From positions 1 to 40,826 of IMG/VR virus record IMGVR_UViG_3300033494_000004: a DNA stretch of 40,826 nucleotides; one strand, given 5' to 3'. Every line of letters begins with the position of its first letter. The stretch's first letter is position 1. The notes beneath the pieces are model-generated. The model saw only the letters and a list, made by a program, of their open reading frames with translations, did no database searches and had not been told where the DNA came from. This document shows, one piece after another, positions 1-40,826 of this stretch. Made by a program: the position numbers and the translations under genes. This DNA comes from a virus (Duplodnaviria; Caudoviricetes).

Positions 1-145
1 GTTTTAATAAATTTGTAAAAACATATAAATTAGACTTATTAGAAGTCTAATAACACTTGACCTAGTTATGTCGATTAAACTAACTAAACCAAATTAATTA
101 TTTTATTTTAAAACCTTATGGTGTATAGGTAACCAAACAAGTATT

Positions 146-730
146 ATGACAATTCAAGAAAGAATTAGCCAGTTAAGTAAAGTTGGAACTACATCAGAAT
201 TAGTTTACAACAAAGTAGGTGTTACAGTAGAAGAAGCAACTAACAATACATATGGAAGACAAGTATTCCTAAAAGAAAAATGGAATGTAACTTATCCAGG
301 TAGAATAGATAAGTTAGCTGAGTTAATGGGTAAACCACAATCATCGAAAGGTGATACATATGAAACTCATAGAACTGCATTTTATAAAACTGATTTATCA
401 GTTGAAGAAATTCAAAAATTCTTAATGGAAAATCCACAAATTAAAATTGTAGAAACATTAGCTCATGCTCCATTAATTACAGAGCAAGATGAGTATGGTA
501 TTCAACAAAGAATATCTAAAGGAATGACAGAACAAGATGCAATAATTGATTTCGCAAAAAAAAGATTAAAACGTAATCCAAAAGATAATTCACCAGTATT
601 AGTAAATGGATTACCAGTATACTTCCGTTGGGATATTGATTTTACTGGCACATTATCAGATAACAAACTATTTGATAAAAATAATGTAATGCCATTAACA
701 TTGGTCGAATCAATAACTCACGTACTTTAA
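146..730 (+). CDS. hypothetical protein (194 aa)
   Basis: Long ORF with an A-rich upstream region; no motif recognised. Confidence 0.8.
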   Translation: MTIQERISQLSKVGTTSELVYNKVGVTVEEATNNTYGRQVFLKEKWNVTYPGRIDKLAELMGKPQSSKGDTYETHRTAFYKTDLSVEEIQKFLMENPQIKIVETLAHAPLITEQDEYGIQQRISKGMTEQDAIIDFAKKRLKRNPKDNSPVLVNGLPVYFRWDIDFTGTLSDNKLFDKNNVMPLTLVESITHVL

Positions 731-792
731 CAACAACTCACCAGCGATAACTTCAAAGGTGAGTCATAAACTTTGGCATAATAAAAGTTAGT

Positions 793-865
793 ATACTATT
801 ACACATATATAAACAATAATTGATAATTAATACTAATCAATTAATATGTGTAATAGTATTTTTTT
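793..865 (+). terminator. long hairpin followed by T-run; probable intrinsic terminator
   Basis: Perfect 16-bp inverted repeat ATACTATTACACATAT (793-808) / ATATGTGTAATAGTAT (844-859), inner stem TAATTGAT/ATCAATTA, then a T-run. Confidence 0.6.
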
Positions 866-1073
866 ATTTAACAAGTTGATATATGTTGAAAGTTCATTAC
901 TGGTTAACATATAGTTTAATATTCTACTTGGAGGTAGTAGATGATTGTTTTAAAATATAAAGATTAAACGTTAAACATTGAATACGTTTGTAAATACAAT
1001 TAACGGATAAAACGCAACTATAAAATCAGTAACGTTAAAGCGTTTACATAAAGATACTAATAGTAACATTGGA

Positions 1074-1228
1074 TGTATTGTTCTCTTGAGAAAGGATAGT
1101 ATGTATGCGGTTCCTATGGTTCTAAAATACACAATACAAATGAGTTCTCGGCTTGACCCTACTCTTATTGTTTCTAGTTAAAGATAGATTTACAAATTAT
1201 AAAGTTTGATAATAAGAAAGAGGGTGCT
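1074..1228 (+). ncRNA. candidate structured ncRNA with possible pseudoknot
   Basis: Stems TGTATTGT 1074-1081/ACAATACA 1131-1138, ACCCT 1156-1160/AGGGT 1221-1225, TCTTATT 1163-1169/AATAAGA 1211-1217; GAGAA 1088-1092 complementary to TTCTC 1145-1149; no ORF. Confidence 0.35.
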
Positions 1229-1256
1229 AATAAAATTTAATTATAGTATTTAAATT

Positions 1257-1430
1257 ATGAAAAAATTAACATTAATATCAATAATGTGTAGACAACAAAT
1301 AATATCTACATTTCTAATGTTATCAGTAATAGATGACAAACCTATAATTTATCAATCTACAATAGATAAATTATTTCTAAATAAATTTGGATTCACACCA
1401 CAAAGAGGTGAAACAATATCATTTCTATAA
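1257..1430 (+). CDS. small hypothetical protein (57 aa, MKKLTLISIMCRQQ...)
   Basis: Hand-translated ORF below the track cutoff, A/T-rich start context. Confidence 0.55.
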   Translation: MKKLTLISIMCRQQIISTFLMLSVIDDKPIIYQSTIDKLFLNKFGFTPQRGETISFL

Positions 1431-1482
1431 ACGTTTAATCACATTACGTAAATTAAATATGTGATCCAATATTTTAACAAAT

Positions 1483-1698
1483 ATGAAATTAATCTTATTA
1501 TTACTACCAACATTATTATTAGCTGGTAATCCTTGTCAAGGTAAAACTAAACAAAATACACCTTGTACAAGAACAACTAAAAAAGGAATCTTCTGCTTTC
1601 AACATAATCCAGAATCTAATAAATGTAATGGATTAACTAAATCGGGTAAACCTTGTTCTCGAATTACTAAACAAGGTAAATGTAAATTACATCAATAA
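1483..1698 (+). CDS. small secreted protein with two C-x-G-x-TK-x3-PC-x-R-x-TK-x-G..C-x2-H repeats (DUF5763-like, CCCH)
   Basis: Hydrophobic N-terminal signal; repeats CQGKTKQNTPCTRTTKKGIFCFQH and CNGLTKSGKPCSRITKQGKCKLH. Confidence 0.7.
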   Translation: MKLILLLLPTLLLAGNPCQGKTKQNTPCTRTTKKGIFCFQHNPESNKCNGLTKSGKPCSRITKQGKCKLHQ

Positions 1699-1699
1699 T

Positions 1700-2044
1700 A
1701 TGAAATATCTATTATTATCAATTCTATTAACAATATCATCTTGTACAAAAGATGAATCAAACGATTCAAATTGTTATAATGTATATAAAGTTCTACACAA
1801 TAAAACTTGTGTAGAAAGTAATAAAATACTTAATATAAAAATTACCAAAGAATCAAACAAAGAATACATTATAATGAATCGTACTAATGGTACTGCTTGG
1901 AAAAAATATGAATTACTAAAAATAGAATGTAATAATCTATTAGTAATTGACAGTGCAGATAACATAAAACGTTATATACAATTAGAACACGCTAATGACA
2001 ATGGATTCTTCTTAAATGACCTTAGATATTATTATAAATACTAA
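1700..2044 (+). CDS. putative lipoprotein
   Basis: MKYLLLSILLTISSC lipobox followed by TKDE, typical of Bacteroidota lipoproteins. Confidence 0.7.
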   Translation: MKYLLLSILLTISSCTKDESNDSNCYNVYKVLHNKTCVESNKILNIKITKESNKEYIIMNRTNGTAWKKYELLKIECNNLLVIDSADNIKRYIQLEHANDNGFFLNDLRYYYKY

Positions 2045-2046
2045 TT

Positions 2047-2295
2047 ATGAAAGTATTATTTAGAAAGCAAAAATCTGGTGATATAATAGCAATATTACCA
2101 GATGAACATTCTCATGTAGTAAATGAGATTGCAACTTATGAATCATCAATAGGATTCGATCATGCTAATTACGATCTTTTATTAGAACAAACTAAACCCT
2201 GTTCTGAAGAAGAATATTATGAACTTCTAGATGAATTAGAAGAACATTATAATTTAAAGTTACAAATACTAACCAGACTTAATAAACAAGTCTAA
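2047..2295 (+). CDS. hypothetical protein
   Basis: ORF tightly packed with neighbours. Confidence 0.7.
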   Translation: MKVLFRKQKSGDIIAILPDEHSHVVNEIATYESSIGFDHANYDLLLEQTKPCSEEEYYELLDELEEHYNLKLQILTRLNKQV

Positions 2296-2309
2296 ATTCA
2301 ATTAAAATT

Positions 2310-2543
2310 ATGTCAAACAAAAAAAGATTACCAGTCGTTACATCAAACGATTCAGAACAATGTTTAGATTACTTTGCTACTAAAACAGCACCTAAACCAA
2401 AAACAAAAAGAAATTTAATCCAGCAAAAAATAGATAAATCTGGATTAAATTTAAAACAAACAGAATATATTACAGTGACATTCCATGGTCAATCAATAAA
2501 AATGACTATAGACGAATATAACAACATACAACACATAATGTAA
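2310..2543 (+). CDS. hypothetical protein
   Basis: ORF track; packing. Confidence 0.65.
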   Translation: MSNKKRLPVVTSNDSEQCLDYFATKTAPKPKTKRNLIQQKIDKSGLNLKQTEYITVTFHGQSIKMTIDEYNNIQHIM

Positions 2544-2631
2544 TGAAAACACTAATGAAAATCTATAGAGTTGCAAAACGTAACTCTATAGATGATTTAT
2601 ATTTATTACCATTAAAAGCATTAATAAACTT

Positions 2632-2910
2632 ATGGAGTTAGAACCTATTATAAAAAAAAATATTCCTCTATGTATAATAGTTGTATATGAATTTGGAGAA
2701 GATCAAATGATAGAAATATCAAATGAATTACCATTAGAATCGACTATTAATGAAATTTTAAAATATGCTGAATGGTGTAACAAGGATCAATCATTCATAA
2801 ATAAATATAACTTTAGAACTTTCGATGTTGTAGAATATATTTATCTATATAAAATTGAAAATGGAATAGAATATAAATCTAAAAATCTTTATCTAACAAG
2901 TATATTATGA
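2632..2910 (+). CDS. hypothetical protein
   Basis: ORF track; packing. Confidence 0.6.
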   Translation: MELEPIIKKNIPLCIIVVYEFGEDQMIEISNELPLESTINEILKYAEWCNKDQSFINKYNFRTFDVVEYIYLYKIENGIEYKSKNLYLTSIL

Positions 2911-3035
2911 AAATAAGAAAACAATTATTTAAAAGAAAACATATTCACGATGTTGAAAATAGTTATCCTAAACAAATATTTATAAAATCACAAAAAGAGT
3001 GTTTAAATATAATTATAAATCAGAAAATATTTTAA
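2907..3035 (+). CDS. small hypothetical protein (42 aa, MKIRKQLFKRKH...)
   Basis: ATGA overlap with upstream stop; fills the gap to 3040. Confidence 0.45.
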   Translation: MKIRKQLFKRKHIHDVENSYPKQIFIKSQKECLNIIINQKIF

Positions 3036-3039
3036 AATT

Positions 3040-3567
3040 ATGAATGAATTATTTTTAGGATTTCCAATTTGGTATTATAGTATAGCATCGATAATAGTAT
3101 CATTTGTCATATTAAGATCAATGATAAATAATGATACATTTAATTTTTTCATATTGTTGATTAATTTAATAACATTTGGAGGGTTAGGAATCATACTAAT
3201 TCCAGCAGTAGTACTTGATTTAATTTTCAGAAAAGAAACTATTGACAAAATTTATGAATGGATGAGTAATCAATCTAAACCAAAAACAAAAAAACAAGAA
3301 CCACCTATAGAACTATTTACTTGCTTTGATTCAAACTCAGATATAAAATACTACTCCATAAAACAAGGTGGGAACGAGATTGAAATAAAAACAACTTCAT
3401 TAGAATTTGTACAAGATATAAAAGAATGCTTAGAAAGAAGTGAAATAACATGGGACTATGTATCTAATTACACCAAAAAAAGATATGGTCACAATTTAAT
3501 TGCAATCGAATCAAAGATCGAAGATATAAAAATAAACAGAATCACAAACAAAATTAAAATTGATTAA
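3040..3567 (+). CDS. hypothetical membrane protein (two N-terminal TM helices)
   Basis: Hydrophobic segments at about aa 5-26 and 34-62. Confidence 0.7.
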   Translation: MNELFLGFPIWYYSIASIIVSFVILRSMINNDTFNFFILLINLITFGGLGIILIPAVVLDLIFRKETIDKIYEWMSNQSKPKTKKQEPPIELFTCFDSNSDIKYYSIKQGGNEIEIKTTSLEFVQDIKECLERSEITWDYVSNYTKKRYGHNLIAIESKIEDIKINRITNKIKID

Positions 3568-3569
3568 AA

Positions 3570-4082
3570 ATGGATTCAAGAACAATATAAGAAATAAAAA
3601 AAGATTTCGATTCAACAATAAAACAAATCGAAAATCTTAAATTAGAATTTGAAGCTCTAAAAAATGAAATGAAAAAGCTTGAAAAAAAAGAAAAGTTTAA
3701 ATATCCTATTTATGCTGTAAATAAAACGTATTCATTAGTTGTTAAATTTAGATCTTTAGATTCAGGTGAAGTTATTTCTATTGGTAGTAAAGATACTATA
3801 TATAAAGATACATGGAGTTACACATTTGAACCTCACACCAAACATAACATTTGACAAATCCTACCCATTTGCGAAAAAACAGGGTTCTATCACGGTCAGC
3901 CTGTTTGGGCACGGGATGAAGAAGATGAAGCTTATAGATCTATTCGTTTTTTTGATGCTATAAATAGCTGTGTTTTTTCTAAATATGGAATTAAAAATCA
4001 TTCTTATTATGACTCCTACGAACCTTGGGAGGGAGAGTGGCTTCCTTGGATGGTAGAAGCTTTTAAAAAATTGAAGCTATGA
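3570..4082 (+). pseudogene. pseudogene of a ~170-aa hypothetical protein with two in-frame nonsense codons
   Basis: One frame runs from ATG 3570 to TGA 4080-4082 (ATGA overlap with the next gene), broken by TAA 3588-3590 and TGA 3852-3854. Confidence 0.75.
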
Positions 4083-4264
4083 AACTAGAACAATTGATAG
4101 TTCAACTCTCAAAAGAAATTGATGAACTTGAAAAGTTAGTACAGTACTGTAAAAACTGTGCATCAAATAATAGAAAGAAAATTGAAGACTTAGAGGTAGA
4201 GCTCATTGGAGTTAAAAACAAAAATATTATCCTTGAGCTTCAATTAACTAGAATCAAAGAATAA
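4079..4264 (+). CDS. small coiled-coil hypothetical protein
   Basis: Heptad-like L/E/K pattern. Confidence 0.6.
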   Translation: MKLEQLIVQLSKEIDELEKLVQYCKNCASNNRKKIEDLEVELIGVKNKNIILELQLTRIKE

Positions 4265-4272
4265 AATTCAAA

Positions 4273-4527
4273 ATGGAACGAATACTATTAACAGAAGATG
4301 TTTTATTAAAAACAAACTTCAATTTAGATCCAAATAAACTTTTCTACATAGATATAGAAGAGAATAAAGTGATTTTGTACTGGAGCCATAAAGAAGGTGT
4401 GCAAATGAGTATAAATCATTGTTTGTTTAAATTACCACACATTAAATATCTACATCAGTTACAGAACCTATATTTCGCATTAACAAATACAAAATTACAA
4501 TACAACTATGGAGGAGTTAACGTATAA
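4273..4527 (+). CDS. hypothetical protein (common Bacteroidota phage family)
   Basis: ILLTEDVLLK..F and IKYLHQLQNLYFALT motifs, recalled from Bacteroidota phage proteins. Confidence 0.7.
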   Translation: MERILLTEDVLLKTNFNLDPNKLFYIDIEENKVILYWSHKEGVQMSINHCLFKLPHIKYLHQLQNLYFALTNTKLQYNYGGVNV

Positions 4528-4807
4528 AGATGAACTCAAAATAGCATCTATTATAGCAGGTACGCATACAGATGCACTTATTTCAGTTGAAGTAAAAGAT
4601 TATACTTTATTTAACGTATGTACAAGTAGCAAAATTATACAAGTAATAATAGATCCAAATACAACTGGACTATACATTAGTTGCTATCAAACTAATGACT
4701 TTTATCATGCATTCTACAAAGTAAGTATTGAGGATGCAAAAAAAGAAAAAGTTTTAAACTACCTAAAAGCAGTAAATGTAGATGCATCAAATATTAAGTT
4801 TAGATAA
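4508..4807 (+). CDS. hypothetical protein
   Basis: ORF track; overlap with upstream gene. Confidence 0.65.
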   Translation: MEELTYKDELKIASIIAGTHTDALISVEVKDYTLFNVCTSSKIIQVIIDPNTTGLYISCYQTNDFYHAFYKVSIEDAKKEKVLNYLKAVNVDASNIKFR

Positions 4808-4823
4808 AAAACTATTTTTTATT

Positions 4824-4833
4824 TATATTTGCA
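4824..4833 (+). promoter_or_regulatory. Bacteroidota-type -7 promoter element (TAnnTTTG)
   Basis: TATATTTGCA in an intergenic gap about 25 nt upstream of ATG 4858. Confidence 0.45.
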
Positions 4834-4857
4834 GTCATTAAATCTATTATAAAACTT

Positions 4858-6006
4858 ATGAACGAAAAACTAATAAAAGACCTACGAGAAGGTCGCTGTG
4901 CTGTTAAAAATGATGGTACATATGAACAATTAGAACAAATTTTATCTCACGCATTTCCAAAAGATCCAGATCATTACGTTTTTTCAGGAGTAGTTACATA
5001 TTATTTCGCTAGTGGGTACGATAATAATAAAAGATGGGCATCTAGTAATGAAACTCCATCAATTAAATGTTACAGTGTTAAAGATTTCTTTACTACTACT
5101 AAGTATACTATTGAAGAAATTAATGGGAGTAATAATATACTTATAATAATAAAATCCATAAAAGAATTTGACAAATTAAAGTCTTTAGGAATTAATTTAT
5201 CTAAAAAATATTGTGGTCATTACTATCATAAACCTTATAATGGAGCTACTTTTAATGATGACCTTGATTTTAATGAACTTCCTTGGTCAAACTATATTGT
5301 ATTAACTTATTCAGATATTATTATGCAAGAAAAAGCAGAATTTAAAAAAGGAGATTATATTGTAACATTAAAAGTAAGCACTGAAAGTAATACAAACTGT
5401 GCAAAAAATAACTATTGTTTTAAACAAAGAATCGATAGTAAAAGTATAGCTCCTGAAATAGACTTAAATGGATATGCACTGAACGAAAATGAACTTTTAT
5501 CTTTTAACAAACAAGAATCACTTATAAATTGGAGATATGCTACACAAGAAGAAATTGGTCATTACGATAAAATTGATGAACCATATGATGTGACAACTCT
5601 AATTAAAACATTTCCTAGAGTCATGTTAATGTCTGATTTTGACGATATTAAGACTGCTTATAAAAGAGTTGTTTTTATGTTTAAATGTAATAAATATCTA
5701 ACATGGTCTGATGCTGAAACAATTGAAGAAGCAGAAAAAAAATGGCAAACAAAGAGTTGGAATTACGCTTGGGAATTAGATGAATTAAAATCCATTTTTC
5801 CATTTAGCTTATCACCTAATAATGCTCAATCAATAATTGATATTGCTTGTGTACTTTGGAAATCTAAATTAGCTAATAAATGGGGTTCTGATATTGTACA
5901 AGGTAGATCTATTGACATAACAGAAGAAGACTACAATACAATGTATGATGCTTGTACACCTAAACAAAAAGAATTATTTGATAAAATCTTTATATTAAAA
6001 AATTAG
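4858..6006 (+). CDS. hypothetical, apparently multi-module protein (382 aa)
   Basis: Long ORF; distinct blocks such as EFKKGDYIV..WRYATQEEI and FPRVMLMSD..KRVVF. Confidence 0.8.
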   Translation: MNEKLIKDLREGRCAVKNDGTYEQLEQILSHAFPKDPDHYVFSGVVTYYFASGYDNNKRWASSNETPSIKCYSVKDFFTTTKYTIEEINGSNNILIIIKSIKEFDKLKSLGINLSKKYCGHYYHKPYNGATFNDDLDFNELPWSNYIVLTYSDIIMQEKAEFKKGDYIVTLKVSTESNTNCAKNNYCFKQRIDSKSIAPEIDLNGYALNENELLSFNKQESLINWRYATQEEIGHYDKIDEPYDVTTLIKTFPRVMLMSDFDDIKTAYKRVVFMFKCNKYLTWSDAETIEEAEKKWQTKSWNYAWELDELKSIFPFSLSPNNAQSIIDIACVLWKSKLANKWGSDIVQGRSIDITEEDYNTMYDACTPKQKELFDKIFILKN

Positions 6007-6007
6007 A

Positions 6008-6304
6008 ATGAAAACAATATTAGAATACCATAGTCCAGCCAATATAGATGTAGTGACAGAAACAGGATTTAGATACCTAAATACCAATCCTATTTTTCAA
6101 TATACAAAAGAAATAGAAGGTTCAAATGACATAGATATTTTTGAACAATTTTATAAGCTAAATAATAGCATTAGGTATTGTAATGACCATTCTTATAAGT
6201 TTCAAGATATAGAATGGACTAATAAATATAAAGAATGGTTGAGTTCAGAAGATTATAAAAAGAAATCTTTTCAATTATATTATGGTAATGGTATAGTAGA
6301 TTAA
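6008..6304 (+). CDS. hypothetical protein
   Basis: ORF track; packing. Confidence 0.7.
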   Translation: MKTILEYHSPANIDVVTETGFRYLNTNPIFQYTKEIEGSNDIDIFEQFYKLNNSIRYCNDHSYKFQDIEWTNKYKEWLSSEDYKKKSFQLYYGNGIVD

Positions 6305-6335
6305 AAGATTGATAAAAATAAACAAAACTAAATAA

Positions 6336-6610
6336 ACATTTCTACTATACTTAAATGTATAAATTTTTATTAGAGGATATAGGCTTGAAAGTAGCCATTA
6401 TTTAAAGAGTTAGCCCATACTACCCTGTGCATTAAAGACTATTGGTAACAGATAGAGACTCAAGTTGCAAGGAATAAATAGAGGAGTTTAGGTTAATTAC
6501 CTAATAATATTATTGTCATACTTAGTAGGTAAAAATGAACCCTACATTTAATCAATACTATTAAAGCTATTTGGTGTAACAACACACTTTAATAAAAATT
6601 GTAGAAATGT
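6336..6610 (+). ncRNA. structured RNA mimicking 23S rRNA H43/H44 (L11-binding, GTPase-associated centre) with an inserted domain
   Basis: AGGATATAGGCTTGAAAGTAGCCATTATTTAAAGAGT (6374-6410) and GTGTAACAACACACT (6574-6588) align to 23S nt 1054-1090 and 1091-1105; closing stems 6362-6375/6587-6600 and 6336-6345/6601-6610. Confidence 0.8.
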
Positions 6611-6629
6611 TTATTTTAAAACGTATTAA

Positions 6630-6899
6630 ATGAAACCAATTAAAAAACCTTGTAAAGATTGTCCATATTTAAAAACTAATATTGATGATAATTTTTATAC
6701 ATTAGGATTGAACTATGATAATATATTAGATTTTTTTGATGGTAATCCATTGCACTCTTGTCATAAAATAGGATTTTCAATTGATAATACAGAATCTAAA
6801 ATAGGATGCAAAGGAAGTGTCTTATTTCAACAAAAAATCAAAGGATTAGAAAATGATACTATAAAATCTTTTGATGAAATGCTAATTAAATACAATTAA
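6630..6899 (+). CDS. putative Zn-binding hypothetical protein
   Basis: PCKDCPY ... HSCHK ... CKG pattern. Confidence 0.7.
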   Translation: MKPIKKPCKDCPYLKTNIDDNFYTLGLNYDNILDFFDGNPLHSCHKIGFSIDNTESKIGCKGSVLFQQKIKGLENDTIKSFDEMLIKYN

Positions 6900-6911
6900 C
6901 AAATTTAAACT

Positions 6912-7109
6912 ATGTATAAAATATATTTGAAAAATTCATCTATAGCATTAGATGTTCCAGAAAAAACAGCATTAGGGATAAAAGATGAAATTTTAAAAAA
7001 AACAGAAGATGTTAATGAAATATCATTTTGGATCAATGATGAAAATGGCGTACTATTGCACTTTTTTAAAGAGTCAGATATTTTACTAATAACTAGAATT
7101 AACAATTAA
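6912..7109 (+). CDS. hypothetical protein
   Basis: ORF track; packing. Confidence 0.65.
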   Translation: MYKIYLKNSSIALDVPEKTALGIKDEILKKTEDVNEISFWINDENGVLLHFFKESDILLITRINN

Positions 7110-7123
7110 CGCATTTAAACATT

Positions 7124-7555
7124 ATGACAAACTTAAAAAAAGAACATAAGCAAGAACCAAACTTCCACAAACAACTTAAAGAATATTTCAATACTACTCC
7201 AAGAGAAAAAGTCTTAGAGGATTGGGCTAAAAGTTCTCATTTAGATAATGTTGGACCTACAGTTGATGAGTTTATTGAAAATAACAATGACGAAGACAGT
7301 TTAGAAGAAGCTGCTAAGAACTATATTAAACTACCTCTAAATATAAATGTAGATGAAGAACAAAGATATTACAATCCAAATATAAAATCTTATGATGCAT
7401 TTATAGCTGGTGCATTATGGCAAGCTGAACAAAATAAGAATTTGTATAGTGAGGAAGAAGTTTTAGATATTTTAAATGAATTTAATGTAGTTAATTATTC
7501 TCCTTCTGAAAAAGACGATATATTTGAATGGTTTAAACGATTATATAATAAATAA
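7124..7555 (+). CDS. hypothetical protein
   Basis: LEEAA..Y / FIAGALWQ / YSEEEV motifs recalled from Bacteroidota phage proteins. Confidence 0.75.
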   Translation: MTNLKKEHKQEPNFHKQLKEYFNTTPREKVLEDWAKSSHLDNVGPTVDEFIENNNDEDSLEEAAKNYIKLPLNINVDEEQRYYNPNIKSYDAFIAGALWQAEQNKNLYSEEEVLDILNEFNVVNYSPSEKDDIFEWFKRLYNK

Positions 7556-7619
7556 ATTATGGTAGGATTTTCAGTAACAGTACTTGTTATTATATTGCTA
7601 CCAATTAAAATAAAGTAAA

Positions 7620-7979
7620 ATGGAAAATTTAAAAGTAGTAACAATTGATTCATATTCATTAGAATTTGATAATGGAATGATTTTATTCTCAGACCACGAG
7701 CAAGATTGCTGTGAACATCACTATTTGTCTTTGTCAGATTTGACATTGGACGATTTTAAAGGATTGGAATTTGATTTATCAAATGATGATTTCTTTGAAA
7801 GAATAGAAGATTATGGAATAGCCTTAAAGCCTAAAAATGGGTATCCTGTTAGGATACCTGGTTATGGCTCAAACAACGGATACTATTCATCAAATCTTGC
7901 TTTGATTATTACTGATACCGATGGTCATGGTGTATTTAAGAAATATGATATAACTGAATGTCAAGAATGGATCGATTAG
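7620..7979 (+). CDS. conserved phage hypothetical protein
   Basis: HEQDCCE and GSNNGYYS motifs. Confidence 0.75.
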   Translation: MENLKVVTIDSYSLEFDNGMILFSDHEQDCCEHHYLSLSDLTLDDFKGLEFDLSNDDFFERIEDYGIALKPKNGYPVRIPGYGSNNGYYSSNLALIITDTDGHGVFKKYDITECQEWID

Positions 7980-8054
7980 GTGTCTCGCTACTAATCACAT
8001 GGACTTTAATATTATTAATTATAGATTGGGGACAACCTTTAATAAAATAGAATT

Positions 8055-8456
8055 ATGTTTACAAAAAATGAAATGATCGAATATGCTTGGTTTATGCATA
8101 AAAACATAGGGAGATATAATAGCTCAAAACAAGCAAATATTGAAGGATTATATCTTGATTTATATTTAAAAGGAAAAACTAATAATATAGATCAAGAAAC
8201 ATCTATTTTTAGCTCATTAAAAGAGTTAAAGCAATTCATGGTATTTTGCCACACTCATTACGAATTGAACGATGCATGGCACCTTGAAAATGGTCAAAAA
8301 GGTATAAACTTCTCTGGTCCACATTTAAACAGTGATGACAATCAGAAATACTCTCCATTTAATTTACCAGAACCACCAGAGCATAACAAGAGAACTGATA
8401 TAGACTCTATGTATGAAACTTGGTTAAAGGTTAGAGAACAAAACAATAGTAAATAG
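8055..8456 (+). CDS. hypothetical protein
   Basis: ORF track. Confidence 0.7.
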   Translation: MFTKNEMIEYAWFMHKNIGRYNSSKQANIEGLYLDLYLKGKTNNIDQETSIFSSLKELKQFMVFCHTHYELNDAWHLENGQKGINFSGPHLNSDDNQKYSPFNLPEPPEHNKRTDIDSMYETWLKVREQNNSK

Positions 8457-8463
8457 ATTATTT

Positions 8464-8865
8464 ATACAAGAAGAATTAGTTAGTCACAAAGTAGCAAAAT
8501 TAGCTAAAGAAAAAGGATTTGACATTCCTACACTATATGAGTATGATCAAAATGGTGAACTATGGGTTGATGAAATGTATGCAATTAATTACAATGATTC
8601 GCCATATTCAAAAGAAGTTGTATCTGCACCAACACAAGCTTTGCTGCAACGTTGGTTAAGAGAAGTTCATAATATAGTCATTGTAATATTACCATATATA
8701 GGTTACCTTTCAAAACGTAAAAGTTGGGCAATGGAATACATGTTACTTACTAATCTTTATGATAATTATCTATTTGAAATTGATACTGCTGAATATCACT
8801 CATATGAAGAGGCATTAGAAGAAGGATTAGAAGGAGCATTAGATTTAATAAAAGATGAAAGTTAA
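8464..8865 (+). CDS. hypothetical protein, probably starting at ATA 8464 rather than ATG 8575
   Basis: Frame is open upstream as (I)QEELVSHKVAKLAKEKGFD; downstream APTQALLQRWLREVHNI and YEEALEEGL match a recalled family whose N-terminus is of this type. Confidence 0.65.
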   Translation: MQEELVSHKVAKLAKEKGFDIPTLYEYDQNGELWVDEMYAINYNDSPYSKEVVSAPTQALLQRWLREVHNIVIVILPYIGYLSKRKSWAMEYMLLTNLYDNYLFEIDTAEYHSYEEALEEGLEGALDLIKDES

Positions 8866-9070
8866 ATCAATTTTAAAAGTATTTCCAAAAGATACTATGA
8901 ACATGCATACATGTCATTTTTTATTATATGATAAAGATCCTGTAGTTAAATTATATGCTCCTTTTGGACCTGCATTGTGTAACAGTAGAAATACTAATTT
9001 TAAGCTAGAGGATTATGGTATTAAAAATATTACTATGAAATTTACTAAAAAAATGTATTATGATAATTAA
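8855..9070 (+). CDS. small protein, tandem paralog 1 (C-x-S-x-N-T ... TKKMYY family)
   Basis: Shares motifs with 9060 and 9293 ORFs. Confidence 0.7.
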   Translation: MKVKSILKVFPKDTMNMHTCHFLLYDKDPVVKLYAPFGPALCNSRNTNFKLEDYGIKNITMKFTKKMYYDN

Positions 9071-9287
9071 GTCATTAAATATTCCTATTAAAAGACCAGA
9101 TAGTAAAGTAATTTGGACTAATAAATCTAACGGATACAACTATTCAACAATACGGTATTGGGACTCATGTGATAATTTTATTAGTATTAAGTTACCCATT
9201 AAATGTACTTCATTAAACACTAATTATATTATTGAAAATAAAGCTTATTTTAACAATTTAATATTAACTAAAAAAATGTACTATTAA
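9060..9287 (+). CDS. small protein, tandem paralog 2
   Basis: IKLPIKCTSLNTNY...LILTKKMYY. Confidence 0.7.
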   Translation: MIIKSLNIPIKRPDSKVIWTNKSNGYNYSTIRYWDSCDNFISIKLPIKCTSLNTNYIIENKAYFNNLILTKKMYY

Positions 9288-9292
9288 TTATT

Positions 9293-9529
9293 ATGAAAGT
9301 TAAATCATTAATAAAAATTATAAGACAACCATTTAGAAGAATAAGATGGACAACTAATAATTTTGATAAAGATAAAAGAGTTAAATTAGTTTATTTACCA
9401 GATACAGATAATCCAATAAAAGAATTTATAATAGATATACCAATTAAATGTAATAGTACTAATACTTATGTACAATATAATTATAATGAACTATTATTAA
9501 CTAAAAGATTATACTATGATAACAACTAA
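9293..9529 (+). CDS. small protein, tandem paralog 3
   Basis: IDIPIKCNSTNTY...LLLTKRLYY. Confidence 0.7.
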   Translation: MKVKSLIKIIRQPFRRIRWTTNNFDKDKRVKLVYLPDTDNPIKEFIIDIPIKCNSTNTYVQYNYNELLLTKRLYYDNN

Positions 9530-9821
9530 GTTGTTTAATAAAATAAGAATGAAAGGTCCTATCTTTAGAGAATTAATATCGAATCACCTTAGAATACTTA
9601 CTAGAATTAATTTTAAAGTATATGCTGACCAAATATTGGATAAATTATATACACCAGGTTTACCAGATACTCATCAAGCTACTGGTTATATATTATTAAA
9701 AGAATTACTTCAAAAAAAAGAGCAAATTATAACTATGAATAAATTACGTTTTTTACATATTATAACAAGAAAATATGTTTTTAAAAATTGGTGTATATTA
9801 AAACATTTTAGAAAATTTTAA
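9516..9821 (+). CDS. hypothetical protein; N-terminus related to micro-ORF array members
   Basis: MITTKLFNKIRMK vs MITTKLHNKIKYK at 15341. Confidence 0.6.
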   Translation: MITTKLFNKIRMKGPIFRELISNHLRILTRINFKVYADQILDKLYTPGLPDTHQATGYILLKELLQKKEQIITMNKLRFLHIITRKYVFKNWCILKHFRKF

Positions 9822-9824
9822 ATT

Positions 9825-10343
9825 ATGAATAAAAATGAAATTGGAATCTACAATATTTTACAATTTCAAACTTATGAAATTGATATTGATTTTAACAATC
9901 CTGAACTTTCACAAAATAAACTTATTGAAATGACAATAGCAGTTGAAGAATGCTGTCCTGTTGGAAAATATTTCAATAAAAATGGAATTGGAGAAGGAAT
10001 TGTTTTTACTTGTACAACAGATCAAGATTTGAGATTCAAGTCAAAAGGAGAACAGCATTCGTCATCAAAAGTTAAAACACTAAACTCTATTGATTTAGAA
10101 TTATTAAATTCAATAAATGAGTTTGTTGAATATTCAGTTTCAAACAATAGATTAGAGCAAGGATTGAGTTATTTAAAAGAAAATAATATTGATATTGAAT
10201 CTAAAAACACTGGTGAATTTATAAGATGGATAATAAATGACGTTTTGAAAGAAGAAAAAGAGTTAATTCAAAATCTAAATGAAAAAAAAGTAAAAGTTGC
10301 AATAGCTGAAAAAGCTAGAAATTATTTTTTAACTCTTATTTAA
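9825..10343 (+). CDS. RNA ligase (Rnl2-like), C-terminal portion only
   Basis: GIGEGIVF (motif IV-like) and FKSKG (motif V-like); no motif I KxD/HG. Confidence 0.6.
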   Translation: MNKNEIGIYNILQFQTYEIDIDFNNPELSQNKLIEMTIAVEECCPVGKYFNKNGIGEGIVFTCTTDQDLRFKSKGEQHSSSKVKTLNSIDLELLNSINEFVEYSVSNNRLEQGLSYLKENNIDIESKNTGEFIRWIINDVLKEEKELIQNLNEKKVKVAIAEKARNYFLTLI

Positions 10344-10347
10344 TAAT

Positions 10348-10782
10348 ATGATTAAATTAATAACACTACTATTACCATTTATATTAAACGCTCAATTAGA
10401 TATTAAACAATTTAAAAAAGCTATTGCGTCAACAGAAAGTAAACACAAAAGTTATAACGCATTTAATCCTACTACAAATGCATGTGGTAAATACCAATTT
10501 TTATGGAGGTATATACCAACGAAGTTTAAACAAGGTCATAGTATTAATACATTTTTAAGAGATAGTATAAATCAAGAAAAATTAATGGACCATCATATTC
10601 AGAATGTATTAATTCCATATGCTAATAAATTTAAAGAAAAATATCCATTAGATTTACATTTATTTTATTATGCAAGTTTAATACATTGGCAAGGTGAATA
10701 TGGTGCAGAATGGATACTAAAAAAAGGTAGAATCAATAATTATCTATATTTAATAAATAAGCAATTTAAACACTATGAGTAA
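10348..10782 (+). CDS. secreted lysozyme-like / lytic transglycosylase protein
   Basis: Signal peptide; IASTES catalytic Glu; YNAFN..ACGKYQF. Confidence 0.7.
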   Translation: MIKLITLLLPFILNAQLDIKQFKKAIASTESKHKSYNAFNPTTNACGKYQFLWRYIPTKFKQGHSINTFLRDSINQEKLMDHHIQNVLIPYANKFKEKYPLDLHLFYYASLIHWQGEYGAEWILKKGRINNYLYLINKQFKHYE

Positions 10783-11560
10783 ATCAATAGTTGATAAAAA
10801 TAAAATTATAAAAGAAGCATTAGGTAGTGATTATAAAATTAAAACTTTAAACTTTAATTCTAATTGGTCAAATTTAATGCAGTCAGCGAATATATTAAAA
10901 ATAAAAAATATATCAACTGATATTAATGTTGTATTTGATTTGGTATATCAAAAAGCTAAATCTATAATAGATAGAAAAACATTTATGACATTAAAAGTAT
11001 CTAAAAAAGAATTAGAAATAGGTTGTAAATATATATTCTCTGATAATAGAAAAGGAGTTTATATGGGTAAGTATATTTATATATATCCAGGTAAAAAACT
11101 TAATATTAAAAAAATAGTTAGATCATTATGCTTTACTCAAGATTTTGATTATTATGTAGCTTTTGAAACTAGAGGTATAAAAACTATTAAAAAAAAGTTA
11201 CATAAAGTAGATAACTTTGATGATTTATATAAATCACTTTTAAAATCTACTTATGTAATTACAACTGATATTATAGAATGTGAGACATTTGATTTTGAAA
11301 TATTTAATGATACAAAATTTGACCGAATAAGTTATTCAGTATTAAAAAAATTAAACGATGATAATAACTATGAAGTAGTTAGAATAGGTAAACACACTTC
11401 CCATAATTGTAATTGTACTAAAGATAACGATACTTGTAATAGTAAAAAAACTTACTATTACAATGATAATATTAGCGAACATTGTTATAATGATTTAGAA
11501 TCTATGAAAAACGAATTACAATCACAATTATATCAAATAAAAAATCATCCATTAATATGA
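10775..11560 (+). CDS. hypothetical protein
   Basis: 261-aa ORF overlapping neighbours. Confidence 0.75.
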   Translation: MSKSIVDKNKIIKEALGSDYKIKTLNFNSNWSNLMQSANILKIKNISTDINVVFDLVYQKAKSIIDRKTFMTLKVSKKELEIGCKYIFSDNRKGVYMGKYIYIYPGKKLNIKKIVRSLCFTQDFDYYVAFETRGIKTIKKKLHKVDNFDDLYKSLLKSTYVITTDIIECETFDFEIFNDTKFDRISYSVLKKLNDDNNYEVVRIGKHTSHNCNCTKDNDTCNSKKTYYYNDNISEHCYNDLESMKNELQSQLYQIKNHPLI

Positions 11561-11883
11561 CTAAAGAACTATTACCTCCTTATTTAAAATATAAGGAAAC
11601 AGCATTAAGACAACACAAAGAAATGGTAGAAGTAATTATAGAAGATATTGGTTCTAATGTAACATCTAATTTAGATCAATTTGTAATGTTACTAAAGAAA
11701 GAAGGGTTAGATTCTATAATTGATTTAAATCTAGAAGACATGGGATTAGATCCTATTGTAAATGGATTAACTAATCATATACCATATAAAGAACTTTATA
11801 CAAAAGAAGAATTAGAAGAATACTTACCTACAGTAGATAAGATATTCTCAGTTATGGATTTATTAAAAGCGAATTTTAAATAA
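11557..11883 (+). CDS. hypothetical protein
   Basis: ATGA overlap. Confidence 0.7.
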   Translation: MTKELLPPYLKYKETALRQHKEMVEVIIEDIGSNVTSNLDQFVMLLKKEGLDSIIDLNLEDMGLDPIVNGLTNHIPYKELYTKEELEEYLPTVDKIFSVMDLLKANFK

Positions 11884-12476
11884 TGTTTCATGATACTAAC
11901 AAAATAAATTTTAAAAAAATAACTGATAATGTATCAGTAGATTTTAATAAACAAATTATTGTAATGGATGATAAGTTGTTTATTAATTATGAAGACACTT
12001 ATTATGAATCAGGAGTATTAGAATCAGAAGTGAATTATGTAGCTAGAGGAAAAGATTATTCTTTATTTATAGCTGTACAAGGTCGAGATTTATATAGATT
12101 TGATTGCAAAAGATATTTGAAAAATAATACTGAAGTATATAAAGTAAATTATGATCATTTCATAGTTAATAATATTTGGTATGAATGTACATCGTCATTT
12201 GATATTAATAATATAGTATTAATTACTAATAAATATATAGTGTATAAAAGTTGGTATAAGTATTATTTATTATATAAAAATATAACAAAAGAATCAAGTA
12301 CTATATATGATGATAACAAAGTAATTATAACTAAAGAATTTATGGTATTAAATGATAAACTATATAAAACTAACAATTCAATAATTAATGTAATAAATAA
12401 CTTAAATTCAAAATTATTAAATTATATATTAAAAAAGTATGTTGTACAAAAAAAGAAGTCTGCTATACCATTCTAA
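11883..12476 (+). CDS. hypothetical beta-rich protein
   Basis: TAATG overlap; C-terminus resembles the next ORF. Confidence 0.7.
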   Translation: MFHDTNKINFKKITDNVSVDFNKQIIVMDDKLFINYEDTYYESGVLESEVNYVARGKDYSLFIAVQGRDLYRFDCKRYLKNNTEVYKVNYDHFIVNNIWYECTSSFDINNIVLITNKYIVYKSWYKYYLLYKNITKESSTIYDDNKVIITKEFMVLNDKLYKTNNSIINVINNLNSKLLNYILKKYVVQKKKSAIPF

Positions 12477-13011
12477 TTTAAGATTAGAAATTGATGACAA
12501 TGAAATTAAATTTAATAATTATAGTAGAAAATATGAATTAAATAAATTAATTATTATTGATAATTTTGGAATATACATAACTAATGAAAGTGTAATTATA
12601 GATGATATACGTAATTTTAAATATAATTATAAATATCCATTTGTAATTGGTTGGGATACTGTAATAATATGCAATGACAATGTATATGCAAATCCTAATA
12701 AAGGTTATCTCTATTTTTATTTAAATTGTATAATGTATCAATCTGAAGATGATAATCATATTATAATAAATTATAAAACTAATCAAAATTTACTACTTAG
12801 AGAAATTAATTATAGCACTTATCAAGATTCATTTGGTAACACATACTTTAAATATCAGTCAAATAATAATTCAATAAACTTAATTAAATTTAAACCTTCT
12901 AATCTTAATTTGTTTAATCAATTAAAAGGAAAATTGCATGATTATTTAATATCTAAATTAACTCGCAAAATATATGAACTTAAAGGAGAAGATAGTGGAC
13001 GTATTATCTAA
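12439..13011 (+). CDS. hypothetical beta-rich protein
   Basis: C-terminal NQLKGKLHDYLISK resembles NNLNSKLLNYILKK of the previous ORF. Confidence 0.7.
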   Translation: MLYKKRSLLYHSNLRLEIDDNEIKFNNYSRKYELNKLIIIDNFGIYITNESVIIDDIRNFKYNYKYPFVIGWDTVIICNDNVYANPNKGYLYFYLNCIMYQSEDDNHIIINYKTNQNLLLREINYSTYQDSFGNTYFKYQSNNNSINLIKFKPSNLNLFNQLKGKLHDYLISKLTRKIYELKGEDSGRII

Positions 13012-13492
13012 AAATACATTTTTACCCACAGAACAAGTAAAAATATTTACTAATGCTAAATCAAATGTTTCATTTGACCATGCCATAAAATCACTTATCG
13101 AAGAAGAGTTGATTTGTTATACCTCAAATAAACAGCTAATGTTAAAAAATAGGCAGTCTTTATATCCATATATGGATACTTACTTTTATGGTACTAAACA
13201 AATCAATATTGAGATTAAAATTTCAGAAATTGATGGTGCATTATTAGTAAATGTAAATAATGAACTTGAAAGATGTAAAACAGAAGATGATGCATATAAA
13301 GCATTAGAGCTTTTAGTAAAGAAAGCATTGAGACCAATAATTGAAACTAAACTAAAAATTGAAAAGTTAAATAAATCTAATTTTGATTATAAATTAGATT
13401 TTGATAACTTAATTATCCAACTAGAAAATGAAATTAACACCTCATCAACTACAAGTTGCGTCGCTACTCCTATCCACGATGTGGAGTTCTGA
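12974..13492 (+). CDS. hypothetical protein, possible N-terminal winged helix
   Basis: ORF; FDHAIKSLIEEELI pattern. Confidence 0.65.
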   Translation: MNLKEKIVDVLSKNTFLPTEQVKIFTNAKSNVSFDHAIKSLIEEELICYTSNKQLMLKNRQSLYPYMDTYFYGTKQINIEIKISEIDGALLVNVNNELERCKTEDDAYKALELLVKKALRPIIETKLKIEKLNKSNFDYKLDFDNLIIQLENEINTSSTTSCVATPIHDVEF

Positions 13493-14666
13493 TGATAATT
13501 TATTTTTATTAGAAGGTGAACCCGGCGTAGGTAAAACAACCGTATCACATACAATAATTAAAGCATCATTACAATTAAATAAAAGATGTTTAATAGCTGC
13601 TCCAACTCATAAAGCATTAAGTGTATTAGAATCTAAACTTTTAAATTTAAAAAATAAAGTCGGATTCTCTACGGTACAATCTTTCTTAGATTATAAGAAA
13701 ACTTATGATTTTAATAAAGGAGTTGCTATTTTTAAATCTCCTCATTTTGATAGAATTAAAACAGAATTAGCTAATAAATTTGATTTAATATTTATTGACG
13801 AATGCTCTATGTTAACTGCTGATATGTATGAAAAGCTAAAGGCATTAACTAGTATTAATAAAGATTTAAAAATAATTCTATGTGGAGATAGAAAACAACT
13901 TAATCCAGTAGATGAATCTATAAATCCCTTATTTCATCAATTAATACCCTTTAAACTAACTGAAATAGTTAGACAAGCTAAAGACAATCCTATACTAGAA
14001 TTAGTAAGAAATCACAATGAAATATTAAGTTTTAAACAGAATAATTTAACTAATGAAAAAAAAGGGTATGCTTTCTTTGTAAAAGAAGATGTATTAGATT
14101 CTTTTATCACTCTTTTGGCTCAAAGAGATGATATGGTTTATTTAGCATATTCTAATAAAGCTTGTGATAATGTAAATTCAGCAGTAAGAACTAAAAAGTA
14201 TGGTGATGCAGCACCTACTTTAGTTGTTGGAGAATCTATTATAATGAAACATTCTAAAGATTTTAAAACTGGTGAGATTAGAGTTATTACTAAAATAACA
14301 CCTAATCTAACTCTTAATTTAAATGATGTAGGAATGTCTATTTCTTACATGAGAGTATTCTTTGATAATGGTCTTAATTGTGCTATTCCCACAAATAAAC
14401 AAGAATTAAATAATTTAATAAGTGAAGTGGCTAAATTAGCAAAAGCTAAAAAAATCCATTGGGTTAGATATTTTGAAATAGCAGAATACTTTCAAGAATA
14501 CACTTATAAGTATGCTATAACGACACACTCATCTCAAGGTAGCACTTACTTTAGTACCATTATAGATCTAAAAGATATGATGATAAATAGTGATAAAGAA
14601 GAACGAACTAGATTATTATATACAGCAGTATCACGTGCATCTGATTTATGCGTTATATTATACTAA
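13428..14666 (+). CDS. Dda/RecD-like SF1B DNA helicase
   Basis: GEPGVGKT, APTHKA, IDECSM, GDRKQL, LTEIVRQ, TTHSSQGST, LLYTAVSRA. Confidence 0.9.
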   Translation: MKLTPHQLQVASLLLSTMWSSDDNLFLLEGEPGVGKTTVSHTIIKASLQLNKRCLIAAPTHKALSVLESKLLNLKNKVGFSTVQSFLDYKKTYDFNKGVAIFKSPHFDRIKTELANKFDLIFIDECSMLTADMYEKLKALTSINKDLKIILCGDRKQLNPVDESINPLFHQLIPFKLTEIVRQAKDNPILELVRNHNEILSFKQNNLTNEKKGYAFFVKEDVLDSFITLLAQRDDMVYLAYSNKACDNVNSAVRTKKYGDAAPTLVVGESIIMKHSKDFKTGEIRVITKITPNLTLNLNDVGMSISYMRVFFDNGLNCAIPTNKQELNNLISEVAKLAKAKKIHWVRYFEIAEYFQEYTYKYAITTHSSQGSTYFSTIIDLKDMMINSDKEERTRLLYTAVSRASDLCVILY

Positions 14667-14673
14667 TTAAATT

Positions 14674-14874
14674 ATGATAAGTAATAAATTAAATAATAAG
14701 ACAAAATTTAAACATAGGTTTATCCTATATGATGGAGTTGGTAGTACAAATAAAATTAACTTTAATCCTGACCCAACTATTTATGAAGTTCATATATGGA
14801 GTGACATAAAGTATGGAGAGATTGATTCTACAATACAATTTATTAAAAATGACTTCTACAAAAAATATAGATAA
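14674..14874 (+). CDS. array micro-ORF 1 (66 aa, GSTNK subfamily)
   Basis: MISNKLNNKTKFK...VGSTNKINF. Confidence 0.7.
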   Translation: MISNKLNNKTKFKHRFILYDGVGSTNKINFNPDPTIYEVHIWSDIKYGEIDSTIQFIKNDFYKKYR

Positions 14875-15007
14875 AAAAGTATTTTTATTTGAACTTCTTA
14901 ATGCTCGTGTAATCGGTTCGACTAATAAAGTTAGATTTAGTAGAAGTATTAATGTATATGCATATTTAATATTTTTTACTAATCGTATGATAAAATTTTC
15001 AAAATGA
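14849..15007 (+). CDS. array micro-ORF 2 (52 aa, GSTNK subfamily)
   Basis: MTSTKNIDKKVFLFEL...IGSTNKVRFS. Confidence 0.7.
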   Translation: MTSTKNIDKKVFLFELLNARVIGSTNKVRFSRSINVYAYLIFFTNRMIKFSK

Positions 15008-15165
15008 AAGTCACAAAACATATAGATAAAAAATTATTTATACAAGAACTTATGACATATACTGACCTTGGGTCAACTAATAAAGTAAGGTTTAGTGTAT
15101 TTATTTATAAATATAAAATTAAAATAACTTACAGGTATTTTGATAAACCTGTAGAATTTTACTAG
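15004..15165 (+). CDS. array micro-ORF 3 (53 aa, GSTNK subfamily)
   Basis: MKVTKHIDKKLFIQEL...LGSTNKVRFS; ATGA overlap. Confidence 0.7.
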   Translation: MKVTKHIDKKLFIQELMTYTDLGSTNKVRFSVFIYKYKIKITYRYFDKPVEFY

Positions 15166-15201
15166 TAGTAGACATCATTATAAATTTAAAGTTATACATA
15201 A

Positions 15202-15354
15202 ATGAAAGCTAAAAAACAAGATCAAAAAAAATATTTTATTAAAAAAAGAAGTATTCGTATTTACAAAACATTTAAATGTACCAAACATTGTATTAGAAAT
15301 AATGAATATATTTTTGAGTTTGATATAAAGTTTAAAAACAATGATCACAACTAA
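15202..15354 (+). CDS. array micro-ORF 4 (50 aa)
   Basis: MKAKKQDQKKYFIK... Confidence 0.6.
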   Translation: MKAKKQDQKKYFIKKRSIRIYKTFKCTKHCIRNNEYIFEFDIKFKNNDHN

Positions 15355-15448
15355 ATTACATAATAAAATAAAATATAAAGCAGAACTATTTAGATGTATT
15401 ATAATATCTATTGATACTATTTGTTATACTGATAAAATTAATTTATAG
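15341..15448 (+). CDS. array micro-ORF 5 (35 aa, possibly frameshift-truncated)
   Basis: MITTKLHNKIKYK...YTDKINL*; 14-nt overlap with the previous ORF. Confidence 0.5.
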   Translation: MITTKLHNKIKYKAELFRCIIISIDTICYTDKINL

Positions 15449-15488
15449 AGTAATTATATGGAAATTCCTAACTGGGGTGACACAATTT

Positions 15489-15641
15489 ATGAAATCAAAA
15501 AAATTAAGTGAAAAAATGGAATTTAAAAATGAATTGTCATTTAGAGATCTTTACTATATGATTGGTAGTACAAATAAAGTTCAGTTTTCTAGACTTGTAA
15601 ATGTATATTGTTTTAGAATGCGTTTTACAACTGAAAATTAA
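15489..15641 (+). CDS. array micro-ORF 6 (50 aa, GSTNK subfamily)
   Basis: MKSKKLSEKMEFK...IGSTNKVQFSRLVNVY. Confidence 0.7.
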   Translation: MKSKKLSEKMEFKNELSFRDLYYMIGSTNKVQFSRLVNVYCFRMRFTTEN

Positions 15642-15642
15642 T

Positions 15643-15801
15643 ATGAGATGTACTAAATTATATGAAAAATTATCTATTAAATATCATTTAATACATAGTT
15701 TAAAACCATCATTTACGTTTGCTATACTTACATTTACTTCCCATTGTGATCACGATGTAATTATTTCAGATGGTAGAATTAGATTAAAAAGAAGTTTATG
15801 A
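15643..15801 (+). CDS. array micro-ORF 7 (52 aa)
   Basis: MRCTKLYEKLSIK... Confidence 0.6.
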   Translation: MRCTKLYEKLSIKYHLIHSLKPSFTFAILTFTSHCDHDVIISDGRIRLKRSL

Positions 15802-15932
15802 GAATATATAAACAAGTAGGTAAACAAATGTTTATTAAAGAATATCCATTTCTTCGTAAGTATTATTATTATTTTGTTTTTAAAAATGGTATATTACAAA
15901 TTTATAGTTTAAAAGATAATGATAACATTTAA
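15798..15932 (+). CDS. array micro-ORF 8 (44 aa)
   Basis: MRIYKQVGKQMFIK...; ATGA overlap. Confidence 0.6.
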   Translation: MRIYKQVGKQMFIKEYPFLRKYYYYFVFKNGILQIYSLKDNDNI

Positions 15933-16050
15933 ACACAATTATAAAGAAAATTTTAAAGTAGATTGGCTTGATAGGCGATCAATTAGAATGTGTGGAATAC
16001 TAACTGCTTTAAATGTAAGACAGTTTTATTATACCAACTTATACGCATGA
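15919..16050 (+). CDS. array micro-ORF 9 (43 aa)
   Basis: MITFKHNYKENFK...; 14-nt overlap. Confidence 0.6.
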   Translation: MITFKHNYKENFKVDWLDRRSIRMCGILTALNVRQFYYTNLYA

Positions 16051-16169
16051 AAACTTATAAACTTAAATTCAAATTATGGATTGCATATTATGCCATTAAT
16101 GATTATTACATGCTTTCAAATGTAAAAGATTCTGTAATTAGTATACAAATTAAATATGAGAACTTATAA
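16047..16169 (+). CDS. array micro-ORF 10 (40 aa)
   Basis: MKTYKLKFKLW...; ATGA overlap. Confidence 0.6.
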   Translation: MKTYKLKFKLWIAYYAINDYYMLSNVKDSVISIQIKYENL

Positions 16170-16299
16170 ACTTTATGATAAAATAGATTATAAAAAACAC
16201 TTATGTCATGATTATTATTTAAAATTAAATAATATAGAAAGTAGTTTAGTTATTCAAGAGTATTACAAATTTCTAATTAATAAAAATGAGAGCATTTAA
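16156..16299 (+). CDS. array micro-ORF 11 (47 aa)
   Basis: MRTYKLYDKIDYK...; 14-nt overlap. Confidence 0.6.
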   Translation: MRTYKLYDKIDYKKHLCHDYYLKLNNIESSLVIQEYYKFLINKNESI

Positions 16300-16423
16300 A
16301 ATAAAATACAAGTTACGTACTAAGAAAATATTATGTAAATTCAAAAAAATAAGTATAATGTATGATGAGTCAGATATTACTGGTGTAAAAATTAGACAAA
16401 AAGCATATTTAATGGAAATATGA
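16286..16423 (+). CDS. array micro-ORF 12 (45 aa)
   Basis: MRAFKIKYKLRTK...; 14-nt overlap. Confidence 0.6.
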   Translation: MRAFKIKYKLRTKKILCKFKKISIMYDESDITGVKIRQKAYLMEI

Positions 16424-16566
16424 AAGTAACAAAATTAACTTCTAAGTTAAAATTTGATAAATTATTATTTATCAAACATACTTGGATCTCAAGTTCTATT
16501 GTTAAAATTCACATTAGGATTATTGATGATACAGAGATAATTAAATTTAAAATTTATAAAAGATGA
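16420..16566 (+). CDS. array micro-ORF 13 (48 aa)
   Basis: MKVTKLTSKLKFDK...; ATGA overlap. Confidence 0.6.
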   Translation: MKVTKLTSKLKFDKLLFIKHTWISSSIVKIHIRIIDDTEIIKFKIYKR

Positions 16567-16703
16567 GAAAATTTAAATCATATTACAAATTAGGTTGGAA
16601 GATTAGAGTAATACTCAAGATGAAAGTTATTTTGACAGGTATTGAACGACCATTTAAATTTGATCAATTACTTCATGACTTAAAATTAATCAATGAAAAA
16701 TGA
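16563..16703 (+). CDS. array micro-ORF 14 (46 aa)
   Basis: MRKFKSYYKLGWK...; ATGA overlap. Confidence 0.6.
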   Translation: MRKFKSYYKLGWKIRVILKMKVILTGIERPFKFDQLLHDLKLINEK

Positions 16704-16846
16704 GAACTTATAAATTAACTCATAAACACGTATTTTATGTAACATGGATAAGTGGTAACAATCAGTATATCATTCGTAAACAGTGGATGAAAGGAAGAAG
16801 TAAGTCAATGCAGGACGATTATATATTTAATATTATTTTTCAATAA
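16700..16846 (+). CDS. array micro-ORF 15 (48 aa)
   Basis: MRTYKLTHKHVFYVTW...; paralog of micro-ORF 16. Confidence 0.65.
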   Translation: MRTYKLTHKHVFYVTWISGNNQYIIRKQWMKGRSKSMQDDYIFNIIFQ

Positions 16847-16849
16847 CAA

Positions 16850-16990
16850 ATGAGAATATTTAAATTAACTTATAAACAAATATTTTATAAAGATTGGTTA
16901 AAGCGTTATAAGGTATTTAAAAATAGCAAAAAATGGATGTCACGTAAGGTTATATCAATTCAAGAGGATTTTATACATGAAAACATTTAA
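16850..16990 (+). CDS. array micro-ORF 16 (46 aa)
   Basis: MRIFKLTYKQIFYKDW...KWM..K..SIQEDFI. Confidence 0.65.
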   Translation: MRIFKLTYKQIFYKDWLKRYKVFKNSKKWMSRKVISIQEDFIHENI

Positions 16991-17117
16991 ATTAAATTAT
17001 AAAATATTTATGAAATACATTTATTGTGGTGATAAGTTCGATTATTATATGATATCTAGTTATGAGTTTATTGGTGAATCTCAACATCGATATGTATTAT
17101 TAATAAAAAAGAAATAA
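16977..17117 (+). CDS. array micro-ORF 17 (46 aa)
   Basis: MKTFKLNYKIFMK...; 14-nt overlap. Confidence 0.6.
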   Translation: MKTFKLNYKIFMKYIYCGDKFDYYMISSYEFIGESQHRYVLLIKKK

Positions 17118-17263
17118 TGCGAACTTATAAAAACTATTATAAAATAAAATGTATGTCAGAACATACTATATATACTACTTTGAATCGTAAAATTATTTAT
17201 TGTATTCATGAATTATCTTATAGATTATCTAAATTACCTAAAATAAATTATCTCAAATTATGA
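17117..17263 (+). CDS. array micro-ORF 18 (48 aa)
   Basis: MRTYKNYYKIKC...; TAATG overlap; its stop overlaps ATG 17260. Confidence 0.6.
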   Translation: MRTYKNYYKIKCMSEHTIYTTLNRKIIYCIHELSYRLSKLPKINYLKL

Positions 17264-17907
17264 AACAGAATCACATTGAATCTATTATTAAATTAATAGA
17301 AGTATGTAGAGGTCTTACCAAAGACGAATTATCAGATTTAATGAACTTATTACATGGAAGTGAAGAAACATTCACTCCAGATCAAATGAGATCATTACCA
17401 AGTAAAAGTGCTCTTGTAGAGGTAGTACAGAGTAACGAATTTAGACCAACAAATAGAAAGGTCAATATTTATAAACTTAAAGATTTAGATTTGAAAAAAC
17501 ATTTAATTAATGTAACAGATTTAGATCCAGAACAATTAATTAACAAAGAAACTGAAATGCTTAAACAATTATTTGGGTATAACCCTAAAACAATTACTCC
17601 TGTGGTAACTAATACTAAAGAAATAGAAAGAACATACGTTAATGGAAAAGGTGATAATATGTGTACTATTACTGTAAAATTACAGTTGAAAGATACCTTA
17701 ACAGTTACTCATGCTTTGATTACATATAGAAAAGGTAGATATGGTAATTATAGATCTATTTCAGAGGAAATTAACGATGAAATGAAAGCCAATGATATGA
17801 AAGGTCTATTAGCTCGCAGAGTAGCAAATTGCCATTCTATTTTAGATAATGCAGTAACTAATGTAATGCCATTTGAATTTAATACTGTAGAATCAGATCA
17901 CGAATGA
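17260..17907 (+). CDS. hypothetical protein upstream of DNA polymerase
   Basis: 215-aa ORF with ATGA overlaps at both ends. Confidence 0.8.
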   Translation: MKQNHIESIIKLIEVCRGLTKDELSDLMNLLHGSEETFTPDQMRSLPSKSALVEVVQSNEFRPTNRKVNIYKLKDLDLKKHLINVTDLDPEQLINKETEMLKQLFGYNPKTITPVVTNTKEIERTYVNGKGDNMCTITVKLQLKDTLTVTHALITYRKGRYGNYRSISEEINDEMKANDMKGLLARRVANCHSILDNAVTNVMPFEFNTVESDHE

Positions 17908-20122
17908 TAGTATACGATTTAGAGGTATACCAAAATTTATTTTTATTTGTAGGTTATCATACAGAAAAAGATAAAACTATTATAGTAGAACTATCATCTA
18001 GAAAATGGGAATCTGATTTATTAATAGAATTAGCTAAATATTGTTATAATCAACAATTGCCTTTAGTTGGCTTTAATAATTTAAATTATGATGGTCCAAT
18101 GCTCGAATATATTTTATCACTTTTAATAAATTCCAATTTAAGTAATGATAAAATATTAAGTAAAGTAAAATCAAAATCAGATGAACTAGTAACTTCTAAA
18201 TCTAAATATCCTCCTAAATATAATCTAGGTATACCTCAAATTGATTTAATGAGGATAAATAGATTTGATGTACAAATGATCAGTTTAAAATACTTAATGT
18301 TTGCATTACGAGTATTAAATGTTCAAGAGTTACCATTTCATCATACTGCTGTATTAACTGATGAAGAAATTGATGTTGTTATAAATTATTGTAAAAATGA
18401 TATTACTACAACTATAAAACTATATGAAAGTTCAAAAGATAAAATTGATATGAGAAATCAATTGAATTTAGAATATAGTAAAAATTTTATAACAAAAGAC
18501 GATGCTCAGTTAGGTGAAGAAATATTTCTTTTAGAATTAGAGAAAGAAATGGATTGTGAAAGAAATAACTTTAAAAAAGTGGATAAAGGAATTTTGATTT
18601 CTTTTAAAGATTTAATATTTGATTATATAAAATTTGAATCTAAAGAATTTAATTTACTTTTAAATTGGTTAAAAGATGTTCAAACTATAGAAATAAAAGG
18701 TTGTTTAAATAGTTTAGAATATGAAAAATTAAAATCATTAGAAGGATATTATAAAGAAAAAAAAGTAAAAGGAAAACAAGATTACTTTAACATATTATAT
18801 AAAGGAAATGAAATAGTATATGGAGTGGGTGGCGTACATTTTTCTACTGAAGGATCGTTTATTTCTGATGATGAAAATATGATATTAGATGTAGATGTAG
18901 AAGCAATGTACCCTAGTTTATCTATCTCAAATCAATTTTATCCGTCTCAATTTGGATTAAGTTTTTGTAATGTGTATTCAAATTTAAAAGAAAAGCGTAA
19001 GTCTTATCCTAAGACTAATCCTTTAAATACAGCTATAAAATTAAGTATGAACTCTGTTTTATAAAAAGCAGCTTTGCGAAGCGATTCGCATTGAAAAATC
19101 GGGAGAATTAGGTGGAACTCTTAAATAAGACAATACCTAACCGAGCTTAGATGGGAATCTAAGAAGGTGTAGAGACTAATGATATACCACAAGACCTGTG
19201 ATGAAATCAACACGAGAACCCGACATCTTATATTATAAGATGATGATATAGTCCGAGCTATATGGTGACATATAGAACTAAATTTTAAATGAATTTAGGA
19301 TAACAACCCTGATACGGAAAAACTCAATCTGAATACAGTAAACTATTTGACCCTTCATACACATTAAAAACAACTTTGAATGGTCAACTAGTATTAACAA
19401 TGTTAATTGAGCAACTTAGTACTATAGATCATTTAAAAGTATTACAAATTAATACTGATGGCTCTACTATAATGTTTAATAGAAATGATTATAACAAAGT
19501 AGTTGAAATATGTAATAAATGGGAAAATCAAGTAAATTTAAAGTTAGAATACAATGAGTATAGTAAGATGTTTATATCTAATGTAAATAATTATATCTCG
19601 CAATATACTAACGGAAAAGTTAAATTAAAAGGTGCGTTTGAAATAGATCGAGGATTAGTTAAAGATCATTCTATGTTAATTGTACCAAAGGCAGCTAAAG
19701 CATACTTTATAGATAATATAAAACCAGAAGATTTTATATTATTTCATGATGATATATTTGATTTCTTTTTAGCAGTAAATGTTAAATCAAAAGAACATCA
19801 GTTATGGGAAGGTGAGTTAATAACAGAACAAATACCATCTAAAATAAAAAATAGATTTAAAACAATAGTTAGATTTGAAAAAGAAAGAAGATTACAAAAA
19901 GTAACTAGATATTTAGTAACTAAACAAGGTAAAACATTCATGAAAATAATGCCACCATTAGCTGGTAAAGATTCAATCAGAGAATCAAATATTCATGTTG
20001 ATTACTTATGTACTGAATGTAATAATTTAACAAATGTAAACTTACATTCTTTATTTAAATTAATAAACTATGATTTTTACATCAAAGAAACTTATAAACT
20101 TATAAATTCAATTAATAAATAA
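17904..20122 (+). CDS. polB: family B DNA polymerase, join(17904..19057,19312..20122), 654 aa after splicing
   Basis: ExoI YDLE, ExoII GFNNLNYD, ExoIII YCKND; motif A DVEAMYPS; motif B K-LSMNSV|YGK restored by splicing; motif C INTDG. Confidence 0.9.
19058..19311 (+). ncRNA. group I intron (IA2-like), no internal ORF, 254 nt
   Basis: Exon ends in U; P1 CUGU/GCAG with U.G wobble; P7 GACUA 19174-19178/UAGUC 19249-19253; P3 UCGGG/CCCGA; P8 CAUCUUAUA/UAUAAGAUG; P9 CUAUAUG-GUGA-CAUAUAG; terminal G at 19311. Confidence 0.92.
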
Positions 20123-20124
20123 CT

Positions 20125-20673
20125 ATGTTAGAAATATCATTACACGAAAGATTTTTCTTAGATCTTGGTTTTGACGAATTTCATGAAATAAACGATTTAC
20201 CTGATACAACTCTAAAAGACAAAGTATTATTTAAAAATATAACTAAACCTTTAATTTCTAAGTATAATTTAATTAACAAATTAATCATAGTATTAGGACT
20301 ATACAATAGTAAAGAAGAATCTTGCGATTTAGAATATTATACAATTGACATCAATGATTATATTGCTAATTTAAATAATGAATTTATGAATAATGAATCA
20401 TTAAATAAATTAGTAGTTAAAGTTTTTGGTGATAATGGATTTAACGGTGTCTTTGTAACCCATAACCATAATATTAATGTAGATCCTTTATGGAATTATA
20501 TTAAATCAAACTTAACTCCTATAAATTTAATAGAAAAATCATTAGTTATACCAGGATTATATATATTTGATGAAGTCGAATTTGATTTTTTCAGGGTACA
20601 TCAATTAAAATTAAACCCCAACTTATCTGAAAATTATAAAATAATAAATAAAAACATATCAGTAGAACTATGA
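20125..20673 (+). CDS. hypothetical protein, paralog of the next ORF
   Basis: FFLDLGFDEF...PGLYIFDE...DFFRV. Confidence 0.75.
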   Translation: MLEISLHERFFLDLGFDEFHEINDLPDTTLKDKVLFKNITKPLISKYNLINKLIIVLGLYNSKEESCDLEYYTIDINDYIANLNNEFMNNESLNKLVVKVFGDNGFNGVFVTHNHNINVDPLWNYIKSNLTPINLIEKSLVIPGLYIFDEVEFDFFRVHQLKLNPNLSENYKIINKNISVEL

Positions 20674-21341
20674 AATTAGTAATAAACACATTTGAAGAAT
20701 TTTTCCTAGATTTAGGAGTAGAGGAATTTTACGATTTATCAAAGTATCAAAATCAAATTCTACCAATTGAAATAGAAAATAAAGTTCTAGAAAGATTTAA
20801 AGAACTTGGATTAATGGATTCATTAATAATAGCTTTTAGAAGTTCTTTACTCATAGAAGGTGATTCAGAATATAGAACTAGCAATATTGATGATATTGAA
20901 ATAAATGGTAAGAAAACAGTAATGACGATACCATTAGTACCATATATTGAATATCTAACTAAATTAAAAAATGGTGAATCTGGTGATGAATATTTAGATA
21001 TTCTATTATTACCAAACGATGAACTAAGTAATGAAGATAGGCATAAACTATTAACATTAGAGTTTATGGATAAAATAAGCACTAGTTTTTCTTTATATGA
21101 AAAAGCTTTGGCTGATAAAAACTTTAGTTATATAGATAGTTTAAAACATTTATGTCAATCTAATTTTAGAACTATTCCTACTGTACAAACAGATTTAATT
21201 TGTCAAGAAGGATTGTTTGTATTTGATGAAGAAAGAGAGCATAAAGATTTTGTAAGAGTAAAGTCAATGGAATTAGTAGATGATGGAAGCATTAAACCTA
21301 CTAAAGATATACTTTTAGAATTAGATAATATAATCTGGTAA
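20670..21341 (+). CDS. hypothetical protein, paralog of the previous ORF
   Basis: FFLDLGVEEF...EGLFVFDE...DFVRV. Confidence 0.75.
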   Translation: MKLVINTFEEFFLDLGVEEFYDLSKYQNQILPIEIENKVLERFKELGLMDSLIIAFRSSLLIEGDSEYRTSNIDDIEINGKKTVMTIPLVPYIEYLTKLKNGESGDEYLDILLLPNDELSNEDRHKLLTLEFMDKISTSFSLYEKALADKNFSYIDSLKHLCQSNFRTIPTVQTDLICQEGLFVFDEEREHKDFVRVKSMELVDDGSIKPTKDILLELDNIIW

Positions 21342-22411
21342 TGGATAGAAATGAATTTCAAAAATTAACAGTAAATAATATAGTAAAAAATTATGAAGTA
21401 AGATTAAATTCGCTAGCATTACTTGCTACAGGTGTAGGTAAAACCAAAGTCGCAATAGAGTTTCTTGCTAAAATTGTAAATAAAATAAACAAGCAATCAA
21501 GAATACTATTTGTTGTCCCAACAGAAATACTTAGAGATGTTAACGTTCCAAATGAGTTCAAGAAATTTAGAAGAAAAGCACTTTATGATTTACACGTAGA
21601 TTCCATATGTTATGATTCATTGGTAAAATTAAATTTAAATGTATATGATATAATAATATTAGATGAAGTACATAATTTAACTTTACCAATGGTCAATTAT
21701 TTACTAACTACAAATTCATTTTTATTAGGTTTAACAGGTACAGAACCTCGTAGAAAACCATTTATAGTTGATATGCTAAAATTTGATATAGTTGGTAAAA
21801 TGTCATTAGATGAAGCTGTAGAAAATAAATTTGTATCAAATTATGAAATTAAAGTTGTATTTTCAGAACTAAATTTAAATGAAAAGATAATGTATAAAAG
21901 ATTATCTAGAATATGTGAGTTAGAACCTACTGAGCAAAATAATATTAAAAGAGCAAACTTCTTATATAGATTAGATTCTAAATTTGAAGTTGGTACTTGG
22001 ATATATAATAATCTAATATCGAAAGATGATAGAGCTATTATATTTTGTGGATCAATAGAGCATACTAAAAAAATATGTTCAAATGTTTATCATTCAAAAT
22101 CTGGTAAAAAAGCTCTTAACGATATGATTGATTCAAAAATAAATCATATTGCGTGTGTAAATGCATTGAATGAAGGAATTACTATACCTAATCTTAATAA
22201 AGGTATATTATTAAAAGTAAATAGTAATGAGAAAAACTTACTACAACAACTAGGTAGATTATTACGTGGTGATGATCAATCTACATTATATATAGTGTGT
22301 TCTAAAGGTACTCAGGAAGAAGTATGGTTGAACAGTATTTTAACATTTTTAAACAACGATAAAATAAATAAAACAACATATGAAGAATTAAAAAATGAAA
22401 AGATTAAATAA
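21341..22411 (+). CDS. SF2 DExH helicase (UvsW/ResIII-like)
   Basis: ATGVGKT, DEVH, LTGT, NEGITIP, QQLGRLLR. Confidence 0.9.
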   Translation: MDRNEFQKLTVNNIVKNYEVRLNSLALLATGVGKTKVAIEFLAKIVNKINKQSRILFVVPTEILRDVNVPNEFKKFRRKALYDLHVDSICYDSLVKLNLNVYDIIILDEVHNLTLPMVNYLLTTNSFLLGLTGTEPRRKPFIVDMLKFDIVGKMSLDEAVENKFVSNYEIKVVFSELNLNEKIMYKRLSRICELEPTEQNNIKRANFLYRLDSKFEVGTWIYNNLISKDDRAIIFCGSIEHTKKICSNVYHSKSGKKALNDMIDSKINHIACVNALNEGITIPNLNKGILLKVNSNEKNLLQQLGRLLRGDDQSTLYIVCSKGTQEEVWLNSILTFLNNDKINKTTYEELKNEKIK

Positions 22412-22934
22412 AGAGATAGAATTAAAATTTATAGAAAACGGAATTGATATTGATGAGGGATTTCTATTTCTATTGGCTATTTATTATGACTTAGAGTACA
22501 CTAGTTTGGTAGCTTATACAAGAGCTCAAATAACTACTTTAAAAATGGTAGATTTGAACTTAGATACTAAGAAATTGGAGTTAAAAATGAATTTATTTGA
22601 AGATGAATCAGTAGATGATTATTCAGATTATGATTTCATAATTCCAATAAGAAGTAAATTTAAATCAATAAATCCAGAGAGAAATGGACCTTTAAAAGAG
22701 GTTAAAGTTAGAATTGCTTCTTTTATGCGTGAAAATAAATCCGTAACCAAAGAAGAGATTATTGGAGCTTGTGAATATTATTTGGAATCTATAGATGATC
22801 CTCAATACCTTAAAAGTCTAAACTATTTTATAAAACATAAAAAGGATAGTCGATTATTATATTGGGTAGAATTATTTAGAGAACAAAAAGATTTAAATGA
22901 TAGAAATTTAAATAATACAACTTTATTCACATAG
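22395..22934 (+). CDS. hypothetical protein, possible replication initiator/helicase loader
   Basis: Position directly before the DnaB-like gene; function inferred from synteny only. Confidence 0.55.
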   Translation: MKRLNKEIELKFIENGIDIDEGFLFLLAIYYDLEYTSLVAYTRAQITTLKMVDLNLDTKKLELKMNLFEDESVDDYSDYDFIIPIRSKFKSINPERNGPLKEVKVRIASFMRENKSVTKEEIIGACEYYLESIDDPQYLKSLNYFIKHKKDSRLLYWVELFREQKDLNDRNLNNTTLFT

Positions 22935-22941
22935 AGACAAT

Positions 22942-24024
22942 ATGAACATATTAAAAGAAATTTCTTTAGGTCAATCTGGATATAACGTAGGATTAACAAC
23001 AGGTACTCCTTTAGATGAGGCAATAGGTGGTATATTAAAAAGACATTATTACTTAATAGGTGGTAGTCCTGGTTCTGGTAAAACAACAATGATATTATAT
23101 TCTTTTATAGTACAACCTTACCTTGAATGTTTACGAAATAAAGTAGTTCCACCATTATGGATATTCAATTCTTTAGAAATGTCTAGAACTGAAATAGAAG
23201 CTAAATTAATAGTAATATTTCTGTATTTAGACTATGGAATTGACCATTATGATAGTCAAGTAAAACGAATTAATTCTGATAACGTTGAAGAGCCAATAAA
23301 ACGTTATATCAGTTCTAATTATTTACTAGGTAGAGATACTTGTTATCACACTAATGATGATGGTACACAAGTTAAATGTATAGAACCTTTATCGACTTCT
23401 ATAGCTGAAAAAGTTAAAGAAGTTTATAATAATAGAATTATACCTTTAATGGGTAATTATGATGATGACGATAATCCGATTTCAGAACGAAGAGTTGTTT
23501 TCTGCACTAAATTAACTCTTGGTCAATTTGAAAATCAATTATTAGCTTTATCAAAAGTAAAAGAACCTGTACATAAAATTGTAATCACAGATCACATTAG
23601 AAAAGTAATGACAGAAGGTAAAACATTATATGAAACTATAAATGAGTTTTCAAACAAGTGCGTAGATTACAGAAATAGACATGGAATAACATTTGTAAAC
23701 CTAATTCATGTAAATAAAAGTGTCTCTGATGTAGACAGATTGAAATTTGCAGGTGATACAATATTTCCAGGTGACGAATCTATTAAAGGTAGTGAGAATT
23801 TATTAGAAGATTGTGATACAGGTATTACATTGTTTAATCCTTTAGATCAAAAATACAATTTAACAACTCATTTTGGAGTTAAATTATATGATGTTAATAA
23901 AAGATTAATTAACCCATACTTGAGGTCGTTTCACGTTATAAAAAGAAGATTTGGAGAGTTTCCTGCACATGGTCATATGAACTTAAAAGGAGCTTTAGGA
24001 GTTTACGAAAGAATACGTAAATAG
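22942..24024 (+). CDS. DnaB-like (SF4) replicative helicase
   Basis: GSPGSGKT, NSLEMS, ITDH, KGSENLLEDCD, IKRRFG. Confidence 0.8.
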   Translation: MNILKEISLGQSGYNVGLTTGTPLDEAIGGILKRHYYLIGGSPGSGKTTMILYSFIVQPYLECLRNKVVPPLWIFNSLEMSRTEIEAKLIVIFLYLDYGIDHYDSQVKRINSDNVEEPIKRYISSNYLLGRDTCYHTNDDGTQVKCIEPLSTSIAEKVKEVYNNRIIPLMGNYDDDDNPISERRVVFCTKLTLGQFENQLLALSKVKEPVHKIVITDHIRKVMTEGKTLYETINEFSNKCVDYRNRHGITFVNLIHVNKSVSDVDRLKFAGDTIFPGDESIKGSENLLEDCDTGITLFNPLDQKYNLTTHFGVKLYDVNKRLINPYLRSFHVIKRRFGEFPAHGHMNLKGALGVYERIRK

Positions 24025-24056
24025 AATTAACAAGTGAACAATTTATAATTAAAAAA

Positions 24057-24761
24057 ATGGCAGAAGTAATCATTGTATCAGGACCGACAGGGTCAGGTAA
24101 AACAACCTCATTAAGAAATTTAAATCCAGATGAAACATTTATTGTTAGATGTACAAATAAATCATTACCATTTGCAAAATCAAAGACATTATATAATACA
24201 GAAAAACAAAATTTATATACATTCAAAAGTGCTGATGAATCTAATCCAGTAGCAGGATATATTCAATTTGCACAAGTTGTAAAATATTTACCAACTCTTA
24301 AAAATATAAAAACAGTTATTTTTGATGATTTTGGAATGTTAATGTCAGATGAATTTTTATCTAGAGCAAAAGAACCAGGTTACACTAAATTTACAGATCT
24401 TAGTAAACATGTTAATGATAGTATTAATATGCTTAAGAATTTAGATATGGATGTAATCATAGTACTAATGTATCATGATGAAATAGATGGCGATGAATTT
24501 AATAGAGCAAGAAAGTTATCATTAATGGGTAGAATGACAGAGGATAAATGTCATCCTAGTAGGTCTGTTACATACCACTTATACACTCATACAACGTTTG
24601 ATAAAAAAGACAATAAAGCCAGTTACTGGTTTGTAACTAATGCAACCAAATTAGACAACATTAAAATAGAAGCTAAATCACCTATGGGTGTATTTGAAGA
24701 TATTTTAATACCAAATGATTTAGATTTCGTAATTAAAAGAATGCACGAATTTGAATCATAA
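24057..24761 (+). CDS. AAA_24 family ATPase (Sak4-like)
   Basis: GPTGSGKTTSLRNL, IFDD, AKSPMGVF, IPNDL. Confidence 0.8.
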   Translation: MAEVIIVSGPTGSGKTTSLRNLNPDETFIVRCTNKSLPFAKSKTLYNTEKQNLYTFKSADESNPVAGYIQFAQVVKYLPTLKNIKTVIFDDFGMLMSDEFLSRAKEPGYTKFTDLSKHVNDSINMLKNLDMDVIIVLMYHDEIDGDEFNRARKLSLMGRMTEDKCHPSRSVTYHLYTHTTFDKKDNKASYWFVTNATKLDNIKIEAKSPMGVFEDILIPNDLDFVIKRMHEFES

Positions 24762-24763
24762 AA

Positions 24764-24795
24764 TTTGCACAAAACAAAAAAAATTAATAACTTTA
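24764..24795 (+). promoter_or_regulatory. possible Bacteroidota-type promoter
   Basis: TTTG 24764-24767, 20-nt spacer, TAACTTTA 24788-24795 (one mismatch to TAnnTTTG). Confidence 0.3.
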
Positions 24796-24816
24796 CAAAT
24801 AAATAAATAACCAATC

Positions 24817-25095
24817 ATGGCAGAGCAAGTAAGTTTAACAGTTTCACAATTGAAACAAGACAAAGAAAATGGATTATCAACTAAAGAAATGGCTAAAAAC
24901 TATGGAGTACCAGAAGTAGCCCTTAAACAATTGTTCAAAGAACATCCATTGTTAAAAGAATTAAAATCTAAAAGAGGTGTTAAAATCAATTTAATTGATG
25001 ATATTACACCAACTGAACCAAAATCTACAGTTGAATTAAAAGTAGAAGAAACTCCAACTTCATTTCAACAAGAACAACAATCATTTCAACTTTAA
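24817..25095 (+). CDS. small HTH-like protein
   Basis: GLSTKEMAKNYGVPEVALKQLF. Confidence 0.65.
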   Translation: MAEQVSLTVSQLKQDKENGLSTKEMAKNYGVPEVALKQLFKEHPLLKELKSKRGVKINLIDDITPTEPKSTVELKVEETPTSFQQEQQSFQL

Positions 25096-25140
25096 TCATT
25101 AATCTCAATCATTAACTAACAATTTAATTATTTAAAAATT

Positions 25141-25950
25141 ATGTTCACATTTAGTAACGAAGTATTTGAAAACAAATCTCAATTTGACAATTCTGGATCA
25201 AGACCTAACTTAGGCTTAAACAAAGCTAGACTAGAAAAAGTAGAATATTTAACTTCTGACAAAGGTACATCATATGCTAAAATGCATTTCTTAGTAGGTA
25301 CTACTCCTATGAATGTATCCTTCTTTAATCTAACTGACATTTTCGTAAATGGAAATAAAATTAGTGTTGAAAATGTAAAATCAGAAGAAGAAAGAAAAGC
25401 TTTATCAAAAGAAACTTCTAAAGTTGCGTCTGCATTTTATCAGTTAATTACTTGTTATATTCCAGCAGAAGAAGCTCAACAACAATTAAACGAATTTCAA
25501 CAATTAGGAGGTAGCTTTACTCTTGAAAAATTAGTACAAGCATTTAATAAAATAGTTTCGTTTGATATGTATTCTGATGTTGATATTGATGTATTCTGTA
25601 TTCATCAGAAAAAGTTAACCGATGATGGCAAAGAATATTTAACAATTCAATCTTCACCTTATCCAGGTGAGACTATCTTTACAAAACATACTGGTGAATA
25701 CACAGAACATTTAACAGAGGAGACTAAAGCTGGTAAATCAGTTAAAACACTTGTTTATGTTAATGCAGAAGGCAAAGAACATCCTATTAAAAGAAGTAAT
25801 TGGTTTTTGACTAGTGAACATACTGGTTGGTTATCTAAATTAAAAACTACAAGTTCTGCAAGTCCATTATTAGGCTCAATTCCTAATGCAACTACATCTG
25901 CGGAAGCTCAAAGTCAGGTAACTGATTTATTTGGCAATCCAGTAAAATAA
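25141..25950 (+). CDS. putative single-stranded DNA-binding protein
   Basis: Synteny with the Sak4-like ATPase and primase; beta-rich N-terminus, low-complexity tail. Confidence 0.5.
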   Translation: MFTFSNEVFENKSQFDNSGSRPNLGLNKARLEKVEYLTSDKGTSYAKMHFLVGTTPMNVSFFNLTDIFVNGNKISVENVKSEEERKALSKETSKVASAFYQLITCYIPAEEAQQQLNEFQQLGGSFTLEKLVQAFNKIVSFDMYSDVDIDVFCIHQKKLTDDGKEYLTIQSSPYPGETIFTKHTGEYTEHLTEETKAGKSVKTLVYVNAEGKEHPIKRSNWFLTSEHTGWLSKLKTTSSASPLLGSIPNATTSAEAQSQVTDLFGNPVK

Positions 25951-25962
25951 ATTAATAAACTT

Positions 25963-25994
25963 AAATCCCCTTATTTAATTATAAGGGGATTTTT
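25963..25994 (+). terminator. intrinsic terminator
   Basis: AAATCCCCTTAT / ATAAGGGGATTT 12-bp stem plus T-run. Confidence 0.75.
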
Positions 25995-26007
25995 AATATA
26001 ATTTAAA

Positions 26008-27039
26008 ATGATTAACTTCGATTTTAAAAATGAAAAATTTAATGTTAGAGATTTTATAAGATCTTTTGATCAAATTAAATTATTCGAGTATTTTTTAAAT
26101 GAAGAAGTTTTGTTTAATACTAAATATACTAATCCATTTAGAAATGACACTAATCCAGGTTGTTTTTTTAGTGAGTCAGATGATTGCATAATATATTTTA
26201 ATGATTATTCATATAATCCAAATTGGTTTGATATAGTAGATTTCATAAGATTGGGATTTAATTGTTCATTTAATGAATCAATTGATATAATAAATGATTT
26301 AGAATTGAAAGGTTACGTATCTAAAAATACAATAATAAATCCTTTACCAATTAAAAAGCCAATCGTCAAAACTTCAGACAGATATTACCTTAAATATTTA
26401 CCTAAATCAGACTATTCTAATAAAGATTTAGAATACTGGTCTCAATATGGTATAGTAAAAGAACAATTGATAAATGATAGTGTATTTTCTGTAGATTTAT
26501 ATGAACAATTTGATTTTAAGAATAATCTTTATACAGTATATAAAAATCATGGATTAATGTTTGCTTATACTGATTTTACGAATAATGGATTAAAACTATA
26601 TTCTCCTTTAAGTAAAATTAAATGGCGAAGTAATCTTAATAAAAATGACTTAGGTAATATTACTAAAATAGATTATACTAAAGATTATATAATATTAACT
26701 AAATCATATAAAGATACTAGAGTATTAAAGAATTTAGGATTAACAAATGTTATATGGTGTCAATCCGAAACTTCATTTAATGAAGAGACAATAAAAGAAC
26801 TTTTTGTACAATTTAAAAGACCAATTGTATTTTTTGATAATGACAATGCAGGAATAAATTCAGCTATAAATCTAAGTAATTTTATAAAAGAAAGAATAGG
26901 AAGATGTGATAACATACATTTACCTGTTAATTTATTGTCAGAAAAAATAAAAGATATATCGGATCTATATAAATCTAAAGGTATATCTGAATGTTTAACA
27001 TTTTTAAAACAAGTAAGTTTAGATGAGTACATCGAGTAA
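26008..27039 (+). CDS. DNA primase (TOPRIM)
   Basis: NPFRNDTNPGC, TKSYKD, FFDNDNAG, KDISD. Confidence 0.85.
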   Translation: MINFDFKNEKFNVRDFIRSFDQIKLFEYFLNEEVLFNTKYTNPFRNDTNPGCFFSESDDCIIYFNDYSYNPNWFDIVDFIRLGFNCSFNESIDIINDLELKGYVSKNTIINPLPIKKPIVKTSDRYYLKYLPKSDYSNKDLEYWSQYGIVKEQLINDSVFSVDLYEQFDFKNNLYTVYKNHGLMFAYTDFTNNGLKLYSPLSKIKWRSNLNKNDLGNITKIDYTKDYIILTKSYKDTRVLKNLGLTNVIWCQSETSFNEETIKELFVQFKRPIVFFDNDNAGINSAINLSNFIKERIGRCDNIHLPVNLLSEKIKDISDLYKSKGISECLTFLKQVSLDEYIE

Positions 27040-28339
27040 TATTCAAAAAGCAATTATTAGATTGCAATTTAAAGATCCATTTTCAGGATGGTTTTTATCT
27101 CAAAGTCATGTGAAGACTAGTGATAAAGTAAAATTTACAAATATAAATATAAGAGGTTTATCTTATGAATTAGTATTAAATGAAAAATTAGTAGAAAATA
27201 TATCTTCTGAATCTTTAAAGAATATTTTAAATCATGAAATGATTCATATTATTTGTAATCATTTATTAGATAGAAATAAATATTCTGATAAGTTTTTATG
27301 GGATATAGCGTGTGATATTGAAGCAAATCAATTTGTACATGATTTAAAAACTTTATTAAGTGATTTTCCCGAATATGCTACATTAGAAAAAATAGAAGAA
27401 GTTACTGGTTTAACTTTAAACAAAAGAGCATCTGCTGATTATTATTATCAAAAATTAACTAATTTATCAAATCAACAAAAGCAAGAGTTAAAGAATGAAT
27501 TTGGATCGCCATCTTTTCAAACTGAATCAGGCGACGAGTCTGAAGAAGGACAAGGTGATGAATCAGATGAAGAAGGTCAAGGATCTGGTAATGGTGACAA
27601 GAGTTCTGATGATGATATACATTCTTGGACTACTTCTAATGAAGAAGCAAATGGAAATGTTGATAATTTAAATGAATTATTAAAACAATCTATAAGTAAT
27701 AATGTATCAAGTAATATAGAAGAATTTGTTAAAAGTAATGACAAATCAAAAGGTAATTTACCAGCTTCAGTTCAAGAGAGGTTAAATTTAAAATTGGATA
27801 GAGCTAAAGTAGATTGGCGAAAAGAATTTAGAATATTTGGTACAGGAGCTAAAACAAGTACATTAGTAAGTACTAGAAAAAAGGAATCTAAAAGATATCC
27901 TGATGCACCAGGTAAAAAGAAAGTTAGACATGCTAAAATATTATTCATGATAGATGTATCCGGATCAGTTTCAACTGAAGAGTTACATGAAGCACTTAAT
28001 GAATTGTATCATTTAACAAAGCAAGGTTACGAAATAGATATCTTACAATGTGATACAGAAATTAAATATTACGATAATAAAAAAGCAGTTAGAACTCTAA
28101 CTAGACAGAACTTAAATACATTCGACATTATAGGTAGAGGTGGTACATGTTTTGCACCTGCTCTAGAGTATTTTAATACACATAAACAAGTTTATGATGC
28201 TGGAATATACTTTACTGATGGAGGTGGAGATGACGTTATTAAAACCTACAAAAAACTACTATGGTTAGTATCATCTAATGGTACTGACAAATATTTAAAT
28301 TTACAAAACAATCAATCAATAATTAAAATAAACAAATAA
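27023..28339 (+). CDS. HEXXH metallopeptidase plus VWA domain protein (DUF2201-like)
   Basis: HEMIH, IACDIEAN, acidic G/E/D linker, MIDAS DVSGS, GRGGT, FTDG. Confidence 0.85.
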   Translation: MSTSSNIQKAIIRLQFKDPFSGWFLSQSHVKTSDKVKFTNINIRGLSYELVLNEKLVENISSESLKNILNHEMIHIICNHLLDRNKYSDKFLWDIACDIEANQFVHDLKTLLSDFPEYATLEKIEEVTGLTLNKRASADYYYQKLTNLSNQQKQELKNEFGSPSFQTESGDESEEGQGDESDEEGQGSGNGDKSSDDDIHSWTTSNEEANGNVDNLNELLKQSISNNVSSNIEEFVKSNDKSKGNLPASVQERLNLKLDRAKVDWRKEFRIFGTGAKTSTLVSTRKKESKRYPDAPGKKKVRHAKILFMIDVSGSVSTEELHEALNELYHLTKQGYEIDILQCDTEIKYYDNKKAVRTLTRQNLNTFDIIGRGGTCFAPALEYFNTHKQVYDAGIYFTDGGGDDVIKTYKKLLWLVSSNGTDKYLNLQNNQSIIKINK

Positions 28340-28343
28340 AACT

Positions 28344-29720
28344 ATGTCTGAAATTAAATCAATTCCTCAATTAAATCAAAAGGAAACAGAAACATTTTTA
28401 CACTCATTTATGATTAACAATTATAAATTAGTAACATCTACAAATCTTAGTGATATTAGACCTACCGCATTAAACATTGTAGGCATCAGTGGTATTGGTA
28501 AAACCAGTATTATTAGACAAGTTGCTAGACAATATTTATTAGCATTGAGAGATGTTAATCCATTAGCATATGAACAAATTGATCCTACAAGATTAGATGA
28601 ACAAATCGTTAAATTATCATTGGCTCAAATGTCAGAAGAAGGTGATTTAATTGGATTATCTTACAAAGTATATGAAGCAATTGATAAAGAAAATAACACT
28701 CGTTGGATTCCTGAAAATGCTCTTCAAACAGAGTTAATGAGTTCACAAGAAAGAAATAATAGTGGTGAATTAGAATTTACTTTGAAATTAACAGGTCAAG
28801 TTAAAACTGAAACTGCACCTCCATCCTGGATTAAAGGTAAAAGTGATTTTGTAGTATTAATCTTAGACGATTTTAACCGTGCAAATCCTCAAATCTTACA
28901 AGCCACAATGGAATTGATTAATGAAGGCGAATCTTTAAGTTGGAGATTACCATCTACTGCACAAATCATTTTATCAAGTAATCCTGATGACGATCCAGAT
29001 TATATGGTTACATCAATGGACGAAGCTATGAAATCAAGAATGGCTATTATAGAAATGATTTTTGATAAGTCAGCTTGGTGTCAATGGGCTGAGGTTAATA
29101 AATTAGACTCTAGGGTAATTAATTTTGTCCATTATTATGGTGAATTGTTTAGTAGTAAATCAAAAGATTCATCTATTAAAGTTAATAGAATTGCACCTCG
29201 TAGTTATACTAAATTAGCTACAATGTTAGGTGTAATTAAAGATTGGAAAGAATCTATTAATTATATTTCAAGATTATCTGGATCATTAATTGGAGTACCA
29301 GATTCAGTTAGATTATTATCATTTATTGAAGGTGGATTAGATAAATTAACGCCAGTTGATGAATTAGTTAAATTATCGAAAGATGAAATGACTAAAGAAT
29401 TACATTCTATAATTGGTGGATATGTAACTAATCCAGATGGTACTGATAATCTTAAATATGAAATTACTAAAGCTGCTATATATACAGAACGATTTATTTC
29501 TTATATGATTAATAATATTGAAACAATTTCTGTAGATCAAGCTAAAAATATTGCTAGTTTATTTAGTAATGGTAGTAATCCTAATATGTCATTATTTAGT
29601 CAATCTATGACTACATCTTATACTACTAGGTGTAATAATCTAATTGATCCAAAATACGCTTCTAAATTACAAAAAACTAACTTAACTCAAGGAGCTGCAT
29701 TAAGCTTAATTGACATTTAA
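28344..29720 (+). CDS. MoxR-like AAA+ ATPase
   Basis: GISGIGKT, LILDDFNRA, SSNP, MDEAMKSR, APRSY. Confidence 0.85.
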   Translation: MSEIKSIPQLNQKETETFLHSFMINNYKLVTSTNLSDIRPTALNIVGISGIGKTSIIRQVARQYLLALRDVNPLAYEQIDPTRLDEQIVKLSLAQMSEEGDLIGLSYKVYEAIDKENNTRWIPENALQTELMSSQERNNSGELEFTLKLTGQVKTETAPPSWIKGKSDFVVLILDDFNRANPQILQATMELINEGESLSWRLPSTAQIILSSNPDDDPDYMVTSMDEAMKSRMAIIEMIFDKSAWCQWAEVNKLDSRVINFVHYYGELFSSKSKDSSIKVNRIAPRSYTKLATMLGVIKDWKESINYISRLSGSLIGVPDSVRLLSFIEGGLDKLTPVDELVKLSKDEMTKELHSIIGGYVTNPDGTDNLKYEITKAAIYTERFISYMINNIETISVDQAKNIASLFSNGSNPNMSLFSQSMTTSYTTRCNNLIDPKYASKLQKTNLTQGAALSLIDI

Positions 29721-30633
29721 TATTATGATTACTATTTTAGAAAAATATAAAGAAAGTAATTATTTAAAAGTACATCATAATCAATGTACTTTTGAATTTA
29801 ATAATTATAATTTAAAAGGATTAAAAACACTTTTATTAAAAATACTCTGTAATGCACCAACTAAGGGTTATACTCATAGTATTAATTTTACATCTATTTC
29901 TTATGAAAACAATATTAGTGTTCATAATATAATAAATTTTATAGGTATTATAAATTATATTGAAAATTACGACAAAGAAACTATTGGTAATAAAATATCA
30001 TTTACTTCTATTAATACTTATCCAATGAGTTATGATACTTTATTTAAAGAATTTAATATAAAGAGAACTTTGGATATTAATAAAAGTGATTATATTTATT
30101 GCAATAGTCCTAGTACTAAAAATGTATGTGGAAAACCATGGGAACAATTATTTAATAAGTTAAATATAAGTAGATATTATAATAATAATGAATTACAATC
30201 AATTTTTGATGATATTGAATGTGATAATAATATTAGTGATTTATTAGTATTGTCAGATAAGTTTTTACATCATATAGATTTGCAATATAGATTTTGTAAT
30301 TTCACAAAAATAGATGAATTTACAAATGAAATTGTTATGTTTAGTAAAACTATAAATGATACTAATTGTATTGATTACTATGATAAATTAAAATCAATGA
30401 ATAATAGTCAAAGAAATAGTGTATTTAACATATTAAACCTTGATAAATCGACTTTTCATTATTTACAAATGTTTAAATGGTATGATAGTGAATTTAATTA
30501 TGAAAATTTAACTGATAGTTATATTGATTTTACAGACTCAGAAACTGATTTATTTTGTGAAAAAATGTTAAAAAAAACACCAGAAGCATTTGAGCTTATA
30601 GAATCATTTAATACACTAGAAGAATATGAATAA
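29710..30633 (+). CDS. hypothetical protein (start may be ATG 29725)
   Basis: 307-aa ORF. Confidence 0.7.
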   Translation: MTFNIMITILEKYKESNYLKVHHNQCTFEFNNYNLKGLKTLLLKILCNAPTKGYTHSINFTSISYENNISVHNIINFIGIINYIENYDKETIGNKISFTSINTYPMSYDTLFKEFNIKRTLDINKSDYIYCNSPSTKNVCGKPWEQLFNKLNISRYYNNNELQSIFDDIECDNNISDLLVLSDKFLHHIDLQYRFCNFTKIDEFTNEIVMFSKTINDTNCIDYYDKLKSMNNSQRNSVFNILNLDKSTFHYLQMFKWYDSEFNYENLTDSYIDFTDSETDLFCEKMLKKTPEAFELIESFNTLEEYE

Positions 30634-31060
30634 CAGAACTAAAGGTCACGTGGGAGAAAGAAAGTATAGATTAATATTTATAGAGTTAGGATATGCTAAA
30701 TGTGAGACATCTAGAAATGCATCTAGACTTTTAGATAATTGTAAAGTTGATTTAGATTTTTTACCATTTAATGTTCAAATTAAAACTGGAAAACATACAA
30801 GCATGAAACCAGATATAATTTTAACAGAGATGAAAACTTTGATAGAATCAACTTATGAAGATACGGATAGAATTAACTATCCGTATTTCATTATACATGA
30901 ACTAGAAGGTAAAAAAGGTAAAGTAAGAACTCATAACGAAACTCAAGTTCATATTAGGTATAGTGATTTACAAAAAATCATTAAAACACTTCCTAATTTA
31001 GAACATGATTTTGTTTTGAAAATGCCATTTGATAACTTAAAACCATATATTAAAAAATGA
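30626..31060 (+). CDS. Holliday junction resolvase-like PD-(D/E)xK nuclease
   Basis: NRTKGHVGER, KVDL, NVQIK. Confidence 0.7.
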   Translation: MNNRTKGHVGERKYRLIFIELGYAKCETSRNASRLLDNCKVDLDFLPFNVQIKTGKHTSMKPDIILTEMKTLIESTYEDTDRINYPYFIIHELEGKKGKVRTHNETQVHIRYSDLQKIIKTLPNLEHDFVLKMPFDNLKPYIKK

Positions 31061-32127
31061 AGTATTACCCATTAGCTGATACAGAATCTAATTATAGATC
31101 TGTATCAGCAATTTCACAATCAGATTTAAAATTGATTTTAGAATCAATAGATGTATGGAACGATAAGAAAAATGGTGCTAGTAGATCTCAAAAAGCAGGT
31201 TCTTTAGTGGATGTGTACATTACTGGTGGACAAGAAGTATTTGATACATTATATTATCAAACTAAATTTAATTGTAAATTTTCAGATTCAATAACAATTA
31301 TATTAGAATATGTTATATCTAAATTAATAGAATATAAAGTAACTAATGTAACATTATTAGATGATGTATTATATGAATTTGGCTGGGAAGCATGTAATGA
31401 AGCAGTTTATTATATGAATAGGAAGAAAGATGATTATATCATAGATACTAGATTTAGAGATATATTAAATAAAGATGCATCAATAATAGATTATATAAAT
31501 GAAATTATAGTTAATGCTGGTAAAACAGCTTATACTAAAGAGGATTTATTAATGTTAAAAGGTATAAAAACTAGTATGATTACATCAAAAGATCCTGTTG
31601 TAGCTAGTATTTTTGATGGCGAAGACGACTCTGATGTTCATTTTCAAATGTGCATTTATGACACTGTAAATGGAATTTATGTTAAAGGTATGATGGATAT
31701 TGTAGTTATAGATCATAAATTTGCTAAAATATATTTAATAGATTTAAAAACTACAAGTGATTATAAACATAATTTTACACAATCTATTTTAAAATATAGA
31801 TATGATTTTCAACTTGCATTTTATAAACATTTATTAAGTAAGAAATATCCTTTGTATCAGATTGAATGTAGTAATTTAGTTGTTAGCTTTAAAAATTCAT
31901 CTCAAATTGTAAGATTTGTTTATGACGATGATTTAGTTGCTCAAGGCGATGGAGGTATAACTAAACCATTCAAATGGATTGAGGGATGGCAAGATGCAAT
32001 AACAAAATATAGATACCATATTAAAGTTAATGATTATAGTAAATCTTATGAAGAATTAATTAATAACGGAGTAATAACCTTAACCACGACTGGATATGCA
32101 ACTAGATACAAACAAATTACTAATTAA
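31057..32127 (+). CDS. PD-(D/E)xK exonuclease (RecE/DUF3799-like)
   Basis: ISQSDLK, KGMMD, IDLKTT, YRYDFQLAFY. Confidence 0.8.
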   Translation: MKYYPLADTESNYRSVSAISQSDLKLILESIDVWNDKKNGASRSQKAGSLVDVYITGGQEVFDTLYYQTKFNCKFSDSITIILEYVISKLIEYKVTNVTLLDDVLYEFGWEACNEAVYYMNRKKDDYIIDTRFRDILNKDASIIDYINEIIVNAGKTAYTKEDLLMLKGIKTSMITSKDPVVASIFDGEDDSDVHFQMCIYDTVNGIYVKGMMDIVVIDHKFAKIYLIDLKTTSDYKHNFTQSILKYRYDFQLAFYKHLLSKKYPLYQIECSNLVVSFKNSSQIVRFVYDDDLVAQGDGGITKPFKWIEGWQDAITKYRYHIKVNDYSKSYEELINNGVITLTTTGYATRYKQITN

Positions 32128-32698
32128 TAAGACATTTAGATTTTTATTTCCAATAGTAAAAGAATTATCTTCTAAAGTATATGCATTGTTAATGGATCTT
32201 AAAATAATAGGTATATTTCATTCAGATAAAATAAGTGATTCATTAGACTTTAATTATACCAATCATTTATTTATTTGTTTTAATTTAGATAATGATAAAA
32301 TAATAAAATCACTACAAGAAATAAGAACTCTTAGTTGTTACGAAAATGATTATCATTATGAAATAATAGATGAAAAATTAACTCATATATTAGTATTAAA
32401 AATACCAGCTGAATATAATAAAACATCTATATATTTTAAAAAAAGTTTGTATTCTAAAATGTACGAAAGAGCTAAGGTGATGAAGTTATTTAATACTAAT
32501 AATGTAGTAATTAAAGCATCTATAGGTATACTATTAAAAACTAAGGAATCAATGGATAATCATTTAGAAGTTTTAAGAAAAGATTTTAATGTACCAGAAT
32601 TAAATTTTGAAGATATAAAAGATCATGAATTAGAGTATCCTTTGAACAATGAAGAAGAAATATTAAATTATAATAAAAACCCTAAACAACAATGTTAA
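32096..32698 (+). CDS. hypothetical protein
   Basis: 200-aa ORF, NKTFRFLFP...YSKMY. Confidence 0.75.
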   Translation: MQLDTNKLLINKTFRFLFPIVKELSSKVYALLMDLKIIGIFHSDKISDSLDFNYTNHLFICFNLDNDKIIKSLQEIRTLSCYENDYHYEIIDEKLTHILVLKIPAEYNKTSIYFKKSLYSKMYERAKVMKLFNTNNVVIKASIGILLKTKESMDNHLEVLRKDFNVPELNFEDIKDHELEYPLNNEEEILNYNKNPKQQC

Positions 32699-33363
32699 TT
32701 ATAGGAATAGCAGGATTGATGGGTAGTGGTAAAGATACTGCTGCTGAGATTATAAAATCAGAAATATATCCTAATGAAAAAGTAAAGATATTAAAGTTTG
32801 CAACTAGACTGAAAAAGTCAGTTGCAGCTTTATTAAATGTACCTGAAGAAATGTTAGAAGATAGAGAATTTAAAGATTCTGTAATAGAAGAATTTAAAAC
32901 TTACGCTCTTGATTTTTGGTGTGACGAAAAGCAAAAAACTCACTGGGGAACTAAAATGTACAATACAGAGTATTTTAGTACTATGAAAGAAAGATCTTCG
33001 TTTGCAAACAATGTAATTGTAAAAGGTACTCATACTGTAAAGCCCACCGTAAGACAGTTATTACAAGAATATGGTACTAAATTCTTAAGAGGATATAATA
33101 AAGAAGTTCATATTAATTTTATAAAATCAGAAATACAAAAAAATCAAGATTGTGATGTAATAATTATTTCTGATGTTAGATTTCATAATGAATTAGAGTT
33201 CATAGTCGGATATGAAAATTCAGTTACATTAGGTTTACTTAGACAAACTGAATCAAATAAACATGCATCAGAAGATTTAACAGTTGTTAATAATTGTGAA
33301 TATATAATCGATAATAACAAAGATATTGATTCATTAACAGAACAGTTAAAATCAATTTTTTAA
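32692..33363 (+). CDS. deoxynucleoside monophosphate kinase
   Basis: GLMGSGKDT, FATRLK, RQLLQEYGT, ISDVRFHNE, HASE. Confidence 0.9.
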   Translation: MLIIGIAGLMGSGKDTAAEIIKSEIYPNEKVKILKFATRLKKSVAALLNVPEEMLEDREFKDSVIEEFKTYALDFWCDEKQKTHWGTKMYNTEYFSTMKERSSFANNVIVKGTHTVKPTVRQLLQEYGTKFLRGYNKEVHINFIKSEIQKNQDCDVIIISDVRFHNELEFIVGYENSVTLGLLRQTESNKHASEDLTVVNNCEYIIDNNKDIDSLTEQLKSIF

Positions 33364-33379
33364 ATTCACAATAATTAAT

Positions 33380-33387
33380 TAAATTTG
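33380..33387 (+). promoter_or_regulatory. possible -7 promoter element before nrdB
   Basis: TAAATTTG matches TAnnTTTG; weak evidence in AT-rich DNA. Confidence 0.25.
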
Positions 33388-33401
33388 TAAAAAATTAAAA
33401 C

Positions 33402-34388
33402 ATGTTATTAGAAGACAAATCGGTATTTAAACCGTTTAATTATCCTTTGATAGAAAGGATATTTAAAATTCAACAATCAACTCATTGGTTAGGAGATAAT
33501 ATTCCGATGCAATTAGATGTTCAAGATTGGAATACAAAATTAACAGATGAAGAAAAACATATTGTTGGTAATTTATTAAAGTCCTTTACTCAAGTTGAAG
33601 TAATCGTGGGAGACTATTGGAGAGATCTTTCTTACGTATTTAAACATCCAGAAATTAGCATGATGTGTACTACATTTAGTTATTTTGAAACAATTCATCA
33701 GTTAGCATATGATAGATTAAATGCATCATTAGATTTGACAGACTATAAAGGATTCTTACAAGAAGAAAGAGTTTCTAATAGATTAAACAGTATTGTTAAT
33801 CAAAATTGTTTAAGAATGAATTTAGATAGAAATAATCCTGATAAACAACATTTATTAGACATAGCAGTATCAATTGCTTCTTTTAGTGCATTTGTTGAAG
33901 GTTGTGCTATATTTAGTTCATTTATGATTTTATTTAATTTCTCAAGATCTAAAATTTTAAGTGCGACCAAAGAAATTGTAGAGTATTCTATAAGAGATGA
34001 AGAAATTCATTCTATAGGTGGGATAGCTTTATTTAGAGAGTTATGTTCTGAATACCCATATATCAAACATAGAGCAGAAGATAAGATAAAAGAAGCGGCT
34101 AGATTAGTTTATCAATTAGAATCTAATAATTTAGATTTCATATTTGAAAATACTAGTATAGTTAGAGGATTAACTAAAGAAGAAGTTTTAAATTATATTG
34201 CTAATAGATTAAATTTAAAACTTGTTGAATTAGGTTATAGTTCTATTTTTGAAATTGATTCTGTACAATTAAAAAATGTAGATTGGTTTGATATAATTGT
34301 AAAAGGTAATTCTCATGGTGATTTCTTTGCTAAAAAGATAACTGATTATACAAATCAAGAAGATGTCGATCCAGATTCTTTATGGTAA
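33402..34388 (+). CDS. nrdB: ribonucleotide reductase class I beta subunit
   Basis: ETIHQLAY, VEG, RDEEIH, DFF. Confidence 0.95.
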   Translation: MLLEDKSVFKPFNYPLIERIFKIQQSTHWLGDNIPMQLDVQDWNTKLTDEEKHIVGNLLKSFTQVEVIVGDYWRDLSYVFKHPEISMMCTTFSYFETIHQLAYDRLNASLDLTDYKGFLQEERVSNRLNSIVNQNCLRMNLDRNNPDKQHLLDIAVSIASFSAFVEGCAIFSSFMILFNFSRSKILSATKEIVEYSIRDEEIHSIGGIALFRELCSEYPYIKHRAEDKIKEAARLVYQLESNNLDFIFENTSIVRGLTKEEVLNYIANRLNLKLVELGYSSIFEIDSVQLKNVDWFDIIVKGNSHGDFFAKKITDYTNQEDVDPDSLW

Positions 34389-34413
34389 TTGAAATTATAA
34401 AGTTAATAACTAT

Positions 34414-34450
34414 ATCCTTGCTATTTATTTATTCTATAACAAGGATTTTT
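34414..34450 (+). terminator. possible terminator or processing hairpin between nrdB and nrdA
   Basis: ATCCTTG 34414-34420 / CAAGGAT 34440-34446 followed by TTTT. Confidence 0.4.
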
Positions 34451-34488
34451 ACTGATGAAAATAAATAATAACTAAATACAATTAACTT

Positions 34489-36192
34489 ATGTTAAGGCAA
34501 CAAGAGACAAGAGCTCATCCAGAATGGGCTACAGAAGAAAGTATTAATCTATTAAGAAAGAACAATTATTTCTTAGAAGATGAAGATTCACGAACAATGT
34601 ATTTACGAGTTGTAAATCATTTATCAAATTATTTACCAGATACAATGGATAAAGATTTAATAGCTGATAAATGGTTTAAGTACATTTGGAATAATTGGTT
34701 ATGTCCATCTACACCTGTACTATGTAATGTAGGAACTGATCGTGGGATGCCCATCGCCTGTTTCGGCGGAAAAAAAGAGGATTCTATGACAAGTATTTTT
34801 GATCACGTAAAAGAAACAGCATTATTAACTAAACATGGTGGAGGAACAAGTGGTTCTTGGGATAAGGTTAGGGGTAGAGGAGAGCCTATATCAAAAGGAG
34901 GTTATTCACAAGGTACGATACCATTTTTAAAAGTATTGGATAGTACTATTGCATCTTCTCAACAAGCCAATATTCGTAGAGGTGCATATGCTGCTTACAT
35001 GCCAATCACACATAAAGATATTTTAGAATTTATTACAATAAGAGAACCTGTTGGTGATTTAAATTCTAAATGTACTAATGTAGGATTTCATCATGGTGTA
35101 ACAATTGGTGATGATTTTATGATTAAATTAAAAGAAGGTAATCCATATTATAGAACAGTATGGGCTAAACTTTTAAAACAACGTAAGAAGTTAGGTGAGC
35201 CATATTTGATGTTTTATGATACAGTTAATAGAGCTAATCCAGATTGTTATAAGAAACGTAAGTTGAAAGTTAATGCATCAAATTTGTGTAGTGAAATTGC
35301 CCTTCATTCAGACTCAGATCATACATTTGTTTGTTGTTTATCATCTTTAAATTTATTTAAATATGACGAATGGAAAGATGAGTCTGACTTTTTATATTAT
35401 ACTCTTTTATTTATGGATTGTGTAATGGAAGATTTTATTACTAATGCAAGTGATATTGATGGATTTGAAAACGCTGTTAGATATGCTAAAAAGTTTAGAT
35501 CTATTGGTATTGGTGTATTAGGATTTCATTCGTTATTACAATCAAAATTAATACCTTTTATTAGCATAAAATCTCGTTATTTAATTAATGAAATTGGTAA
35601 GAAATTAAAAACTGAATTAGATGAGGCTAATATAAGATTAGGAGTTGAATTAGGAATACCTGAAGGTTGCGATACTACTAGATGTAGTCATGTAACAGCT
35701 ATTGCACCTACATCAAGTAATTCTATTATTAGTGGTCAAATGAGTCCAGGGATAGAACCTTATAATAGTAATATATTTACTCAAGAAACATCAGCTTCTA
35801 CCTTTATAAGTAAAAATAGATTCTTAGAGCAATTGCTAATTGAAAAATATCCAGAAATGAATAATGATGATATTTGGAAACAAATAGCAATAGATTATCA
35901 AGGGTCAGTTCAATCTCTAGAGTTTTTAACTGAAGAAGAAAAACAAGTGTTTTTAACAGCATTTGAAATTAATCAAAAAGAACTGATTATAAATGCTTCA
36001 ATTTGGCAGAAATATATCGACCAGGGCATATCTTTAAATCTGTTCTTTGCGGATTCAGTAGATATGAAATACTTTTCCGAATCTCATGTATTAGCATGGG
36101 AAGTAGGATTAAAATCATTGTACTATGTAAGGTCTACTAGTGCATCAAAATTATTTATTAATCAAGAAGGTTGCACCATGTGCCAATCTTAA
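34489..36192 (+). CDS. nrdA: ribonucleotide reductase class I alpha subunit (no ATP-cone)
   Basis: PSTP, IACF, SNLCSEI, CCLSSLN, APTSS, KSLYY, C-terminal CTMC. Confidence 0.95.
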   Translation: MLRQQETRAHPEWATEESINLLRKNNYFLEDEDSRTMYLRVVNHLSNYLPDTMDKDLIADKWFKYIWNNWLCPSTPVLCNVGTDRGMPIACFGGKKEDSMTSIFDHVKETALLTKHGGGTSGSWDKVRGRGEPISKGGYSQGTIPFLKVLDSTIASSQQANIRRGAYAAYMPITHKDILEFITIREPVGDLNSKCTNVGFHHGVTIGDDFMIKLKEGNPYYRTVWAKLLKQRKKLGEPYLMFYDTVNRANPDCYKKRKLKVNASNLCSEIALHSDSDHTFVCCLSSLNLFKYDEWKDESDFLYYTLLFMDCVMEDFITNASDIDGFENAVRYAKKFRSIGIGVLGFHSLLQSKLIPFISIKSRYLINEIGKKLKTELDEANIRLGVELGIPEGCDTTRCSHVTAIAPTSSNSIISGQMSPGIEPYNSNIFTQETSASTFISKNRFLEQLLIEKYPEMNNDDIWKQIAIDYQGSVQSLEFLTEEEKQVFLTAFEINQKELIINASIWQKYIDQGISLNLFFADSVDMKYFSESHVLAWEVGLKSLYYVRSTSASKLFINQEGCTMCQS

Positions 36193-36210
36193 AATTTATT
36201 TATTAAAATT

Positions 36211-36621
36211 ATGGAACTTATCAATGTTTTATTACTAGGAATGACTTTATTAGCTATTGTAGTTGGTTATTTACTATATTCTATTCAGACATTATATAAA
36301 GAAATAGATCAAATGGAAATTAAAATCTATAGTCATATCAACACAATTGTTGAATCAACAGTTGACGTTAGTACTAAAGTAATTAATGAAAGTAATGAAT
36401 CTTTAAAGATCACTATTATGGAAGAATTAACTTCTATTGAGACTAAAGTTAATCAAGAAATTAAAGATCATTTAAATAGTATTAAAAGTGAATTGAATGA
36501 GGCAGTCAAAGCTGACATGAAAAAATTAACTGATTATGCAGAAGCAATAAAAGGATTGGTTGACAGTTTAAATTCAACTCCTAAACCAACTAAAAAAACA
36601 AATAGAAAAAATGGAATTTAA
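36211..36621 (+). CDS. membrane-anchored coiled-coil protein
   Basis: N-terminal TM helix followed by helical heptads. Confidence 0.7.
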   Translation: MELINVLLLGMTLLAIVVGYLLYSIQTLYKEIDQMEIKIYSHINTIVESTVDVSTKVINESNESLKITIMEELTSIETKVNQEIKDHLNSIKSELNEAVKADMKKLTDYAEAIKGLVDSLNSTPKPTKKTNRKNGI

Positions 36622-36883
36622 TATCCCTTTAGAGTTTTCTAGCGAAATGCTATTTAAAAAAGATAAGTCTGATGAAGATTCATTATTAAGAAAATTAATT
36701 GATGGAGATGATAGTGATGACTTAGATTATGAGGTCGAAGTAATAAAAGTATTAATAGGAGGATTTGATTCATTACACGAATCAAAAGATTCAACTAAAT
36801 GCTATTTAAATTATTTAAATGACCAATTTTTGGTATTAGAACCATACGAACAATTAAAAGAAAGAATTAAAAAACATATTTAA
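36611..36883 (+). CDS. acidic hypothetical protein
   Basis: ORF overlapping neighbours. Confidence 0.7.
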   Translation: MEFNIPLEFSSEMLFKKDKSDEDSLLRKLIDGDDSDDLDYEVEVIKVLIGGFDSLHESKDSTKCYLNYLNDQFLVLEPYEQLKERIKKHI

Positions 36884-36885
36884 AA

Positions 36886-37398
36886 ATGGTAACTGTAAAA
36901 TTAAAAGTAAAAGAAGGGGTAGAATTACCTAAGTATCAAACACCAGGTTCTGGTGCAGTAGATTTATTATTTCATGATGTAGTTAAATTATACACTAGAA
37001 ATAATTACGAAATGACAAATGTAGATGAAATCTTCAAAGGATTTAAATCTGGAGGTGTAAACTATATTTGTATTAGACCAGGCGAAAGAGTTTTGCTTGA
37101 TACAGGATTAACTTTAGCTAATATTGAAGATGGTTATAAGTTAGATCTAATTATTAGAAGTAGTCAAGCTCTAAAATACGGGTTAGATTTATCAAATTCA
37201 AAAGGATTAGTTGACAATGATTACAGAAGCATGATTGGGTTAATTTTAACAAATACTAGTAATGCACTAGTTAGAATTAACAAGAATGAAAGAATTGCTC
37301 AAATGGAAATTACCCCGTATATACAAGCTAAGTTTGAAGCAGTTGAGGAATTAACAGTTACAGAACGTAAAGGAGGATTTGGATCTACAGGTGTATGA
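36886..37398 (+). CDS. dut: trimeric dUTPase
   Basis: GSGAVDL, RSS, GLVDNDYR, ERIAQ, RKGGFGSTG. Confidence 0.95.
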   Translation: MVTVKLKVKEGVELPKYQTPGSGAVDLLFHDVVKLYTRNNYEMTNVDEIFKGFKSGGVNYICIRPGERVLLDTGLTLANIEDGYKLDLIIRSSQALKYGLDLSNSKGLVDNDYRSMIGLILTNTSNALVRINKNERIAQMEITPYIQAKFEAVEELTVTERKGGFGSTGV

Positions 37399-37712
37399 TA
37401 AGGGAATGTAAAACTCATGGTTTTACTAAGTACAAATTAAATAAACGTAATCATTTTATATGTATAGAATGTTCTAAAGATCATAAGTTAAAGTATAGAT
37501 ATAATATAACAACAGAAGATAAATTAGAGCTGTTATCTATATATAATAATCAATGTTATATTTGTAATTCAACAGAAGATTTATGTATTGATCATTGTCA
37601 TGATTTAAATGAAATACGTGGTATATTATGTAGAAAATGTAATGCTGGAATAGCGATGTTAAAACATGATTCAGAATTACTTGAAAAAGCAATTAAATAT
37701 TTAAAACGATAA
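37395..37712 (+). CDS. endonuclease VII-family HNH nuclease
   Basis: CYIC...IDHCH...RGILCRKCNAGI. Confidence 0.85.
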   Translation: MIRECKTHGFTKYKLNKRNHFICIECSKDHKLKYRYNITTEDKLELLSIYNNQCYICNSTEDLCIDHCHDLNEIRGILCRKCNAGIAMLKHDSELLEKAIKYLKR

Positions 37713-37714
37713 TC

Positions 37715-37745
37715 ATATCCCCTTTAAAATATAAAGGGGATATTT
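37715..37745 (+). terminator. intrinsic terminator
   Basis: ATATCCCCTTTA / TAAAGGGGATAT 12-bp stem. Confidence 0.7.
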
Positions 37746-37763
37746 AATTTAATATTATAAATA

Positions 37764-38084
37764 ATGGAAAAATATATTTTAATAACAGCAGATTGTGGAG
37801 ATGCTGATCGTGTTATTGAACAAACCCTAATCACTGAAGAAGAGGTAACAATGATGAAGAGTATTGTTCGTAAAATGCCAACAAATCATTTTAATATTAT
37901 CAAATATAAAACAGGAGATATGGGAGATGACAACCAAAAAGGTTCGGATTACAATCACATAACAAATGAAGAAAAAGATTTTTTAGATGCATTTTTACCA
38001 ATGGGTGGCGTAAATACTGATCTTAGTGGTATTAATTCTATTGATAGTATACAAATTATTCAAATAATAGAAACTATTCTTTAA
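37764..38084 (+). CDS. hypothetical protein
   Basis: ORF track. Confidence 0.7.
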   Translation: MEKYILITADCGDADRVIEQTLITEEEVTMMKSIVRKMPTNHFNIIKYKTGDMGDDNQKGSDYNHITNEEKDFLDAFLPMGGVNTDLSGINSIDSIQIIQIIETIL

Positions 38085-38097
38085 AATACAAAATCAA

Positions 38098-38421
38098 ATG
38101 AATAAAGAAGAAATCAAAGACTATACCTACGGATTTAAAGTAGGGGATTTAATTACTGCTTATCATAAAGGAGTACATGAGATACTAAGTATTAAAAGAA
38201 GATTTTATGAAAGAGAAGATGATATACCAAGTTCATTAAAAGGAGTAAAATCTATAGGAGACGAAAACAATGCATTGATATACTATAAAAAAGTATTGAA
38301 TGATAATGGTACTAAATCTAAATCAATTCAACAGTGTTGTGATGTTTTATTTTGTAAACCTTTTAGTGATTTCATTAAAGAAAAAGAAGAAGAACTTAAT
38401 AGATTCAAATCAATTATATAA
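38098..38421 (+). CDS. hypothetical protein
   Basis: ORF track. Confidence 0.7.
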   Translation: MNKEEIKDYTYGFKVGDLITAYHKGVHEILSIKRRFYEREDDIPSSLKGVKSIGDENNALIYYKKVLNDNGTKSKSIQQCCDVLFCKPFSDFIKEKEEELNRFKSII

Positions 38422-38423
38422 AA

Positions 38424-39131
38424 ATGAATAAAACACAAATATCAGCTAAAATAGTAGCTGATAGTATAAATCCACAAGGTGATAGACTAATAAGTGTATT
38501 ATGTACATTTCCAAGAATTATATTAGCAGAAGTAAATACACATCGGATGTTAAGCAAAAATACTTCTTCAAGCAGAGCTATACCTTTTAAGAAAATGGTA
38601 GAAGCTATACAAAATGACCCATTTATTCCTATTGCTTGGCAAAAAGACCATAAAGGTATGCAAGGGAGTGAGTATATTACAGATGATTTTAGTATAAATG
38701 AAGTAACAGCAACATGGTTACTAGCGAGAACTAAAACTGTTCATGAAGCTGAAAACTTAAATAGAATAGGGGCTACTAAACAACTATGTAATAGATTACT
38801 AGAACCTTTTATGTGGACTACCATGTTAATTACAGGTAGTAAAGAATCTTGGGATAATTTATTTGAACTTAGAAATCCAAGTTATGAGGTAATTTGTGCT
38901 ACAAATGGTAAAAATTATTATAAAAGTAGAAAAGATTTACTGGTAGACTTTCCTGATGCTACATATAAAACAGATTCAGAATGGCTACAATTAAATAAAG
39001 GTCAAGCTGAAATTCATTTTATGGAACTTTCCGAGAAAATATATGATGCAGTACAAGAATCAAAACCAAAAAGTCTTCAAGAAGGAGATTGGCACATACC
39101 TATGATTGAAGTAATAGAAGATCAGTTATGA
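38424..39131 (+). CDS. thyX: flavin-dependent thymidylate synthase, N-terminal part
   Basis: FPRIILAEVNTHRMLSKNTSSSRAIP, KQLCNRLLEPF, AEI, WHIP. Confidence 0.85.
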   Translation: MNKTQISAKIVADSINPQGDRLISVLCTFPRIILAEVNTHRMLSKNTSSSRAIPFKKMVEAIQNDPFIPIAWQKDHKGMQGSEYITDDFSINEVTATWLLARTKTVHEAENLNRIGATKQLCNRLLEPFMWTTMLITGSKESWDNLFELRNPSYEVICATNGKNYYKSRKDLLVDFPDATYKTDSEWLQLNKGQAEIHFMELSEKIYDAVQESKPKSLQEGDWHIPMIEVIEDQL

Positions 39132-39835
39132 AAGTAATAGGAATATATAAAATAGTATCTCCTTCAAATAAAGTTTATATAGGACAAACTGTAGATTTTG
39201 TAAAGAGAAGAAGTCATTATAAGAACTTAAAAAGGAATCATCAAATAAGGTTATATAATTCTATCAAGAAACATGGATGGGAAAATCATACTTTAGAATT
39301 AATAGAAGAATGTGATGTTCCATTATTAAATGACAGGGAAAGATATTGGCAGGACTATTATAATGTGACAGATTCAAAGAAAGGTTTAAATTGTAAATTA
39401 ACAAAAACTACAGATAAAACAGGATTTCATACTCAAGAAATGAAAAAGAATCAAAGAGAAAGTTCTAAAAGTAAAAAATCAGTTTATCAATACTCTTTAG
39501 AGGGTGTTTTTATTAAAGAATATATTTCTATTGGTGAAGCTGCTGAAGAAAATAGACTACATACAGCTGCTTTACATAGCTCTATCACTAAAAATAAAAC
39601 TAATACAATAAAAGGTTTCCAATGGTTTTATGATTATAAAGGATTAAATATTCCTAAAGTTAGTTTAGGTACTATTACTAAAAAGGTTAGATTATACAAT
39701 GATAACGAAGAGTATATATTTAACAGTAGAACAGAATGTGCTAATTTCATAAAAAGAAGTATAGGAAGAGTATCAGACTTGTTAAAAATAGGTATTTGGA
39801 AAAATTATAAAATAGAAAATTATGTTGAAAATTAA
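39128..39835 (+). mobile_element. GIY-YIG homing endonuclease with NUMOD1-like C-terminus, inserted in thyX
   Basis: GIYKI...VYIGQT...R...ERYW...GLN; VYQYSLEGVFIKEYISIGEAA. Confidence 0.88.
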
Positions 39836-40226
39836 AAGAAGTGAGTTAAAACAATTAGCTCAAAATAAATTAGGAAATGATTCTATTGAATCACAAAATC
39901 AAATTCTTGTAATGATAAGTACAAGTCTGGCAGCAAGAACTTCTTACACAGTTGTAGGAGAAGAAAAAGAAGTTAATTATGAAAATCTTATTGCTTTACA
40001 TGATAGATTGCTAAATCAAGAGCCTCCACATAGTAGTCCATTTGAGCATTGTGCAAGAGCTATGAATGATAGTGAGTATAATACATTTGTTAAAGGTCAA
40101 GTAGAATGGTACACTGAAAATTACATATCTATACCATTAAAAAAATCAAAAGGTTGGTGTTACAATTTAAAAGGTTTTATACCTTATAGATATATTATTG
40201 ATAATAAAATTAAATTATGGAAATAG
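39822..40226 (+). CDS. thyX: flavin-dependent thymidylate synthase, C-terminal part
   Basis: ISTSLAARTSY, LHDRLL, PPHSSPFEHCA, NLKGFIPYR. Confidence 0.8.
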   Translation: MLKIKRSELKQLAQNKLGNDSIESQNQILVMISTSLAARTSYTVVGEEKEVNYENLIALHDRLLNQEPPHSSPFEHCARAMNDSEYNTFVKGQVEWYTENYISIPLKKSKGWCYNLKGFIPYRYIIDNKIKLWK

Positions 40227-40387
40227 AAAAAACATTTATGGTCAAAGTAGAATATTATAAAGGAACTCCAGAATATTTTCTAAAAGTGCATCAATGTAAA
40301 AATAGGTATTTTATTGAATCAAATTCAGAAATAGTAGAAATGAGTCCAGAGCGTTTCAAAGAACTCTGTGGAAATATGTATAAATGA
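40217..40387 (+). CDS. small hypothetical protein (56 aa)
   Basis: Hand-translated MEIEKTFMVK...; overlaps the thyX stop. Confidence 0.5.
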   Translation: MEIEKTFMVKVEYYKGTPEYFLKVHQCKNRYFIESNSEIVEMSPERFKELCGNMYK

Positions 40388-40405
40388 GTAAAATTATGAG
40401 AACAG

Positions 40406-40711
40406 ATGAATAATAATAATATTTGCAAAGTAGTAAAAAAAATAAAATATCCAATCTGCAATGGAGAACGTAAATTAACTACGATCAAAGACAATATAAC
40501 ATCAATTAAGATATGTAATAGTTGCAAAGGAGAAAAACCAGTTGAATTTGGAGAACCTATTTATATGATAGCTGATTCATATGTAATTCCTAATTTACCA
40601 CAAAATTATGTGCCTGGATGTGCAATAATTCACCCTATGGATGTTTTATTAGGAAATAAAAATCCAAGGATAATTGAACAATGGGTAGACTCAAGGACAC
40701 TTAAATTTTAA
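40406..40711 (+). CDS. hypothetical protein
   Basis: ORF track; degenerate CxxCxG-like motifs (YPICNG, CNSCKG). Confidence 0.55.
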   Translation: MNNNNICKVVKKIKYPICNGERKLTTIKDNITSIKICNSCKGEKPVEFGEPIYMIADSYVIPNLPQNYVPGCAIIHPMDVLLGNKNPRIIEQWVDSRTLKF

Positions 40712-40726
40712 AAAATGATATAAATT

Positions 40727-40826
40727 ATGAATAAAAACAAATACGTAATCATAGACTTCAATACAATGGAGTCTATGAAAGATTTTGAAGGTAATATTAA
40801 ATATTACAATACAGAGACAGATGCTA
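40727..40826 (+). CDS. partial ORF running off the window
   Basis: ATG 40727, MNKNKYVIIDF..., open to the end. Confidence 0.5.
   Translation, partial: MNKNKYVIIDFNTMESMKDFEGNIKYYNTETDA

Follow-up and report, generated by a model that had tools for sequence, protein, structure and literature searches.

The locus and its parts

The window, meaning the whole stretch of DNA analysed, is an entire virus record of 40,826 bases with replication genes of phage type, namely helicases, a primase, a DNA polymerase, a ribonucleotide reductase and a dUTPase. The reductase is 42–44% identical to enzymes of Flavobacterium, Myxococcus and Cellulophaga phages, a similarity that would point weakly to a Bacteroidota host. 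Between the ORFs at 6008–6304 and 6630–6899 lies an intergenic element of 275 bases (6336–6610), likely a non-coding RNA; its ends are predicted to come together and form, apart from any ribosome, a copy of the rRNA domain that binds uL11 and meets the translation factors. The 382-aa protein encoded upstream gave no family and no usable Atlas match, and a tRNA gene search of the 40,826-base window found none. The element is composed of the following parts:

6336–6345, plus strand: 5' strand of the outer closing stem, 10 bp with 6601–6610, not rRNA-like
6362–6373, plus strand: 5' strand of the inner closing stem, pairing with 6589–6600 and replacing the top of H42
6374–6410, plus strand: copy of 23S 1054–1090, with H43, the 1082–1086 junction loop and the 5' strand of H44
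6411–6569, plus strand: structured insert at 1090/1091, with a 4-bp closing helix (6411–6414 with 6566–6569) and three predicted arms
6570–6573, plus strand: conserved 4-nt linker back to G1091, three U followed by a purine
6574–6588, plus strand: copy of 23S 1091–1105, with the H44 hairpin and its 3' strand
6589–6610, plus strand: 3' strands of the inner (6589–6600) and outer (6601–6610) closing stems

The closing stems, read directly, comprise 14 stacked pairs (6362–6375 with 6587–6600) and 10 pairs (6336–6345 with 6601–6610). A preliminary description of this DNA had given both as non-rRNA stems of 14 and 10 bp; both stems are present, but within the inner one the label applies to 12 pairs, the other two being the rRNA pairs 1054-1105 and 1055-1104. 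The rRNA-like halves lie 163 nt apart. Folding of the element gives a z-score of -3.49, none of 200 shuffles being equally stable, and a scan for promoters and terminators returned 9 signals against 8.6 expected, with no terminator.

Elsewhere in the window, 19058–19311 (plus strand) is likely a group I intron splitting the DNA polymerase gene. The ORFs on either side (17904–19064 and 19376–20122) both match phrog_1252, group I-like core words occur at 19171 and 19246, and removal of 19058–19311 restores a polymerase motif, K-x3-NS-x-YG; Rfam gave no match to this segment. At 15004–17263 (plus strand), 16 tandem ORFs of 35–53 aa follow each other with overlapping stops and starts, most of them beginning with M-R/K-x-F/Y-K and diverging beyond the start.

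Resemblance to 23S rRNA

With E. coli rrlB as the reference, window positions 6374–6408 are identical to 23S 1054–1088 at 29 of 35 sites and 6574–6588 to 1091–1105 at 11 of 15, which bears out the initial proposal that 6374–6410 and 6574–6588 reproduce 1054–1090 and 1091–1105. The best ungapped score (29/37) falls at 6374, the runner-up in the window being 23 and the best on the reverse strand 21; the highest score among 200 shuffled windows was 26/37, reached once. Relative to E. coli, paired differences are found at G1059A with C1079U, C1092U with G1099A, and A1090U with U1101A, and others at C1072U, A1067G, U1097C, U1061A, G1068A and A1089G, so that every difference named beforehand (1059/1079, 1092/1099, 1072, 1067 and 1097) is seen. 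All 13 native pairs tested in H43, H44 and the top of H42 are canonical in the window, among them the compensated pairs 1059-1079, 1092-1099 and 1090-1101. The A at 1061 corresponds to the laboratory variant U1061A, described as more stable in Mg2+ (PMC6239185).

That an Rfam family might already cover the element had been raised at the outset; the comparison gave no match over it at the gathering threshold or at E values up to 10, and none on 7 and 20 further loci. The 23S model RF02541 does not match the element, against about 3000 bits for the true 23S rRNA in two of the loci compared, and the rRNA-like domain is flanked by a non-rRNA stem rather than by continuing rRNA; by these two features the element is not a 23S rRNA gene or fragment. 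The preliminary description had also taken G1067 and C1097 as a match to Bacteroidota. In the phylum sampled, that of an Ignavibacteriota-titled genome, 9 of 26 rRNAs have the two together, but each of the 26 has an extra base before 1078 that is absent from the window, and both bases are common in the phage family described below (G1067 in 20/100 members, C1097 in 50/100); they are therefore not diagnostic of the host.

Extent of the phage family

The window element is one member of a large phage RNA family, of which 169 distinct members were assembled in two sets (100 in set 1 and 69 in set 2). Intergenic copies were found by blastn in the cultured large phages ME3, XaC1, GAP32, fHe-Yen9-04 and fHe-Yen9-03, and further in CBB, RSP15, pf16, UNO-G1W1, Astolliot, Milchi, Aeromonas 4_4572, XacN1 and 15 Lak records, CBB, Milchi and fHe-Yen9-03 being known as carriers from blastn match rows alone. 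Pattern scans of viral contigs gave 73 loci, and 119 among the roughly 300 stretches listed (some of them chance matches); a scan for the C1082-G1086 form gave 120 among the roughly 130 listed. Set 1 consists of 114 unique interrupted elements, reduced to 100 by removal of rows more than 92% alike, and leaves out loci without a recognisable 3' half (33 distinct rows, part of which were recovered afterwards; they comprised short loci and uninterrupted forms as well as true rRNA and chance matches). Three loci that escaped its search expression (L205, L206 and L208) were read by eye. For set 2, 101 of the 120 loci were retained and 19 dropped, leaving 82 unique elements and 69 after the same filter. 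Throughout both sets the insert keeps its position at 1090/1091, and its length ranges from 27 to 400 nt.

Among 185,579 prokaryote species genomes, the pattern for the interrupted form gave four matches, all true or misassembled rRNA; this pattern covers members with A1054 and U1082-A1086 alone, and hence limits cellular copies without excluding them. Matches in Paenibacillus phage Pd_22F and in two Staphylococcus phage records were rejected as true 23S rRNA, and one in a Stenotrophomonas plasmid as true rRNA. A metagenome scan for the window's own subfamily found nothing besides a single contig of the same length as the window (L272), and all sampled words of the element are present in two microbial-mat runs, from which it may derive. 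Wastewater relatives carry an element about 95% identical with different flanks, and in a freshwater relative (runs X5 and X6) the gene at 6008–6304 is missing and the 382-aa gene directly joins the element.

Several loci depart from the common architecture. Uninterrupted stand-alone domains with non-rRNA flanks occur in L064, L121, L310, L313 and L344, the first having A1091-U1100 and sitting just upstream of a DUF2828 gene. The Lak megaphages carry a worn long member (Lak-A2, L205, 2500–2915) with the pairs 1064-1074 and 1091-1100 flipped, its loops changed and a degenerate sarcin-ricin loop. The likewise uninterrupted copies in L034, L061 and L065, again with non-rRNA flanks, still include a small number of H42 bases; possibly they mark where prophages attach within 23S rRNA.

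Covariation across the insert

The tertiary contacts of the domain include 1072.(1092-1099), 1082.1086 and 1060.1088. In the family, the positions 1062–1064, 1073–1077, 1081–1088 (including A1088), 1093, 1098 and 1101 were fixed by the search patterns. Among pairs in set 1, 1058-1080 is canonical in 100/100 members (UA 37, GC 36, AU 23, CG 3, GU 1), 1054-1105 in 99/100 and 1092-1099 in 100/100 (CG 60, UA 36, UG 4), and the flanking stem pairs u1–u7/d1–d7, which covary across the family, in 76–92 of 100. In set 2, 1058-1080 is canonical in 69/69 and 1057-1081 is either AU (56) or CG (13). Position 1072 equals 1092 in 99 members of set 1 (CC 60, UU 39) and in 69/69 of set 2, or 168/169 combined. 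The insert separates 1072 from 1092, which means that both halves are selected to fold together.

In a tree built from the cores, 9 changes fall at 1072, 10 at 1092 and 10 on the pair, against 42 for the control of 1072 with 1058; restricted to supported branches, only four independent pairs remain, with 3.9 changes in the same direction and none in the opposite one, which does not reach significance (p 0.125). The pairs 1064-1074, 1082-1086 and 1057-1081 were found flipped in loci retrieved through the sarcin-ricin loop, the H43 pair 1064-1074 flipping in L284, L287, L288 and L300. Sets with U1082-A1086 and with C1082-G1086 both exist, each selected by its own pattern. Where 1101 was left free, it is A in 53/53 interrupted rows and U in 5/5 uninterrupted ones. 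These data support the view that the element is a free-standing, selected copy of the H43-H44 fold. The initial suggestion that the fold is under selection was thereby extended to the whole family, and a decayed rRNA scrap is excluded because the pairs covary.

Conservation of the uL11 face and drift of the factor-contact loops

Binding of uL11 requires the tertiary fold of the domain (PMC6239185), and the C-terminal domain of the protein contacts 1058–1060, 1062–1065, 1075–1083 and 1088 (PMC1802607). Those positions of this face that were free of the search patterns are kept throughout the family: U1060 in 169/169 members, G1059-C1079 in 163/169 and U1078 in 156/169. The loops that contact translation factors were compared with 39 true 23S sequences (of 60 loci fetched, 45 fitted the pattern; surplus copies were then removed and three records added), in which 1061, 1068, 1069, 1070 and 1095 are invariant. 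In set 1 of the phage family, 1061 is not U in 58/100 members, 1068 is A in 30, 1070 is G in 20, 1067 varies in 22 and 1095 is not A in 13; all six loop bases (1067–1070, 1095 and 1096) are kept in 33. The window itself has G1067 and A1068, and so departs from the invariant factor-contact set.

Selection on the RNA is stronger for the fold and the uL11 face than for factor contact, and uL11 is the best supported of the putative partners that the preliminary description listed. For uL10, also on that list, binding is unlikely, as the RNA has no lower part of H42. Direct mimicry of the site read by translational GTPases is weakened for the window member, since its loops drift and the sarcin-ricin loop is absent.

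A kept uL11 face with drifting factor loops is the pattern to be expected if uL11 were the sole reader. The RNA might then drain free or exchanging uL11, leaving uL11-poor ribosomes with blunted RelA activation and altered termination. The reduction of some inserts to 27 nt fits such a role, as does the need for uL11 in RelA activation and (p)ppGpp synthesis (PMC13448080). Most ribosomes, however, predate infection and hold their uL11 bound, so the RNA would have to rival ribosome number within one lytic cycle, and bulk removal of uL11 leaves unexplained the sarcin-ricin loop found in long members and in a cyanobacterial plasmid (see below). This explanation is rather unlikely.

The insert, the linker and the sarcin-ricin loop

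The helix closing the insert is canonical at its successive pairs in 98, 98 and 93 of 100 members of set 1; in set 2, these pairs served to select the 3' half and provide no test. Among close relatives, 5/5 substitutions at predicted paired insert sites keep a G-U pair. The linker, which lay outside the selection of set 2, reads UUUG in 54 and UUUA in 7 of its 69 members, with a final purine in 69/69; an alternative pairing of the linker with 1083–1086 shows no compensation when 1086 is G, and is neither supported nor excluded. Subfamilies of inserts keep motifs of their own (19, 10 and 8 of 100), and no core is common to all inserts. The subfamily of 10 (L012, L019, L090, L093, L102, L160, L170, L172, L209 and L211) is marked by a conserved small hairpin, itself interrupted by an internal loop, that immediately precedes the insert-closing helix.

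Inserts of some members hold the second rRNA element of the factor-binding site. The sarcin-ricin 12-mer, with at most one mismatch, occurs in 9/100 inserts of set 1 against 0.1 expected and in 5/69 of set 2, or 14/169 altogether; these inserts are 301–363 nt long and present the loop on a covarying stem. The other 155/169 inserts are without it, including that of the window, where the best candidate has four mismatches. A scan anchored on the loop gave 30 viral loci, all lying in such an RNA, 25 of them with both halves by strict match; four more, read individually, have divergent halves. Other rRNA pieces sought in the inserts (H62, H38 and H69-like words) were not clearly above shuffles. 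A different arrangement is found in the Dolichospermum plasmid pAfl69 (L423, 1938–2056), where a sarcin-ricin loop precedes, on the 5' side, a uL11 domain that has no insert and shows U1072/U1092-A1099 and A1090-U1101. This cyanobacterial plasmid provides a second, independently built joining of the same two elements. The domain lies near genes annotated as HEPN domain and ThiF.

The joining of both factor-docking elements of rRNA in these 14 members, in the other order on the plasmid, together with the confinement of all 30 loop-anchored viral loci to such RNAs, could mean that the RNA holds or activates a translational GTPase (EF-G, EF-Tu, IF2, BipA or LepA) away from the ribosome. Yet most members are without the loop, positions 1067 and 1095 vary (22 and 13 of 100), and elongation factors would be both abundant and needed by the phage, so that a modulator of this kind seems decidedly improbable.

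Genomic context and RNA-library contigs

A tRNA gene lies on the same strand within 1.1 kb of the element in 60/100 loci and within 150 nt in 42, with none antisense; in the context of these 100 loci, 15 of which are short, the tRNA is often 8–20 nt from the RNA, and in phages pf16 and UNO-G1W1 the RNA occupies a slot between two tRNA genes. Such a setting points to an RNA that stands alone and would be freed by tRNA processing. No neighbouring protein is common to the loci (the largest cluster covers 5/100), the downstream genes are unrelated or are tRNAs, and a uL11 gene was found in 0/50 carrier genomes. Because of the tRNA-array context and the lack of a shared neighbour protein or of a uL11 gene in carriers, the RNA would act in trans. 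Near three loci (L075, L087 and L122), tRNA genes called Pyl or SeC, with stop-codon anticodons, lie less than 600 nt from the element; as regards stop-codon recoding, translation table 11 suits the window (0.83 coverage), and a test over the loci was swamped by tRNA regions.

A role proposed for phage tRNA arrays is to make good the loss of host tRNAs to defence nucleases. By analogy, an RNA sitting in such arrays, with its fold kept while its loops drift, might serve as a spare part that docks on ribosomes with a cut or modified stalk base and restores factor binding, the loops having drifted to escape the toxin. This is very improbable: the RNA has its own closing stem and is without lower H42, no conserved arm is complementary to 23S or 16S rRNA (the single antisense match is to E. 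coli only), and the mimic does not track the host, gammaproteobacterial phages having G1089-U1090 where E. coli has A-A.

Two Ro60-like gene families recur among carriers, DUF2828 in 22/50 genomes and TROVE in 4/50, never both; DUF2828 adjoins the RNA in four loci (L031, L041, L049 and L064). It is conceivable, if unlikely, that uL11 merely folds or protects the RNA as a scaffold while the variable insert does the work, possibly with a phage Ro60-like protein in the manner of Y RNAs. The constancy of the insert position, closing helix and linker and the retention of subfamily motifs would agree with this, but neither gene is present in 24/50 carriers, DUF2828 is missing from 11/23 near-complete virus carrier records, and the 40.8-kb window, a partial contig, has no such gene. 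Moreover, DUF2828 homologues occur in 710 phage records, some annotated as Ro-like RNA-binding protein, a number far above that of the cultured carriers found; the inserts have no common core, and YrlA gives no match. The link between DUF2828 and the RNA may be one of shared residence in tRNA regions.

In RNA libraries of five studies, contigs of close relatives touch the element, although such contigs cannot show transcription, strand, level or ends, and uncovered flanks are uninformative since the relatives have other flanks. In contigs from X8, X9 and X6 the insert is still present, and six RNA runs gave no sequence joined across it, these being relatives' contigs, which drop rare forms. 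Two short X8 contigs share a start near 6351, one of them with adapter letters, which is a hint at most.

These contigs bear on a group of three readings: an intron whose removal would leave the domain uninterrupted, a leader regulating in cis, and a remnant of captured rRNA. The insert starts after U and ends in G in 85/100 members, as group I introns do, and uninterrupted stand-alone forms exist. On the other hand, inserts of 27–49 nt are too short for a ribozyme, 15/100 end in A, the insert ends pair and covary, and the insert is retained in the contigs from X8, X9 and X6; a cis-acting leader does not fit downstream genes that are unrelated or tRNAs, and the covariation excludes decay of a remnant. 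All three are disfavoured, to the point of being scarcely credible.

Comparison with known systems

The closest known system is the GTPase-associated centre itself (the top of H42 with H43 and H44, E. coli 1051–1108, known as the 58–60-nt domain that binds uL11 and thiostrepton). The two share sequence (29/35 and 11/15), native pairs, an invariant U1060 and covarying tertiary partners at 1072/1092-1099 and 1082/1086. Unlike the centre, the phage element stands free in phage DNA with its own stem and an insert of 27–400 nt at 1090/1091, its U1090-A1101 replaces U-U or A-U, its loop bases are relaxed and lower H42 is missing.

RNAs imitating rRNA sites to bind a ribosomal protein are known from the L10, L1, S15 and S8 leaders. 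Imitation of such a site is also predicted here, but those leaders are bacterial, loose mimics acting in cis on their own operons, whereas the phage element is a homologous whole domain, with no ribosomal-protein gene adjacent and uL11 in none of the 50 carriers. Y RNAs (YrlA, RF02553) with Ro60/Rsr resemble it in being self-closed and in lying in tRNA regions, a Ro60-like gene being present in 26/50 carriers; the phage element differs in having no RF02553 match and no tRNA-like domain, and 24/50 carriers are without the gene. GOLLD and ROOL are likewise structured non-coding RNAs of phage tRNA arrays, but the element is smaller, is built on an rRNA domain and has no Rfam match. Intervening sequences and group I introns interrupt 23S rRNA genes and, like the insert, can place a helical segment within an rRNA domain; in contrast, the element lies outside an rRNA gene, has no ribozyme core and retains its insert in RNA-library contigs, and inserts down to 27 nt, the terminal A in 15/100 and the missing Rfam match all differ from group I introns. 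By the features tested, the element would work like the GTPase-associated centre, but the classes of rRNA gene, ribosomal-protein leader, intron and YrlA-type Y RNA do not fit it.

As the preliminary description had supposed, no earlier account was found, the search covering Rfam and the literature outside subscription journals and bioRxiv supplements. The available text of PMC10085705 and PMC10690425 does not mention the element, and the largest supplements of the latter may hold an unnamed candidate. It is a real and widespread kind of viral RNA, apparently an undescribed one.

A possible decoy for a host protein

It is likely that the RNA is made, folds and binds host uL11. Beyond this, the reading preferred here, at a probability of roughly 40%, is that of a uL11-bound decoy for a scarce host protein, of defence or of the stress response, whose point of docking or attack is the factor-binding site. 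The phage RNA would be transcribed and cut out as a stable RNA, would fold into the uL11 domain and bind host uL11, and the uL11-RNA complex would serve as a decoy away from the ribosome, engaging a host protein of low copy number and so keeping translation running during infection. Candidate targets would be a ribosome-directed defence enzyme or RelA. Three points favour a decoy: the association of the family with tRNAs, the joining of both factor-binding elements on two occasions, and the numbers, since a scarce enzyme could be tied up by far fewer RNA copies than would be needed to drain uL11 from all ribosomes. Expressed otherwise and held with the same tentativeness, phages may encode a miniature factor-binding centre inhibiting a class of enzymes that attack the 23S stalk base, or RelA; the sarcin-ricin loop grafted at 1090/1091 would be the ancestral form, and the targeted class of anti-phage enzymes is hypothetical.

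The toxin Tre23 modifies H44 at 1095–1098 and left purified 23S rRNA and idle ribosomes unmodified (PMC8661411), and the stringent response restricts T7, a T7 protein blocking RelA/SpoT (PMC13483052). Both target classes therefore have a precedent. Several observations speak against a decoy. A faithful one should keep the exposed loops, yet only 33/100 members keep all six bases; 155/169 inserts, the window's included, are without the sarcin-ricin loop; the only known H44 toxin ignores purified 23S rRNA and idle ribosomes, and an anti-phage enzyme attacking H43-H44 was not found in the literature searched; and a decoy role does not explain why insert and linker are retained. The drifting loops and the missing sarcin-ricin loop in most members favour a plain uL11 sponge or a scaffold.

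Significance

A free-standing, trans-acting copy of a functional centre of the ribosome would constitute a new class of viral RNA. The family is frequent among the large lytic phages of several bacterial phyla, cultured phages with harmless laboratory hosts among them. The family amounts to a natural mutagenesis of the uL11 domain, which separates the needs of the fold from those of translation factors and demonstrates the tolerance of H44 for a large graft at 1090/1091. The partner that the RNA binds would point either to as yet unrecognised defences against phages that act on the ribosome or to a new means by which the stringent response is silenced. If the reading as a miniature factor-binding centre is true, the RNA would represent a new kind of counter-defence and, at the same time, a bait revealing the host systems against which it is directed.

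Follow-up and report, generated by a model that had tools for sequence, protein, structure and literature searches.

A coupled array of micro-ORFs with a conserved head and fast-changing bodies between the helicase and polymerase genes of an AT-rich phage

Between its helicase and polymerase genes, the window (the whole stretch of phage DNA that was analysed, 40,826 nt) contains a region which raises a simple question: are the tiny reading frames packed into it genes, and if so, what might they do? The initial annotation listed the starts of 18 ORFs of 35-66 aa, and all of them are present, each beginning with ATG and reading along the + strand. They are listed below with the boundary genes and a possible displaced member; partners are taken from L030, a close relative with 22 ORFs at the same site and neighbouring genes 89-98% identical.

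13428..14666, +, Dda-like helicase, left array boundary (phrog_325, E 1.5e-75; C-terminal part 98% identical in L030)
14674..14874, +, ORF1, 66 aa, head plus G-S-T-N-K motif
14849..15007, +, ORF2, 52 aa, motif subfamily, paralog of ORF3 with an out-of-frame tail
15004..15165, +, ORF3, 53 aa, motif subfamily
15202..15354, +, ORF4, 50 aa, without L030 partner
15341..15448, +, ORF5, 35 aa, motif subfamily
15489..15641, +, ORF6, 50 aa, motif subfamily, positional partner L030:1492
15643..15801, +, ORF7, 52 aa, second subfamily (S-x-C), partners L030:1642 and L030:3039
15798..15932, +, ORF8, 44 aa, partner L030:1802 with frameshifted tail
15919..16050, +, ORF9, 43 aa
16047..16169, +, ORF10, 40 aa, partner L030:2460 (64% identical)
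16156..16299, +, ORF11, 47 aa
16286..16423, +, ORF12, 45 aa, first 21 nt as in L030:1802
16420..16566, +, ORF13, 48 aa
16563..16703, +, ORF14, 46 aa, weakest head among the window ORFs
16700..16846, +, ORF15, 48 aa, paralog of ORF16
16850..16990, +, ORF16, 46 aa, paralog of ORF15
16977..17117, +, ORF17, 46 aa
17117..17263, +, ORF18, 48 aa, most conserved member (85% to L030:3576, dN/dS 0.34)
17260..17907, +, 215-aa lineage-restricted gene, right boundary, ATGA overlap with ORF18
9516..9821, +, possible displaced longer member, 101 aa, same Lys5/Lys9 head

On the + strand of 14667-17263 the 18 ORFs cover 96.7% of the sequence in a chain of 18, with 14 coupled joints and 13 head matches. Shuffled sequence had been named as the check on the tiling and the head motifs, and none of 3000 shuffles, which preserved the 2-, 3- or 4-mers of the region, came near these values. 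The maxima were 9 ORFs, 39% coverage, a chain of 5, 3 coupled joints and 1 head match, and any observed value was reached in 0/3000. The minus strand of the same region gave three ORFs. The near-gapless tiling described earlier is also borne out at the internal junctions, 15 of 17 lying between -26 and +3 nt and the other two being gaps of 36 and 40 nt. When both arrays are pooled, the -4 (ATGA) overlap is found at 13/40 junctions and -14 at 12/40. Contigs of run X2, which may be the source sample, and of run X3, from another study, agree letter for letter with the parts of the array that they match, and an assembly artefact is therefore unlikely. The array is real. Arrays of such micro-ORFs lie under the limits that gene callers usually apply, and are easy to overlook.

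Two other origins were tried and rejected. Fragmentation by stop-codon reassignment, as in the alternative codes of crAss-like phages, would be repaired by reading through the stop, but the longest frame was then 68 codons for TGA and 66 for TAG, and the array ORFs stay unmerged when either is read as sense. Near-identical repeats of regular period, as expected of a tandem DNA repeat, CRISPR array or iteron, are absent; TRF found no more than two short, weak rows in the array region, and the repeat families of that region, 60-88% alike, fall on the ORF heads or on the motif. The array gave no Rfam match at the gathering score, a promoter scan of it returned only the shuffle level, and no terminator was found.

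Head counts refer to the two full arrays, ie 18 window and 22 L030 ORFs (n = 40). The head is a conserved, lysine-patterned stretch of 13 residues, encoded in about 40 nt. The contrast drawn by the initial annotation between a constant head and a variable body was upheld: Lys5 and Lys9 occur together in 39/40 array ORFs against 4/63 other genes, and over five partner pairs pN/pS was 0.37 (0.18-0.70) for the head and 1.17 (0.84-1.75) for the body. A subfamily of 13/40 ORFs also carries a G-S/Y-T-N/D-K motif, in which all four codons are used for Gly and both codon boxes for Ser, so it is the residue that is retained and not the DNA. Heads and motif alike are kept at the protein level. The Lys9 codon is AAG in 6/39, which is the background rate. 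Lys5 is AAA in 39/39 (p 0.007 against other array lysines, p 0.09 against the early lysines of other genes), a uniformity which hints at a nucleotide-level role. Nucleotides 13, 14 and 25 are A in 40/40 heads, stops in both off-frames are present in 37/40 heads against 37/63 other genes, and folding is weak at the start regions (-1.7 against -4.7 kcal/mol mid-body). A tree of the 13 motif members gave no firm branching order. The 101-aa ORF at 9516..9821 is most like ORF5 (z 10.5); its profile match is weak (E 0.027) and it falls under the head-matrix cut-off.

The amino acids of the bodies change about tenfold faster than those of the flanking genes, with the frames still open. Second-position differences numbered 36/158 in bodies against 32/1313 in flanks, and synonymous differences were alike (7/69 and 147/1092). 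At a neutral divergence of 33% about 10% of frames would be expected to be open; those of the array remain so. First-position change in bodies exceeds four-fold change in flanks (p 2e-5), and the second-position comparison with the same four-fold sites gave p 0.06. There was no clear signal of positive selection in the bodies over the five pairs, the pN/pS interval including 1 and YN00 giving 0.24. The earlier description of the bodies as basic and aromatic-rich needs tempering: their composition is near that expected from the bases, with departures above 4 SD only for Leu (low) and Asp (high). They closely resemble random AT-rich peptides, have no hydrophobic periodicity at lags 1-7, and split into several unrelated groups, including the motif and S-x-C groups. 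AlphaFold gave a pLDDT of 58 for the motif subfamily and a low-confidence model (44.5) for the 215-aa gene, which has one homolog cluster at 87%; Foldseek found no match to the models at E 0.001. ORF3 and ORF5 look recently shortened. The stop of ORF3 lies 36 nt short of ORF4, with another frame open up to the ATGA of ORF4, and ORF5 is closed by an in-frame TAG 40 nt before ORF6, its partner L030:1190 having 52 aa.

When the locus was compared across relatives, most members proved to have been replaced between the window phage and L030, with a one-to-one partner for just 6/18 window ORFs; one L030 member has 29 aa. The near-identical strains L001 and L030 differ mostly within the array: it contains 10 of the 14 differences in 8.8 kb, 9 of the 10 fall within one ORF, and 8 of those 9 are non-synonymous. 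In Fpv1 and Fpv3 both array and head are absent, and three ordinary genes stand between the same helicase and polymerase. The claim that neighbours are closest relatives, and that the array grew by local duplication, holds only in part: it is supported for the window, where the best match is adjacent for 6/18 ORFs (p 0.02; pairs 2/3 and 15/16 reciprocal, 10/11 one-way), but not for L030 (2/22, p 0.57).

Head swaps and tail frameshifts supplement local duplication. Frameshifted tails distinguish ORF8 from L030:1802 and ORF2 from ORF3, and L030:1802 pairs with ORF8 in its body while its first 21 nt are identical to those of ORF12. The tail frameshift, the allele block differing between near-identical strains and the differing heads on an unchanged body are each single-case evidence. 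No ORF pair aligned mainly out of frame (0/23), so frameshifting explains differences between tails and not the origin of one whole body from another. When a frameshift renews a tail, the next head catches it with a stop in either off-frame. Frameshifts placed 60 nt ahead of a head were rescued in just 2/36 cases, and those placed 15 nt ahead in 22/36.

This AT-rich phage is similar to Flavobacterium phages Fpv1 and Fpv3, its best cultured matches being Fipvunavirus at 30-34%; that genus is placed outside the five gut crAss-like groups by PMC7886860. The helicase has one close cluster, after which identity falls to 31-36%. Crassvirales proper is recognised by a conserved virion block (capsid, portal, terminase, IHF, genes 74/75); no virion genes were found among 59 proteins scanned from the window phage, whose record is about 34% complete with the head genes outside it. 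The 18 ORFs gave no PHROG match at E 0.01 (0/18) and no Pfam match over cut-off (one sub-threshold), and PADLOC returned nothing over cut-off (two weak matches among 23). ORF6 gave no usable match in the ESM Atlas and none by tblastn at E 1 in 50,697 phage records. Homologs came only from the phage's own lineage (12 proteins with profile A3, 13 among 1.84 billion with profile A1), and profile and homolog searches found none outside it. A two-head DNA pattern matched 21 loci in viral contigs, including ORFs in T4-like marine phages whose first five residues are similar, with no array among the matches listed; the head plus motif pattern matched 0 loci. GTDB genome contigs gave no match, and hence no host link. 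PQQ-type beta-propeller blades were rejected (PF13360 and PF13570, 0 matches in the genome at E 10), as were GIY-YIG nuclease fragments (PF01541 matches only 39140-39364, nothing in the array). Profile A5 matched the designed protein Scone-E weakly, with E 4e-4 summed over three repeats, each of i-E 15-21.

Our preferred reading, to which we give a probability of about 0.45, is that the array is a repertoire, renewed by gene birth and death, of peptides that interact with the host and may counter its defences. This reading is preferred because of the Lys5 and Lys9 constraint, the fast but open bodies, the turnover of members and the precedents in Ip and crAss-like loci. The tiny genes form one family, which would be translated in relay from one mRNA, with ribosomes re-initiating at each head, and their peptides would be a renewable repertoire acting on host proteins such as defence systems. 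The head may be a shared docking or targeting signal, the body setting specificity. The anti-defence inhibitors or adaptors with a common partner which the initial annotation suggested stay putative, as no family, homolog or confident fold was found for the array. Recombination between the heads would add, remove and reorder units, possibly aided by the Sak4-like annealing protein which the phage encodes. It is rather doubtful, yet conceivable, that the head is also a self-contained gene-birth device, with which the phage would build up a library of near-random peptides and test it against its host, no dedicated diversifying enzyme being needed. Its 40 nt or so would then start translation, stop off-frame run-ins, act as a recombination handle and encode the docking peptide, and any sequence between two heads would become an expressed, tagged peptide.

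Other readings take the bodies less seriously. The head, with the motif in one subfamily, could be the working part, eg a basic element that binds nucleic acid, the ribosome or a membrane, and the array a stabilised gene amplification in which bodies drift and have only to stay open over about 30-65 codons. Constraint concentrated in the head, a body pN/pS near 1, near-random composition and frameshift-tolerant tails all suit this, as does the amplification of T4 tifA by recombination at short homologies, described in 10.1101/2022.04.14.488369. We consider it unlikely nonetheless: distinct body subfamilies (motif, S-x-C) persist in both phages, ORF18 is clearly conserved, and first-position change goes beyond plain drift. 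A nearly neutral gene nursery, in which the head is a repeat that spreads itself through recombination-driven duplication, most members do nothing and a few such as ORF18 have been captured for a function, draws on the same near-random bodies, on the shortened ORF3 and ORF5 and the 29-aa L030 member, and on the finding of PMC12557735 that random sequences can yield selectable phenotypes in phage-host conflict. We give it little credence, as neutral drift would close most ORFs and yet 97% of the region is open frame, and 18-22 units are kept in both phages.

The peptides might also be irrelevant in themselves, the coupled chain holding ribosomes on the mRNA or tuning the downstream 215-aa gene and polymerase, with the head as a strong A-rich initiation signal. 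The invariant adenines, off-frame stops and weak start folding agree with this, and Bacteroidota initiation without Shine-Dalgarno sequences uses adenines and low structure (PMC6847099). It seems scarcely probable, since the motif is retained through synonymous change, Lys9 codons are at background, Fpv1 and Fpv3 manage with three ordinary genes, and a relay accounts for open frames and not for 2.6-3.2 kb of array. Loading into the capsid and injection with the DNA, the head being the loading signal, would explain a shared N-terminal leader on unrelated bodies at a polymorphic locus, as for Ip1-3, and the similar starts in T4-like marine phages. The T4 capsid targeting signal is acidic, however, and the prohead protease cuts after Glu; Glu is found at residue 6 in 0/40 heads and at residue 10 in 1/40, and hydrophobic-x-Glu within residues 6-12 in just 4/40 ORFs. 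As the phage is not T4-like, its head genes lie outside the record and the listed two-head matches hold no array, this explanation is improbable.

Phage accessory genes are mostly orphans of obscure origin, and here the steps of renewal (duplication, tail frameshift, allele exchange) can be seen directly, in 40 tagged micro-proteins at one fixed site in two close relatives, the set mostly replaced among well-conserved neighbours. Should the peptides act on the host, they would offer candidate anti-defence inhibitors for Bacteroidota in compact form and provide a natural test of how near-random peptides come to gain function.

The initial annotation did not recognise a described system. This stands for the family, no published description of which was found in the literature (subscription journals and supplements being outside the scope), and not for the layout, which resembles T-even internal-protein loci and crAss-like short-gene blocks. 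By analogy the array would work like the former; the leader test of that family failed. T-even ip loci (Ip1-3) are polymorphic and hold small non-core genes with only the N-terminal leader in common and unrelated bodies (PMC12373910 and PMC9958956), and each Ip protein inhibits a different GmrSD (PMC12373910). A leader common to non-homologous small bodies is likewise present here, but it is basic with almost no Glu, there are 18-22 units in one coupled chain against three T4 genes in two loci, no T4-type head machinery was seen in the roughly 34%-complete record, and 0/18 ORFs matched known Ip families in PHROG. A cluster of small orphan genes that evolve fast and sit at a variable locus, the trait of anti-CRISPR and anti-defence clusters, is present as well. 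The crAss-like blocks of short orphan genes, suspected of anti-defence roles, belong to a related kind of Bacteroidota phage and match poorly between close genomes (Yutin et al. 2021, PMC7886860); a shared head, paralogy and coupling are not in the portion of that description available, and the short ORFs of the Zeta group lie on both strands, whereas the array is one family on one strand. Like the T4 dmd-tifA amplification, the array has tandem copies at short homologies; dmd-tifA copies are identical and recent, while array units are strongly diverged and stable in number. Finally, the -4 overlaps recall ATGA-type gene pairs, translated by termination-reinitiation (PMC6728339). That is a general mechanism and no gene family; in the array such joints recur about 20 times, and the head has stops in both off-frames.

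All 18 tiny ORFs that the initial annotation had claimed were found at the positions given for them, on the + strand within 14667-17263, and 15 of the 17 internal junctions fall between -26 and +3 nt. In 3000 shuffles, none equalled the array in number of ORFs, coverage, chain, coupling or number of heads (the head is the shared N-terminus of about 13 residues, the body is the remainder). Recoded stops were ruled out as a source of ORF fragments, as alternative stop codes leave the ORFs unmerged. The "basic, aromatic-rich" character ascribed to the bodies is mostly the outcome of AT-rich DNA. The proposal that neighbours are closest relatives held for the window, where the best match was adjacent for 6/18 (p 0.02) and similarity drops as distance grows (p 0.001), but not for the relative L030 (2/22, p 0.57).

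As a linear virus record, the window is approximately 34% complete and has a GC content of 19-30% per kb. Family scans gave early genes and a replication module, comprising:

Dda-like helicase, family B polymerase, SF2 helicase, DnaB-like helicase
Sak4-like annealing protein, primase, ATPase
ribonucleotide reductase, dUTPase, thymidylate synthase

The best cultured matches of the primase and Dda were the Flavobacterium phages Fpv1, Fpv3 and FpV4 (30-34% identity, gene order alike), which were also among the top cultured matches for the polymerase at 30-34%. These matches, together with the absence of a Shine-Dalgarno motif at the window gene starts, suggest a Bacteroidota host. Initiation in that phylum is described as relying on adenines and low structure in place of the motif (PMC6847099, in part). 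Window DNA was present in microbial-mat runs, and the array of a relative in activated-sludge runs X7 and X12.

Several other elements were observed. The early region contains long non-coding gaps at 731-1256 and 6305-6629, where a promoter or an origin may lie. At 8855-9529, three paralogs of 71-78 aa that overlap or abut one another (mutual z 7-13) make up a further small family in tandem, with no relation to the main array, and a head-bearing ORF at 9516 comes next. A group I intron at 19048-19275 (RF00028, 78 bits, E 3e-20; fold z -4.7), which escaped the whole-window gathering scan, splits the DNA polymerase. A relative's polymerase frame (L030:5322-6047, L001:2396-3121) stops earlier, at 319 vs 386 codons, and resumes about 700 nt on, suggesting an insertion at a different site. 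Thymidylate synthase is split in two at 38424-40226, with a gene for a GIY-YIG homing endonuclease in between, probably a mobile intron.

L030 covers the entire locus, and the relatives L029 and L001 cover parts. Identity to the window in the adjacent L030 genes is 98% for the helicase end, 92% for the 215-aa gene bounding the array on the right and 89% for the polymerase start, and in five more genes it is 62-97%. Between helicase and 215-aa gene L030 holds 22 ORFs of 29-66 aa. Only 6/18 window ORFs have one-to-one partners there (ORF5, 6, 7, 8, 10 and 18; 35-85% identity), in the same order; ORF1-3 have relatives at subfamily level only, and 9/18 lack an L030 body match exceeding z 5. A third-strain contig (run X8, record 25) matches the helicase end and diverges from L030 at the array start. 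Fpv1 and Fpv3 carry three ordinary genes at the corresponding site, with no head match in either phage, and among 5.8 billion and 1.84 billion proteins searched by profile the only matches came from the lineage of the window phage. In both Fpv1 (L026 record, 83872-86204) and Fpv3 (L027 record, 81497-83827) a 2.3-kb segment upstream of the helicase region is unannotated; it contains two short ORFs, followed by some 1.4 kb in which the gene strand has no ATG ORF.

Across the 40 ORFs (18 window, 22 L030) the head reads Met, Lys/Arg, small residue, x, Lys5, mostly Leu, x, x, Lys9, then mostly Leu/Ile, x, mostly Phe/Tyr/Ile and often Lys. Lys5 and Lys9 occur together in 39/40, vs 4/63 other genes. 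The Lys9 codon is AAG in 6/39, the background rate, which fits a protein-level constraint. The Lys5 codon is AAA in 39/39 (p 0.007 vs other array Lys, p 0.09 vs Lys early in other genes), which hints at some role for the bases themselves as well. Stops in both off-frames within 30 nt are held by 37/40 heads vs 37/63 other genes (p 2e-4), and junction overlaps of -4, -11, -14, -23, -26 and -32 recur because of them. Termination-reinitiation translation has been described for overlapping ATGA gene pairs (PMC6728339, in part). A second motif, G-S/Y-T-N/D-K, lies at residues 22-32 in 13/40 ORFs, a 14th regex match (residue 51) being left out as chance. It is preserved although its Gly is written with each of the four codons and its Ser with codons from both boxes, and this retention despite codon change is the clearest sign of selection on the peptides.

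For five partner pairs pN/pS was 1.17 (0.84-1.75) in bodies and 0.37 (0.18-0.70) in heads, the latter blurred by overlap with the preceding ORF's tail; dN/dS in flanking genes was 0.04-0.27. The exception, at 0.53, is the first of two tandem paralogs at 20125-21341 (182 and 223 aa, z 10), 62% identical in L030. Second codon positions differed at 36/158 in bodies vs 32/1313 in flanks, synonymous differences being similar (7/69 vs 147/1092). Other estimators gave 0.64, 0.80 and 0.24 for the same pairs, so that fast change is established but positive selection is not. Between near-identical strains differences concentrate in the array: 4/5 for L029 vs L030, and 10/14 in 8.8 kb for L001 vs L030, nine of them in one ORF (8/9 non-synonymous) and close to a contig end. 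The L001 allele may also be carried by a contig of X12 that has 12 differing letters over that variant stretch.

ORF8 and the L030 ORF at 1802 share a frame over the first 87 nt of their alignment, beyond which they run one base out of frame, so that similar DNA yields unrelated tails, as in the ORF2/ORF3 pair. Frameshifts were rescued near the ORF end only (22/36 at 15 nt, 2/36 at 60 nt). ORF3 and ORF5 look recently shortened. L030:1802 also joins the first 21 nt of ORF12 to an ORF8-type body, where chance is possible, and proteins P0012 and P0043 differ solely at head residues 3-4; together these suggest exchange between heads. Members may recombine at their heads, perhaps with Sak4 taking part. 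Amplification by recombination at short homologies is described for T4 tifA (10.1101/2022.04.14.488369, in part).

Family scans, Atlas, AlphaFold and fold searches on the array were blank or low-confidence and named no target. We tentatively read it as a host-interaction repertoire (probability roughly 0.45), since selection keeps the peptides, the bodies change at no less than the silent-site rate and the membership of the array is replaced from one close relative to the next, a combination that matches the pattern known from conflict genes. That the repeated head itself is what matters, the array amplifying its dosage, is an unlikely alternative, and carriage of the peptides in the virion is less likely again. 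A relay acting in cis is improbable. So, to the same degree, is a nearly neutral nursery: the frames are open, and neutral change of 10% would leave 42% intact, of 33% only 10%. Random sequences can give selectable phenotypes in phage-host conflict (PMC12557735, in part).

The array is a real family with a well documented pattern of turnover, new to the literature searched, in line with the initial annotation, which did not recognise it as a described system. In T4-like marine phages (L008, L010, L011, L014 and similar loci) adjacent ORFs have first five residues resembling the head and the 14-nt overlap seen in the array, but acidic bodies. The T4 leader signal carries Glu residues; the array leader lacks them and homology searches of PHROG families and phage records were empty, and membership of the T-even ip family was rejected. 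Blocks of short orphan genes occur in crAss-like phages (Yutin et al., PMC7886860), where the available portion of the text mentions no shared head, whereas the array has one. In the T-even ip loci, as described in parts of PMC12373910 and PMC9958956, only the leader is common to the proteins and each blocks a different GmrSD; by analogy, the array may work alike, with a shared leader and differing bodies.
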